Assembly: GCA_964510065.1 (NCBI GenBank)
Contig: CAZEAC010000006.1
Location: 6,748 to 70,747 of the forward strand
Direction: 5' to 3'
Source of the DNA: an uncultured Bdellovibrionales bacterium
Lineage (GTDB): Bacteria > Bdellovibrionota_C > UBA2361 > CAIXSY01
Length of the DNA stretch: 64,000 nucleotides
In this document: positions 1 through 64,000 of the stretch, one piece after another
Layout of the letters: each line of letters begins with the position of its first letter
Position numbering within the stretch: position 1 is the first letter of the stretch
Notes under the pieces: generated by a model
What the model saw: the letters and a program-made list of their open reading frames with translations, nothing else
Database searches by the model: none
What the model was told of the DNA's origin: nothing
Made by a program: the position numbers and the translations under genes

Positions 1-451
1 CCCCCTTTATTTTCTGGAGCTGGGTCAAATCACTATTTCCGATAATACGAAGAAGTTCGACCTTTTCCACCGAAGAAATTATATCCGACGCCGTTTTGGC
101 GCCAATGCCTGAGACTTTTAACAGAAGCCTAAACACCTGGCGCTCAAGCTCATCGGCAAAACCGTACAGCCGAATTGCGTCTTCGCGAACGTCAGTATGC
201 ACGACGACGACAAGCTCCGAGTCCGCCTCAATTCTTGAGATAAGAGCAGTGGAGCATTGCACTTCGTAGCCGACGCCATGTACCTCGATACAGGCCATCG
301 ACCCGAAGCAGCCACGGACCCGCCCACGAAGAAGAGAAATCATGAAGTCAGGGTATACCACGCCTTTCATCGAACGAGCAAAGGGAAGGTAATGGCCAAC
401 ACTCAGCTCTCTGTTCAAGCGCCCTCCAAGACTGATATTGTGTAGCCCATT

Positions 452-2836
452 ATGCCGCGCAAAGCCCCAGTCCCTGGTCGAAAACGGTCATCATCGCCTG
501 GATGTTTGCGAAAGATAATTATTCTTTCTGTGCTCGCGGGTGTCGTGGCCACGGTTGGTACCTATCTTTATGTCGATCGCCAGATCGTGTCACGGCTGGT
601 GTATCATAGACTCTCAGGCGCTCCGGTCATTCTCACCGATGCATGGCGCGTTCCCCATGAGAAAATTGTGAGCCGTGAGCAGATGCTTATTGAGCTAAAC
701 TCACGGAGCTACCGCGAGGTCGCAGGAGAGCCATCCAACCCCGGAGAATACCGTCTCGAAGCCGGCAAAATAACCGTCCACACTCGAGAGTTTATCGCGG
801 CAGACGGCGCGACCGTACCAGCTACCATTTCGATGCTCCTCGAGACTGAGCAGGGCTTTCGTGTCGATACCCAGAGCGGACTTTCGCTCGAACCTGAGGT
901 GCTATCGTATCTTGGCGCCGGCGACGTGCGCGCGTCACGTTACCGCTCGCTTCGTGAAATTCCTTCACAGCTTTCTAACGCAGTGATCGCCGTTGAAGAT
1001 GAGAGATTCTTTCATCATTGGGGAATCGATCTCATCGGAATTGCCCGGGCGTTATTAGTCAATCTTCGCGCCGGAAAGATTGTGCAGGGCGGAAGCACAT
1101 TGACTCAGCAGCTTGCTAAAAATCTGCTCTTTACTCCGCAGCGGACTCTCGGCAGAAAAATACTCGAGGCGTTCGCCGCGATTAGTCTAGAAAATCGATA
1201 TACTAAAGAAGAGATTCTCGAACTGTATCTGAATGATGTTTATCTGGGACAGGAAGGCGCCGTCGCGATCCATGGGATGAGTGAGGCGGCACGCGCCTTT
1301 TTTGGCAAAGACCTCAAGGAGCTTGAACTCGGCGAATTGACTATGCTTGCCGCGATTATTCGAGCGCCATCGTATTATTCGCCACGCAAGAATCTCGAGC
1401 GAGCGGTTTCCCGACGCGACACCGTGCTCGACAAAATGCTCGAGCTTAAAATGATAAATCAGCGCGAGCTCAGCCGAGCAAAGGTTGAACGTGTTCGGGT
1501 GAGCACAAAAAATCTTGAACGCGCTCGCATGAGCGCGCATTTTGTCGCTGCGGTTTCACAACAGCTCGGAGATTATTTTAATGTCGATGCCGCGCTTCGT
1601 TCGGGACTGACGGTATACACCGGTATCCAGCGCGAGATGCAGCGCTGCGCGGAGGACGCCGTGCATTCCGGGCTCGAAAAACTGGAAAAGGAGCTGCCCT
1701 CACTCAAACGACAAGAGCAGCCGCTTGAAGCAGCACTCCTTGCGATCGAGCCGTTTAGTGGCAAGATTCGCGCATGGGTTGGTGGTCGAAATTATGGCGA
1801 TAATCAATTCGATCACGTGATGCAGGCCAAGCGTCAGATCGGATCAACTATTAAACCTTTTCTGTACCTCACAGCGCTTGACGCTGGTCTTAATACCTAT
1901 CGCCCGGCAACTGCTCTGACCATATTACCCGACGAGCCGCTCAAATTTGACCTCGCCGGACACTCCGCATGGGAGCCGGAAAATTATGATCACAAATTCA
2001 GGGGTGACGTCACGCTTCGTTACGCACTTGAGCAATCACTTAATATGCCAGCGGCATACCTTGCAACAAGAGTCGGACTTCGCGCATTCGCCGATGTGCT
2101 TACACGCTTCCACGTAAGTGAGCACCCACAACAAGTCCCCGCACTGGCGCTCGGCGCCACCGATACGACACTGTATAATCTCACCTCGGCATATGCGGCG
2201 CTGGCAAATGGCGGTACGGCAGTGTCCACGCGCCCTTTTCTCTCAGCCCGAGATTCCGAAAATAACGCGCTGGCAGTCACTTCAATCAAGGAGGAGCGCA
2301 TTGCCGACGAAAACGCAGTTTTCGTACTGAGCAATATTCTTCAGGGCGTCATCGAGCGTGGAACGGCACGCGGACTTCGCTCCGCTGGTTACACCGCGCA
2401 AGTAGCAGGAAAGACCGGAACATCCAATGAGACCCGGGATGCCTGGTTTATTGGTTTTCACCCCGGACTGGTGGCCGGGGTGTGGGTTGGTTATGACGAC
2501 AATGACAAAACCGGCCTTACTGGAGGTCGAGGAGCAGTGCCGATTTGGGCGTCCTTTATGAATTGTGCGGCGAAAATTCGCGAGCCAGTGGCGTTCGTAC
2601 AGCCGCCGGGGGTCGCAATTGCCTCAATTGACCGCGAAAGCTTCGGACTTGCTACCCCAGAATGTCCCGATGAATCGGTTATCCGCGAGTACTTTGTTCA
2701 TGGCACTGAGCCGACAAGATACTGCTCACTACATGGCGGAAGATATGCTCCCGAAGAGCGATCACCCAAGGACCGATTTGAACCCGCGCCGACCCGTTCG
2801 CGGCGTAGTGTTTGGGATATCTTGTTGGGTAGGTAA
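452..2836 (+). CDS. mrcA: Class A penicillin-binding protein (PBP1A-type bifunctional glycosyltransferase/transpeptidase)
   Basis: 794-aa ORF with an N-terminal TM segment. Carries GT51 motifs (EDERFFHHWGID, QGGSTLTQQLAKN) and transpeptidase motifs (STIKP, KTGT). Confidence 0.85.
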   Translation: MPRKAPVPGRKRSSSPGCLRKIIILSVLAGVVATVGTYLYVDRQIVSRLVYHRLSGAPVILTDAWRVPHEKIVSREQMLIELNSRSYREVAGEPSNPGEYRLEAGKITVHTREFIAADGATVPATISMLLETEQGFRVDTQSGLSLEPEVLSYLGAGDVRASRYRSLREIPSQLSNAVIAVEDERFFHHWGIDLIGIARALLVNLRAGKIVQGGSTLTQQLAKNLLFTPQRTLGRKILEAFAAISLENRYTKEEILELYLNDVYLGQEGAVAIHGMSEAARAFFGKDLKELELGELTMLAAIIRAPSYYSPRKNLERAVSRRDTVLDKMLELKMINQRELSRAKVERVRVSTKNLERARMSAHFVAAVSQQLGDYFNVDAALRSGLTVYTGIQREMQRCAEDAVHSGLEKLEKELPSLKRQEQPLEAALLAIEPFSGKIRAWVGGRNYGDNQFDHVMQAKRQIGSTIKPFLYLTALDAGLNTYRPATALTILPDEPLKFDLAGHSAWEPENYDHKFRGDVTLRYALEQSLNMPAAYLATRVGLRAFADVLTRFHVSEHPQQVPALALGATDTTLYNLTSAYAALANGGTAVSTRPFLSARDSENNALAVTSIKEERIADENAVFVLSNILQGVIERGTARGLRSAGYTAQVAGKTGTSNETRDAWFIGFHPGLVAGVWVGYDDNDKTGLTGGRGAVPIWASFMNCAAKIREPVAFVQPPGVAIASIDRESFGLATPECPDESVIREYFVHGTEPTRYCSLHGGRYAPEERSPKDRFEPAPTRSRRSVWDILLGR

Positions 2837-3013
2837 CTTGTGAGCATCTGTTATAAAGCCGCGAAATAAGGCTAACTCGCAAGTTTCACCGGGCTTCTGC
2901 TACCTTAGCCGATGCCAAGATTTACGGATTAATATTCTCTAATTGAATTTCCGCGCGAGTTGTGGCGTCATATACTATCAATATTGCTAGGCATATATTC
3001 TTCTGGAAAAGTT

Positions 3014-4537
3014 ATGTTGAGATCATCAAGAAATTACCGTCGTCAATTTGGCTGCATTTCCACGCTACGAACTGTTCCTTTGGCAGCTCCTCCGCTCATG
3101 CTTCTTGCCTCCATACTAGTTGCAACCGTGCTATTTGCCGGTGCGTTATTTGCGGCAGTTCCATCGCAGGCCGAAGACGATGGCATAGCGCGAGCAAACG
3201 AGCTTTCGCAGGCCTTCGCAAAGGTTGCCGATAAGATTACCCCATCCGTAGTAAGCGTGATGTCGGTGACCAAGTCCAAAGTTCCGCAGGGCAAACGCGG
3301 CGCCACGCCCGATCCTTTTTTTGAGCCTTACCGGGACTTTTTCGGCGATGATCTTTTCGAACATTTCTTTCAGGGCCGTCCCGAAGGCCGTGCGCAACAG
3401 GGCCTCGGCACCGGTGTGATTGTTGACAACGATGGCCACATTCTCACGAACAACCATGTCGTCGGCGACGCCGATGAAGTTACAGTTCGCCTGCAAAATG
3501 AAAAGACCTACAAAGCGAAAATTGTTGGAACCGACTCTCGCACTGATCTCGCGGTAATTCAGATAAAGGCGCCAGGGCTTGTGCCGGCGAAACTTGGCGA
3601 CTCCGATCAATTAAAGATCGGCGAGTGGGTTGTTGCGTCTGGAAATCCATTCGGCCTAAACAATTCAATCACCGCCGGTATCGTGAGCGCGAAGGGCCGG
3701 AGCTTCATGGGCGGCGGCCAGTACGAAGATTTCATTCAGACTGATGCGGCGATTAACCCGGGGAACAGCGGCGGACCACTTGTTGATCTGCATGGCGATG
3801 TTATCGGGATTAACACTGCAATATTTTCAAGAAGCGGTGGATACATGGGAATTGGGTTCGCAATTCCAATTAATATGGCGCGGAATGTGCTCCGAAGTCT
3901 CATCGACAAGGGTAAGGTGGTTCGCGGCTGGCTTGGTGTCGGCATTCAGAATCTTTCCGAAGATCTTTCGCAGTCGTTTAATTATGAAAGCACCGACGGC
4001 GCGCTCGTGGGTCAAATTGAGCCAAAAGGACCTGCGGCAAAGGCCAACTTACGTCAGGGAGATATTATAACCGCGATTAACGGCGAAAAAATACGGAATG
4101 TGAATCAGCTTCGCAATATGGTTGCCTCAATAGAACCGGGTACCAGCATTTCGATTGACCTCTATCGTGAGGGCCAGAAAGAGCAGCTTAAACTTCGTGT
4201 GGGTGAGCTTCCATCACAAGGCGAAGCCCAAGAAGAGCCTGAAGAATCAGGACTCGACCTCGGCATGAACGTAGAAAATCTCACGCCAGATCTCGGTCAA
4301 CAGCTCGGAAGCAAGAAAGGATCCGGAGTTGTCGTGACCCAGGTGCGCCCAGGAGGACTTGCTGAGTCAGCTGGCCTTCAACCGCGTGATATAATCGTCA
4401 GCATCAATGGCAAAGCGCTTAAAGGAGTGACTGAGTTTAATGAGAGCGTAACTGCATCAGCGCTTAAGAAGGGTCTTCGCCTTGTTGTTGAGACACAGGG
4501 CATGGAACGCTTTGTGTTTTTACGTTCAGACGAGTGA
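3014..4537 (+). CDS. htrA: HtrA/DegP-family periplasmic serine endoprotease with PDZ domains
   Basis: Trypsin-like catalytic region (HVVGDAD...TDLAV...GNSGGPL), two C-terminal PDZ-like segments and a hydrophobic N-terminus. The start was chosen at an in-frame ATG downstream of the TTG that opens the ORF, so it is uncertain. Confidence 0.85.
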   Translation: MLRSSRNYRRQFGCISTLRTVPLAAPPLMLLASILVATVLFAGALFAAVPSQAEDDGIARANELSQAFAKVADKITPSVVSVMSVTKSKVPQGKRGATPDPFFEPYRDFFGDDLFEHFFQGRPEGRAQQGLGTGVIVDNDGHILTNNHVVGDADEVTVRLQNEKTYKAKIVGTDSRTDLAVIQIKAPGLVPAKLGDSDQLKIGEWVVASGNPFGLNNSITAGIVSAKGRSFMGGGQYEDFIQTDAAINPGNSGGPLVDLHGDVIGINTAIFSRSGGYMGIGFAIPINMARNVLRSLIDKGKVVRGWLGVGIQNLSEDLSQSFNYESTDGALVGQIEPKGPAAKANLRQGDIITAINGEKIRNVNQLRNMVASIEPGTSISIDLYREGQKEQLKLRVGELPSQGEAQEEPEESGLDLGMNVENLTPDLGQQLGSKKGSGVVVTQVRPGGLAESAGLQPRDIIVSINGKALKGVTEFNESVTASALKKGLRLVVETQGMERFVFLRSDE

Positions 4538-4558
4538 TTCGATAGCGTGGAGCAATTC

Positions 4559-4605
4559 TGGACTTCTCATAGCTTTCCGAAGCGCAAACCCGTGAGAAGT
4601 CCAGG
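4559..4605. terminator. Inverted repeat (12-bp stem ctggacttctca/tgagaagtccag, 23-nt loop) between convergent htrA and a small ORF
   Basis: Read directly from the sequence. No clear T-tract follows, so a terminator role is uncertain. Confidence 0.3.
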
Positions 4606-4610
4606 CTAGG

Positions 4611-4847
4611 TCAGTGTGACGCGAACCACTGTCCGAGGAGCAGCACCCCATACGACAGTGAGAAAAGTGAACTAAAAATACAAAATGCGACAAATACTGG
4701 CTGGGTACGATACTCATCTCGCACTGACTGCATTGCCGCATTGAGCGCTCTTGCCAGAAAATGAAGGGTAAAAAAACAAATAATTAGTGCTGAGATAGCC
4801 CCTGAAACGATGGCGCAGTAGCGAAGCCCCAGAAAGAAATTATTCAT
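4611..4847 (-). CDS. Small hypothetical membrane protein (two predicted TM helices)
   Basis: 78-aa ORF with two hydrophobic stretches lying between htrA and ppa. No recognisable motif. Confidence 0.3.
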   Translation of the reverse strand: MNNFFLGLRYCAIVSGAISALIICFFTLHFLARALNAAMQSVRDEYRTQPVFVAFCIFSSLFSLSYGVLLLGQWFASH

Positions 4848-4892
4848 AATAAAACCAACACATTAGCGCAAAGTGCTGCGCGTTACGCTCTC

Positions 4893-5528
4893 TTATCGGG
4901 AACTACTGGCATTTTGCTCCAGCAGCCGGGAGTAGTCACTCTGGCTCTCTTGAATCACCTTGCGCGCCTCAGCAGCACCATAGACCTCAGGAATTTCGAC
5001 CTTTTTCCCAGCATCGCCTGGCATGTCCTTATAGGTAAGAAAATAGTGTCGCAGCCGGGTCACCACAGCATCGGGACACTGCTCAATCGAACGCCACGCC
5101 CCATACACCGGGTCATCTTTCAGCACAGCAAGAACCTTATCGTCGGCGAGCGCCGCATCAATCATTCGAAAGCCGCCTATCGGAACAGCCTCAAGCAAAA
5201 TATCTCCGTGCGGGATACTTCGCTCGGTAAGCACACAGATATCAAGCGGATCGCCATCGCCGTCAATGCCAGTTCGCTTTGTCGCACTGCAACAAAGCTG
5301 CCCTACTCCCTTTCCGCAGTAGGTCTGCGGAATAAAGCCATAGAGCGTGGGGCACTGATTTGAGTAACGCTGCGGTCTATCGACCCGAAGGTGCCCAGTG
5401 GCTTTATCAATTTCATATTTAACCGTGTCTGTCGGAACGATTTCGATATACGCATTGACTAAGTTTGGCGCATCTACCCCGGCCGACACTCCATGCCAGG
5501 GATGCGCTTTGGAAAGCGGGAAACTCAT
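4893..5528 (-). CDS. ppa: Inorganic pyrophosphatase, family I
   Basis: Carries YIEIVPTDTVKYEIDKATGHLRVDRP and DGDPLDICVL, which are family I PPase signatures. Its start overlaps the map stop in an ATGA arrangement. Confidence 0.85.
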   Translation of the reverse strand: MSFPLSKAHPWHGVSAGVDAPNLVNAYIEIVPTDTVKYEIDKATGHLRVDRPQRYSNQCPTLYGFIPQTYCGKGVGQLCCSATKRTGIDGDGDPLDICVLTERSIPHGDILLEAVPIGGFRMIDAALADDKVLAVLKDDPVYGAWRSIEQCPDAVVTRLRHYFLTYKDMPGDAGKKVEIPEVYGAAEARKVIQESQSDYSRLLEQNASSSR

Positions 5529-6283
5529 GCCTGCGCACTCCTTCCGTATTTCGGGCTCATGGTAAGAATTTCATATCCAGTTTTGGTGACCAACACGGTA
5601 TGCTCCCACTGTGCCGAAAGCGCCCCGTCCGCCGTGCGTACCGTCCACCCGTCTACCTTTGAAAGTACCGTGCGCGCGGTGCCGATGTTAATCATCGGCT
5701 CGATCGTGAACGTCATTCCAGGCGCCATTTCATCGCCGTATCCACGCTTGCCTATGTGCAGCACCTGCGGTGGCTCGTGAAACTCACGACCAAGTCCATG
5801 CCCAGTATATTCGCGAACGATGCCGTAATTCTTGCCGGTCTTTTTTATAAATTCTTGAATCGCCGCACCAATGTCGCCAAAATGTTTTCCGGGCGCGACC
5901 TCTTCAATTCCCACATAAAGTGCCTGCTCTGTAATCTTCACGAGCGTCACGGCTTCATCACTACAAGCTTCACGGCCACCGACATAATACATTCGGCTCG
6001 AGTCACCGTGGTAACCCTCGAAAATGCTTGTCACATCTACATTGATAATATCGCCAGCTTTCAAAACTTCGTACGGACTCGGTACGCCGTGACACACAAC
6101 ATCGTTGATTGACGTGCACACCGACTTAGTAAAACCTTTATAATTAAGTGGTGCGGGCAAAGCTCCTTGCGCAACAGTTTTCTTATGCACGAAGTCATTT
6201 ATCTCTTCAGTGCTCACGCCAGGCTTAATAAGCTCCTCTACTTGATCAAGAATTTCAGCCGTCAGCTGACACGCCTTGCGCAT
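5525..6283 (-). CDS. map: Methionine aminopeptidase type I
   Basis: MetAP fold motifs are present (HGVPSPYEVLKAGDIINVDV, GHGLGREFHEPPQVLH, TFTIEPMIN). The ORF extends to 6394, but the real start is more likely the internal Met (MRKACQ...), which avoids overlap with the upstream EVE gene. Confidence 0.85.
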   Translation of the reverse strand: MRKACQLTAEILDQVEELIKPGVSTEEINDFVHKKTVAQGALPAPLNYKGFTKSVCTSINDVVCHGVPSPYEVLKAGDIINVDVTSIFEGYHGDSSRMYYVGGREACSDEAVTLVKITEQALYVGIEEVAPGKHFGDIGAAIQEFIKKTGKNYGIVREYTGHGLGREFHEPPQVLHIGKRGYGDEMAPGMTFTIEPMINIGTARTVLSKVDGWTVRTADGALSAQWEHTVLVTKTGYEILTMSPKYGRSAQA

Positions 6284-6321
6284 GCTCTCAATCTCTTTCG
6301 GCCGTTTCTTTGGGATCTGAT

Positions 6322-6834
6322 TCACGCGTCTCCTCTTACCGCAAACGCCCTTTCGGCCTCTACCTGTTTTCTTCCACTTGGCCGCGAGGCGCATTCAAGT
6401 AGTATTGAAAAGTGTTTCTGGCTTAGCGGCTGCACGCTCAGCCGGCTTCCTTTCTGCAAAAGAAGCATTCCGTCAAGGCCTTTGAGTTTCTTTATCTCTT
6501 TAAGATCAAGAAGCTCGGCAAACTGCCGCACAAACTTAATATCGGGACAAACCCAGCGCGGATCGCTTTTCGTCGACTTAGGATCGTAATATTCAGAGTT
6601 TTTTTCAAATTGGCTCGGATCAGGATAGGCTTCACGCACAACCTCGGCAACTCCGACAACTCCGGCGGGGTCCTGACTTGAGTGATAGACTAACAGCTGA
6701 TCGCCAAGTTTCATCTCGCGCATAAAATTTCGTGCCTGATAGTTCCTCACCCCATGCCAATGCGTCACTTTATCACGCGCAAGATCTGTGATTGAGTAAT
6801 GATCTGGTTCAGTTTTGACAAGCCAGTAACGCAT
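6322..6834 (-). CDS. EVE (PUA-like) domain protein
   Basis: MRYWLVKTEPDHYSITDL...THWHGVRNYQARNFMREMKLGDQLLVYHS is typical of EVE/YTH-like PUA domain proteins. Confidence 0.7.
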   Translation of the reverse strand: MRYWLVKTEPDHYSITDLARDKVTHWHGVRNYQARNFMREMKLGDQLLVYHSSQDPAGVVGVAEVVREAYPDPSQFEKNSEYYDPKSTKSDPRWVCPDIKFVRQFAELLDLKEIKKLKGLDGMLLLQKGSRLSVQPLSQKHFSILLECASRPSGRKQVEAERAFAVRGDA

Positions 6835-6893
6835 AAGTAGGCTACCCACTTATACAGTGTAGTATTGTTCCAGAGCAATCGCTGGCTTCACCC

Positions 6894-7550
6894 ATGAGCT
6901 TTAAATCACATTTTACGGATAAATTTGGCTTTTGTTGCCAAAACTTTCACTCTGAAAGCGCTCTTCCAGAGCTCACGGCGGAAGAACAGGCAATACTCTC
7001 GCCGGCAGCCTCACCCAAAAGACGTCGCGAGTTTGCCTTTGGACGCCATGTCGCTCGCGAGGCGCTCCGCGCTGTCGGCTACAATCCAGCGCCTGCAGTG
7101 CTTCGTGGCACTGCACGGGAGCCGGCATGGCCACCCGGTGTCGTCGGATCGCTTAGCCACTGCGATGGAGCAGCAGCGGCGCTTGTGACAAAGGAACCAA
7201 GTATCCTCGCTATAGGAATCGATCTCGAGAGGCTCTCCGATCGGAGGAGCGATATAAGTGCTCATATTGCCGGCACCGACGAACTGGCCTGGATAAATAG
7301 CGCTGCTGAGCGCGCGCAGTCGACACTGCTGCTCTTTTCCGCAAAAGAGAGTTTCTATAAAGCTACCTACCCAATTACCGGAAAGTATCTTGGATTCAAG
7401 GATGTACGGATTGTTCCAGATGCCTCACTGCTCGTAGGCGAGCTTCTTGTTGACCTCACGCCGCATTTTGAGCACGGATACCGCTTTCATGTTCGATATG
7501 CATGGGAGGAGGCACTGCTCATGACCTGGATTATCCTGGAGCGCGCCTAA
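6894..7550 (+). CDS. 4'-phosphopantetheinyl transferase (Sfp/EntD type)
   Basis: Carries GVVGSLSHCDGAAAALV, GIDLERL and FSAKESFYKA (the W/FxxKES motif). No carrier-protein, NRPS or PKS gene lies adjacent. Confidence 0.7.
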   Translation: MSFKSHFTDKFGFCCQNFHSESALPELTAEEQAILSPAASPKRRREFAFGRHVAREALRAVGYNPAPAVLRGTAREPAWPPGVVGSLSHCDGAAAALVTKEPSILAIGIDLERLSDRRSDISAHIAGTDELAWINSAAERAQSTLLLFSAKESFYKATYPITGKYLGFKDVRIVPDASLLVGELLVDLTPHFEHGYRFHVRYAWEEALLMTWIILERA

Positions 7551-7631
7551 AAAAAACCACTCCATAGGAGACTAAATCCGCTGTTGCCCTTATTAATGGG
7601 CATACTATACATTGGCTCCGAGTAGATATCC

Positions 7632-7949
7632 ATGAAACCGTACTTCTTATTTTTTGCCGTTGCCTTCGCGCTTTGTGCTCGCGCATACAGTGAAGAATCG
7701 AGTGCCGATACTTTCTGGCGCGATCTTTCACGATGCAGCAAAGACAGTGATTGCGTAAGCGCGGTAGTTGCATGGCCCGCCTGTAATCATGAGTGCGGGA
7801 AATACAAACACGAACGTTGTGACAGCTCGGTTCGCGTATGCCCGGCAATGAATACCACGACTCAAATTCTTGCCGATTGCGCAATGAACGCTCCGTGTCG
7901 TCCTCCTAAAAGGATCTGGTGTGACTCAGGAAGCTGCAAGAGTGAGTAA
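7632..7949 (+). CDS. Small secreted cysteine-rich protein (12 Cys in about 85 mature residues)
   Basis: Signal peptide MKPYFLFFAVAFALCARAYS followed by a Cys-dense mature region. No known family recognised. Confidence 0.4.
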   Translation: MKPYFLFFAVAFALCARAYSEESSADTFWRDLSRCSKDSDCVSAVVAWPACNHECGKYKHERCDSSVRVCPAMNTTTQILADCAMNAPCRPPKRIWCDSGSCKSE

Positions 7950-8631
7950 CTCGCTTGAGATGGGCGGCGCAGATTCTCCTGCCGCGACAAGTACGTGGAG
8001 AGACCAGCTCAAGAAACGTCACAAATTTAGACGTCCCTTTAAAATTTTCTGCAACGTCGTCGGAATCTCCGGATTTTTCCCTCTCTATTTCTGGGTCTTG
8101 AGAAATCCACTTGGACCAGTAACGGCAATGCCGGTTACCGCATTCGATCGTTTTTTCGACTTTTGCCCCCAAGCCTTGCCATTGTATTTGTCGCTTTGGG
8201 TATATATTGCAATACCTCCGGCACTGCTGAATCAGGTTAGGACGCTGTATTCTTATCTTTTCGCCGAGGTAGTAATAAGCGTCGTGGGCCTCACGATTTT
8301 CCTGTTCTGGCCCTCTGCAGCCTCATGGCCCACGCATGCGTGGGCCGAGTATCCCACAGTTGATTTTATCAAATCGCTAGACGCTCCCGGCAACGCCTGC
8401 CCCTCACTTCATGCGGCTTACGCGATTTTTTCAGTCATTTGGCTTGATCGGATCTTACGACGTGTCGACGCGCCAAAACTACTGCTGATCTTAAATTGGA
8501 TCTGGTGCCTTGGAATTATCTATTCAACCATCGCCGTCAGACAACATGTCATTGCCGATCTGATTGCCGGGGCCATTTTAGGAGCACTCACCGCGATCAT
8601 TCATATTCGCTGGTATAAAGCGGTGACGTAA
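7921..8631 (+). CDS. PAP2-superfamily membrane phosphatase
   Basis: Polytopic membrane protein with PSLHAAYA (PSGH-like) and RQHVIADLIAG (SRxxxxxHxxxD-like) motifs. The real start may be the internal Met near 7960. Confidence 0.55.
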   Translation: MTQEAARVSNSLEMGGADSPAATSTWRDQLKKRHKFRRPFKIFCNVVGISGFFPLYFWVLRNPLGPVTAMPVTAFDRFFDFCPQALPLYLSLWVYIAIPPALLNQVRTLYSYLFAEVVISVVGLTIFLFWPSAASWPTHAWAEYPTVDFIKSLDAPGNACPSLHAAYAIFSVIWLDRILRRVDAPKLLLILNWIWCLGIIYSTIAVRQHVIADLIAGAILGALTAIIHIRWYKAVT

Positions 8632-8703
8632 GTTTCTCAGCTTCGGCACCTTCGCGCATTATTCTGTAACTACTTTTTGGGAATCGGTAGCTTTTTCCGC
8701 TAC

Positions 8704-8814
8704 TCTGTGACCTTTGTGCCTCCGTGTCTCTGTGGTTTGGCTACTTTAAAAACCACAGAGACACGGAGGCCGCAGAGCTAGGGAAAGAATACCCGGGGTT
8801 AATGAGTAGCTAGC
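8704..8814. repeat. Dispersed palindromic repeat family A, copy 1 (perfect 21-bp stem gcctccgtgtctctgtggttt / aaaccacagagacacggaggc)
   Basis: Read directly from the sequence. Related copies occur at about 38800 and 52487, all sharing the core aaaaaccacagag...c.c.gag...cacagag. Confidence 0.8.
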
Positions 8815-8846
8815 CGAGTTCCTACGCATTCAGTACAATTTGGTTC

Positions 8847-10451
8847 ATGCAGATTGGCAGCGAAGCGCAGGTAAAATCGAAGGAGTATCGCGACAATTAT
8901 CATGAGAACAGCAAGCTAGTTCAGGCGCTTGAGAAGACGCGGAAGCTTGCATCTCCCGAGCATAAGGATCCATCGGTGAAGCGCCACACTCAACGTGGGA
9001 AGCTTCTTGCCCGCGACAGGGTCGAAGCGCTTCTCGACTCGGGTTCGCCGTTTCTCGAAATTGCTCCCTTTGCCGGGCTGAATCTTTACGAGGGAGTTCG
9101 TGCGGGAGCGGGAATCGTCTGCGGCATCGGTCGAGTAAGCGGTCGCGAGTGTATGATTGTCGCGAACGACGCTACCGTAAAAGGCGGAACCTATTTCCCA
9201 ATAACCGTAAAAAAGCATCTTCGTGCCCAGGAGATTGCTGCCGAAAATCGACTCCCCTGCGTATACTTAGTCGATTCCGGCGGCGCGTACCTTCCGCTTC
9301 AAGACGAGGTCTTTCCGGACCGTGAGCATTTCGGACGAATATTTTTCAATCAAGCGCGCATGAGCGCGGCGGGGATCGCTCAAATTGCCGTGGTGATGGG
9401 CTCGTGCACCGCGGGTGGGGCCTATGTCCCCGCAATGAGCGATCAAGCAGTGATCGTCGAAAAGCAGGGGACTATATTTTTAGGCGGCCCACCACTGGTG
9501 AAAGCTGCAACTGGCGAGGAGGTAAGCGCGGAGGATCTCGGTGGCGGCGAGGTGCATTCGACGATTAGCGGCGTAACGGATTACCTGGAGCGCGGCGATG
9601 CGGATGCATTGCTTCGGGCGCGAACTATTGTCTCGCAGCTTGGCCCGCACTACAAGGATCGTGCATTTCAAGTTGCGCCCGAAAAACCCGCGTTCTGTTC
9701 CGACGAACTTCTCGGGCTTATTCCTGGTTCGTCACGGCGCTATTTCCCCATGCGCGAAATTATAGGGCGGATTGTTGATGCCAGCGATTTTGAGGAATTT
9801 AAGGCGCGCTACGGCAAAACTCTCATTTGCGGCTTCGCGAAGATCGAAGGAATTACTGTCGGGATTCTTGCGAACGACGGAATTCTCTTCTCCGAGAGCG
9901 CGCTGAAAGGCGCTCATTTTATCCAGCTCTGCTGTCAACGGGACATCCCGCTTCTCTTTTTACAGAATATCACCGGCTTCATGGTCGGCAAGGAATACGA
10001 GCACCGCGGTATCGCGAAAGATGGCGCAAAACTTGTAAGCGCAGTCGCCTGTGCGGCAGTGCCTAAGATTACACTTATCGTTGGCGGATCGTTTGGCGCT
10101 GGGAATTACGGCATGTGTGGCCGGGCATATCAGCCACGCTTTCTCTATATGTGGCCTAATGCCAAGATCTCAGTCATGGGCCCCGAACAGGCCTCTTCGG
10201 TACTCGCGCAGGTTCGCGAGGACTCACTGCGATCGCAAGGGAAAAGAATCGACAAGAAAGAGCTTGAACGCTACCGCGCTAAGATTCAGAGTGATTACGA
10301 ATCACAGGCATCGGCGTGGTATGCAAGTGCGAGACTTTGGGATGACGGCATAATCGATCCGCGAGATAGTAGACGCATTATCGGACTCTCCCTTTCGGCC
10401 TGCTACAATGCGCCTAGCGCAAAAAGCAGCTTCGGAGTTTTCAGGATGTAA
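8847..10451 (+). CDS. mccB: 3-methylcrotonyl-CoA carboxylase beta subunit (carboxyltransferase)
   Basis: Long colinear similarity to MCCase beta (LDSGSPFLE...[39 protein letters not shown]...[10 protein letters not shown]...[16 protein letters not shown]...[21 protein letters not shown]). Confidence 0.8.
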
Positions 10452-10469
10452 CTCTTCGGGCAACATACT

Positions 10470-12263
10470 ATGGCCAAAAAGAAGCAATCCCGTTCGGCGC
10501 GCTCTTCTAGATCTTTAAAAAGTATTAAGACTTTATTGATCGCCAATCGTGGTGAAATTGCGCGACGAATTATAAAAAGCTGCCGCGAACGCGGCATAAA
10601 GACCGTAGTGCCGTATGTCGCCGATGAGAAAAACGCCGCATTCGTCGAGGAAGCTGACCTCGCAGTACCCTTTCCTTCACGCGGAAAGTCAGAATCTTTA
10701 GGTGCAGCCGCGTATCTCTCAATTCCGGAAATTCTTACAATCGCCAAAAAAGCTCGGGTCGATGCGCTACATCCGGGTTACGGTTTTCTTTCGGAGAGCG
10801 CTTCGTTTTCTGATGCCGCTCACAAAGCCGGGATACTTTTCATCGGGCCAAGCGCGAAAGCGATGGGACTTCTTGGAAATAAGATAGAGGCAAAAAAGCT
10901 GGCACAGTCCCTTGGCGTTCCACGCGCTCCGAGCATGTTTTGGGAAGGCGGAGCTCTCGAAGAGGTCGGGACATGGGGCAGTAAAGTCGGACTTCCCCTG
11001 ATAATTAAGTCCGCGGCGGGAGGCGGCGGTCGTGGTATGCGCGAAGTGCGCCAGCTCGACGAGCTTGCCGGACTTCTCGAGCGTGCTTCTGATGAAGCGC
11101 GGAGACTTTTCGGAAGCGGCGCGGTGTATCTTGAAAAGAAAATTTATCCGGCGCGGCATATCGAGGTTCAAATTGCCGGTGATCATGCCGGCAACGTCAT
11201 AACCATTTTAGATAGAGATTGCAGCTACCAACGAAACCACCAGAAGGTCATCGAAGAAGCTCCGGCTCCTCGACTTTCAAACCGGCTGCGCGAATCGATG
11301 CACGAGGCAGCGATTGCGCTTGCCAAGGAAGCCGGGTACTCGCAACTTGGAACAGTTGAGTTTCTGATTGATCGGACCGGTCACTTTTATTTTCTCGAAG
11401 TAAATTGCAGACTTCAAGTCGAGCACCCCGTAACCGAGATGGTAACCCGGCTTGATCTCGTAGGATTGCAGCTGGATATTGCCGAGGGCAAACTTTTGCC
11501 CGAGCTCATCCCGGTACCACCAATTTCCCAGGGATATTCGATTGAAGCGCGCCTTTGTGCTGAAAATCCTGCTGAAGGATTCCGGCCTAGCGTTGGGAAG
11601 ATTGAGCAGCTCTCTTGGCCGGAAAGCCAATCGCTTCGTGTTGATTCTGGATTTCGTCCTGGTGACACACTTACCACGCACTTTGACTCACTTCTTGCGA
11701 AGTTTATCATTCATGAGAACACTCGCGAAGAGGCGCGGAAGTCGCTGGTTGCAGCCCTTCGCGATGCAGCTATTTCGGGAGTAGACACAAATCAGGAATA
11801 TCTAATTTCACTTCTTGAGGCACCACAGTTTGCCGCGCTTGAACATCACACAGGTTCGGCAACAGAGCCTCAGTTTTTAAAACAAGGAGGAGCAATGCCA
11901 ATACCCCCTGGTTCTGGTGCGAAGGTGTCTTGCGGAGCTTTCGATCCGTGGGAATCCGGCGATAACTTTGGACGGCGTGGGTCCGCTCCTGCCGCCGCGC
12001 TCAGCAGCACTCAATCAAAGTTAAGCGCTCAGGTCACCGCCGGACGCACCAAGATTTTTTCGCCACTCCCAGGCAAAGTGTTGCAAATTTCGGCCTCGAA
12101 AGGAGCGCGCTTCAAGGAAGGAGACACACTGCTCATTCTTGAATCAATGAAAATGGAGCATCCACTGCGAGCCGCACATTCCGGAAAAGTGCTCTCGACG
12201 CACTGTCGCGCCGGACAGCAGGTCGAGGCAAAGTCGCTTCTACTCGAAGTGAACTATGAGTAA
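10470..12263 (+). CDS. mccA: Acyl-CoA carboxylase alpha subunit (biotin carboxylase + BCCP), probably MCCase alpha
   Basis: ATP-grasp biotin carboxylase region plus a C-terminal biotinyl domain with the ESMKMEH (AMKM-type) motif. It lies immediately downstream of mccB. Confidence 0.8.
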   Translation: MAKKKQSRSARSSRSLKSIKTLLIANRGEIARRIIKSCRERGIKTVVPYVADEKNAAFVEEADLAVPFPSRGKSESLGAAAYLSIPEILTIAKKARVDALHPGYGFLSESASFSDAAHKAGILFIGPSAKAMGLLGNKIEAKKLAQSLGVPRAPSMFWEGGALEEVGTWGSKVGLPLIIKSAAGGGGRGMREVRQLDELAGLLERASDEARRLFGSGAVYLEKKIYPARHIEVQIAGDHAGNVITILDRDCSYQRNHQKVIEEAPAPRLSNRLRESMHEAAIALAKEAGYSQLGTVEFLIDRTGHFYFLEVNCRLQVEHPVTEMVTRLDLVGLQLDIAEGKLLPELIPVPPISQGYSIEARLCAENPAEGFRPSVGKIEQLSWPESQSLRVDSGFRPGDTLTTHFDSLLAKFIIHENTREEARKSLVAALRDAAISGVDTNQEYLISLLEAPQFAALEHHTGSATEPQFLKQGGAMPIPPGSGAKVSCGAFDPWESGDNFGRRGSAPAAALSSTQSKLSAQVTAGRTKIFSPLPGKVLQISASKGARFKEGDTLLILESMKMEHPLRAAHSGKVLSTHCRAGQQVEAKSLLLEVNYE

Positions 12264-13638
12264 CGGATATATTCACAGTAATTTAGAACCTTCAATCGAA
12301 AAATTTGGAAGGAAGATCTTCGAGTCGCTCAGCGCTGTCGGCGACAATGCGTTCTCTCTTAACTATTGGAGCTCCAAAGTAATGGAGTGGTCCATGCGCG
12401 ACCCACTCTTCAAGGTAAATCTTTTTAGACTAGTTGATGTCCTTCCCGCCTTGAGAAGCGATCGAGAAGTATCGGAACATGTCAGTGAATACCTCTACCA
12501 GCCACTTTCACGCATGCATCCGTTTCTCGGGTGGTGGGTTCAGAATGGCGCACCTGGCATTCGCAGCACGATTGTGCGCTGGGCCACGCTCGCCTCAGTG
12601 AAGTTTTTGGCGCGCCGTTTTATTGCCGGCTCCAACCCAAAGCAGGCCCTTACGACGCTGCAAAGGCTTCGACGATCTCGGCTTGCATTCACTCTCGACC
12701 TTTTGGGGGAGTTTTCTGTGAGCGAGGAAGAGGCGTTTGTCTATCTCACCCGGTATCTTGAAGCGCTCTCGGAGCTCTCCAAAGAACTTCCGCGGTGGGA
12801 CGAGTCGGAACCGTTAGTACGCGGGCATCCCGGGGAACATTCTGGACTTTGCCTCTCGGTGAAGCTCACCGCTCTTTATTCACAGTGCGGACCGCTCAAT
12901 TTTGCAAGAAGCGTTGCCATTTTATCGTCACGGCTCGGCCAGATCGTAAAAGCAGCCGACCGTGTCGGCGCACAGGTATACATAGACGCCGAAGACAGCG
13001 CGAACAATCCAATTATATACGAGACCTTTAAGCAGGTATTTCTTGATCACCGCGAGAGCTACTATCCCGGAATTGTCGTACAGGCATACGCCCGAAATGC
13101 AGAGGCAGTATTGCTCGACCTGCTGCGTTTCGCTCGCACACGTGGTCGTCCAATTGCTATCCGATTGGTGAAGGGAGCGTACTGGGACTACGAGTTGGTA
13201 ACGAGCACGCAGGCAGGACTGCAAACGCCACTTTTTACCCATAAGCGCGAAAGTGACGCCAACTTCGAAAGACTTACGAGAATATTAATTGATAATGCCA
13301 ATGATTGCCTCCCCGCAATTGCCTCGCACAATATCCGCTCGCTCGCGCATGCCTGCTGTTATGCCGAAGCGAGAGGGGTAAGTAAGCGCCAGATTGAAGT
13401 TCAGATGCTCTACGGCATGGCAGAAGAGCTTGCTCAGGTTTTTTCATCGTATGGCTATCTTGCTCGACTCTACGTGCCTCTTGGCGATATGTTTGTGGGC
13501 ATGGGATACCTTGTAAGAAGGCTTCTCGAGAACACCTCAAATGAGTCCTTTCTTCGGCAGAGTAATTTTGAAGAGGTCAGTATCGAGAGGCTGCTTGCGT
13601 CACCTGCGAGTACTTATGGCACATTCGAATCAGCTTAA
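12256..13638 (+). CDS. Proline dehydrogenase (monofunctional PutA-like PRODH domain)
   Basis: C-terminal YVPLGDMFVGMGYLVRRLLENTSNESFLR is the characteristic PRODH motif. Its start overlaps the mccA stop by 8 bp. Confidence 0.7.
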   Translation: MSNGYIHSNLEPSIEKFGRKIFESLSAVGDNAFSLNYWSSKVMEWSMRDPLFKVNLFRLVDVLPALRSDREVSEHVSEYLYQPLSRMHPFLGWWVQNGAPGIRSTIVRWATLASVKFLARRFIAGSNPKQALTTLQRLRRSRLAFTLDLLGEFSVSEEEAFVYLTRYLEALSELSKELPRWDESEPLVRGHPGEHSGLCLSVKLTALYSQCGPLNFARSVAILSSRLGQIVKAADRVGAQVYIDAEDSANNPIIYETFKQVFLDHRESYYPGIVVQAYARNAEAVLLDLLRFARTRGRPIAIRLVKGAYWDYELVTSTQAGLQTPLFTHKRESDANFERLTRILIDNANDCLPAIASHNIRSLAHACCYAEARGVSKRQIEVQMLYGMAEELAQVFSSYGYLARLYVPLGDMFVGMGYLVRRLLENTSNESFLRQSNFEEVSIERLLASPASTYGTFESA

Positions 13639-14260
13639 ATTCTGTCTCATGATAAAAGCGCTCTTCGCCGAGAGCTTCCGCGAGAAGCGTGTTCTCGATA
13701 TCGGGAGCCTTGACATCAATGGCAATAACCGATTTCTTTTTGAGAAGTGCGAGTACATTGGGATTGATGTTGGGTCAGGACCGAACGTCGATATTGTCGG
13801 TAAGGCCCATGAGCTAGACCATCCCAACGAGTCCTACGACACTATCATTTCGACTGAATGCTTCGAACATGATCGCTTTTATCGCGAGACCTTACGTAAC
13901 GCGCTAAGAATGTTGCGGCCAGGCGGCCTCTTAATTTTTTCCTGCGCGTCGACGGGGCGCCCGCCACACGGCGTTTCCACGGCCAATCCCGAGTCTTCAC
14001 CTTTTACTTCACAAATTGAAGAATGGAAGGATTACTACAAGAACCTCACCGAACAAGACATACGGGAAGCCATAGATATCGATGCGAATTTTACGATGCG
14101 CTACAGCTGGACGTGCAGCAGCAGCCCCGAGACCGGGCATATGCATACCGTAGCGATGGCGCGCTATCAGTTTATGTACTGCCCTACTAGCTGCGATCTC
14201 TACTTCTGGGGGATCAAGGGAAATCCACAGCCAATACATGTCGGCACCATCTTACAATAG
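13616..14260 (+). CDS. Class I SAM-dependent methyltransferase
   Basis: Carries VLDIGSLDINGN... (motif I-like), TIISTECFEH and LRPGGLLIF. The start is uncertain, and the ORF overlaps the 3' end of the PRODH gene. Confidence 0.6.
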   Translation: MAHSNQLKFCLMIKALFAESFREKRVLDIGSLDINGNNRFLFEKCEYIGIDVGSGPNVDIVGKAHELDHPNESYDTIISTECFEHDRFYRETLRNALRMLRPGGLLIFSCASTGRPPHGVSTANPESSPFTSQIEEWKDYYKNLTEQDIREAIDIDANFTMRYSWTCSSSPETGHMHTVAMARYQFMYCPTSCDLYFWGIKGNPQPIHVGTILQ

Positions 14261-14269
14261 CATAGCAAC

Positions 14270-15586
14270 GTGAAGGCACGAGAACGGGCACTGCAGATTC
14301 TTTTAAGCGTCGAAGAGCATGGAAGCTTTGTGCAAGATCTGCTTGCGACAGCAAAAGCCGCACCGGACTACGCGCTGCTTACTGAGTTGGTCAAAGGATC
14401 GCTACAATGGCGTTCAAAGCTTGATGCTGAAATAACACGGCACCTACGCGGGAACCTGAGCGAGCTGCCCGCGCCAATTCGAGCTTTACTTCGGCTTGGC
14501 GCCTATCAGATCCGATTCCTTTCAAAGATTCCGGTTGAGGTATCGGTTAATGAAACCGTGGAACTCGCCAAGAAATACGGCCATCCCGGGACCGTCAAAT
14601 TGATAAATGCCGTGCTGCGACAGCTGCTCCGGACTCCGCGCACTGAGGTCGAAGCGGCGCTGTCAGGCGCCGAGGAGATCGCCGAGCAATTAAGCCACCC
14701 CCTCTGGGTAGTAAAGCGCTGGTGCGAAAATTTTGGTATTGAGCAGACGGTGGCGTTATGTCGCTACAACAATTCGCGTTGGCCGCTGGTCATTCGCGTA
14801 AACTCTCTTCGTAGCACTCCTGAAAAGCTGATCGATGCGCTTATGGTAGAAGGCGCGAGAGTCTCGCGGCCGCAATATCATCCGGAGTGTTTGGTCCTCG
14901 AAGAGCTGCCTGCGGGAAAGCTCCTTGGCGAGCTGACCTCTTTTCGAAGCGGGCTTTTTCAGGCGCAAGATGAGAGCGCGGCATTTGCCGCTACAATTGC
15001 TGCGCCGACACCAGGCGAGCTGGTAGTCGACCTTTGCGCCGCGCCAGGCGGTAAGGCAATTCACTGTGCTGAAAAGCTACAAGGTGACGGAATCGTGCTC
15101 GCCTGCGACCTTAGCCGTAGAAGACTTTTCAAGCTTTCCGAAAACGCGTGCCGACTTGGAATACCTAACATTCACGAAGTTGTCATGGATGGACTTTCAC
15201 CGGCAATTGGCGTCATGGCCGACCTGGTAGTGCTTGATGCCCCCTGCTCCGGCACTGGGGTTATCGGAAGAAAGAGTGACCTTCGCTGGAACAAAAACGA
15301 GCTCGATATTGCTCGCCTCGCTGAGCTGCAAAGAGAGCTTCTTCACCGCGCAACGACACTTGTAAAGCCGGGCGGACGATTGCTCTACAGCACCTGCAGC
15401 CTTGAGCCGGAAGAGAACATTGGGGTAGTAAGCAACTTTTTAAAAGAGCACTCTAATTTTTTAAGGCTTCCGATCCGAAACGTTCCAGCACAGATGATTA
15501 CCGAAGCTGGAGATTTTCATTCTCTTCCGCAGCGCGATCATATTGCAGGAGCTTATTGCGCCCTGCTCGGTAAAGGTCCAGGCTAG
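14270..15586 (+). CDS. rsmB: 16S rRNA (cytosine-C5) methyltransferase RsmB (NusB-like N-domain + MTase)
   Basis: NusB-like N-terminus plus DLCAAPGGKA and VLDAPCSGTGVIGRKSDLRW. Confidence 0.8.
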   Translation: MKARERALQILLSVEEHGSFVQDLLATAKAAPDYALLTELVKGSLQWRSKLDAEITRHLRGNLSELPAPIRALLRLGAYQIRFLSKIPVEVSVNETVELAKKYGHPGTVKLINAVLRQLLRTPRTEVEAALSGAEEIAEQLSHPLWVVKRWCENFGIEQTVALCRYNNSRWPLVIRVNSLRSTPEKLIDALMVEGARVSRPQYHPECLVLEELPAGKLLGELTSFRSGLFQAQDESAAFAATIAAPTPGELVVDLCAAPGGKAIHCAEKLQGDGIVLACDLSRRRLFKLSENACRLGIPNIHEVVMDGLSPAIGVMADLVVLDAPCSGTGVIGRKSDLRWNKNELDIARLAELQRELLHRATTLVKPGGRLLYSTCSLEPEENIGVVSNFLKEHSNFLRLPIRNVPAQMITEAGDFHSLPQRDHIAGAYCALLGKGPG

Positions 15587-16227
15587 CCCGCATGTTGCCG
15601 ATAAAAGCGCCGAGCTTTTTCACGATTTCCACAGTCGCCCATATCACACCAGCGTCTGCTTCCATTTTTCGATTGGTCAAGAAACAGCCAGCCGCACTCT
15701 TCATCGGCGCAGAATTTGACTCGCGCAAGTCTCTCCGAGGCGAGTAGCATAATCGCGTCTTCAGCAATCTTTATAAACACAATGTCGACACTTGCGAACT
15801 CAGGACTTGTGAGGCGAAGCCCCCTGCCCTCCGCGTGTAGCTCAGGTCGAGGAATTTTCCGATACCATTGATTTAATTTTTGCGTAGTTGAAGCGTCGAG
15901 AGAACCGCGAATAACCGAATGAAAGAATGCATTGAAGAGAAGTTCCCGTAGCTCGCATGCTTGACAAAGCAGCTTTGCCGCTTCGGGTTCTGACATCTTC
16001 CTGCAACTTGCAAATACTTCTTCGCGCTGCCCACGTTTGAGCAGGTCTGCCTTTTGGATCCACTGCAGAAGATCGGTGAGAGTTGCAAGATGATCGCCCT
16101 CAGCGCTCAGATCCCCACGCAGGTAGCGCGGCCTCTGATCAACCGAGTTGCAGAAATTAAGCGCGTAAGTCCCAGCATTCATTTGGAATCTATATTTCGA
16201 TTGCATAGGCAAAGCATAAACCATCAA
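15583..16227 (-). CDS. CGNR zinc-finger (ABATE domain) protein
   Basis: C-terminal CGWLFLDQSKNGSRRWCDMGDCGNREKARRFYRQH. Confidence 0.7.
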   Translation of the reverse strand: MMVYALPMQSKYRFQMNAGTYALNFCNSVDQRPRYLRGDLSAEGDHLATLTDLLQWIQKADLLKRGQREEVFASCRKMSEPEAAKLLCQACELRELLFNAFFHSVIRGSLDASTTQKLNQWYRKIPRPELHAEGRGLRLTSPEFASVDIVFIKIAEDAIMLLASERLARVKFCADEECGWLFLDQSKNGSRRWCDMGDCGNREKARRFYRQHAG

Positions 16228-16298
16228 AAGTGATTTGACTAGTTATAAACTCCTGCTATCATAACCATTATAAATGCTTTTACTAGTTAGGAGAGATT

Positions 16299-17096
16299 AT
16301 GATGCAGGTAACAACAGGCGCGAACTCGAATAGAAAGAATACAGACTCATCCCTTTGCCTCGAAGAGCTTCAAAGCTACTGCAGTGGAAAGTGCCGAGAG
16401 ATCTTGCCCGGACAACCACTCGAATATGGGAAAGATGGAGTTGTCGTTTTCGATAAAGCGCTTATGCGCCCGAGAATATTCGTGTGCGAGGATATCGGCG
16501 ATAGCGTAATTCTCGAGGCGGTAGTAATGGGACACCCATCAGCAGCATATGTGTCGCAGCTTGAACCTCTCAGCGCTCCAAAGAGAGTACCGGGAAGGGC
16601 CACGGTCGCCATCACTCACTGCACAAGTGCCGACCTCGACTCAATTGTTTCGATTGACAAAAAGCAGTGGGGCGAATGGGCCAACACCCAACCACTCTAT
16701 CGACAGCTTCTCGAGATTACACCTTCGACCGTGAAAGTTGCTCGCGATCTGCGCGGTAACGTGGTCGGTTTCGCGGTTGGGCTCCTTAATCAGGAACAGG
16801 GTCACGCGCTTGTGCTCAGTGTTGACGTACACCAAGACTATCGTGGCTTAGGGATTGGAAAGCTGCTTGTCGAAGAGCTTCTTGCAAGCTTTGCAGAGGC
16901 ACGTTGCAATAAGATTACCGCAATAATTTCCCCGGGAAATCTCGGGTCGATTGCACTTTTCGAATCGTTTGGTTTTAAGGCCAATGAGATTCTTAAAAAC
17001 TACTTTGGATTCGGGCAAACCCAGGTGCGCTATGTAAAGAATTCCCCGATCTTTAAGCAAAAAAAAGAGGAAGCGCCAACGGGCCGCTTCCAATGA
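16299..17096 (+). CDS. GNAT-family N-acetyltransferase with an N-terminal extension
   Basis: HQDYRGLGIGKLLVEELL is an acetyl-CoA binding R/QxxGxG/A motif. The N-terminal ~110 aa are unassigned. Confidence 0.6.
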   Translation: MMQVTTGANSNRKNTDSSLCLEELQSYCSGKCREILPGQPLEYGKDGVVVFDKALMRPRIFVCEDIGDSVILEAVVMGHPSAAYVSQLEPLSAPKRVPGRATVAITHCTSADLDSIVSIDKKQWGEWANTQPLYRQLLEITPSTVKVARDLRGNVVGFAVGLLNQEQGHALVLSVDVHQDYRGLGIGKLLVEELLASFAEARCNKITAIISPGNLGSIALFESFGFKANEILKNYFGFGQTQVRYVKNSPIFKQKKEEAPTGRFQ

Positions 17097-17116
17097 ATTG
17101 TAACCGTAGCAGAGAA

Positions 17117-17956
17117 CTACTCGACAAACCCCCGCTTGACCACACGATAGAGGCTGTGGCCTGTGACGGGCTCACTGAGCGCGGCCCTTGGGATTCGGAA
17201 GTCGGCGTTGGGCCAGCGCCCATCCCACTTCGCGCCCTTCACTGCGAAGGGCAGTAGCGTCAAAAGCTCCGATGAGAGCCGGTCCTTATAATAGACCCGG
17301 CTGCCTTTCCCGACCGAGCCTTCGGGCCCGCCGATGGCGAGCACATGATCGACCTCAACTTCGGAATCGAGCCGCGGCTCTTCGCCGTCATGGGCATCAA
17401 CAGCCGGGGCGAAGAGAAACTTCTTGCTCCACGGTTTGTACCAGAAGCCAATTGGGTCGGCCTTCTGCATTTCGCGTCCGCTGAAACAGCAAAGCACGAT
17501 TGAGTACCCAGGATACTTGTTCGCATACCATGCGAAGAGCTTCCCATTCACCGCCGGACGTCTGTCCGGTCGAACTCGCTCAAGCGCATTCGGAATCAGA
17601 TTCGGGGATTCCGAGATGACGATGGTGTAGTTTCCGGAGTCGAAGACTCGGACGCCCTTTGCGTCATCAAAATCTCCAAAGGTCCGCAAACCCTCACCCC
17701 GATCCATCATCGGGGGATCGACAGTTTCGGCGATATCCTTCACCACCGATTTGGCACAGCTCAGGTCGATGGCATTCGCCTCCCCCATCGGCTCCTCCGA
17801 AGGGAAATGAAGCACCATCGCGTTTGGCCCATTGTGCCGGTTTTTGTAGCTGTTGCCGTAAAGGCAAACATCGACCGGGCCTTGTTGTGGGTGATTCGCC
17901 ACCGACGCGACAAGGGTTGTCCCCTTGAACTCCGCAGGATACATGCTTACACACAT
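17117..17956 (-). CDS. Hypothetical protein
   Basis: 279-aa ORF with a coding-like composition and no recognised motif. Confidence 0.4.
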   Translation of the reverse strand: MCVSMYPAEFKGTTLVASVANHPQQGPVDVCLYGNSYKNRHNGPNAMVLHFPSEEPMGEANAIDLSCAKSVVKDIAETVDPPMMDRGEGLRTFGDFDDAKGVRVFDSGNYTIVISESPNLIPNALERVRPDRRPAVNGKLFAWYANKYPGYSIVLCCFSGREMQKADPIGFWYKPWSKKFLFAPAVDAHDGEEPRLDSEVEVDHVLAIGGPEGSVGKGSRVYYKDRLSSELLTLLPFAVKGAKWDGRWPNADFRIPRAALSEPVTGHSLYRVVKRGFVE

Positions 17957-18123
17957 ATGTGTTCTTTCTGCTTAACCTATTTTTTTCAATTAACCGCCAC
18001 CACCACGATTCCAATCGTAGCGGCGGTCTCACAACCATTATTTAATGGAGACTCCGCAATTATCAGTGTTTTTAGAACACTAAGCAAAAGCACGAATTTC
18101 CCTAGTCCTTTCAACTCTCTATT

Positions 18124-18304
18124 TAGAGCGTGTTATGAACTTTTTTCCGTCGCGAGAGACCCAAGTCGCGTTAAAATGCGAGGCGGCCGCCGGAGCGAGC
18201 GCGGAGCAAGCCTATCAGGCTTGCGAGCACTCGCGACTAGGCCAACGAAGCAGTTTAATGCGAATTGGGGCTCGCAGCAGGAGAAAAGTTCATAACACGC
18301 TCTA
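18124..18304. repeat. 181-bp element bounded by perfect 21-bp terminal inverted repeats (tagagcgtgttatgaactttt) around a GC-rich core with internal hairpins
   Basis: Read directly from the sequence. The core contains gcaagcct-atc-aggcttgc and other short stems. Confidence 0.75.
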
Positions 18305-18508
18305 GGCTTTCGCTTATTTGTTGGCGTGAATATTGGTATGGCTAAAGAGCCTGACTTTGAAATTCGAAATGGCATGCCGGAAAGAGAGCCGGCCGCTCCA
18401 ACGAATTCCGACCTGAGACATTTACATCACCGGAGAGAAATGTTTGGGGATCGCATAACCGGACAAATGGCACTTTCTCTCGGTAGCACCATCCGCTAGG
18501 ATCGGCGT

Positions 18509-20086
18509 ATGTTCAGAAATGAGCCACTCACCGATTTTGCAATCGCTTCGGAGCGCAAAAAGCTTGCCGAAGCGCTCGATGCCTTACAGCATAATTTAGT
18601 CTCAAAAGCTCCACTTGAAGCATATCCGTTGATCGGCGCTGAGCGCGCCGGGGGCAATACACGCTACGATCGCTTCGATCCAAGCGATGGCGAAACACTC
18701 CTTGGGAGCACTCATTTCGCCACCGCCGATGAGGCTGCGCAGACTCTCGAATATCTTTCCGAGCATCATGCGTCATGGCGCGCAACTACGCACCAGGACC
18801 GCGCACGTATGTTGCGAAAGGCCGCCCACCTGATGCGCCAAAGAAAGTTCCAGCTCTCCGCGCTGATAATTCGCGAAGCGGGCAAACCTTGGAAGGAAGC
18901 TGACGCCGATGTTGCCGAGGCAATCGATTTTTGCGAATACTACGCCGATGAGGTCGAACGAATCTGGCCCAAGCGCCGTACCTACGAAATAATCGGCGAG
19001 GATAATTTTTATTTTTATCGTCCACGTGGTGTATGCGTGGTTATCTCGCCCTGGAACTTCCCTTTGGCGATTGCGTGCGGAATGACGGTGGCGGCACTCG
19101 TTACCGGGAACTCAACAGTTTTGAAACCAGCCGAGCAAACATGCCTCATCGCATTTGCGTTCGCGAATATTCTTTACGAGGCTGGAATTCCAAAGACGGC
19201 ATTCGCGTTCCTGCCTGGCTTCGGCGAGGAAGTTGGCCGTGCACTGGTGAGCAGCCCGCGCACTGCAATGGTTTGCTTCACCGGCTCGAGGGCTGTAGGT
19301 CTTGAGATCGGCAGGAGTGCTTCGCAAGTCTCCGCCGGACAGGCACATATAAAACGCGTGGTTGCGGAGTTAGGCGGGAAAAACGCGATCATAGTTGATC
19401 AAGACGCTGACTTAGATGAAGCAGTAAAGGGCGTGGTATATTCAGCGTTCGGATTTTCGGGACAGAAATGTTCAGCGTGTTCGCGAGCAATTATCGTCGG
19501 CAATGCATATGAGCCTTTTATAAAGCGGCTCCGTGGCGCGGCCGCTGATATCATTATCGGAGCAGCTTCCGATCCGAGTACACTCGTCGGTCCCGTCATT
19601 GACGAGGAGAGCAAACGCCGCATTCACGAAACAATCGAGACCGCCTCAAAGAGGCTCACCCTCATTCATAAAGGTAGCTGCCCCGCGAAAGGTAATTTCT
19701 GCCCCCCAACAATATTTGGCGCCGTGCCGTCACAAGAACCTGTGTGGCGCGAGGAGATATTCGGACCAGTGTTGGCTTGTTGCAGTGCCGACAGTTTTGA
19801 GCACGCGATAGCACTCGCAAATGATAGCCAGTATGCGCTTACAGGCGGTGTGTTTAGTCGAAGTCCGGCGCATTTGACTCAAGCGACCGAGGAATTTCAG
19901 GTTGGAAATCTCTATCTAAATCGCGCGATAACCGGGGCGTATGTCTGTCGCCAACCTTTCGGTGGCTTCAAACTTTCGGGGGTCGGCTCCAAAGCCGGCG
20001 GGCCAGACTATTTACTGCAATTTGTCGAACCGCGGGTTGTCACTGAAAACACAATGCGCCGCGGCTTCACCCCGGAAGTACGCTAG
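18509..20086 (+). CDS. pruA: 1-pyrroline-5-carboxylate dehydrogenase (aldehyde dehydrogenase family)
   Basis: ALDH motifs ELGGKNAIIVDQDADLDEAV and FGFSGQKCSACSRAIIV. The size and sequence fit PutA-C/RocA-like P5CDH. Confidence 0.75.
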   Translation: MFRNEPLTDFAIASERKKLAEALDALQHNLVSKAPLEAYPLIGAERAGGNTRYDRFDPSDGETLLGSTHFATADEAAQTLEYLSEHHASWRATTHQDRARMLRKAAHLMRQRKFQLSALIIREAGKPWKEADADVAEAIDFCEYYADEVERIWPKRRTYEIIGEDNFYFYRPRGVCVVISPWNFPLAIACGMTVAALVTGNSTVLKPAEQTCLIAFAFANILYEAGIPKTAFAFLPGFGEEVGRALVSSPRTAMVCFTGSRAVGLEIGRSASQVSAGQAHIKRVVAELGGKNAIIVDQDADLDEAVKGVVYSAFGFSGQKCSACSRAIIVGNAYEPFIKRLRGAAADIIIGAASDPSTLVGPVIDEESKRRIHETIETASKRLTLIHKGSCPAKGNFCPPTIFGAVPSQEPVWREEIFGPVLACCSADSFEHAIALANDSQYALTGGVFSRSPAHLTQATEEFQVGNLYLNRAITGAYVCRQPFGGFKLSGVGSKAGGPDYLLQFVEPRVVTENTMRRGFTPEVR

Positions 20087-20188
20087 GAGCGTGCGCCACG
20101 AATCAGTGGCACACGCAATTCATGGGAGCCGAAGCCTTCGCGCGTATACCTGTTGGGGCTTCCGTTCTCCGTGGCGCGGGCTTCTCGC
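20084..20188. repeat. Dispersed repeat family B, copy 1. It begins at the TAG stop of the P5CDH gene
   Basis: About 80% identical over ~105 bp to 27501-27605. Contains the hairpin gcgtgcgccac-gaatca-gtggcacacgc. Confidence 0.8.
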
Positions 20189-20351
20189 CTGCATCCTTAT
20201 CAGAGGGGTAAAGTTATCGTCGGATTGTTTTTTCGAATTGTTTTAGTGAGTTAGCCGCCAACGCCAACCTAATCCAGGTTAAAGATAAGTCCATCTTCTG
20301 CCGACCTAGGAGCTTAGGGAAGTTGTATCTACGCGGAATATTACGGGTCCT

Positions 20352-22586
20352 ATGGGCGGGAAGACGACAATTCGCACCACGCAGGTAATGGAGCGTCCGG
20401 CACTGGGCACTTCTATTGCCACCGAAGGTGTGCGTCATATTTTAAAACTAATCGAGCAAGGCGAAGAGCCTCGTCGCATCCTCGCCGCGATAGCCGAATG
20501 TGGTTCGACGGTGAAAGGCGTCCGCGACTGCGCGCTGTTCCTCCCTAACGAGAAAAATGAGCTTTGCCTTGAAATGGTCTCGCAAGCTGGTGACCGGAGC
20601 ATACCTCTCGATTACCTCTCAAGAGATTCGTCGTTGCAATCGCGAAACGGAAGCTTCGCCTACAACGGAATCGCCGAGGACGGCGCACGCCTGCTCTTTG
20701 ATGTGATCTGTCTCGGCGCTCCGATCGGACTTCTTGTTGCCGACGCCCCCGAGGGGCTCAATACTGATTCACGTGATAAGCTTCGCGAGCTGGCGCATCA
20801 CGCTGGTGTTGTATTTGAAAGGCAACGACTTTCACTGACGGTGCAGCTCTTTCTAGATCGTCTCGAAGTATTGAATGAACTAAATCAGCTCATCGCCGGC
20901 AACGTCGGACTGCAACGAATTGTGAAGAGCATCGCCCGCGAAAGCGCTTTCCGCTTCTCAGCCGACATTACAATAACGTTCCTTCTTGACGAGTCAAAGA
21001 GCTATCTTGAGCCAAAAGGTGGCTACGGATGCACACCTAATGTGTTACCAAAACAGGTGGCGATTGAAGGTGGCATTTTGGGCCAAGTAATGCGCACCGG
21101 TGGAAATCTTTGCGTGCCAAATCTTGGAAGCCACTCCGATCATGGGCTTCCATTTCTCGATGAGCTCGGCATTGCGTCAGCTGACGTGTGCTGCCTCGAA
21201 GTACGAGGCGAGGCCTTGGGTGCGCTGTTAATCGGCTACAAGCGCGAAGTTTCCCTTTCGACAGATGACCTTACAAGATTTGAGGAGTTCTGCCAGGGTG
21301 GCGCAGTAGCCATTTCGAACGCACGGACTCAGGAGCGCATAGCCGCTTATACTGAACGGTTGGAAGAACTGGTTGAATCTCGCACCGCTGACCTGGCAAT
21401 TCAAACCTCACGCGCCGAAGAGGCCAACCGAGCGAAATCGCAATTCCTCGCAAACATGAGCCACGAGCTTCGAACGCCGCTTACCGCGATCGTAGGGTAC
21501 TCGAGCGTGCTTGCCGATGGAATATTCGGACCGCTTAATGATAAGCAGCGCGATGCGCTAAACGCGGTCACTCGTTCGAGCGACCACCTCAAAAACCTTA
21601 TTGATGATGTGCTTAATCTTGCTCGAATTGAGTCTGGGAAAGAACAGGCAGAGCCGGCGCGTGTTTCGGTGAAAGACCTTCTTACCCAGGCGCATAAGCT
21701 TATGTTGCAAACTGCCATCGGCAAGGGCGTCTCGCTGCAGTCGCTGCAGCTTGACAGCAGCATCGACTCGGCGTTTGCCTGGGTGGATTCCAAACACATG
21801 CATCAGATCATCATTAATCTGATGTCGAATGCAGTGAAGTACACGCCCAAGGGCGGTAAGGTATGGGTCGAAGCTACCTTTGTTGGCGACAAAATCAAAA
21901 TCGCGGTGCATGACACCGGCGTTGGCATTCCTCCACATAAAATGAAAAAGCTCTTTGAACGATTCGAGCGAGGCGAAGACGCTTACAGTAAAAAGCAGGA
22001 AGGTACCGGCATCGGCCTTGATCTTACACGACGTCTTGTTGAGCTAAATGGCGGCCGAATTCTCGTGGAGAGCGAAGAAGGTCACGGATCAACATTCTCG
22101 GTGCTCATGCCGCTTGCTTCGCAGGAACATGCGAAAGTGACCACGGTCGAGCAAAACGAGGCAAAAGTTCGACTCGATGGACTTAGTACGTTGGTCATCG
22201 ATGACAATCCAGATACAATTGAAGTTATCAAGCACATACTCATTGCGGCAGGTGCCTCGGTACGCACCGCCACCAGCGTCAAAGATGCTTGGGCACTATT
22301 CAATGAAGCTACTCCTGATATCGTACTCACCGATCTGGCAATTCCTGGTGAAAGCGGACTCGTGCTGATAGAACACATTCGCAATGTTCCCGACCCGCGC
22401 GCACAGGTGCCTATTATCGTGCTCAGTGCATGCGCCTTTGTCGCTGATAAGGAGCAAGCACTGAACGCCGGTGCATCGCTTTTTATTCCGAAACCGTTTA
22501 AACCAAACGAGATAGTACGAAACGTACGGAGCCTGGCGCTACAGTCCGCCATGGGCAATAAACAAGTTCAAGGGGGCGCACAATGA
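20352..22586 (+). CDS. Hybrid sensor histidine kinase/response regulator (GAF-HisKA-HATPase-REC)
   Basis: H-box FLANMSHELRTPL, G-boxes HDTGVGIP and GTGIGL, and a C-terminal receiver (LVIDDNPD...LTDLAIPGESG...IPKPF). Confidence 0.85.
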   Translation: MGGKTTIRTTQVMERPALGTSIATEGVRHILKLIEQGEEPRRILAAIAECGSTVKGVRDCALFLPNEKNELCLEMVSQAGDRSIPLDYLSRDSSLQSRNGSFAYNGIAEDGARLLFDVICLGAPIGLLVADAPEGLNTDSRDKLRELAHHAGVVFERQRLSLTVQLFLDRLEVLNELNQLIAGNVGLQRIVKSIARESAFRFSADITITFLLDESKSYLEPKGGYGCTPNVLPKQVAIEGGILGQVMRTGGNLCVPNLGSHSDHGLPFLDELGIASADVCCLEVRGEALGALLIGYKREVSLSTDDLTRFEEFCQGGAVAISNARTQERIAAYTERLEELVESRTADLAIQTSRAEEANRAKSQFLANMSHELRTPLTAIVGYSSVLADGIFGPLNDKQRDALNAVTRSSDHLKNLIDDVLNLARIESGKEQAEPARVSVKDLLTQAHKLMLQTAIGKGVSLQSLQLDSSIDSAFAWVDSKHMHQIIINLMSNAVKYTPKGGKVWVEATFVGDKIKIAVHDTGVGIPPHKMKKLFERFERGEDAYSKKQEGTGIGLDLTRRLVELNGGRILVESEEGHGSTFSVLMPLASQEHAKVTTVEQNEAKVRLDGLSTLVIDDNPDTIEVIKHILIAAGASVRTATSVKDAWALFNEATPDIVLTDLAIPGESGLVLIEHIRNVPDPRAQVPIIVLSACAFVADKEQALNAGASLFIPKPFKPNEIVRNVRSLALQSAMGNKQVQGGAQ

Positions 22587-24088
22587 CCGACTTCTCGACA
22601 CCTGCGCATAACGACGCCGAGAATCAGAATGATTCGGAGCTCGTCACCAAACTCAAGCGGGCGCTGAGTAAGGACGGCGATTTCCCGGCAAGCGCAAAAA
22701 TCGTTACTGAGCTTCGCCAGCTCAGCTCTGATCCAAATACCACCGCAAATCAGATTACCGAGATAATTCTCAAAGAACCATCGCTCGGCACCCGAGTACT
22801 ACACCTGGTCAATAGCTCCTTTTATCGTCGTGCAAAACCAATTATGACAGTAAGTCAGGCGGTCGTGCAGATCGGCATGAAACCGCTCGCTGAACTTTGC
22901 AGCGGCTTAGTGCTACTTCAAAAGTTCGTGCCGGTCGCTCGACGCGGAGGAGTATTCGCCAACTGTCTACGCAAGATGACTGTGTCGTCACTGCTTGCGG
23001 GAGCGCTCGGCTCGGAAATGGGCCGCTCGATGGGTGGCGGAAAGAGTCATGAGTCCGGTTATCTCGCCGGAACGTTCGCCGAGATTGGCGCATTACTGCT
23101 GGCCTATTACTTTCCGCAGGTATATGAAAACGCGGCGAAACGCGCTGAGTCCAAGGGAGTGGAGGTCGGCACCGGCATATTTGAGATTACGGGACTCTCT
23201 GCGCTTCAGCTGAGCCATGAGGTACTTGCTGCGCTCGACCTTCCGATTTTCTATCGTCATGTACTGCAAGCTTCCATTGATCCAAAGGCAGTAAACTCCG
23301 CGGTGACTCCGCCGAGCGCTGGCGAACTTCAAGAAATCGCCAAAGCAGCACGCACCGTGCAGACGGCGCTGGCTTTTTCATCGGCGCTGACTTCTGGAAA
23401 GCCGAAGAAGCAAATTGATGACCTAGTGAACAAGGCTGAGAAGCTCCTTGGCCTTTCCAATGCGCAGCTTCGGACAATACTGAGCATGCTTCCTGATGCA
23501 TTTAAGTCACACTGTGGACTTATGGAGCTTGATCTCGCCGCACTTCCCGAATACCTCTCGACATATGGGGTGAGCGAGCCTGCGCCGGATATCAGCGAGG
23601 TCGCCGAACAAGAGCGCGATATTTTTTCGCAGTACCTCGATGAGATTCGTCAAGCGGTCGATGCCCGCGAGCCTTCGTCTTCAATAATTACAACCTGCAT
23701 GGAGACTTTAGCGTTCGGTCTTAAGTTTGATCGCGTGCTTTTGCTAATTTTGGGGTCTGGAAAGAGCTCTTTTGGAGGGCGCATGCTGCTAGGTCAAAGT
23801 GCCGGTATCGACCCAAAATCAATAAGCCGTGCGCTTGGCCCAAAGTCGGGATCGCGTAGCCCCGAGACAATAGCATTCCGCGATTCGCACCCGGTCTTTA
23901 CCGGTGAGCCCATCCTCGAAGGTGGCTGGCCGATTGCGGTATTACCTGTGGGATTTGGCTCGAAAGCGGTCGGAGTGATCTATGCTGACCGAATTGGCGA
24001 CAAGGCGGCATCGCTGACTGCGCGAGAGACTGCCGCAATTGGAGTGCTTGTCGAATTACTTGATCGCGCCCTAGGAACTCACTCATAA
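22583..24088 (+). CDS. HDOD domain signalling protein with a C-terminal GAF-like region
   Basis: Carries ITEIILKEPSLGTRVLHLVNSSFYRR...VSQAVVQIGMKPL (HDOD). Its start overlaps the kinase stop by 4 bp. Confidence 0.65.
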   Translation: MTDFSTPAHNDAENQNDSELVTKLKRALSKDGDFPASAKIVTELRQLSSDPNTTANQITEIILKEPSLGTRVLHLVNSSFYRRAKPIMTVSQAVVQIGMKPLAELCSGLVLLQKFVPVARRGGVFANCLRKMTVSSLLAGALGSEMGRSMGGGKSHESGYLAGTFAEIGALLLAYYFPQVYENAAKRAESKGVEVGTGIFEITGLSALQLSHEVLAALDLPIFYRHVLQASIDPKAVNSAVTPPSAGELQEIAKAARTVQTALAFSSALTSGKPKKQIDDLVNKAEKLLGLSNAQLRTILSMLPDAFKSHCGLMELDLAALPEYLSTYGVSEPAPDISEVAEQERDIFSQYLDEIRQAVDAREPSSSIITTCMETLAFGLKFDRVLLLILGSGKSSFGGRMLLGQSAGIDPKSISRALGPKSGSRSPETIAFRDSHPVFTGEPILEGGWPIAVLPVGFGSKAVGVIYADRIGDKAASLTARETAAIGVLVELLDRALGTHS

Positions 24089-24097
24089 GGATAGGTC

Positions 24098-24490
24098 ATG
24101 AAAGGAAAAATTCTTGTAATAGATGACGACCCAATGATTCGAGCGCTGGTACAAGCTATGCTCGAAGCGGAGGGATACCAGGTGCTTCTCGCCGAAGACG
24201 GCGAGAAAGGAATAAATTTCCTCGATGCGCAGCCACAGCCGATCGATTTATCCCTCGTCGTACTTGACGTCGTGATGCCGGGTATGAACGGGCTCGACGT
24301 GCTCACTCGAATGAAACTTCACGGGCACACCTCCAAACTGCCAGTACTGATGCTCACCGGCGAAGCAAAAGCCGAGGACATCCTCGCCGGATACAACATC
24401 GGCGCTGATTATTATATTACCAAACCATTTACTCGCCAGCAGCTATTGCATGGCTTGGCGCTTGTGCTAGAGGGTGACGGGAAAAAATAA
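24098..24490 (+). CDS. Stand-alone response regulator receiver (CheY-like)
   Basis: ILVIDDDPMIRALV...LDVVMPGMNGLDVL...YITKPF. Confidence 0.8.
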   Translation: MKGKILVIDDDPMIRALVQAMLEAEGYQVLLAEDGEKGINFLDAQPQPIDLSLVVLDVVMPGMNGLDVLTRMKLHGHTSKLPVLMLTGEAKAEDILAGYNIGADYYITKPFTRQQLLHGLALVLEGDGKK

Positions 24491-24535
24491 CAAGTTCGAT
24501 CTTGTTAGTCCTGGCTAATCACGTAGAATCTTCCA

Positions 24536-25159
24536 ATGACTGAATGGCTCCTGACACAGCCCGAAAACGTCATCTACATTGGGCTGTTCCTACTGCTACT
24601 AAGCGGCGCGCTCGGCTTTCCGCCCGAAGATGTCTCGCTACTCTTAGGTGGAATCTGTATTCAGCATCAGCGTGGCGATCCGTTGTATATCTTTCTCATT
24701 TGCTACTTGGGTACTGTGCTGGGCGATATTTTTATCTACTTTGTAGGGCGTCGTTACGGTCCTTCAATTTTCACTAAAAAGTGGTTTCAAAAACGGCTGC
24801 ACCCCGCACGGATCCGTTGGGTACGTCGTGGACTGGAGAAGCGCGCATTACCGACAATATTTGTGGCGCGGCATCTTTTTTATTTGCGTACATTAACTTT
24901 TTTGACCTGCGGTGCCGTGAAGATGGGATTCTCGCGCTTTCTCTTTGCCGACGCATTCTCCGCGTTAGTGAGTGTGCCGATTATGCTTTCCCTTGGTTAC
25001 ATTGCTTCGAACAACTACGAAACAGTGATTGCCTTTATCGCGAAGGCTAAAATTCTCTCTCTCGTACTTATCTTGCTCATGCTTGTTGGTGCGGTTTGGT
25101 ACTTTGTTTCGCAGAGGATTGAAGAAGAGGGAAAAAAGTCCGACGACGAAAAGGCGTGA
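24536..25159 (+). CDS. DedA/VTT-family membrane protein
   Basis: Polytopic membrane protein with the G(F)PPEDVSLLLGG region typical of DedA. Confidence 0.55.
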   Translation: MTEWLLTQPENVIYIGLFLLLLSGALGFPPEDVSLLLGGICIQHQRGDPLYIFLICYLGTVLGDIFIYFVGRRYGPSIFTKKWFQKRLHPARIRWVRRGLEKRALPTIFVARHLFYLRTLTFLTCGAVKMGFSRFLFADAFSALVSVPIMLSLGYIASNNYETVIAFIAKAKILSLVLILLMLVGAVWYFVSQRIEEEGKKSDDEKA

Positions 25160-25236
25160 GCTCCACCGAGCCGTCCATTCTCATTTGTGTCCACTCCGAG
25201 CTCGCCCACTATTCCCGAGAACATGGGCTTTGAGTA

Positions 25237-25713
25237 TTAGCTGTTCTTAAAGTTAGCTATTACGGGATCTATCATAGCTTTCATACTTTCGATTCCGCCG
25301 CTAAATTGACTAAGGACAATTCGCACTTGTACCGCCACTTCGTCGAATTTGTCCGTTCTGCTGAGGTTAATCGCGGACTGGCCAGAAACCCCTTCAAAAA
25401 GAGTGAGCACCACCGCGTGCGTCTGCATCGCTCTAGTACGCTCAACATTCATTGTTAGCTTGAAGTCATTACCTTGATGGCGTAGACGAACGATCTCAAC
25501 TCCATTATTAAAAGCGTCCTGGATTGCGCCACCTGATGCATCGGAGTCCAATTGGCGAAGCACACTGCAAATCAAAGCTTTCGCCTGTTCTTCCTTTCTA
25601 TCGAAACCACACTGAATTGCATCAGATAGAATTCTTTGCAAATCTTTCGGTTTTCCAGAATGGTCGGGCGAGTGCGGGAGTCGATTGTCCAAGCTTATAG
25701 TCCTTTTGGTCAC
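25237..25713 (-). CDS. Hypothetical protein
   Basis: 158-aa ORF with no recognised motif. Confidence 0.35.
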   Translation of the reverse strand: MTKRTISLDNRLPHSPDHSGKPKDLQRILSDAIQCGFDRKEEQAKALICSVLRQLDSDASGGAIQDAFNNGVEIVRLRHQGNDFKLTMNVERTRAMQTHAVVLTLFEGVSGQSAINLSRTDKFDEVAVQVRIVLSQFSGGIESMKAMIDPVIANFKNS

Positions 25714-25998
25714 TAAGAATTTCAGAAAAAGGAGTCTTCGACGTTATGGACAAAAAAGTCTGCGCGGTAGCATAGGCTGATAAAAGGTCAGTTTTCTCAG
25801 CGGACGCGCAGATGATTCGATTTCAAATAAGACTACATCGAGGCGATATCCCCATTTCAAATTTAAGAAAACCCCACTTTTGCCAGAGTTTTCAGTTAGA
25901 TAAGACATGATTTAAGAATCGTACTTCTATCGGCTGCTTCGCGCGCAAACTCTGAGAGAATGAGCTAGGGTTGATTAACATTTTATGGAGAGCGTGGC

Positions 25999-26349
25999 AT
26001 GGGAATGACATACATTGAAGGAACGGTAAGTGACGGAGGTGGGGAAACAGACCAGGTTCGCTTTCTTGTCGATAGTGGCGCAATGTATTCGCTGATCCCA
26101 TCAAAGAGCTGGAAAAAACTCGGTCTTACTACTCAGAGGATATTCAAGTTTGAACTAGCCGATGGTCAAGTGGTTGAGCGACCGATGAGCGAATGCCGAA
26201 TCAATGTCTTCGACCAGGAAGGGTATACCCCTGTGGTGCTTGGAGAAGAAGGTGATGAGCCTTTGCTTGGAAGCGTAACCTTGGAACAGTTTGGATTCGT
26301 TCTAGATCCTTTTAAACGAAAACTTCTCTCAGTTAGGGTAAAGCGTTGA
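25999..26349 (+). CDS. Retropepsin-like (clan AA) aspartic protease domain protein
   Basis: 116-aa ORF with the FLVDSGAMYSLIP catalytic D-S-G-A motif and a size matching bacterial single-domain retropepsin-like proteins. Confidence 0.55.
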   Translation: MGMTYIEGTVSDGGGETDQVRFLVDSGAMYSLIPSKSWKKLGLTTQRIFKFELADGQVVERPMSECRINVFDQEGYTPVVLGEEGDEPLLGSVTLEQFGFVLDPFKRKLLSVRVKR

Positions 26350-26507
26350 CCTGATTTCAGAGGGTCCTCCGCTAATTCTCTCGGAGAGCGCGCGTAAACT
26401 CTGAAAGAATGAGCCCAGGAATGAGCCCCGGCGCGTGTACATTGAGTAAGACTAAAAAAAGGATACAATAAACTACCAGTAAAAAACGACTACATAAGAG
26501 TTACACG

Positions 26508-27503
26508 ATGAGAGCGCTAGGATTTCATACCCCCACTCCAAAACTTACTGATACCTCTTTTTCAACCTATGTCCTTCCTATACCCAAGGTAGGCCCACAG
26601 GATCTCTTGATCAAGGTAGCTGCGACCTCTATTAACCCTGTTGACTATAAAGAGCGCCAGCAAAGAACTTCTAATGGAAAAGATCCTGAGATCCTAGGAT
26701 GGGATGGAGCAGGCACCGTGGCAGGACTCGGCAGCGCCGTCACCGGATTCAAAGACGGCGATAGAGTCTTCTGGGCGGGCGAACTTCGCCGTCAAGGGAC
26801 GTATGCTGAATACCAGGCAGTCGATCACCGTATTGTAGGGCACATGCCTAAAAGTCTTGATTTTGCGCCTGCTGCTGCCTTGCCTCTGACTTCAGTAACT
26901 GCCTACGAAGCGATATTTCAAAGATTGAAAATTCCAAAAACGGGTGCTGGAAAAGTGCTTATAATCGGAGGCGCAGGAGGCGTTGGATCTATCGCTATTC
27001 AGATCTTACGAGCAGAAACAGACGCAGAGGTGTATGCAACCGCTGGCCGTGAAGATTCAAAAGCGTGGGTCAAAAAGATGGGAGCTCAACATGTCGTAGA
27101 ACGGAGCGCTATTAATCTTGCTGGTGATTCTCCAGCACTTCCGAAGTTTGATTACATATTCTCGACCACTAACTCTGATACCTACCTTAAAGCATTTCCA
27201 CTTCTTCTTAAACCAGGAGGACACCTCTGCCTTATCGATGATCCAGAGACCTTCAATATCAGAGAATTTAAACTGCGCTCTCAAACAGTATCATGGGAGC
27301 TTATGTTCACGGCGACCCTCTTCGACCATAACAGAGCGAGCCAAGGGCGCATTCTCGATCGAATTGCGGAACTTACCGATCAAGAACGAATTACTTCTAC
27401 TATCAATACTCGCTTTGAGGGGATGTCGCCGGAAAACTTAATAGCAGCCCACAAGATTCAAGAAAGTGGCAGTAATATCGGTAAGACTGTAGTGACGTAC
27501 TAG
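26508..27503 (+). CDS. Zinc-binding alcohol dehydrogenase / quinone oxidoreductase family (MDR superfamily)
   Basis: Carries IGGAGGVGSIAIQIL (Rossmann GxGxxG) and an N-terminal GroES-like region with LIKVAATSINPVD. Confidence 0.7.
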   Translation: MRALGFHTPTPKLTDTSFSTYVLPIPKVGPQDLLIKVAATSINPVDYKERQQRTSNGKDPEILGWDGAGTVAGLGSAVTGFKDGDRVFWAGELRRQGTYAEYQAVDHRIVGHMPKSLDFAPAAALPLTSVTAYEAIFQRLKIPKTGAGKVLIIGGAGGVGSIAIQILRAETDAEVYATAGREDSKAWVKKMGAQHVVERSAINLAGDSPALPKFDYIFSTTNSDTYLKAFPLLLKPGGHLCLIDDPETFNIREFKLRSQTVSWELMFTATLFDHNRASQGRILDRIAELTDQERITSTINTRFEGMSPENLIAAHKIQESGSNIGKTVVTY

Positions 27504-27605
27504 GAGCCTGCGCCACGAATCAGTGGCGCACACAATCCGTAGGGGCCGAAGCCTTCGCCTCTGCTACCTGTCGTAGCTTAAATTATTCGTGGCGCAGGCT
27601 CCTAG
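27501..27605. repeat. Dispersed repeat family B, copy 2. It begins at the TAG stop of the dehydrogenase gene and has 20-bp terminal inverted repeats (taggagcctgcgccacgaat...attcgtggcgcaggctccta)
   Basis: Read directly from the sequence. Confidence 0.8.
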
Positions 27606-27690
27606 AAGTTACGCCGTGAATCGAGCCTCAGTATTACATTATAGTATTTAGCGCCACTTTGCTGCCTGCCAAATTTCTCATTAGAAAGAT

Positions 27691-29469
27691 TCAATTTCGC
27701 AGACCATTTGATCGCCGTGTAACACGTAACGAGCCCGGCGATTGCGGATTTCTGCCATCTAGTGCCGCAAGCGGATGTGGGTACACAAATGGATAATAGT
27801 TCGGCTTGGCCGTACCGTTATAGAAATCTCGTCCCTCCACAAGGTGCAGCGTAATTCGATCAGCTCCTCCAGGGGGCGGAGTCGCGTAGCCGCCTACCAC
27901 CATGTGTCCATTCACCACTCCTTTATATGTATTGTTCCAAGAATATACGGGCGCTAGGGTCTGATTCCCCGCTCGTCCAATCTGATCTTTGCACGGGTAG
28001 CCCGCCATACCGGGGCTATTGCCATCAAGCGCGTTGGTTCCATCGCACACTCCATTCGAGGGGTTCTTGCCGTCCCACGGAAACGTGTAGCCGTAATTGG
28101 TAATATACCCATCGCTACTTCGATAATTTCTCAGCATTCCAAAGAGATCGTAGGCTCCCGTATCGCTCGTTGCGGGATCAATTGGCCCGGCTGCGACATT
28201 TCCAAAAACAACTCCTGTGCCAGATCGAAACTCGAATACAATACCATGAACAAATGCGCCATTAAGGTTGCCCCAGATTCTATTGTACGTATACGAAGGA
28301 AGCTCCGCCGGCCGAGCCACTCCTGGATTCTTAAGCCGGACTCGGTCGGGAGGAAACTCCTCTAGTATTCCTTTGTTTATCAAAGTCGCCAAGTTCGCGG
28401 CTCCGTTTACCGGATCGGTAGCAGTGAAGTCAGACTTTGCGACATGCGCATAGGTTGAAAAGTGTGGTGACTCTTTGGCGATGCCATTAGTGAATTTGTT
28501 ATTGTAAATTTCAAAATTGGCAACACCGCGAATGCTGCTATCAAACCCGTGGTGCCCAAGTCCATTACCCAATACGTTATTGTTTCGAAATACGTAGCGC
28601 GCGCCTTCGTACATATCAAAAGGTCCGTTCGCCTGAATATTGTGCACAAATGTATTATCCTCAATATACACGGCATTCGAGGTTCCCTGATCGAGCGGTC
28701 GCATCATCGAGTCATTAACACCACCAACGTCACCGATCACTGATATCAAAGTCGCGGAGAACCCGATGGGAATTCTCAAAAATTCATTATGATCAATGAG
28801 CCCATACGCAGAACCGACTATAATTCCACGCTCGGAAACATTCTTAAACTTGCAATGATCGACACGGAACATCGGCTGTCCCGGATTGGCGGAAATAGTA
28901 ATACTTGCGTAGTTATCAACTGTCTTACTTCCGTCAAAGGTTATTCCGGTAATACGAACCGGTTTGCCAGCTTGGATATTTAGAGAAAGGGCCGCTGCCG
29001 GCGATGCCAACTCCTCAATAATTACTGTTTGATCAATTCCCGCACCTTTGAGTAAAAGAGATTTGCTGCTATAGGTACGGGTCGCCCCGTTAAAAGCGCC
29101 GATAGTGACCGGAGTAGTCCAGATGCATGTTCCCGCGGCAATCTGGACTGTATCCCCATCGGCGACATTGCTACTATTAATTGTGCGCTGGACATCGGCA
29201 GCTTGACAGCTGGGGACGCCAGCATTGTTCACCACGTTTACAACCTTGCCACCGGAAACGCACCCTGTAACATCGTACCCGCTACGATCGGCGCGGCAAT
29301 GCAGCGTGCCGCCTACAAACCCTGGCGCAAGAGTCACACAAGTTTGGCCATTAAGATCGGTTCCATCACAGGCTTCACCAGCTTCAGTCAAATTGTTCGC
29401 CAATGGCTCCGATAGCGCGAGAGCAGGAAAGAGATAGATAGCAAGGATAAGAAGTCCACGATACATCAT
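27691..29469 (-). CDS. Secreted right-handed parallel beta-helix (pectate-lyase-like) repeat protein
   Basis: Signal peptide MMYRGLLILAIYLFPALALS, followed by repeated short N/G/V-rich segments with a periodicity typical of beta-helix proteins. Function unknown. Confidence 0.45.
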   Translation of the reverse strand: MMYRGLLILAIYLFPALALSEPLANNLTEAGEACDGTDLNGQTCVTLAPGFVGGTLHCRADRSGYDVTGCVSGGKVVNVVNNAGVPSCQAADVQRTINSSNVADGDTVQIAAGTCIWTTPVTIGAFNGATRTYSSKSLLLKGAGIDQTVIIEELASPAAALSLNIQAGKPVRITGITFDGSKTVDNYASITISANPGQPMFRVDHCKFKNVSERGIIVGSAYGLIDHNEFLRIPIGFSATLISVIGDVGGVNDSMMRPLDQGTSNAVYIEDNTFVHNIQANGPFDMYEGARYVFRNNNVLGNGLGHHGFDSSIRGVANFEIYNNKFTNGIAKESPHFSTYAHVAKSDFTATDPVNGAANLATLINKGILEEFPPDRVRLKNPGVARPAELPSYTYNRIWGNLNGAFVHGIVFEFRSGTGVVFGNVAAGPIDPATSDTGAYDLFGMLRNYRSSDGYITNYGYTFPWDGKNPSNGVCDGTNALDGNSPGMAGYPCKDQIGRAGNQTLAPVYSWNNTYKGVVNGHMVVGGYATPPPGGADRITLHLVEGRDFYNGTAKPNYYPFVYPHPLAALDGRNPQSPGSLRVTRRSNGLRN

Positions 29470-29498
29470 AGAAAAGTGCCTTCGCTGTAAAATGGCCG

Positions 29499-29945
29499 TT
29501 AGTTAATACTTTGAGAGCCGTCGGTTGAAAGAAGAAGGTCACGGAGCGCGAAGGCGACAGAAAGCCTTAGTGTCACCGCCTTACTTTCAATCTCACCTAT
29601 CGGTGCCTGAATAATGGTTTTATAACAGAGATCTTTTTCGCTAAGCTCCATGCCGGCATGTGAAAGCACCGTCTGTCGCGCCTCAAACTGAACTACCATC
29701 TGCTCAACGGTAGGAAGCCAAAGATAGGTTGAACGAAGTTCATCAGGTGTCAGTCCCTGTGGATCGACCAGCACTGAAATCAATCGCCGATCGACTTTAT
29801 GGCAGATCTCATCCCCGATCTCTGGACACCAAATAAGTCCAGCAAGTTCAAGATCTTCCGCAACTTGAAGAAGGTCCTGGATAATCAAAGCTAAACCTCG
29901 TAGCGCGTTATAACCTCTTATATTAGAGCTAATCGGCAACTTCAC
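29499..29945 (-). CDS. Hypothetical protein
   Basis: 148-aa ORF between the dynamin-like gene and the beta-helix gene on the same strand. Confidence 0.35.
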   Translation of the reverse strand: MKLPISSNIRGYNALRGLALIIQDLLQVAEDLELAGLIWCPEIGDEICHKVDRRLISVLVDPQGLTPDELRSTYLWLPTVEQMVVQFEARQTVLSHAGMELSEKDLCYKTIIQAPIGEIESKAVTLRLSVAFALRDLLLSTDGSQSIN

Positions 29946-30006
29946 AAGCGGCCTTAAGCCCTCCTCTTTCTGTTATTAAGATGCTTAAGCCAAATAACGC
30001 GAAGCG

Positions 30007-31596
30007 CTAGAATGCTCGTTCAGATAACATCTGCGCCTCATCGATAAGTGCACTGACACTTTTATCATGCTCGATTCGCTGCGCAAGCTCCGTACGAAGC
30101 GAGGAAACTCGCGGCTCGAATGATGCCAACATCAAGCGAACTGAATGGTCAAGACAACCACGAATATTTTCGTCTAGCGACGCCGCAAAACCTCGGCCAA
30201 GCGAAATTATGTTTCCCTTTATCGCACGCTGGACTTTGAGCCGCTCACGCGGAAACGCGCGCACGCTTAGGACCGCCAGGATCGCCATCAAAACAACGCC
30301 GGTCACTTCAATTGACGCGGCGACTGCAAGCTTCGCTCCGATCCCCGTGGCTGCAGCAGCAGACCCATACGCAAAAAAACGGGTCATGCCCTTTTCAGCG
30401 GCCTTCTGTAGCTGCTCGGAGATCTCCTGAATGTTAATTAACCCCGGATTCACCTCAAGAAGCTTGACCGATTCGCTAAGTGCCGACGCACCATGCCCCT
30501 CCAAATATTCGCGCGTGTCTTCAAAGACAATTTTTCGATAGGTGTCGACTTTCTCCGCGGCATCGCCGACTATCGCGGTCAACTTCCTGGAGATGTCCTG
30601 ATCATGAACGATCCCGGCCACAAGATGACTCAGTCTTTGCGTCTTGCCGGTAATGCGAGCTTGCAGCATCTTAAGAAAACCGATCTTTTCTTCGATTTCA
30701 TACTCAAGAGTCTCAGCAAGTTCAGCGAAGCACCGCTGCGCCCTCTCGCTAAACGCCTCGAAAAGCAGCCCGGCCTCTTCGACCCTACGTTTTGCGCGCT
30801 CGCGCACGGCTTCAAAAACCGAAAGTTCTTCCCGTAGCCGATCTATTTCTCCAGTGTTTGCCTCGCGAAGCGCATTAAGATGCACGAGGAGGGTGAAAAG
30901 CGGTGCCTGAAATTTGAGCTTCTGCCGCTCTCTCTCGCCGAGGCCTTCGTTCAGATACCCTATTAGTTGGTCGATGCCACTCCTATCGCGGGTCGAGACA
31001 GTAAAAAGCTGCGGAACTTCGCTCAAAATATTTGCACAGCCGTTTTTCACAAATTGCTGCACCTGTGCCAGATCCGCGGCCGACAAAAGTTCAGCTTTGT
31101 TTAAAACCACGATTAATTTTCTACGCCATGTTTCACGCACCCAACCCAAGAACTGCGTTTCCGAATGGGTCAGCGGTCGCTCTACTGAAGTCACAAAAAG
31201 TATAAAATCAGAGCGCTCGACAAAACGCTCGGTAAGCGCTTGATGATCTGCAATGACCGAGTTTAATCCGGGGCTGTCTACTATCTGGATTGAACGAATA
31301 GCTGGTGAAGTATAGGGCGTAATCGAAGTCGTGGTGGGCAATACCCCAACCGAAGCAACCTCCTGTCCAACGAGAACATTAATTAAAGAGGACTTTCCGG
31401 AGTTAAACTCCCCGCATACAAAAATCGAGAACGGCTGAGTCGCCTGTTCATAAAGCGCATCAATATCAACCGCGGGGCGCCCCGAATCGGGTACCTTCGC
31501 GAGCGCGACACTTGTCCGTTCAAGGAACTTTCGCAGCTCATCAAACTGCGAAGTGACCGAGGCAGTAACCAAGGTGGCTAATTGGGATAGCGCCAC
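30007..31596 (-). CDS. Bacterial dynamin-like GTPase
   Basis: G1 P-loop GEFNSGKSSLIN, G3 DSPGLNS and G4-like VLNKAE, followed by long coiled-coil segments and a C-terminal hydrophobic hairpin. Confidence 0.65.
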   Translation of the reverse strand: MALSQLATLVTASVTSQFDELRKFLERTSVALAKVPDSGRPAVDIDALYEQATQPFSIFVCGEFNSGKSSLINVLVGQEVASVGVLPTTTSITPYTSPAIRSIQIVDSPGLNSVIADHQALTERFVERSDFILFVTSVERPLTHSETQFLGWVRETWRRKLIVVLNKAELLSAADLAQVQQFVKNGCANILSEVPQLFTVSTRDRSGIDQLIGYLNEGLGERERQKLKFQAPLFTLLVHLNALREANTGEIDRLREELSVFEAVRERAKRRVEEAGLLFEAFSERAQRCFAELAETLEYEIEEKIGFLKMLQARITGKTQRLSHLVAGIVHDQDISRKLTAIVGDAAEKVDTYRKIVFEDTREYLEGHGASALSESVKLLEVNPGLINIQEISEQLQKAAEKGMTRFFAYGSAAAATGIGAKLAVAASIEVTGVVLMAILAVLSVRAFPRERLKVQRAIKGNIISLGRGFAASLDENIRGCLDHSVRLMLASFEPRVSSLRTELAQRIEHDKSVSALIDEAQMLSERAF

Positions 31597-31605
31597 ACTA
31601 CCTCG

Positions 31606-31977
31606 TTACTGCACATGTCCGTTATGTTCAGTACTACTCTGTTCAGAGCTACCGTGCGCAGTGTTGCCTTGCTCAGTGGGCGCCGTTCGGGACTCAGCAA
31701 ACGATCGCGGTTGAGTGGCAGGTTGAGTGGCGGCTGGCGCGAGATACCAGACTAGATAACCGACAAGGACGCCAATAACGATCAGACCTACAAAAAGCTT
31801 GAAGGCAAGAGTAATTAACAATCCAAGGACAAACCCAAGAATCGCTGCTTTCTCGCCATGCTCCTGAACCCAGATCCGAAGCTCGGTCAGTCCCTCGCGA
31901 CAAAGCGCGGCCCACTGGTCGCGATTACGAGAGCGAATCCTAGCCACGATATTTCTTGAGATTTCCTGAATATTCAT
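31606..31977 (-). CDS. Small membrane protein with a low-complexity C-terminus
   Basis: One long hydrophobic segment. It lies 10 bp upstream of the dynamin-like gene. Confidence 0.4.
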   Translation of the reverse strand: MNIQEISRNIVARIRSRNRDQWAALCREGLTELRIWVQEHGEKAAILGFVLGLLITLAFKLFVGLIVIGVLVGYLVWYLAPAATQPATQPRSFAESRTAPTEQGNTAHGSSEQSSTEHNGHVQ

Positions 31978-32150
31978 ACTTTGTTTTCTTGCTTATAAGC
32001 CGAGGAATCAATCACCATGCTAGCTGATTCGCACCCAATATTTCAACCATTACCTTGGACAGACCGGGCTAATTTCCACTAGCAAATCTGCACGCTTGCG
32101 CATCTCTTATAGCCAAACTAAATTACAGTAAGACTTTAGGAGAACATTTT

Positions 32151-32519
32151 ATGCGATTGCTTAACCCCTATCTTTTCCTTTCATTCTGTCTTGTGGCTGG
32201 ATCCTTCGGCACTTCTTCGGCAGTCGCGGCCAATACGGAGCGGGGCAAGCAGCTATTCGCGGAACGTTGCGTTACCTGTCACGGCGCTCAGGGCGCCGGA
32301 GATGGCCCAGTCGCGCTCTCACTTCCGCCGGAGATGAAGCCGCGAAATCTACAAACCGAAGCAAATAAATTTGCGATCGACGACGCCAAATTCAAAGAGC
32401 TTCTCAAAAAAGGCGGCTCTGGTGTTGGCCTCAATCCCTTAATGCCTCCCCAGGCAGATCTAAGTGATGCCGATATCGACAGTGTCATTGCGTTCGTGCA
32501 TACCTTGAAGAAAAAATAG
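32151..32519 (+). CDS. Class I c-type cytochrome
   Basis: Signal peptide plus the CVTCHG heme-binding motif and a distal Met ligand region. Confidence 0.7.
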   Translation: MRLLNPYLFLSFCLVAGSFGTSSAVAANTERGKQLFAERCVTCHGAQGAGDGPVALSLPPEMKPRNLQTEANKFAIDDAKFKELLKKGGSGVGLNPLMPPQADLSDADIDSVIAFVHTLKKK

Positions 32520-32522
32520 CCC

Positions 32523-33296
32523 CTACCAATATCTCTCGAGGTGCATATTTCCCGGGTTCTTTTTTGAGTGCTCAGTATATCCGCGCTCAAGAAGCAGCTT
32601 TTCCATGTCGTTAATCATTGCCGGGTTTCCGCAGAGAAAGACATGATCAGCCTTTGGATCGAGTACGATCGTGCCGTCCTCGAAGAGTTTTTGCACATGG
32701 CCCTTGCGGCCGCCCCACTCCGGACCGGATCTGCTCACTACTGAAAAATAGGAGAGCCCCTTCCCCTGCCGCTCCAAATCTTCTAGCTCCTCGCGGTAAC
32801 AGAGGTCACGGTCAAAACGCACTCCATGAATAATGGAGATCTTGCGACCTTCGGTCCAGGTAGAACCAGTGCGAATCATCGACATAAAAGGCGCAATTCC
32901 GGTACCCGTTGAAACCAACACAAGATTTGCCGGTGCTGGGACACTTTCGATAGTAAATGTGCCGGTGATCTTCGGCGCCAAAAAAATCCGATCGCCCGGA
33001 TTCAAAAGTACCAGCCGCGAGGTGAGCCCGCCGTCAGGGACAATCGCCACATAGAACTCAAGTGCCTCACGATCCTCAGGCGATGAGCCAATTGAATAGG
33101 CTCGCTTAATCAGTTTATCCGAAGGATATTCCTCCTTGTCTGGCGGGAAATGCGGCGGTCGGGGGCTCGAACCGGTAAGTCCAAGCGCAACATACTGGCC
33201 AGGAAGAAAATCCTTAAAAGCTACATCGGGCTTAATAAAGAGTCTCACTAACTCGGGCGTTACATCGATTCTTTGAACAACAGTTGCATTCAACAT
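32523..33296 (-). CDS. fpr: Ferredoxin-NADP+ reductase (FNR/Fpr family)
   Basis: RAYSIGSSP (the RxYS FAD-binding motif) and GTGIAPFMSM (NADP-binding). Confidence 0.75.
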   Translation of the reverse strand: MLNATVVQRIDVTPELVRLFIKPDVAFKDFLPGQYVALGLTGSSPRPPHFPPDKEEYPSDKLIKRAYSIGSSPEDREALEFYVAIVPDGGLTSRLVLLNPGDRIFLAPKITGTFTIESVPAPANLVLVSTGTGIAPFMSMIRTGSTWTEGRKISIIHGVRFDRDLCYREELEDLERQGKGLSYFSVVSRSGPEWGGRKGHVQKLFEDGTIVLDPKADHVFLCGNPAMINDMEKLLLERGYTEHSKKNPGNMHLERYW

Positions 33297-33340
33297 AGGG
33301 AGATAATAAGAGAATAGTTTTTTAAAAGAAAGAGAGCGCA

Positions 33341-33799
33341 GTGGACATTGTTTTAGTTAACCCCGAGATACCTCAAAATACGGGCTCAATTGCCCGCACC
33401 TGCGCGGCCACAAAGACTCCGCTGCACCTCGTAGGAAAGCTTGGGTTCGAGATTTCTGAAAAGGCTGTTCGTCGTGCCGGGCTAGATTATTGGCCGCATG
33501 TAATTCTCTTCCAGCACAAAAGCTGGGACGAGTATCTCGCCGCATATAATCCTCCAAAGGTATGGTGCTTTACTAAGTTTGCCGCGCGGAGTTACTGCAG
33601 TGCTACATTTGGACCTCATGACGCACTCGTATTCGGCAGCGAAACTAAAGGGCTGGGCCGTGAGTTCCTCGAAAAGATTCCCGAGGATCAGTGGCTTCGC
33701 ATACCAATGGATAATCCGGAGGTTCGAAGTCTCAATTTGAGCAACGCGGTATCAATTGCGCTCTACGAGGCGCGGCGGCAGCTGCAACTTGGTCTTTAG
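33341..33799 (+). CDS. trmL: tRNA (cytidine/uridine-2'-O)-methyltransferase TrmL (SpoU/TrmH family)
   Basis: MDIVLVNPEIPQNTGSIARTCAATKTPLHLV with a size of about 150 aa. Confidence 0.75.
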   Translation: MDIVLVNPEIPQNTGSIARTCAATKTPLHLVGKLGFEISEKAVRRAGLDYWPHVILFQHKSWDEYLAAYNPPKVWCFTKFAARSYCSATFGPHDALVFGSETKGLGREFLEKIPEDQWLRIPMDNPEVRSLNLSNAVSIALYEARRQLQLGL

Positions 33800-34369
33800 C
33801 GCACGAAGCGCCGCGACACGGTGCGTTACCACACCATCGCCGCATTGTTTAAGCTCGGCCAGTGTCTTGCCGTGAAAGCCATCGACGATAAAAACCGAGT
33901 CATAACCAAAGCCCCCGCGGCCAGTCTGCTCACTCGCAATCCGACCACACAGCTCGCCCTCCGCGACAAGGCAATCAACGTCACGGCTTTTGTACACGAG
34001 CGTGCATACAAAACGGGCGCGACGATCCTCCGCTCCGCGAAGCGCCTCCAGAAGTTTTGCAATATTCTTTGCAGGGTCGTTTTCGGGCCCAGCGTAACGC
34101 GCGGAATGTAGTCCGGGAGCACCATGCAGCGCCATGACTTCAAGACCGGTATCGTCAGAAAAAGTTGCCATCCCTCCGCTCCACGCAAAGAGCGCCTCTA
34201 CTTTTTTACGGGCATTCTCAAAATATGTCGTCCCATCCTCAATGACTTCTGGTGCAACGCTGCCGACACGTTCCACAAGTTCCGACGGCGAACAAATAAT
34301 TTTGCCCCACTCTTTGCGCGCCTCTTCTAGCTTGCCTCTATTGCTTGATCCGAAAAGAATCTTTTCCAT
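33752..34369 (-). CDS. rdgB: Non-canonical purine NTP pyrophosphatase (RdgB/Ham1)
   Basis: ILFGSSNRGKLEEARKE and FGYDSVFIVDGFHGKTLAEL. Confidence 0.8.
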   Translation of the reverse strand: MEKILFGSSNRGKLEEARKEWGKIICSPSELVERVGSVAPEVIEDGTTYFENARKKVEALFAWSGGMATFSDDTGLEVMALHGAPGLHSARYAGPENDPAKNIAKLLEALRGAEDRRARFVCTLVYKSRDVDCLVAEGELCGRIASEQTGRGGFGYDSVFIVDGFHGKTLAELKQCGDGVVTHRVAALRALKTKLQLPPRLVERN

Positions 34370-34461
34370 TTCTATCGCGTTGTCCGCGCCCGGTATCGCC
34401 CCAAAAACACGCCGTCCTACCCTCTTTTCTCAGCGATGGCTTTTGACATAGTATACTAGAA

Positions 34462-34920
34462 ATGGATTTATTAGAACCTTTCCGCGACCCAATAAATTTC
34501 AATCTGATTGTTGCTGCATTGCTCGGCTCCGTTTTAGGACTTGAACGCGAATTGGCGCGAAAGGATCCAAGCCTGCGTACCTTCATGTTGATCTGTCTTG
34601 GAAGCTGTACCTTTGCAATCATATCAATTCATAGCGCCGAGGGGGTCCCAAATGCCGAGCCGAGTCGAATCGCCGCGCAAATAGTCGTTGGCATCGGATT
34701 TATCGGTGCCGGATCAATATTTCGTTCCCGCGATAGAATTGTTGGACTCACCACCGCGGCGTTGATGTGGGTTGCCGCCGGCATTGGCATGGCGGTGGGT
34801 TTTGATAGGCTTGATGTCGCTTTCGCGGCTACCATCATCTGTTTGAGCTTCATGGTGGTGCTTAACTTCGTGCATCGCATCATCGCCAAACTCAATAAAG
34901 CACAGAACGCCGAACCTTAG
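34462..34920 (+). CDS. mgtC: MgtC/SapB-family membrane protein
   Basis: AALLGSVLGLERELARKDPSLRTFMLICLGSCTFAI is typical of the MgtC N-domain. Confidence 0.7.
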   Translation: MDLLEPFRDPINFNLIVAALLGSVLGLERELARKDPSLRTFMLICLGSCTFAIISIHSAEGVPNAEPSRIAAQIVVGIGFIGAGSIFRSRDRIVGLTTAALMWVAAGIGMAVGFDRLDVAFAATIICLSFMVVLNFVHRIIAKLNKAQNAEP

Positions 34921-34986
34921 CGAGCTCGCTCCTGCTCCCAAGTTCACTCTTGAGCCCTGTTTTGGAATTGCCTAGATTGGGGGCAT

Positions 34987-35964
34987 ATGAATAAAGTACG
35001 CAAATCCCTCGCGCTCGCGCTTACAGCAATCGTCACCTGTTTTCCGTGCGTTATACATGCTGCGCCAGCAGCGAGTAGCCTGGTTGGTCTCGACACTAAC
35101 GGCGATCTCTTTCAAATTGACACCAAGACTGGGGTACTCACCGCGATTGCTAGTGAGCCGCTACACTCCTTTACCCTGGGTGGTTTTGCTCGACTTAAAG
35201 ATCAGATTTATTATGTGGGAGCACCGAGTGGCGCAAGCGAAAATGCGCTTTACAGCTACAATCTGAAAACCTCTGTATTGAGCCATATCGACCTTGATCG
35301 GAGCGATGACGTGCGTGCGCTCTTTTTAAATGGCAAGAAGCTTTATGGTATATTTTATGATGGCAACCTTGGAAGCGTTGGTGTGTATCAAATTAATCCA
35401 CTCACGGGCGCGACGACACTCGTCGTGGATCTCGCTTCTTTTAACGCCGAGCCGATTGGCGGAGGACTTGCACGCCTCGACAAGCAATTTTATTTGCTCA
35501 TGAAACCCAACGCCGATAGTACCTCGAGGCTCCTCGTGAAATTTAAGTTGAAAGCAAACTCAGCATTATCAATGGTAGTAGCTAACAAAGAGGGTGCAGC
35601 TGTACTTTGCGATCGCCTGCAGCCTAATACCGCGAAAAATAGCTTTGTCTGTTTGGCGTCGCCCAGTACGACCCAGGTCGATGTTTGCAAGTTGACCGCT
35701 GGCGCTAAAGCTACCTGCTCCGCAACCTTGAGTGGTATTGAGCGAATTGCCGGTGGCGCAACATTTAACACCGCCGACGAAAAAGCGTATTACGCGTTTG
35801 TCTATGCGCTTGGCGAAAGCAATAACCAAAGACTACTTAAGATTACTCCGCGCGGTAGCATTAAGCTCAATTTGACGACTGATAGGCTTATTATCGGCGC
35901 ACGATTTAGTGGCGTCAGTACTGTTGGCTTGAGTGTTAGTAGCGAAAGTGCAGAGAAAAAGTAA
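34987..35964 (+). CDS. Secreted hypothetical protein
   Basis: N-terminal signal peptide. No recognised domain. Confidence 0.45.
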   Translation: MNKVRKSLALALTAIVTCFPCVIHAAPAASSLVGLDTNGDLFQIDTKTGVLTAIASEPLHSFTLGGFARLKDQIYYVGAPSGASENALYSYNLKTSVLSHIDLDRSDDVRALFLNGKKLYGIFYDGNLGSVGVYQINPLTGATTLVVDLASFNAEPIGGGLARLDKQFYLLMKPNADSTSRLLVKFKLKANSALSMVVANKEGAAVLCDRLQPNTAKNSFVCLASPSTTQVDVCKLTAGAKATCSATLSGIERIAGGATFNTADEKAYYAFVYALGESNNQRLLKITPRGSIKLNLTTDRLIIGARFSGVSTVGLSVSSESAEKK

Positions 35965-35978
35965 CCGAGTTCGGGCAA

Positions 35979-37355
35979 TTGATGAAGACTCCCTCGCCCA
36001 CGCTACTTACGCGAATAATAATTGCTTCACAATTTGCGCCGCCCTTCATGTTCTCCGCGGTCGGAGTCACGCTTCCCGCGATTGGAAATGAACTCAGTGC
36101 CGGCGCAGTCAGCTTGGGGCTTGTTGAGAATCTGTTTCTGGTTGCTCAGCTAAGCTTTTTGCTTCCCGTCGGACGGCTTGCCGACGACTGCGACAAACGC
36201 TCCATGTATAAGTGGGGACTTCTGGGCTTCGCACTCTCTTCGCTCCTTATCTCGGTGTGCACTTCAATTACGCTCGTCTTGATGCTTCGATTCATTCAAG
36301 GAGTCTGCTCGGCAACCCTTACAGGCTCCGGACCTGCACTGCTTGTCGAATTCACTCCTCCAGAAAGACGTGCGGATCTATTCAGTAAAATGGTCGCGTC
36401 AATTTATGCCGGGTTAATGCTCGGCCCAATCTGTGCGGGATATCTCATGCACCTATACGGCTGGCGCGGAGTCTTTTTTGTGGGCGGCTGCGTCGTGCTG
36501 CTGGCCTTCATGTTAATTCACTGGAAACTCCCCTGCAGCTGGTATGGAAACATTCGTGCAATCGACAAACGCAGCACCATGTTACTGCTGGGGGGCACGA
36601 TCAGCCTGCTTTTCGCAACTGCAATGCTAGGATTCGGAGCGGAGGCATATCTATGTCTTATCGCTGCGGCTTTTTTTATCTGGCAATTCGTTGAAATTCA
36701 GCCGACACTCAGCAAACCAATCCTCGACCTTGCATTACTTCGAAGTAACCACACCCTTCGTCGCGCACTTGGAAGCCAGCTGCTACTGTACACTAACGCA
36801 TTCTGTTCTACGTTTCTTATCACAATCTACCTTCAAATCTGTCTGCATCAGACGCCGAAAACCTCCGGCGAAGTGATCTCGCTCGGCACTCTTGTGATGG
36901 CGCTCGCGCCGCTTTTTGTGGGGCGGCTTACGAGGCGCTTTGCACCGGCGCACATCGCGAGCATCGGTATTGCCTTGGTGCTCATTCCAACCATGGTGGC
37001 ACTCATGCTCAATTCGCAATCTAGTCTGTGGCTTGTCGCGGCAATCATTTCCTCACAGGGGCTGGGATTTGCTCTCTTTGCTCCAACCAACATGACGACA
37101 ATAATGAACTCGGTGGCGTCAAATAGCGGTGGATCGATCTCAGCGCTGGCCGCGCTTACCCGCTCGTTAGGCATGGTTTCTGGTATGTTCATTTGCACTG
37201 CGCTCTTGTCGCTTTACCTTGGAAACCAGCTTATCGAGAGTAATCCTGCCGCTTTCCTAGAGGTGCTTTCGGGGACTTTCCTGATACTTACCCTCGTAAC
37301 GACACTTGCACTGATCATCTCGCTGCCAGCAAAAAACTCGACGAAAGCCACATAA
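35979..37355 (+). CDS. MFS transporter
   Basis: About 12 predicted TM segments with MFS-like G(R/K)L(A/T)D motifs (PVGRLADD, VGRLTRR). Confidence 0.7.
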   Translation: MMKTPSPTLLTRIIIASQFAPPFMFSAVGVTLPAIGNELSAGAVSLGLVENLFLVAQLSFLLPVGRLADDCDKRSMYKWGLLGFALSSLLISVCTSITLVLMLRFIQGVCSATLTGSGPALLVEFTPPERRADLFSKMVASIYAGLMLGPICAGYLMHLYGWRGVFFVGGCVVLLAFMLIHWKLPCSWYGNIRAIDKRSTMLLLGGTISLLFATAMLGFGAEAYLCLIAAAFFIWQFVEIQPTLSKPILDLALLRSNHTLRRALGSQLLLYTNAFCSTFLITIYLQICLHQTPKTSGEVISLGTLVMALAPLFVGRLTRRFAPAHIASIGIALVLIPTMVALMLNSQSSLWLVAAIISSQGLGFALFAPTNMTTIMNSVASNSGGSISALAALTRSLGMVSGMFICTALLSLYLGNQLIESNPAAFLEVLSGTFLILTLVTTLALIISLPAKNSTKAT

Positions 37356-37407
37356 GAATTTGCCAATTCAGCACAGTCTGATAAACTGACCGAGTTGTAA
37401 GGTAGTA

Positions 37408-38421
37408 ATGCAAGCCACTCTCGATAATCTTTCATTTTATCCAATTAAAGGAGCATCAGGTTCCGACCTAAGCCGGGCCTATCTGACTCCGCGTGGGCTC
37501 GCCGTAGAGACTCAATACAATGATTACGGACTTGTACATGATCGTTCGTGGGCTATTTGGAACCAAGATCGTGGGTATATTCGAACAATGGATCGCGAAC
37601 TTCGCGATATTGTAACGCAACGCGAGCTTCGTACACTTGCACTTTTAGAAGTTATATTCTTTCGCGGACGAATTCTCTTGCAAATGCGTGATAACTGCGT
37701 CGACCCCTTGGAGCTTAAGGGTGACACACTCATGAAAACAACCGCTGTGAAGACGTTATTATGGGGCGCGCCCTGTCCAGCGCTCGCTTTCGGCGACGAA
37801 GTCTCAGCCTGGCTGAGCCGCGCGCTTCTCGGTGTTGGCAGCTTCTCAGCGCTTCGCCTTATTAAGTTCGACGAATCACTACATCGGCCTAAGACCTCTA
37901 GTTTCGCCACTGCAAAGGGTGAAGCTCCGCGCTTTGCGGATGGATTTCCCTATCACACCATTTCGACTCAGGCTCTTTCCGAGCTTAACCGGCGAATTGC
38001 CGATCGGCTCGGGAAAGCGTTACCGAAGAAAGTACAGGTACTTGCCTCGGCGTTTCGTGCAAATTTACGCCTGTCATTCCCCGAGGGAGTTTCCGATGAC
38101 GACGTTAGCAAGCTCACGTCCACGTCCGAAAGTTCCTTTGCGCTAAGTTTTGAGAAACCCTGCGAGCGCTGCACCGTCACTCTAATTGAGCAAGACTCGG
38201 GTAAGCCCGTCGGCGAAGGCGAACCGTTAAAGACTTTGGGCACATATCGAAAGGGCGCGCTCTTAAATAAAGAGGGCCGCTTTGAAGAGAAGATATTTTT
38301 CGGCTGGAACGCAGAGCTTCACCACAATATTGAAGAGAATGCGCAAATTCCTGTTGCTGTAGGCCAGAAATTTGAGGTCAAGCGTCGCCAAGAGCCCGAT
38401 CCGCGTTGGAAGCTCCGTTAA
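37408..38421 (+). CDS. MOSC domain protein (YcbX-like, N-terminal beta-barrel + MOSC)
   Basis: N-terminal LSFYPIKGASGSDLSRAYLTPRGL...DRSWAI and a C-terminal conserved Cys region (CERCTVTLIEQ). Confidence 0.6.
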   Translation: MQATLDNLSFYPIKGASGSDLSRAYLTPRGLAVETQYNDYGLVHDRSWAIWNQDRGYIRTMDRELRDIVTQRELRTLALLEVIFFRGRILLQMRDNCVDPLELKGDTLMKTTAVKTLLWGAPCPALAFGDEVSAWLSRALLGVGSFSALRLIKFDESLHRPKTSSFATAKGEAPRFADGFPYHTISTQALSELNRRIADRLGKALPKKVQVLASAFRANLRLSFPEGVSDDDVSKLTSTSESSFALSFEKPCERCTVTLIEQDSGKPVGEGEPLKTLGTYRKGALLNKEGRFEEKIFFGWNAELHHNIEENAQIPVAVGQKFEVKRRQEPDPRWKLR

Positions 38422-38799
38422 GGCCAGCGCGGCTTACCCCACATAGTATTGTAGTGCTCGTTTATCCGTTTCTCTCCTGAGCGATGCCCCAGAAAACCAC
38501 TCCCGGAATCGGCAAACCCTCTCCCACGGAGGACATCAATCTGATTGCCACGAATGTTATTAGAAGGCGAAATAAGCAACCGGAGGAAACCGACCCCCAG
38601 CATACCAAGAACAGTTAAAAGGCCCAAACAGAGTAAGTAACCATTCGTGCTCATATCTTCTATTAACCACTAAACGACTCCAAACCATATGGAGTTCACA
38701 TTCCCAGTATCGCTGATAATTATCACAGAATTATCACAAGAGCATAAACGTACGCTAAAATAAAACTAGTGCTCTGTATTTAAGATCTTCTGACTTTTC

Positions 38800-38912
38800 C
38801 TCCCTCGATGCTCTCTGTGACTCTGTGGTCTATTTTACTTCCAAAAAAACCACAGAGTCACGGAGGGCACAGAGGGGAGAAGAGTCGGAAAACTTATGTT
38901 ACAGAGTACTAG
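38800..38912. repeat. Dispersed palindromic repeat family A, copy 2
   Basis: Shares aaaaaaaccacagagtcacggagggcacagagggga...gttacagagtacta with copies 1 and 3. Confidence 0.8.
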
Positions 38913-38965
38913 TGTCGTGACCACTTAATTTTCTCGCGGCAGGTACAAAGCTCTCGCCATTTCTT

Positions 38966-39805
38966 GTGATTATTACAAATATTCTGCTACTGTTCCGATT
39001 CGGTATGACGTTTCACTCTCCAGCACCCGATCCCGAGCGGCGCCCTTCGAAAAAGCCAGATTATCGTCGGCTTTTCATTCCAGATCCAGCCCCGTTGGCT
39101 CCTGATGATTGCGTGAGCATTGCCACGCCGGTCACTCTTTTAGAAAACGAAGGCCGAATGGAATTTTTCTCGGCCTTTAACAACGACATTGCGCTACGAA
39201 GTCTTACCCGCGGCGGCTGGCTGTCACATCAGCAAGTCGAGTTTGTTCCCTACGAGCGCGGCGAAGAAGAAGAGCTTACGCTCATAGCCCACAACATCTG
39301 GAGTGCAATTGGAGGAACCGTCAACCAGAAGGTCGTAGACTTCCACAGCTTTGAGAACAAGCCCGGGCTACTTTGCCGCGACATGGTTCCGTTTAGCGAA
39401 ACACCCTACGGCGGGATCTTCGAGATTGGCGTACAAATGAAAAATCCCTGTTCCGAACCAGGCTCATTCTCAACGGAGGAGGTTTTTTTCTCCTTTAATA
39501 AAGAAGGAATTCTCACTCAGGTACATGCTTTTGGCACGGTAGACGCCGAAAACACTCATGATCTTCCTGAAGAGATTCTTGAAATCTTGCGTAGCCCCAC
39601 GAGCAACAATTGCAATATGCTGGGACACATTTTTAGCCCGAATTCGGAAGAAGCTAAGGAGCTAGTTGTCGAATTCCTTGGCGATAACTTTCTTGAAAGA
39701 CGGCTCGATATTGATCTTAGCGCGCGAGTAATCCGTAACGTAATCGTGTCCGGTAAATATCTTCCGATACCAACGATGTTACGAACACTGGCTCTACATA
39801 CGTAG
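38966..39805 (+). CDS. Hypothetical protein
   Basis: 279-aa ORF. No recognised motif. Confidence 0.4.
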   Translation: MIITNILLLFRFGMTFHSPAPDPERRPSKKPDYRRLFIPDPAPLAPDDCVSIATPVTLLENEGRMEFFSAFNNDIALRSLTRGGWLSHQQVEFVPYERGEEEELTLIAHNIWSAIGGTVNQKVVDFHSFENKPGLLCRDMVPFSETPYGGIFEIGVQMKNPCSEPGSFSTEEVFFSFNKEGILTQVHAFGTVDAENTHDLPEEILEILRSPTSNNCNMLGHIFSPNSEEAKELVVEFLGDNFLERRLDIDLSARVIRNVIVSGKYLPIPTMLRTLALHT

Positions 39806-40089
39806 TGCACTTGGCGCAGTTCCTCACGGAGTGGCTCAGCCACACCGCCGCGGTTCGCGCCGATCAGCTTTCGGTCCTTCTAAATCGATGAACGCCATCA
39901 CTCGAGGCATTTGCTCAATATTCGTAACTCCCTGAGAGATGTACTCCCTGCAAAGCGAGGTCAAAAGATCTGCACGCCTTGATCTTTCCCTGCTCTCAGC
40001 GAAAGCCTTAAACTTTTTGCTTTCTCGCGATAACACCATACTACCCATACTGCTTCTCACATTATTGGCACAAATCGCCACAACTCAGA

Positions 40090-41574
40090 TTATTTGCTTA
40101 GTGACCCAAGGATCCCCCGCATAAGCTGTCGACCTACCTGGCTGCCAATCGATCGGACAACGCTCTTTACAAAAGCCTCGCCTGCGCCCTGGCGCTTCGA
40201 GCTGCCTCCGCCAAAAAGATCGCCCCAACCGCCACCGCTTGGGGCGGTGGTGGTCTCGACCTTGACCTGCTCTACCTTAACCTGTTCAGCCTGCTTTGAC
40301 TGCGCCTTGCCCTTAAGCAGCTCGTAGGCTGATTCTCGATCGACCGAGCGATCATACTTTTCGCGAAGCGGCGCTCCCATAATGAGCGCCTGCCGTGTTT
40401 CCGTACTTATCGGCCCAACCTGACTCTGCGGCGGAATAATTACCGCCTTTTGCACTACTCCGGGGGTGCCTTTTGCATCAAGAAACGATACAAGCGCCTG
40501 TCCGACACCAAGCTCAGTTATTTCGCGCTCGGTATCAAGCTCCGGATTAGCGCGCAGCGTTTCGGCTGCGGTACGTACGGCCTTCTGATCTTTCGGGGTA
40601 AACGCACGGAGCGCGTGCTGCACACGATTACCAAGCTGCCCCAACACCGTCTCCGGTATGTCGAGAGGATTCTGTGTCACGAAATACACCCCTACCCCTT
40701 TGGACCTGATCAGGCGCACAAGCTGTTCGATTTTCTCAAGCAGAACCCTGGGCGCATCATTAAACAGCAAGTGTGCCTCATCGAAGAAAAACACTAATTT
40801 AGGCTTCTCAAGATCACCAACTTCAGGCAGCGCCTCAAAAAGTTCGGAGAGTAGCCAGAGCAAGAATGTCGAGTAAAGCTTCGGCGCAGAGAGCAGCTTA
40901 TCCGCAGCGAGAATATTTACCACGCCGCCTCCTCGCGAGTTTGTCGCAATAAGGTCTTCAATGCCGAGTGCTGGTTCGCCGAAAAAATGGTTGGCTCCCT
41001 GTTCTTCCAGAGTAAGCAGCCCACGCTGGATCGCGCCGATGGACGCCGTCGAGACATTGCCATATTCGGCAAGGAGCTCTTTGGCATTCTCCCCAACTTC
41101 CTGGAGTACCGCGCGCAGATCTTTAAGATCAAGAATAAGTAAGCCTTTATCATCGGCGAATTTAAACACCAGGCTGAGCACTCCCGACTGTACATCATTG
41201 AGCTGCAATAGCTGGCCCAGAAGAAGCGGCCCAAGCTCGGAAACCGTCGTGCGAAGCGGTACCCCCTGCTCGCCAAAGACATCCCACAACGCTACGGGAC
41301 AGGGCGCAAAAATATGATCGCTAATACCGAGCTCTTTAAGTCTCTCGTCAACTTTGAGATTAGAGCCGCCTGCCTTAGCAAGGCCAGTAAGGTCGCCCTT
41401 TACATCAGCCATGAACACCGGCACACCGATCCGACTAAACCCTTCCGCCATTACTTGCAAAGTTACGGTTTTGCCAGTTCCTGTCGCTCCGGCAATCAAA
41501 CCGTGACGGTTCGCCATTTGCGGCAGCAACTCAACGGCGGCCTTCGCTCGGCCAACTATTATTGGGCTTACCAT
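40090..41574 (-). CDS. HerA-like ATPase of the DUF853 (YjgR) family
   Basis: Walker [19 protein letters not shown], a Walker B region [12 protein letters not shown] and a G/S-rich C-terminal tail typical of YjgR-like proteins. The start was chosen at the internal Met. Confidence 0.65.
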
Positions 41575-41635
41575 ACACTGATACCTCCTGTGACACTGCG
41601 TATGCTTGAAGTATAAGCGAATATTGCGTCGTTCT

Positions 41636-43399
41636 TCAAATGGAATCAGTCCCAAGATTGGAGTGCTCTTTTAAGTATACACTCCTTAGAGAATTATCGA
41701 CTTCACCCTTGGCTCGACGGTACTTATACAAGACCACATCACGTTCATTTCGACTCTTGTCTCTATCCAAGATCGATCGAAAATTCACAAGCTCGTGCCA
41801 TTCGGAAAGTGCTAATGGATTTTCGAGTGCCCAACTTCTTTTTGCGAGGAGATACCCACTTTGCACTTCGTTCCATCGATCAGGCTCGACCAAGCGCACC
41901 GGGCGTCTCAGATAATACAGAATCGGGTCGAAGAACTCTTCGTAGCGGTCACGAATCACCACAAGCTCGCCGGTGTCTCCGACAACTCCAAAGATGGCTG
42001 CTGCTATCCCGGCGAAATCTTTATACTGCGCCTTAATGCCGTCGCCAAGCGAGCAGCAGGTAAGGAGCAGTGCCGTAACCGAGTAGTGCACTGCACTCGC
42101 GCGAAACCATTGCATCGAGGGAGTATGCCAAGTCGCGACACACAGCACCGCGCTCGTCGATAACACCAGCAACGGAACAGGAAGCGCCACCTGGAGCCAA
42201 GCTTGCGCCATTTGAACTTCCGGTCGGGAAAATTCAACACCGAAGCCCACAATAAGTAACGCAACGATCACACTACAGGCTATGCCGGCAACTATATAAC
42301 CGACGTTGCGAAGCAGCAGATGTAATCTCTGATACAACGTCGCGGAGAGCAGCGGGACACGCTCAATGATCCACGCCGCCAATGCAAGTGCCATCGGCGG
42401 ATACAGCGGCAATAAGTATGAATGCCGTTTCCCAGCAGCAATTGAGAAACCTACGAACACGACAATAAACCAGGTGTTGCCAATCCGCGCCGCGATTGAT
42501 TTACTTCGTGCGACGACGAGCGAAAGCAAAAAGAGCGCCGACCAAGGCGCGGCCTTGCTGAGCAGCGACGGCAGATAAAACCAGGGCGGCCCACTTGGAA
42601 TATGCTCACCACCGAAGGCTCGTCGAACATTTTCAAAGAATATCTGACGATCGATAAACTCCTGAGCACCACCGAAGGAGAGCAAGATGTACCATGGCAC
42701 TGCGACGAGGAGATAGATTAGCCATCCGATTCGCGGCGCAAAACACAACCTCGCGGCTGTTCGAACTCCCTCTTTCATGGCGATACAAAAGAAGATTATC
42801 GCGCTAGGCAGCACAAATCCGAGTGGCCCCTTGGCCAACGTGGCGACGCCTGCGGCGAAAAAGAAATAGCTAAAATCATACTCGCGGAGATTCATCTCAA
42901 TCATCGTCGAGGCAAAACGACGAAGTATAAAATAGCAGGCTAGCGAAACCCAAAACGTGAAACACATATCGACCATTGCGGTGACCGCCATGTTCGAAAA
43001 GCCATAGGTTGTTACCAGGATAAACGCAGTAAGTTTAATAACAGCGCTTCGCTCGGCATCTTTTGAAAAAAGCGTGTGTGCCAGAAGTAAGGTAATATAC
43101 AGCGTTCCCGCCGCAAAAAGCAGCGAGGTAATCCGCCCAAGAGCGGGAATTACTTCAATGCCGAGCACTTCAGCAAGTGCCGCAGTAATCCAGTGGTAGA
43201 GCGGTGGCTTCGAGGCAACAAGGCCGTTTCGAGTCGGGCTGAGCCAATTACCGGTATCATGAATGACTTGGGCGACATGAAGCTCGCGTGCCTCTGATGA
43301 CCCACTCAGTTCTGAAATTGAAACGAGTGGAAAGGCGGCGACGAAATAGGCCGCTACTAACACGATGCAGAGACGGTGCAGGTGATAATGTTTAGACAA
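41636..43399 (-). CDS. ArnT/PMT-like glycosyltransferase (GT39/GT83 family, polytopic membrane)
   Basis: More than 10 TM helices and an N-terminal [22 protein letters not shown] region matching the lipid-carrier-dependent glycosyltransferase signature. Confidence 0.6.
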
Positions 43400-43617
43400 G
43401 CAAGATCAGCAGATCAGGACCAATTACCGAATATCATAAAAAGAACCATGACCCCGGCACATGAAAAGGCTGCAATCTCAATAACACTCATTTTGTCCTA
43501 ACCTCACAAAGGCGAGCGGTTTATACCTTTCTTGAGAAAGGGAAACAACCCCTCGCGAAATTTCAGGACACTGTAGCAGTGTAAAGCTTAGCACCCGCCG
43601 GTTGCCGCCGGGAGTGG

Positions 43618-44556
43618 TCATTTTTTAGAGCGTGTGCTGCATCTGCCAGGGCTTAGCCTGAGCTTCTCACAAGCACCCGAGAACGTACACGATGCCTTGG
43701 TTTTTCGAGCAGTTACGTTTAGGCTACGGGAAGCACCGAGGCGTACTCCTTTTCGGCGCGAAAGGAGCTTCTTCGGAGCCTTCTTTTCGCCGTCCTCATC
43801 GAAACATGGTTTATTCTTAATATCGAGCACATCGCGAAGTTCGCCATGCAACGCCTCGAGAGCCTTTCGCTTTACACGCGAGATATGGCATCGGCTATAT
43901 CCTAAGTTCGAAGCTATATCCATGAGCTGCTGTTCGAGAACGTATATTCTGTAGATAACCTCTTTCTCAAGAGGATCGAGATTTCCACAGGCCTTCGAAC
44001 TTAGACCGGCGACCTCTTTCTTAAGAAGCGCGTCATCAGGCGAGATATAATCATGGTTGAAAAAGGAGTCGGCAATCTCTATAGCATTTAAGCAGCGCCC
44101 CTTATTGACCGCGCCGTCATTATTACTATCGGATCCTTCAAAATCTGGAAGAGGCAGGTAATTCATCGAAGCTGCTGCGGCAACTGCGCGAATTAGATTC
44201 CCTCTCAGATGGTAGAATAGGAAGGTAATGAAGCTCGCCCCTTTCCGGCGATTGTAGCGCTTCACTGCTTCGCAAAGCGAGAGGTCGACAACGCTGTCCA
44301 CCTCTTGTGCATCAAGCCGTGAATGCCACTTTCGCAAGATGCTGTGTGCGAGGCTTCGCGCCTTTAGCCTATGCGAGAGAATCATCTCCTCCTGTTCGCT
44401 TGGCGAGAGTGTCGCCTTACTGCGCTTGGAAAGATTGATTACTTTTGCTCGATTTCTAGAAGATGAGGCAATCCTTTTGCCACTCTTCAACGAGCGATTT
44501 GCCGGGGTCCGATACGCAACTGCGGGCAGAGCGTTCATTTTTCCTTCTCCTTTCAA
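43618..44556 (-). CDS. Sigma-70 family RNA polymerase sigma factor (regions 2 and 4; basic N- and C-terminal extensions)
   Basis: Region 2-like DSVVDLSLCEAVKRYNRRKGASFITFLFYHLRGNLIRAV and region 4 HTH IASNLGYSRCHISRVKRKALEAL. Confidence 0.6.
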   Translation of the reverse strand: MKGEGKMNALPAVAYRTPANRSLKSGKRIASSSRNRAKVINLSKRSKATLSPSEQEEMILSHRLKARSLAHSILRKWHSRLDAQEVDSVVDLSLCEAVKRYNRRKGASFITFLFYHLRGNLIRAVAAAASMNYLPLPDFEGSDSNNDGAVNKGRCLNAIEIADSFFNHDYISPDDALLKKEVAGLSSKACGNLDPLEKEVIYRIYVLEQQLMDIASNLGYSRCHISRVKRKALEALHGELRDVLDIKNKPCFDEDGEKKAPKKLLSRRKGVRLGASRSLNVTARKTKASCTFSGACEKLRLSPGRCSTRSKK

Positions 44557-44863
44557 CGAGTAGTCCAGCGACGCTTGCCCCCACCAGGTGCTCGCATTGC
44601 TGTACTAAACCCCCTATCCGGGAGAGACTTAGCGCTACTTCACTTTTTTTTAGAAAATGCTGAGAAATCTTCTTAATTGTAAAACGCAGTCTATTTGCCG
44701 AGTCCTTTCAACATGTTAGCAAAATTCAACGAATTTCCGCGTTCTCTTTCTGTAATCTTTCTGTTACTTTCCAGTGCGCACGCTCATCTCAAAAATTAGA
44801 AAAGATTTCAAACTGTTAACCTGGACTTCTCACAGGGTAACGACACTTACGGGGTAAGAAAGC

Positions 44864-45661
44864 GTGGCCAAGGAAGAAAAACCAGAAACTCTCTCGATCG
44901 AAGAGGCCAACCAACTTGTTGAGGAGAATGCTGGCTGGGCGGAAAGTATCGCCAGGTCGGTTGCTCGCGGTTGGAACTTGGACTGGAAGTTGGACGGACT
45001 TGACGGTGCCGCGATGGAGGCGTTGATCTTCTGTTCGCGTCGCTTCCAGCCTTCGCGCGGAGTTCCTTTCAAGGGTTACGCGAGAAAGCGCATTCATGAA
45101 GCTTCTACTGACGCGGCTAAGAAGTCACGTGGCTGGCGTAAGGGGCTTGGCGCAAGCTCCGCAGAACAGCGCACGCGCGAGATATCATCGGAATTGTTCA
45201 ATGTATTTCCGGAACTGCGCGAAGGAAATCTTCCCTATGCGGATGACCCTTCAGGCGATGATACAGCGGATATGCGTGCGTCGGTACGCGGGCTATTGAT
45301 GAGCGCGAGCATAATTGCGGTGCGCCAGGGCATGGATGAGGCGTCGCCCGACGACCTCGTCGACTACAAAAAGATGTTAAGGCTCATTGCTGAACTTGAA
45401 CCGGTACATCAGTCTCTGTTATGGGAAGTGTACTGGGAAGGTAACTCGATGCGAACAGTGGCGACAAATTGGGAAGTTGATGAGCTAAGTGTCATTCGCG
45501 AACATAAATCGCTACTGACTCATATTCAGAAGGGATTTTCAAAGAAGGCAAAACAGGTCAGATTAAAAGTGCGCCCGGCGTTAAAAGATACCGCGCTTAA
45601 ATTGCGAAAGCGTGGTAACGGCGGTCCATTTGAAAGGCTAGTTGCGGGAGAAGCCCAATGA
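44864..45661 (+). CDS. Sigma-70 family RNA polymerase sigma factor (FliA/ECF-like)
   Basis: Region 2-like ESIARSVARGW...DGLDGAAMEALIFCSRRFQPSRGVPFKGYARKRIHEAS and a C-terminal region 4-like segment. Confidence 0.55.
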   Translation: MAKEEKPETLSIEEANQLVEENAGWAESIARSVARGWNLDWKLDGLDGAAMEALIFCSRRFQPSRGVPFKGYARKRIHEASTDAAKKSRGWRKGLGASSAEQRTREISSELFNVFPELREGNLPYADDPSGDDTADMRASVRGLLMSASIIAVRQGMDEASPDDLVDYKKMLRLIAELEPVHQSLLWEVYWEGNSMRTVATNWEVDELSVIREHKSLLTHIQKGFSKKAKQVRLKVRPALKDTALKLRKRGNGGPFERLVAGEAQ

Positions 45662-46008
45662 CCAAGAAGATTGGCGATAAATCAAAAGTTGGCGGCGTTC
45701 AATCAACCAAACGCACGGCACAAGTCGAAGGCACCGACTCGATCTCTAGAGTTGGGCAGGTCAAAGCGGCAACTGGCGTAGCAGGAGTAAAACGTGCCGG
45801 CGCGGTAAATGCTCAGCGTATGACTCGTGCTATGAGCGTTGCTGAACGCGAAGAGATATTTCGTTTAATTAACGAAGAAGCCGAGAAGCTCGCTTCCGAA
45901 GGTGGGCTTAGTCCAACTCGACAGAAAATGGTCGCTGATGCGGTCAAGATGGCGATCGATACTGGGCTTCTTCCTTCCGATGATGACAAGGGAAACAGCA
46001 AAGCGTAG
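45658..46008 (+). CDS. Hypothetical protein, candidate anti-sigma factor (FlgM-like?)
   Basis: Its start overlaps the sigma-factor stop (ATGA). It is small, with a disordered N-terminal half and a helical C-terminal half. Assignment is by context only. Confidence 0.3.
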   Translation: MTKKIGDKSKVGGVQSTKRTAQVEGTDSISRVGQVKAATGVAGVKRAGAVNAQRMTRAMSVAEREEIFRLINEEAEKLASEGGLSPTRQKMVADAVKMAIDTGLLPSDDDKGNSKA

Positions 46009-46128
46009 TCTTGGCGATTGATGCGCGTTCTACTAATCATCCGCAAGAAATAGGTCGTTCACGGTTACAATGACTCCGCAGATTTTCCATTCTTGCGTCT
46101 TGCGACAGACATATTTTTGTTACGGGAC

Positions 46129-46614
46129 CTAAGGAAGAATCTTAACCACGGTCCCGTCGGGCACGAGTCGCCAGATCTCTTCAATTTCGCTGTTGGTAAC
46201 CGCAATGCAACCCAGCGTCCAATCCTTGAGGTGGTGCGCAGTCCCAATCCAGCCGCTTCCATTGGGCAGTCCGTGAATCATAATGTCGCCTCCAGGCGAA
46301 CAACCAAGCTTCGAGGCCGCTTTCCTGTCGTATTCATTAGGATACGAGATGCGTAGGGAGCGGTGGAAGGAGCTATGAAGGTTGCGGCCGCTAATCCTGT
46401 ACTGCCCCTCCGGAGTCTTGTTGTCGCCTTGGCACTGCTTCCGGCCGACGGGAACACCGCCCAGCGCTATCGTGTAGTGTGCTATGTCTGTCGGGCCATG
46501 TTTAAGCGTTAATCGACGCAACGATTTTTCGATTACTACTTGGTCGGCGGTTTCAGCAGCCGTGACTGAAGCAAAGATCTGCAGAATCACAATTATTCTT
46601 AAAATTAGTCGCAT
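46129..46614 (-). CDS. L,D-transpeptidase (YkuD domain), secreted
   Basis: Signal peptide plus HGLPNGSGWIGTAHHLKDWTLGCIAVTN (catalytic His/Cys motif). Confidence 0.7.
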   Translation of the reverse strand: MRLILRIIVILQIFASVTAAETADQVVIEKSLRRLTLKHGPTDIAHYTIALGGVPVGRKQCQGDNKTPEGQYRISGRNLHSSFHRSLRISYPNEYDRKAASKLGCSPGGDIMIHGLPNGSGWIGTAHHLKDWTLGCIAVTNSEIEEIWRLVPDGTVVKILP

Positions 46615-46752
46615 AATAAGAATGCTACATTCACCGCAGTAGCTGTGACAGTGTAAAAAGACTATCATAGTAAAAGATGATAAACGTCCATAGATGGCGC
46701 TGCTGATTTCTACTCTGGACTCTGACGGTGGCCACCAGCAAGGACTTGAGCG

Positions 46753-48165
46753 ATGTTGATGACGCGTGAACGAGACCTTTTTTTGACATTATTTTTCTTT
46801 TTCGCGACTCTGTCGTTCGCGCAGCCTACTTTTCCGATCAAGGTGTCGGCGAATGGGCGTTACCTCGAAGACGCGGCTGGGGTCCCTTTTACTATTCATG
46901 CCGATACGCCGTGGTCCTTAATTGTTCAAATTAGTCGTGACGACGCGATCGCATATCTCGATGATCGGAAACAGAAGGGATTCAATACGCTTATTGTAAA
47001 CCTTATTGAACATGAATATGGAGATCGTGCTCCGAATACAATAAACAATGTCGCTCCTTTTTTGGTCCCTGGTGACCTCTCGACTCCTAATGACGCTTAT
47101 TTTTCTTACGCGAAATCTATTGTTGATCTAGCCGCGCAGCGAGGATTCTTGGTGCTGCTCACTCCGAGCTACTTTGGCTATGGCGGAGGCTCAAGCGGAT
47201 GGTGGAGTGAGATAACAAACAGCGGCCCGGCAAAGTGCTTTGCCTATGGTCAGTACCTTGGCAACTTGTTCAAACAGAACACAAACATCGGCTGGATATT
47301 CGGTGGTGACTACAGCCCGCCGGCAGGTAGCACCGGCGAACTTAATGCGGTCGAAACCGCAAAGGGGCTGAAAGCCGCAGATCGCGCGGATAGACTCTAT
47401 ACCTATCATGGCATTCGCAGAACCAATGCCACCGACCAGATTGCCTTTCGACCCTATATCAATGTCAACGCAGTATATAGTGGGACCGGCATCGAAGTTT
47501 ACCAGCGTTGCCTCAACTCGTGGACAACATCAACGCTGCCGAATTTTATTATCGAAGCATGGTACGAGAATGAGCATGGAATGACTCCCTATCAGTTACG
47601 TCAACAAGCTTACTGGGCATTTACCACCTGCGCGAGCGGACAGGCTTTTGGTAATGCGCCAATTTGGTACTTTTATTCGACCACCGCGCAGGCATTCGCT
47701 GATAATCGATCTATCACTTGGCAACAGTCGCTCAATTCCGCGGGCTCGTTGGACTTTAGTAGACTCGGGACTTTAATTAAGAGGTTTCAAACAGCTAAGC
47801 TTCAGCCAGATACAAATCATCAGATTGTGATCTCGGGCTACGGATCGTTTGGAGCCACCAACTACGCCACGACAGCCATGAGTAATACTGGTGATCTTGC
47901 GATCACCTATCTTCCGGCGATTGCCTCCTTGACTCTTAACCTGGCCTGGTTCAACGCGAGCGTCTACCTTACTTGGTTCGATCCGACTTCAGGTGAGCTC
48001 TCGGCAATACCAGGTTCGCCGTTTGGCAACGCCGGCTCACACGTAGCAGCTCCCGGAGGCACAAATTCAGCGGGGGCTTCAGATTGGGTGCTAATTGCTT
48101 CGACGCAAAATCCTTTGATTTCTTCGGCTCCGGGCGCTCCGCGAAATCTCGGACTTTCCGGCTGA
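46753..48165 (+). CDS. Secreted putative glycoside hydrolase (DUF4038-like TIM-barrel family)
   Basis: Signal peptide, and an N-terminal region (VSANGRYLEDAAGVPFTIHADTPWSL...KQKGFNTLIVNLIEHE) resembling DUF4038/GH5-like hydrolases. The assignment is tentative. Confidence 0.4.
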   Translation: MLMTRERDLFLTLFFFFATLSFAQPTFPIKVSANGRYLEDAAGVPFTIHADTPWSLIVQISRDDAIAYLDDRKQKGFNTLIVNLIEHEYGDRAPNTINNVAPFLVPGDLSTPNDAYFSYAKSIVDLAAQRGFLVLLTPSYFGYGGGSSGWWSEITNSGPAKCFAYGQYLGNLFKQNTNIGWIFGGDYSPPAGSTGELNAVETAKGLKAADRADRLYTYHGIRRTNATDQIAFRPYINVNAVYSGTGIEVYQRCLNSWTTSTLPNFIIEAWYENEHGMTPYQLRQQAYWAFTTCASGQAFGNAPIWYFYSTTAQAFADNRSITWQQSLNSAGSLDFSRLGTLIKRFQTAKLQPDTNHQIVISGYGSFGATNYATTAMSNTGDLAITYLPAIASLTLNLAWFNASVYLTWFDPTSGELSAIPGSPFGNAGSHVAAPGGTNSAGASDWVLIASTQNPLISSAPGAPRNLGLSG

Positions 48166-48305
48166 AACAAGTGCTTTCGAGGCTCTTGGCCAACTTTGCG
48201 CAGTTGAGGTATCCACCAGATGCTCAAAGTGCGCTGCTCGTTATAAGTTAATCACTACTTTAGCAGTACAATGTCACACCATTCGCAACTCGTTCCATAA
48301 TTTGT

Positions 48306-48833
48306 ATGGCATCGAGATACAAATTAAGTGAAGGTGTGGCCATGCAAGATTTAGTAAGGGAACGTACGAAAGTCGGAGCAAATGATAGGAATGGGCCCGG
48401 TGCTCAACGTGATCCTGCCGCTCAGGTCATGGCCCTTATTGAAAACATCAATGAGTCGACTTCAGGACCGGAGCTACATCGCGGGCTGCTTGCTGCCTTT
48501 GGTGATAGAAGTGAACTACGCCTTCGGCGTGGTTCTTCGGGTACCGCCGAACAGATTGCTTTGTCCTGGAAGCAGGTACCACACGTTGGACAGGTAATAA
48601 CGATCTCTTATTATAGTGGCCTCTTCGACCATGATCGTATAGATCTACGCCTTGCGCACAGCCAAAGTGCACACGGTTATTTGCAACCCAAACCAGACGA
48701 ATATTTAGCTACTGTCGCTGCAGTGAAGGAAGTTCTCATTAAAGATTTTGGATATAATAGAGTCAATCATAAATTGTGGGCGGGAGATCGTGAGAAAAAC
48801 GGCCTACAATTAATTCGCCCAATTTCCCTCTAA
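48306..48833 (+). CDS. Hypothetical protein
   Basis: 175-aa ORF. No motif. Confidence 0.35.
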   Translation: MASRYKLSEGVAMQDLVRERTKVGANDRNGPGAQRDPAAQVMALIENINESTSGPELHRGLLAAFGDRSELRLRRGSSGTAEQIALSWKQVPHVGQVITISYYSGLFDHDRIDLRLAHSQSAHGYLQPKPDEYLATVAAVKEVLIKDFGYNRVNHKLWAGDREKNGLQLIRPISL

Positions 48834-49241
48834 AAAAACAATACACGTGGCGGGACATGGCGGCGCTCCTTTCCGGCATGATTGGGATTGCACTCGACGG
48901 AGCATAGACGTCAAATTGAGAGCACTTACGCGAATTGGATTGCATGCTTATAAGAACTATATTCTTGTACGCAGCAGCGTTCTAAGAGCTACTATTTAAG
49001 AACGCTCTTCGCTGTCTCGATCACGTCCTCGGTAAGGCCGACCGATTCCCGCTGACTTTCATCGAATAGGACAAACGATCCGCCGCTCAACGTAACAGGG
49101 ATCGTGATTAGCTACTCAAGCGAGCTGGAGGGCGCGTCGGAGTGCTTTACCACAAGGGACGCAAAGGACACAGCGCGGCCCGGCCGCAACGTAAAGGGGT
49201 TGCGGCCTCTTGAGCCGCGCTTCAGTGTTGTCCCTCCGGGG

Positions 49242-49302
49242 GGTATTACTATCCGCCAGAAAAATCTTCCTAAGATTAGAAGATTCTGGCGGATAGTAAT
49301 AC
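49242..49302. repeat. Strong hairpin (about 24-bp stem tattactatccgccagaa..atcttc / gaagattctggcggatagtaata) in the long intergenic region upstream of the M16 peptidase gene
   Basis: Read directly from the sequence. Confidence 0.75.
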
Positions 49303-49470
49303 GAAGGAAAGACCATATAAATCCGGGCTTTTCCACGTTTACTTTGTGTCCTTGGCGTCCTTAGCGGTAAAACATTCCGACGCACTATTTTTAAGCCGAA
49401 AATTGGACTAAGTCACTGCGCTTCACTACAATCATGGCCCCTTCGTCGAAGCGTCCGAATTAGGCAGTAC

Positions 49471-52434
49471 ATGGAAGTGCAATCAAAGAACACACCGAAT
49501 CCTCACAGCTTTCAAGATGCTGGATTACGTGATGCCCGACTTTCTCCCTGTCTTTTTCACCCCCACTTCACTTTTCTTGGCCTTACCCAACTACCGGATA
49601 TTCATGCAACGGGCTTTCGACTTCGTCATGCGAGCGGCGCCGAGCTGGTCGCCATTCTCGACAACAATCCAGTTCAAAGTTTCGCATTAAGTTTCGATGC
49701 GGCGCCTCGAGACGACTCAGGCTGGGTTCACGTCGCAGAACATCTCCATTGCAACACCTCGACCAGTCACCCCCGGGTCCATGATATAATGACTGTCGCG
49801 GCGCGCGGCGGACACTATCTTAGCCTAAACGCTTCAACGGACTACGACCAGGCGACATTCTATGTGACGAGTGCTGTCCCGCATGAGTATCTGCGCCTTA
49901 GTGCCTTGATAATCGACTCCGTTTTCCAAGCCCGATCTTCAAAACTTGACTTCGCGATTGAAGGCTGGCGAGTCAAGATTGACCGAAAAAATCGTCCTCT
50001 CGTGCGCGGGATAACTTACTCCGAAGCATGCGGCGCGGAAGGTGATCCAGAGGAAGCGATGCGCCACGCGATTTTGAGCACACTTCTTCCGAATTCACAT
50101 TACCGCCATAGTTTCTGTGGAATTCCGAAAGCCATGCTGCTTCTCAAGCACGAAGAGCTTATAAAGCGAGCGAAACAACTCTTTCACCCCTCCCAGGCCA
50201 AGCTCTTTGTGAGCGGCAAACTCGAACTGCCGGAAATCTTGCAGGCAATCGATTTTGCGCTGCCCAAAGTATTCGAGCCCTTTACGCCTGAGGTCCAACT
50301 GGACACGACTCCGGTTGCCGAACCAATTCGCCAGCATTTTGCCTACCCGTATTTCGGCGCAGCCGCCGATGCACCGTCCGCGTCGGCCATTGCTTGGGTA
50401 ATTCCACCTGAAGGTAACAACTTCCCTCGAGTTGCTCTTGACGTCCTTGAGACGCTTTTAGTGACACGAAGCGATCCGAACATATTGGAACGTTTCGAAG
50501 AAGCCGGACTGAATTGCTCACTTTGTGGTGGCATCATGCGCCTACGACAGAATATTTTTCAGCTCGAAGGCTGGGGAGTGAACCAAGAGCAGCGCGGCGA
50601 TTATGAAAGGTGCATTCTTGAATGGCTACATACCCTCACGCAACGAATGTTCACGACCGAAGAGATCGAATGGGCATTGAATACGGTAGAGCTTGATTAT
50701 CGAGAAAAATTGGCCGAGCCGCAGAGCGGTGAGTCGCTTCGTGATATGGTGCTCGAGTCATGGAATCTTCACGGATCGCCTTTCGAAGGTCTTCGTTGGA
50801 AAAGCGACATGGAAGCTTTGCGAAAAACGCTCGCTCGCGAAGGTCGCTTATTTGAAAGAATGATCCAAGAATTGCTGCTGGACAATCATCACCGCACCAC
50901 AGTCTCAATCGAGCCTAGTACGGATACAGGCTCCTCGCATATCGAGCAGGAGAATGCTTTCCTCAAGAATCTAGACTTATCTGAAAACGGTGCCTTCCGC
51001 AAAGAATGCATAGAACAGGAGCAGCAGATCAGTCGCCTTTCGCGAAGGCGCGAAAACGATCAAGCACTGGCGTGTTTTCCGCCACTTGAGCTCTCCCTAC
51101 TTAACCGCGAAATTCCGCCGATGCCGATATTTGAGAATGTCGAATCAGAAAAAATTGTCATACAACGAATACCCGCACGCGATTTGGTAGCGATTGAGAT
51201 ATTTCTTGATCTCACTGCGCTTGATGCGAGTAGCTTTCCTTATGCGATGTTACTGCCTGCAGTTTTGCAGAAAATCATTAACACGAGCCCCACTTTCGCT
51301 CTCGTACCTATGAAGCTCGAACTTTCGGCACTCGCGTCGGAAACAAGCGCCGATCAAACTCCCTGCTTCCACTTAATACTTCGCGGAACATGTCTCGCGC
51401 TGCAGGGCGAACTATTCGCCGAAAACATTCGTAAGTTATTGCGAAGTCCATTAGTTCTCTCTTCTACGGCTTTACGCGAATGCGTTTCCGAGGCCCGCTC
51501 TGAGCTTTATGAGACTTTTTTTCAGTCTGAGGATACTTTGGCGAAGACCAGAGCATGCGCGCTTCTTTCGACCTCATGGCAAAGGCAGGACCTTAGTGAA
51601 GGGATACGGCACTTTCGCAACTTGCGCGCCTGTGAAGAAGAAATCAACAAGAGCGAGAAGAACTGCCTCGAAGTATTAGATCACGTGAATCGGGCTTACC
51701 AGGCGTCACTTGCCTCGCCGAACACATCGATTCATGTGATTGAACCTGACAACCAAAAAAGTGATCTGTCGAGCTATTTCCGTGGCCTACTCCGCGGCTC
51801 CAGCGATCCTTCCTCTCACACGCGATTCATCAAAGGCGTAGCGCAGCACCTTCGCGCGGAAGGTATCGTCATCCCGACTCGCCTCACCAGCACCGCGGTG
51901 GCACTTGATTTGCGAGCTGTCGGACACCATCCGCATGGCGCGCTTTCTGTGCTGTTAAACCAACTGCATTACGCTGACCTCTGGAGAGCTATGCGAGTGC
52001 GTGGCAGCGCATATGGTGTTTCTGCCGAATATGGTGAGCAGACAGGAATATTGTCGTTCGGATGCACTTACTGCCCCGATCCGGAGCTTGCCCTTCGAAC
52101 CATGAGGCGTATTCCTCGAATCGTTGATGCGCTCGCCCTCTCTGAGAGCGATCTTCGCCGGGCTAAAGTTGGTGCTATTCGTGAGGTAGATATGCCGCTC
52201 AGTCCGCTTGAAATCGCTCACGAGAACTATCTCGACCGCCTTCTTGGTATATCTCACGCCCAAAAACAGAATAGACGAGGTCAAATATTCGACTGTACCC
52301 TAAATGAGCTTCGCGCTTATGCAAGCGTCTTTGCCGACGCGCTCGCGAAGCATTCGGCAATCGCGGTGCTTGGTGAACGCACCCTGCTCGAGGGAATTAA
52401 GTCTAAGTTCGCGCTTGAAATCAGCGAGCTTTGA
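49471..52434 (+). CDS. M16C-family (PreP-like) zinc metallopeptidase
   Basis: The N-terminal region aligns with the PreP pattern, with the inverted zinc motif HxxEH (GWVHVAEHLHC) around residue 90. The length of about 990 aa is typical of M16C. Confidence 0.6.
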   Translation: MEVQSKNTPNPHSFQDAGLRDARLSPCLFHPHFTFLGLTQLPDIHATGFRLRHASGAELVAILDNNPVQSFALSFDAAPRDDSGWVHVAEHLHCNTSTSHPRVHDIMTVAARGGHYLSLNASTDYDQATFYVTSAVPHEYLRLSALIIDSVFQARSSKLDFAIEGWRVKIDRKNRPLVRGITYSEACGAEGDPEEAMRHAILSTLLPNSHYRHSFCGIPKAMLLLKHEELIKRAKQLFHPSQAKLFVSGKLELPEILQAIDFALPKVFEPFTPEVQLDTTPVAEPIRQHFAYPYFGAAADAPSASAIAWVIPPEGNNFPRVALDVLETLLVTRSDPNILERFEEAGLNCSLCGGIMRLRQNIFQLEGWGVNQEQRGDYERCILEWLHTLTQRMFTTEEIEWALNTVELDYREKLAEPQSGESLRDMVLESWNLHGSPFEGLRWKSDMEALRKTLAREGRLFERMIQELLLDNHHRTTVSIEPSTDTGSSHIEQENAFLKNLDLSENGAFRKECIEQEQQISRLSRRRENDQALACFPPLELSLLNREIPPMPIFENVESEKIVIQRIPARDLVAIEIFLDLTALDASSFPYAMLLPAVLQKIINTSPTFALVPMKLELSALASETSADQTPCFHLILRGTCLALQGELFAENIRKLLRSPLVLSSTALRECVSEARSELYETFFQSEDTLAKTRACALLSTSWQRQDLSEGIRHFRNLRACEEEINKSEKNCLEVLDHVNRAYQASLASPNTSIHVIEPDNQKSDLSSYFRGLLRGSSDPSSHTRFIKGVAQHLRAEGIVIPTRLTSTAVALDLRAVGHHPHGALSVLLNQLHYADLWRAMRVRGSAYGVSAEYGEQTGILSFGCTYCPDPELALRTMRRIPRIVDALALSESDLRRAKVGAIREVDMPLSPLEIAHENYLDRLLGISHAQKQNRRGQIFDCTLNELRAYASVFADALAKHSAIAVLGERTLLEGIKSKFALEISEL

Positions 52435-52486
52435 GTTAATAAAAGGGATCCGGCACCTAGCCTGGAACATATGTTTTCCGACTCTT

Positions 52487-52600
52487 CTCATCTCTGTGCT
52501 CTCCGTGCCTGTGGTTTAATTGTCTTTATAAAAACCACAGAGGCTCAGAGGACACCGAGACAGGGAAAAGTGAGAAGATTTCGTTAACAGAGTACTAACG
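52487..52600. repeat. Dispersed palindromic repeat family A, copy 3
   Basis: Shares ctctgtgctctccgtgcctgtggttt...aaaaaccacagaggctcagagg...gttaacagagtacta with copies 1 and 2. Confidence 0.8.
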
Positions 52601-52850
52601 AGGCTTCGCCTCAGACCGTCGAGCTAAGTTCCGGCAGAGGTGCCGCGAAGCCTCGCTAGTCGGTATTGTCTGGTTCGACTTCGGGCTCCTGCCCTACGTC
52701 GAACTCGCTCCAAGCTGCGTTTCGCGCGGGAAGGGCGCGAAACTCCGCGTCGCTCCAGGCGCTGCCGCGCCTGTCCGGCCATCCTGGCCGGCTAGATTCC
52801 TTGGCACCAGAATGCAACTCATTTGGTGCTAGTTCCAAAAGCCAAGGAAT

Positions 52851-53903
52851 CTAGATTGACCACTCGCCTTCAAATCTCCCGGCAAGTACTGGGACGAAAT
52901 CCACAGGATCACGAGCCGCACGCATAGATTGTGCTCGCTTGGCTTCCAACTCACTTAAGGCGGCGGCGCGCGCGTTATCCAGAACTCCTGCGATATGGCG
53001 AAGCAGCGGAGCTCGATCCAAGAGCTTCACATAATGCGAGGAGGTATCAGCGAAAGAGGATCCCCACGCCTGATTTAGCAATTCCTGACCAAATTCAAAG
53101 GTTGCACATTGACCGTTTGGCGCTCTCACCGTGTAACGGTCGGAAGCAGATTTGCCGTACGCCATAGCCGAGGAGCTAAAGCTTTCTGGCTCGGGATACA
53201 CGGTTATTGGAAGGGGCACCGAATTCGAAAATCCCGGCGCCGCGGCATACTCTTTGGGGAGATTCATTTTCGGCGATATTGCGATAACAGCCACTCCTTT
53301 CGCATCGGTCGCATCGCGCACGAATTGCCACGTAATTTGCTCATGATGTGACCAGCCGTCGTGATACCCACGCCCTTGAACAATCGCGGGTTGAAACTTC
53401 GATAGGTTTCTGGCGAGCTGCTTCGTTGCGCTGGCCATCATTCCGTTCCGAAGTATCTCGAAGGCCACCTTTTCTCCGATGCATTCAGGATTTAGCGGAG
53501 TCGTTCGATTCCTCTCGTTGATGTCTAACGTAACAACTCTTCTTGACAGTGGGATGTCACGAGTCGCTGTGTCAAAATATACAGTAGTCGCGACTTGGAT
53601 CCGCGGCTCTCCCGTGCTCTTATCGAGCCTTACCTCAGACTTCGTTCGTACCATCGGGTGATCGGCAGCATAAATCTGGCCATCAGAGCCCTTCGCGATT
53701 CTTATTCTTCCGAAGCTTGGAGAAATGATGGATTGAGAGTCGACTTTGCTAAAAGTTTCTTCCAGGCTAGGTCGAGTTTCTGGCTTAACCGGCTGCGGCT
53801 TTTTAAAAAGACGCGCAATTGTTTCATACATATAACCACCCCTAAAACGGCCCCGACGGGCATTTGTCCGCCCGATTCTAAGCGAAATTGAATTGCTACT
53901 CAA
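52851..53903 (-). CDS. Hypothetical protein
   Basis: 350-aa ORF. No recognised motif. Confidence 0.4.
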   Translation of the reverse strand: MSSNSISLRIGRTNARRGRFRGGYMYETIARLFKKPQPVKPETRPSLEETFSKVDSQSIISPSFGRIRIAKGSDGQIYAADHPMVRTKSEVRLDKSTGEPRIQVATTVYFDTATRDIPLSRRVVTLDINERNRTTPLNPECIGEKVAFEILRNGMMASATKQLARNLSKFQPAIVQGRGYHDGWSHHEQITWQFVRDATDAKGVAVIAISPKMNLPKEYAAAPGFSNSVPLPITVYPEPESFSSSAMAYGKSASDRYTVRAPNGQCATFEFGQELLNQAWGSSFADTSSHYVKLLDRAPLLRHIAGVLDNARAAALSELEAKRAQSMRAARDPVDFVPVLAGRFEGEWSI

Positions 53904-54121
53904 AGATACGGAAATCTTCGAGAATGATTGTTTTAACAGGCTTTCCTTGAGGAAGCCAAGGCAACGAACTTGTACCGAGTTCAGCAGTTACAATAAGCAA
54001 TTGGGGCCGATGCGCGTCACCCCTATATTCTTAACCTAGAATCGTCCTTTTACGGGCGCTGTTGCCAAGCAACTTCTCACCGTCACCCTTACAGAGGAAA
54101 ATATAATTTGTCAGATTCGAC

Positions 54122-54201
54122 GATATCTCTGCAGCTACCCGTTTTGATATCTCGCCAGCTGCACTTTACAGAATCGAAAATATTTGGATCCTTCACCAAT
54201 C
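54122..54201. repeat. Dispersed repeat family C, copy 1 (about 90% identical to 60465-60545)
   Basis: Read directly from the sequence. On the minus strand it encodes a 28-codon remnant ending ...KVQLARYQNG*, which matches the C-terminus of the TPR protein at 60478-60906. Confidence 0.8.
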
Positions 54202-54265
54202 ATAAGACGGTAGCCCCATTCTCCCGCTTAATTCATTAATGGTATAATCTTCGGGAACTAGCGTT

Positions 54266-54973
54266 ATGTTTGGACTCTCTAAAATGGAGCGCGCCAATTC
54301 GGTGCGCGCAACCTTAAATACAGCTGCGGCAAAGCTAGAGGAAGTGCTCGGTAAAAAATTCGACGCTGGCGACACCGGCGTCGATGACGTATTTCGCATG
54401 GGAGTGGCGATATTCAATCTTGAGCACCAATCAACAAGCTCGACATGGGTCGGTTTCTCGTCAACGGAAAGGATCTACGCAAAGGCATTAGCCTTTTGCT
54501 TAAATCCTGAGTTCGGAGTCGGGCGGTTCGGAGTACGCACTCCAATATTTCTTGAAAGCGATATTCCGCTGGTCGAGAGCAGGCTCAAAGAAATGGCGCA
54601 CCTGTTGGGAATGGAGTTCGTTCCGAAGATGAATCTACTAGTGGATCCCTTAAGAGGATGGTTCGAACCCGAAGAGCTTTCGGCGGTCACTACCAATGGT
54701 ATCGTACTGAACTATCAGGCCATGATTCGCACGCAAACATCGGGTACGGACAGGAATTCTGCCCGAGGAATCGCCGACAAGGTCTGCAACGCCGTCGATG
54801 CAAATGCTCCCCGCCTCAGGGCGATAGTCGACGACATTACCGATGCAATGAAACGCGGCTATGACGCCGTAAGAGTCCGGGTTCCTGACTTGTCCGCGTA
54901 TTTCCGTGAGTGCCCGAGTTTCGTCGGTTACAAACAACTAAGAGGATACGACTTCCCTCCTCGATTTCATTGA
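54266..54973 (+). CDS. Hypothetical protein
   Basis: 235-aa ORF. No recognised motif. Confidence 0.4.
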   Translation: MFGLSKMERANSVRATLNTAAAKLEEVLGKKFDAGDTGVDDVFRMGVAIFNLEHQSTSSTWVGFSSTERIYAKALAFCLNPEFGVGRFGVRTPIFLESDIPLVESRLKEMAHLLGMEFVPKMNLLVDPLRGWFEPEELSAVTTNGIVLNYQAMIRTQTSGTDRNSARGIADKVCNAVDANAPRLRAIVDDITDAMKRGYDAVRVRVPDLSAYFRECPSFVGYKQLRGYDFPPRFH

Positions 54974-55073
54974 CTGAGGTCCCCTACTCTCCGGTTCGCA
55001 TGTTTACGACCGGTCAAGTTCAGAACAGCACTCTCGTCCGAATATTAGTCTTAAGAGGCTCAATACGCTCCCT

Positions 55074-55150
55074 CTCAGGTGAGATGAATGCTCCTCAGTT
55101 TCCCTGCTACCACGTAGTAGGGAAACTAAGGAGCATTCATCTCACCTGAG
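55074..55150. repeat. Long near-perfect hairpin (37-bp arms, 2 mismatches, 3-nt loop) between convergent genes
   Basis: Read directly from the sequence: ctcaggtgagatgaatgctcctcagtttccctgctac / gtagtagggaaactaaggagcattcatctcacctgag. Confidence 0.75.
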
Positions 55151-55393
55151 GCAATACGCACGGGAATTATCGAGGGGAGTTTATACGACAATATTGAGAT
55201 CCTAGATCTGAAGATGATGTTTCTGAACCTGAACTTACTGATGACATTTGCTAAGACATAACAAGTAGATAAACCAGGTTCGCGCATTCGTACTACTGTT
55301 CGTCGAAATCGCAGAAAAGTTGCCGCTTATTTATCGCGCGGTCTCCGAAGGAATGATCGGGGAATGCTCGGAGGCCTCTTGTGCGGCCATAGC

Positions 55394-56908
55394 TTACGCA
55401 GGCAGCTTCTCGGTCAGCTTCTCGCGAAGTTCAGGTAACCTATTGGCACACACGATAAAGTCTTTGGTCTCAAGACGCGGAGGATTATATGGTTTGCCAT
55501 TTGCATTCGGCGGAAAATCGTCAAGACGAAGCGCCACCTCTTGACGAAGATTCTCACGCCACAAGTGCAGTTCGTTCACGAGAGTTTTAAGATCTTGTGT
55601 TGAGAGGCCCTCAAGAAACGAGCCGACAACGTTCCACTTAATTCCCCGAGAAACTTCAAGATGAAAGTTATTCTGAAATTTTTCTTTGGCGAGGATCGGC
55701 AGGATTCGACTAATATCCTCACTCGTAAGTCCATTGGAACGCGCCCAGTATGTAAGCTCGCCTCGAGGATGACTATTCGCGGCTGTTGCTTCGGAAGTTC
55801 CGAATGCGTGGCGCCACAGGGCCATTTCAGCTTCTCGATGGTTTTCCACGGGCACCGCACTGGAGTTTATGAGAAACACCTGCGGCTCGAGACTCGAGCG
55901 TTGAACACGATTGGACAGCCTGCCCGCGGAATCATGGAACTGACTATTCGGCAGTGCCGCCTTAATATAGGCGCTCGCAGCTTCAAGGAGTTCGCGATCT
56001 GCCTCTACTTTAAGCGATGGATACACGGGATTCTTGCCCTTCAGATTTTCGTCAATCGAAGTGATTCTCACCATCCAGTTGTCAATCGCACGGCGAAGAT
56101 CGTTTGGCAGCATCGTCCCTAAATGTGAAGCGTTCGTTTTCTTGGGTGCAGCGTGGTTTGGACTCTCATTGATGAACCGAGCGACCTCATCTAAGGCCCC
56201 CTTGAAACAGATCTCCTCAGAAAGGCTAGGGAGACGCAGGTTAGGGTCGATTATAAACCGACCAGCTATATTCAAGTTTGTCGATGAAACCACAATAGGC
56301 GCCGACTCAGCGGGGAGCTTCACGCCAAGACAGCAGTCAGTGACGAGAAGATTTCTTAGAACTCCTAGAACGGGCTTTAAACAGACCAAGAGCTGTGCTT
56401 CGCTACTCGGATACTTACTCTCGAACTGTATTGTATGGCGGATTGTGTCTTCGGGAGCGTTAGCAATCGAGCCAATCGTGATCTTTTGTGAATGGCTCTG
56501 CTTTGAATTTCTCAATTGAATACTGGCCAGACTCTTCCCGGCTCCATTTGGGCCGGTGATCGGTTTAATGATCAGATTTGGAGTGCTTCTGCGTGCGACT
56601 CTACTTAGCAATTCTACGAACTGTGCTTTATCCCCCTTAACTTGATGGTGAAATTCGCAGATCAATATTCCGGAACTCTTTAGAAATACCCGGATCTGAG
56701 ATGGAGCAGGAAGTGCACTGGAACTTATTTGAAATCCCAGATCTTCGCGCTCTTTTAGGGCCGCACCGACTGTACCTTTGTCGAAAGGCTTCAGCGGAAA
56801 CTTTTTCACGATCTCCGCGAGCTTCGCCGGCTTCAATGACTCGGAATTTGAAGCGTGCTGGTGAGTCATAAGGATCTGACCTAATTGTTGCTTCGGCGAT
56901 TGATACAC
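55394..56908 (-). CDS. Hypothetical P-loop NTPase
   Basis: Walker A ITGPNGAGKS at about residue 125 (an ABC/SMC-like P-loop). No clear Walker B found, and the rest is unassigned. Confidence 0.45.
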   Translation of the reverse strand: MYQSPKQQLGQILMTHQHASNSESLKPAKLAEIVKKFPLKPFDKGTVGAALKEREDLGFQISSSALPAPSQIRVFLKSSGILICEFHHQVKGDKAQFVELLSRVARRSTPNLIIKPITGPNGAGKSLASIQLRNSKQSHSQKITIGSIANAPEDTIRHTIQFESKYPSSEAQLLVCLKPVLGVLRNLLVTDCCLGVKLPAESAPIVVSSTNLNIAGRFIIDPNLRLPSLSEEICFKGALDEVARFINESPNHAAPKKTNASHLGTMLPNDLRRAIDNWMVRITSIDENLKGKNPVYPSLKVEADRELLEAASAYIKAALPNSQFHDSAGRLSNRVQRSSLEPQVFLINSSAVPVENHREAEMALWRHAFGTSEATAANSHPRGELTYWARSNGLTSEDISRILPILAKEKFQNNFHLEVSRGIKWNVVGSFLEGLSTQDLKTLVNELHLWRENLRQEVALRLDDFPPNANGKPYNPPRLETKDFIVCANRLPELREKLTEKLPA

Positions 56909-56992
56909 CGCCTCCGCTCCATAACTATATCCGCTTTGGGAGCACTATTGCTTCAATATTATTTTAGGCCAAAAGAGCGGCTATTCCAGCAC

Positions 56993-57640
56993 TTATTTAA
57001 GCGGTAAGAGCACATTCGCGCCCTGGCCGCCACCGGGCTGTATCGATACCGCAGGCAGCGCTTTACCGTCCCAGCATTGCGCTATCTCGAACAGGATGAC
57101 TTCAGGCGACATTTTGAGTGCCTCACCATTAATTTGTACTGATTTCGCCTCGGCCTCCGCGCGTACGATCGTTATTTCGGCCTGCTTTTTCTCTTTGTCT
57201 AATTCAAATTGCTTGGCGAAGGCTTCCTGTTCGCGCACAACTTTCTGTTCAATTGCCTGCTCAAGCTGATCGGAGAGACCGATATTGGTGATAATTAGAT
57301 CGCTAAGGGTAATAAGGTCTCCGAGCGCTTTGGAGACATTAAGTAGAACTTCGGCCTTTACCTTCTCGTGATTTTTAACCATATCCTCGGCCCTAAAGAG
57401 CGCGGTTACCTGCCTCATACCATGAGCCATTCCCTCAGAGAACGCGCAAGCATTGATATCATTGACCAATTTGCAATTTCGCGCGTTCTCTGAGGGAATT
57501 ATCGGCGGAAACCGTTCATGCTGAATACTAACTATTTTCGTGTACTCTTTTATGATCGCCAATAGTCTCAGACACTTAGTCAACAAACACTTAACTTTGT
57601 GAAGCAATTCGCTAGGAATACGGATATTAGAGTACTCCAA
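56993..57640 (-). pseudogene. SPFH/band-7 (prohibitin/HflKC-like) gene remnant. Only the C-terminal half is SPFH-like, and the N-terminal part is interrupted by a perfect 18-bp inverted repeat
   Basis: The C-terminal VKNHEKVKAEVLLNVSKALGDLITLSDLIITNIGLSDQLEQAIEQK...AEAEAKSVQINGEA is SPFH-like, while the N-terminal 95 aa are not. The IR ttccctcagagaacgcgc/gcgcgttctctgagggaa lies at 57430-57498, inside the ORF. Confidence 0.45.
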
Positions 57641-57657
57641 GTTCTTAAGGTTTTATT

Positions 57658-64000: not shown

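Follow-up and report, generated by a model that had tools for sequence, protein, structure and literature searches.

Three orphan genes near a type III secretion-like operon in an uncultured Bdellovibrionales bacterium

Three orphan genes and their surroundings

A 64,000-nucleotide stretch of DNA from an uncultured Bdellovibrionales bacterium (hereafter, the window) carries a group of three genes that had been proposed to form an accessory or defence island. Open reading frames of 350, 235 and 504 amino acids are indeed present (52851-53903, minus strand; 54266-54973, plus strand; 55394-56908, minus strand), and none of their products has a housekeeping or other characterised homologue, as had been claimed with regard to housekeeping functions. 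Approximately 37 of the 44 genes in the window match a family, and those that do not are concentrated at 52.8-60.4 kb. The features relevant to this region are listed below.

52462-52568, no strand: “family A” palindromic intergenic element, with arms at 52495-52517 and 52532-52554
52851-53831, minus: orphan gene 1, 326 aa (the reading frame reaches a TTG at 53903)
53875-53903, minus: sigma70-like promoter candidate of orphan gene 1, TTGAGT-17-TAGAAT, from a consensus scan
54102-54224, minus: family C copy 1, the frameshifted remains of a TPR (LcrH/SycD-like) chaperone gene’s 3′ end and of ∼35 nt downstream
54240-54248, plus: extended -10 element (TGGTATAAT), 17 nt upstream of the orphan gene 2 ATG, read from the sequence
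54266-54973, plus: orphan gene 2, 235 aa
55074-55150, no strand: near-perfect hairpin of 77 nt that separates orphan genes 2 and 3, which converge
55394-56869, minus: orphan gene 3, 491 aa (the reading frame reaches a GTG at 56908)
55505-55621, minus: weak SAP-like helix-turn-helix motif, residues 430-468 of the 504-aa reading frame, highly conserved with the homologue P0006
56531-56554, minus: Walker A-like string GPNGAGKS, residues 119-126 of the 504-aa reading frame
56993-57640, minus: truncated SPFH/HflC-like gene remnant, directly upstream of orphan gene 3 on the same strand
60445-60547, minus: family C copy 2, where the 3′ end is intact; the TPR chaperone gene it belongs to (60478-60906) closes an sctQRSTU-like operon

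Two of the genes likely start later than their reading frames. For orphan gene 1 the probable start is M25 at 53831, giving a protein of 326 aa; this start is the one used in the NCBI-derived protein P0004, and the alignment with its homologue begins there too. Moreover, the promoter candidate overlaps the TTG “start” of the 350-aa frame, which supports initiation at 53831. The true start of orphan gene 3 is likely M14 at 56869, giving the 491-aa protein P0001.

The product of orphan gene 1 (pI 9.1) has zero matches in Pfam, NCBIfam, PADLOC and PHROGs, and no transmembrane segment or signal peptide was found in it. Its single homologue, P0005, is 36% identical over ∼300 aa and comes from a different organism than P0006, the homologue of the orphan gene 3 product. 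On its contig (L002), the P0005 gene lies tail-to-tail with a sigma-like gene that is 37% identical to the window gene at 43618-44556, which is the same divergence as that of orphan gene 1. Because the sigma-like neighbour is equally divergent, inheritance of orphan gene 1 looks vertical, with synteny not conserved.

An exhaustive HMMER search of 1.84 billion representatives with the 491-aa protein recovers, apart from the query, only P0006 (49% identity) and a fungal protein with SAP repeats. P0006, its sole homologue, is encoded on an NCBI contig of 65,976 bp. No family in Pfam, NCBIfam, PADLOC or PHROGs matches the orphan gene 3 product. The 235-aa protein has no relative but itself among 5.8 billion clusters, zero family matches in Pfam, NCBIfam and PHROGs, and PADLOC matches that are noise alone (E = 0.04-0.05). 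An identical 1039-bp contig carrying orphan gene 2 is present in SRR16481187.

The Walker A-like string and a SAP-like segment

The original prediction described the product of orphan gene 3 as a P-loop NTPase, citing the Walker A sequence ITGPNGAGKS and the absence of an evident Walker B motif. Both observations are reproduced: the sequence occupies residues 117-126 of the 504-aa frame, and a regular-expression scan of that frame finds no hhhhD[DE]. By chance alone, the 16.9k residues of the window should contain 1.28 matches to the generic Walker A pattern and ∼5e-4 to 9e-4 matches to the extended pattern GxNGxGKS; the latter is so rare that the string is not trivially random. The resemblance to ABC/SMC-type defence ATPases (Pfam AAA_15/AAA_21/AAA_23/SMC_N; GajA, PtuA, LmuB, JetC, AriA) includes the exact GPNGAGKS and a hydrophobic strand-like segment preceding it. 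Unlike these ATPases, however, the 504-aa frame lacks a profile match, a Walker B (hhhhDE), a signature and a conserved motif, and orphan gene 3 is not part of an operon and has neither a nuclease nor an effector gene as a partner.

At the aligned site of P0006, TGPNGAGKS is replaced by RGRLQSDSI, with one of nine residues identical and both the lysine and the Ser/Thr lost. As far as the two members compared can tell, the family does not conserve the Walker A string. No ABC signature (LSGGQ), Q-loop or H-loop was found in the 504-aa frame. A loose hhhhD (LLVTD/FLVTD) located 68 residues downstream of the string is conserved in both family members, and in the window protein the LLVTD is followed by Cys, so that no acidic residue comes after the D. 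Searches with the full-length 504-aa protein return no P-loop profile from Pfam (E ≤ 10) or NCBIfam (E ≤ 0.1), and an excised fragment gives only matches at E = 0.17. Likewise, phmmer finds no P-loop protein among PDB sequences, the only match being an LD-carboxypeptidase at E = 1.8. AlphaFold2 models of the 504-aa frame are of low confidence, with a mean pLDDT of 33.6 from the single sequence and 34.0 with a two-sequence alignment.

These data bear on the possibility that the 491-aa protein is a real, extremely divergent stand-alone P-loop NTPase in which LLVTD serves as the Walker B-like strand, P0006 being a pseudo-enzyme that lacks nucleotide binding. Such an enzyme would explain the occurrence of the exact ABC-type 8-mer GPNGAGKS, expected ∼1e-3 times or less per window, the conservation with P0006 of the flanks of the site (NL.I.P..G......LA.I) and the hhhhD shared by both proteins; elsewhere in the window, Walker A matches occur in genuine NTPases alone. 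However, the near-complete loss of the motif in P0006 occurs in a protein pair with 46-49% identity elsewhere and ∼75% at the C-terminus, the putative Walker B strand has no acid after its D, the remaining ABC motifs are missing, and no P-loop family is recovered from Pfam, NCBIfam or PDB sequences at E ≤ 10. Moreover, the low-confidence models place a strand after GKS and not the required helix. We consider a divergent NTPase unlikely. With its motif unconserved in the only homologue, neither hhhhDE nor LSGGQ, and no P-loop profile match, the protein does not sustain the original assignment, and it largely corresponds to the case of an isolated motif.

The best-conserved segment of the family is found at residues 430-468 of the 504-aa frame. 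BLASTP aligns this segment with the SAP repeats of P0007, a Batrachochytrium protein, at 33-38% identity, and hhalign against a P0007-derived profile reports 90.7% probability (E 1.3e-6, 37 columns), a test that is partly circular, since P0007, the source of the profile, was itself the top library match. The Pfam SAP (PF02037) and Rho_N models are not matched at E ≤ 10 by the C-terminal 111 residues of either the window protein or P0006; P0007 matches Pfam SAP at 5e-82. Although the segment aligns with SAP repeats, it lacks the conserved glycine of the turn that is found in SAP/HeH (Rho_N-like) motifs. The 491-aa protein may carry a C-terminal SAP-like nucleic-acid-binding motif, which we offer as a lead only. 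It is quite improbable that the protein and P0006 constitute a new family, from an all but unsampled bacterial lineage, combining a degenerate ABC-like nucleotide-binding head with a SAP-like DNA-binding C-terminus, and acting as a nucleus-targeting effector delivered by the neighbouring type III secretion system or as a new stand-alone NTPase.

Repeats, a long hairpin and a chaperone gene relic

The 37-bp-stem hairpin reported between the convergent pair is confirmed. Its 37-nt arms (55074-55110 and 55114-55150) are 95% complementary and enclose a 3-nt loop, and the folding free energy is -74.2 kcal/mol (z = -11.5 versus shuffles). The window contains no second copy of it, no T-run follows the stem on either strand, and Rfam yields sub-threshold miRNA-precursor matches only. 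Long intergenic palindromes are numerous in the window, and this hairpin is one of them. The hairpin and the family A element resemble REP/BIME-like or MITE-like intergenic palindromes and U-tract-less terminator hairpins: they are long, near-perfect palindromes that closely follow a stop codon or separate convergent genes, as do many others in the window. The hairpin nevertheless differs from these in being single-copy in the window and in having a stem far longer than that of typical terminators. Most likely, it would act as a bidirectional transcription stop that lacks a U-tract or as a stabiliser of RNA 3′ ends for the convergent pair, as would the window’s other long palindromes located behind genes.

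The region had also been described as bounded by dispersed repeats. A family A repeat does exist, its span being corrected from 52487-52600 to 52462-52568. Its relatives at 8718-8786 and 38765-38913 both lie beside housekeeping-type genes, and family A is therefore not an island boundary. The family C repeat is likewise present, with its span revised from 54122-54201 to 54102-54202 and protein-level similarity extending to 54224. It belongs to a different family than A, and the copy placed by the original prediction in a divergent promoter region is a relic of a chaperone gene, being neither a mobile repeat nor a shared promoter. In consequence, the description of a repeat-bounded region is not supported. 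The SPFH gene remnant is borne out, as its match to the Band_7 profile is confined to the C-terminal half (positions 99-176 of 176) and that to the HflC model covers positions 165-255 of 318.

The two family C copies share ∼86% DNA identity (54102-54202 versus 60445-60547). Translation of copy 1 gives LVKDPNI and then, in another frame, KVQLARYQN, compared with the chaperone C-terminus LVKDPNIIRFYKVQLARYQNR, and tblastn matches chaperone residues 112-141 to this copy. The relic lies directly upstream of orphan gene 1 and ∼6 kb from the operon, in which sctQ/R/S/T/U-like genes and the TPR chaperone gene span 60478-63989. Profile matches in the operon include FliP/SctR, FlhB/SctU and FliN/SctQ, and the best NCBIfam match of the chaperone is LcrH_SycD (E 1.6e-6, below the cut-off). 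The SctU-like protein is without its C-terminal domain. The export genes score slightly better on flagellar than on injectisome models (for example, 106 bits for FliP versus 85 bits for YscR), so the neighbouring apparatus could be flagellar.

A defence island or a stretch of orphan genes by a secretion locus

The proposal of a defence or accessory island, and of a joint system formed by its genes, conflicts with most of what the region contains. The three genes alternate in orientation (-, +, -) with spacers of 420-434 bp, so that they are three separate transcription units, and each carries its own promoter-like element. The composition is that of the surroundings: GC content is 0.48-0.50 for the orphan genes versus ∼0.51 for the window, GC3 is 0.50-0.56 versus 0.52 ± 0.05 in the flanks, and synonymous-codon log-likelihood is -1.22 to -1.25 versus -1.20 ± 0.045, within ∼1 SD. 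No tRNA is present in the window, the scan of ORFs detected neither an integrase nor a transposase, and searches with the three proteins against PHROGs and plasmid, phage and viral-contig sequences gave no matches. PADLOC has no matches for the 350- and 504-aa proteins and nothing below E = 0.04 overall. The homologues are disjoint, with two relatives in all, one of them on a 2.3-kb contig (L002), and fully scored word searches with the other two orphan proteins reveal nothing from the P0006 genome. The orphan genes are native in composition, have no shared relatives and do not occur as a set in what few relatives there are.

It is accordingly very unlikely that these genes encode an uncharacterised anti-phage or accessory system with an ABC/SMC-like ATPase, comparable to Gabija, Septu, Lamassu, Wadjet or the PARIS-type ATPases. 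Such a system would suit a cluster of unknown genes accompanied by a Walker A string, repeats and a gene fragment, and the want of housekeeping homologues for all three proteins. However, besides the PADLOC result, the lack of mobility genes and the native composition, the genes are neither co-directional nor operonic, their homologues are never found together in the two relatives, the Walker A string is not conserved in P0006, and repeats A and C are otherwise explained. An alternative of a different kind, which we also judge unlikely, is that some of the reading frames, chiefly that of 235 codons, are non-functional, being either decaying or spurious in an eroding region. The solitary status of the 235-aa protein, the two clear gene relics and long non-coding spacers of the region, and the low confidence of both AlphaFold runs on the 504-aa frame are consistent with decay, but the 326- and 491-aa proteins are conserved over their full length elsewhere. 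Furthermore, both codon-position GC (0.56/0.43/0.56) and codon usage of the 235-aa frame are those of a gene-like sequence, an extended -10 element lies just upstream, and by our own estimate a window should contain just ∼0.07 stop-free runs of 235 codons. By the measure of their sequences, the orphan genes are real, and two of them are conserved at the protein level (36-49% identity).

The reading we favour, to which we assign about an even chance, is that three independently transcribed, lineage-restricted orphan genes occupy a variable, decaying stretch by a type III secretion locus and do not form a multi-gene system. The stretch of evolutionary flux would cover ∼8 kb, from a PreP-like peptidase gene to the sctQRSTU and TPR chaperone operon. 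It also includes a fourth orphan, encoding a 723-aa secreted protein with 62 cysteines, two gene relics (one a truncated SPFH gene, the other a frameshifted 3′ end left by a duplicated type III secretion chaperone gene), and unusually long non-coding spacers filled with palindromes.

Translocator and effector genes usually sit directly downstream of a chaperone gene. The three orphan genes resemble effector genes of type III secretion loci (Chlamydiota, Yersinia, Shigella, Salmonella) in that they are fast-evolving, encode soluble proteins that lack a Sec signal, and have a TPR (LcrH/SycD-like) chaperone gene and an sctQRSTU-type operon no more than a few kb away, with orphan gene 1 directly downstream of the chaperone gene relic. 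No transmembrane segments or Sec signals are found in any of the three products, all have polar N-termini (a crude feature), and two are basic. However, they differ from such effectors in that no class II chaperone-binding motif (PxLxxP) was seen by eye in the proteins and no intact dedicated chaperone gene stands alongside, and the apparatus is not securely an injectisome as opposed to a flagellar export gate, its SctU-like protein being incomplete. From their location and from negative evidence, the three products may be secretion-system substrates or accessory factors of an effector-like kind; given soluble proteins, two of them basic, encoded beside a secretion operon and in one case downstream of the relic, we infer that this role is the most likely one.

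For genome scanning, these results indicate that a Walker A string matching at eight of eight positions, in the company of unknown neighbours, repeats and a gene fragment, is insufficient to call a defence island; a single homologue, together with checks of orientation, composition and repeat origin, removed most of that case. The biological interest is modest, that of a fast-evolving, partly decaying region by a secretion operon in a poorly sampled lineage, where, among 15 billion proteins, even those with housekeeping roles stand alone at 90% identity. If the orphan gene products are secretion substrates, they would provide entry points to the host interaction of this bacterium.

Three orphan genes and their relatives

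A real cluster of orphan genes lies at 52851-56908. The features from which the original prediction had assembled an accessory or defence system, namely the three ORFs, the string ITGPNGAGKS, the hairpin, both repeat families and the SPFH ORF, were all confirmed. The system itself, however, finds no supporting evidence, and reasonable evidence against it comes from layout, composition, PADLOC and the disjoint relatives of the three proteins.

Orphan genes and promoter-like elements
52851-53903, minus strand: gene 1, ORF of 350 aa
54266-54973, plus strand: gene 2, ORF of 235 aa
55394-56908, minus strand: gene 3, ORF of 504 aa
53903-53875, minus strand: promoter-like TTGAGT-17-TAGAAT of gene 1, overlapping the TTG 'start'
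54240-54248: extended -10 element of gene 2, TGGTATAAT

Gene 1 probably begins at M25 (53831), yielding 326 aa, since its database copy (P0004) has this length, its sole homologue aligns from M25, and the promoter-like site covers the TTG 'start'. Similarly, the true start of gene 3 is probably M14 (56869; 491 aa), as in its database copy (P0001). The orientations of the three genes alternate (minus, plus, minus) and their spacers measure 434 and 420 bp, an arrangement unlike that of known defence operons, which are co-directional and tightly packed. Genes 1 and 2 each have a promoter-like element of their own, and a scan for sigma-28-type promoters (TAAA-N15-GCCGATAA) found none near the three genes. 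Neither Sec signals nor membrane segments are present in the orphan proteins, and tblastn and blastp revealed no paralogues of them within the window or among one another.

Foreign origin was assessed by comparing base composition and codon usage with the flanks. GC is flat across the region, GC3 of the three genes is 0.50-0.56 (flanks, 0.52 ± 0.05), and their synonymous-codon log-likelihoods of -1.22 to -1.25 (flanks, -1.20 ± 0.045) fall within about 1 SD, so that no foreign signature is evident. The window has no tRNA, the ORFs scanned include no integrase or transposase, and searches of PADLOC, PHROGs, plasmids, phages and viral contigs gave no match.

True relatives number two in total. 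A word-indexed search with all three proteins returned only the self-match for the 504-aa protein, no relative of the 235-aa protein, and a single relative of the 350-aa protein (P0005; 36% identity over ~300 residues), encoded on a 2.3-kb contig from run DRR350542. With the 504-aa protein as query, HMMER run exhaustively over 1.84 billion representatives added P0006, a 428-aa protein that is 49% identical and encoded on a 65,976-bp NCBI contig, and P0007, a Batrachochytrium salamandrivorans protein built of SAP repeats. A 1,039-bp contig from SRR16481187, identical to the gene 2 region, is from the same organism; locus scans of genome, metagenome and viral contigs gave no match. With all word-sharing candidates scored in the 350- and 235-aa searches, no match came from the genome of P0006, and the phyletic patterns of the three proteins are disjoint.

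On its 2.3-kb contig, the P0005 gene lies tail-to-tail with a sigma-like gene (1315-1998) whose orthologue in the window (43618-44556) is 37% identical. The orphan has diverged to the same degree, pointing to vertical inheritance within one deep lineage whose members differ in gene order. The window orthologue (minus strand) and the gene at 44864-45661 (plus strand) are divergently transcribed, very divergent members of the sigma-70 family (FliA/WhiG-like). That the lineage is barely sampled follows from the ten housekeeping proteins checked, all singletons at 90% identity among ~15 billion proteins, and from the absence of the source genome from the GTDB r232 species representatives.

The Walker A-like string of gene 3

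The 504-aa protein had been read as a P-loop NTPase with a Walker A motif and no evident Walker B. The string is indeed present and the protein carries neither hhhhDE nor LSGGQ, but the NTPase assignment finds little support, as the motif is missing from P0006 and no P-loop profile matches. Aligned with TGPNGAGKS, P0006 has RGRLQSDSI, which agrees at one of nine positions and keeps neither the lysine nor the serine, whereas the motif flanks and the remaining sequence are well conserved. Neither Pfam nor NCBIfam gives a P-loop match for the full-length protein, and the excised fragment reaches a best E of 0.17. A phmmer search of all PDB sequences returned solely an LD-carboxypeptidase (E = 1.8), and AlphaFold2 models (pLDDT 33.6 without and 34.0 with a two-sequence alignment) were too poor for a fold search.

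A lineage-specific or vestigial nucleotide site in gene 3 would account for the string itself, which is improbable by chance: GxNGxGKS is expected ~5e-4 to 9e-4 times per window proteome, compared with 1.28 times for [AG]x4GK[ST], and elsewhere in the window, Walker A matches fall solely in true NTPases of the dynamin-like and HerA-like kinds. Moreover, an hhhhD (LLVTD/FLVTD) is conserved 68 residues downstream of the motif in both family members. The loss of the motif amid conserved flanks and the lack of Walker B, LSGGQ and any family match nevertheless leave such a site improbable. On balance, the conserved function of the gene 3 family is independent of the Walker A motif.

Residues 430-468 of the 504-aa ORF, located where the family is most conserved, are 33-38% identical to each SAP repeat of P0007, and hhalign against a profile of eight P0007 repeats gives 90.7% probability, a partly circular value in that the profile source is the library match. 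The whole-library E of 3.4e-8 to P0007 was rejected as proof of a SAP domain because a single weak match of 39 residues is counted in it six times over, once per repeat. At E ≤ 10, neither the window protein nor P0006 is matched by Pfam SAP or Rho_N, and the SAP turn glycine is missing from the segment. A SAP-like motif is thus put forward as a lead only.

Repeats, relics and palindromes

Both repeat families are real, although they do not bound an island as once suggested. The family A copy near gene 1 is now placed at 52462-52568 and has two relatives, 8718-8786 and 38765-38913. It is a palindromic intergenic element (arms ...CCTCCGTGTCTCTGTGGTTT / AAACCACAGAGACACGGAGG...) that also adjoins genes for a carboxyltransferase and a MOSC-domain protein. 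Its core is AAACCACAGAGnCACGGAGG plus complement, with 71-nt arms in one copy, and it looks REP/MITE-like, the three known copies all coming from the window.

The first family C copy, extended to 54102-54202, matches 60445-60547 at ~86%. Its minus strand reads LVKDPNI, a frameshift, KVQLARYQN and a stop; the C-terminus of a TPR chaperone encoded nearby is LVKDPNIIRFYKVQLARYQNR, followed by a stop. This frameshifted translation and a confirming tblastn match identify the copy as a relic left by partial duplication of the chaperone-gene 3′ end plus ~35 nt downstream. On the same grounds, the copy was rejected as a mobile repeat and as a regulatory element shared across the divergent promoter region.

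A second relic precedes gene 3 on the same strand: as originally proposed, the ORF at 56993-57640 is an SPFH remnant, matching the Band_7 and HflC models over just their C-terminal half. Two gene relics, the truncated SPFH gene and the chaperone 3′ end, therefore occur within 8 kb. In its 5′ part, which is not SPFH-like, the truncated ORF carries a perfect inverted repeat of 19 nt around a 33-nt spacer (57429-57499), which may mark a breakpoint or inserted element behind the truncation.

The predicted hairpin at 55074-55150 was borne out, with 37-nt arms of 95% complementarity, a 3-nt loop and a dG of -74.2 kcal/mol (z = -11.5 versus shuffles). It lies 100 bp past the gene 2 stop and 244 bp past the gene 3 stop, and has no U-tract. 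Its permissive-threshold Rfam matches are to miRNA-precursor models alone, all under gathering scores; these merely reflect a long hairpin, and that identity was rejected. Most plausibly, the hairpin would stop or stabilise the convergent transcripts of genes 2 and 3. Other long perfect or near-perfect palindromes follow or separate genes at 4558-4604, 8718-8770, 20074-20196, 27500-27605 and 49243-49302, and such palindromes may serve the same role. A further repeat family, 88% identical between 20083-20141 and 27500-27558 (partners at 20170-20196 and 27585-27605), begins exactly at or overlaps the stop codons of the mutually unrelated P5C dehydrogenase and Zn-dependent dehydrogenase genes; its GC-rich hairpin makes it a probable terminator-like module in repeated copies.

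A probable variable zone beside a type III export operon

Profile searches assign most window genes to families of ordinary function, including PBP1, DegP, carboxylase subunits, PutA-type enzymes, RsmB, a hybrid histidine kinase, pyrophosphatase, MetAP, a HerA_C ATPase, a dynamin-like GTPase and a PreP-like M16C peptidase. The HerA_C/DUF853 ATPase gene (748 bits) and the upstream ArnT-like glycosyltransferase gene overlap by 20 nt. Genes lacking a family concentrate at 52.8-60.4 kb, where genes 1-3 are joined by a 723-aa Cys-rich orphan.

Features in and around the export operon, and the HerA_C pair
40090-41655 and 41636-43399, both minus strand: HerA_C/ArnT-like pair, an unusual pairing
57658-59829, plus strand: 723-aa Cys-rich orphan with a signal peptide and 62 cysteines (8.6%)
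60478-63989, minus strand: type III export-apparatus operon, directly beyond the no-family stretch
63279-63989, minus strand: FliN/SctQ-like
62695-63273, minus strand: FliP/SctR
62456-62737, minus strand: FliQ/SctS-sized membrane ORF
between this ORF and FlhB/SctU, minus strand: polytopic 199-aa ORF in the SctT position
61197-61853, minus strand: FlhB/SctU, N-terminal half only
after FlhB/SctU, before the TPR protein, minus strand: 96-aa orphan
operon end, minus strand: 142-aa TPR protein, LcrH/SycD-like (best NCBIfam, SycD/LcrH chaperone family, E 1.6e-6, below cut-off)

No Pfam, NCBIfam, PADLOC or PHROGs family matches the Cys-rich orphan, a singleton in a 15-billion-protein collection; apparently repeated Cys-spaced modules (…C.D.KKCEY.C…) run through it. 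The export genes score marginally higher with flagellar than with injectisome models, the two being similar. The SctU-like protein, of just 218 aa, has the N-terminal membrane domain and lacks the C-terminal autocleavage (NPTH) domain, and the SctQ-like protein seems to hold two SpoA-type segments. SctN and SctV fall beyond the window. Between the Cys-rich and TPR chaperone genes, ~650 bp (59830-60477) contain no ORF longer than 72 aa. The interval, which may be a further eroded gene or a non-coding RNA, is where one would expect the translocator or effector gene that follows a class II chaperone.

The likeliest account, which we hold with middling confidence, is that genes 1-3 are native, restricted to their lineage and independent of one another, in a variable zone of gene erosion next to a type III secretion operon. 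Within it, adjacency to the secretion operon, the chaperone relic directly upstream of gene 1 and the lack of Sec signals and membrane segments favour a role for the orphan proteins as secretion substrates or accessory factors, which we offer as a tentative and rather doubtful possibility. The main value of the locus is as a worked example, in which a pattern of one motif plus genes of no recognised function fails a single homologue comparison.
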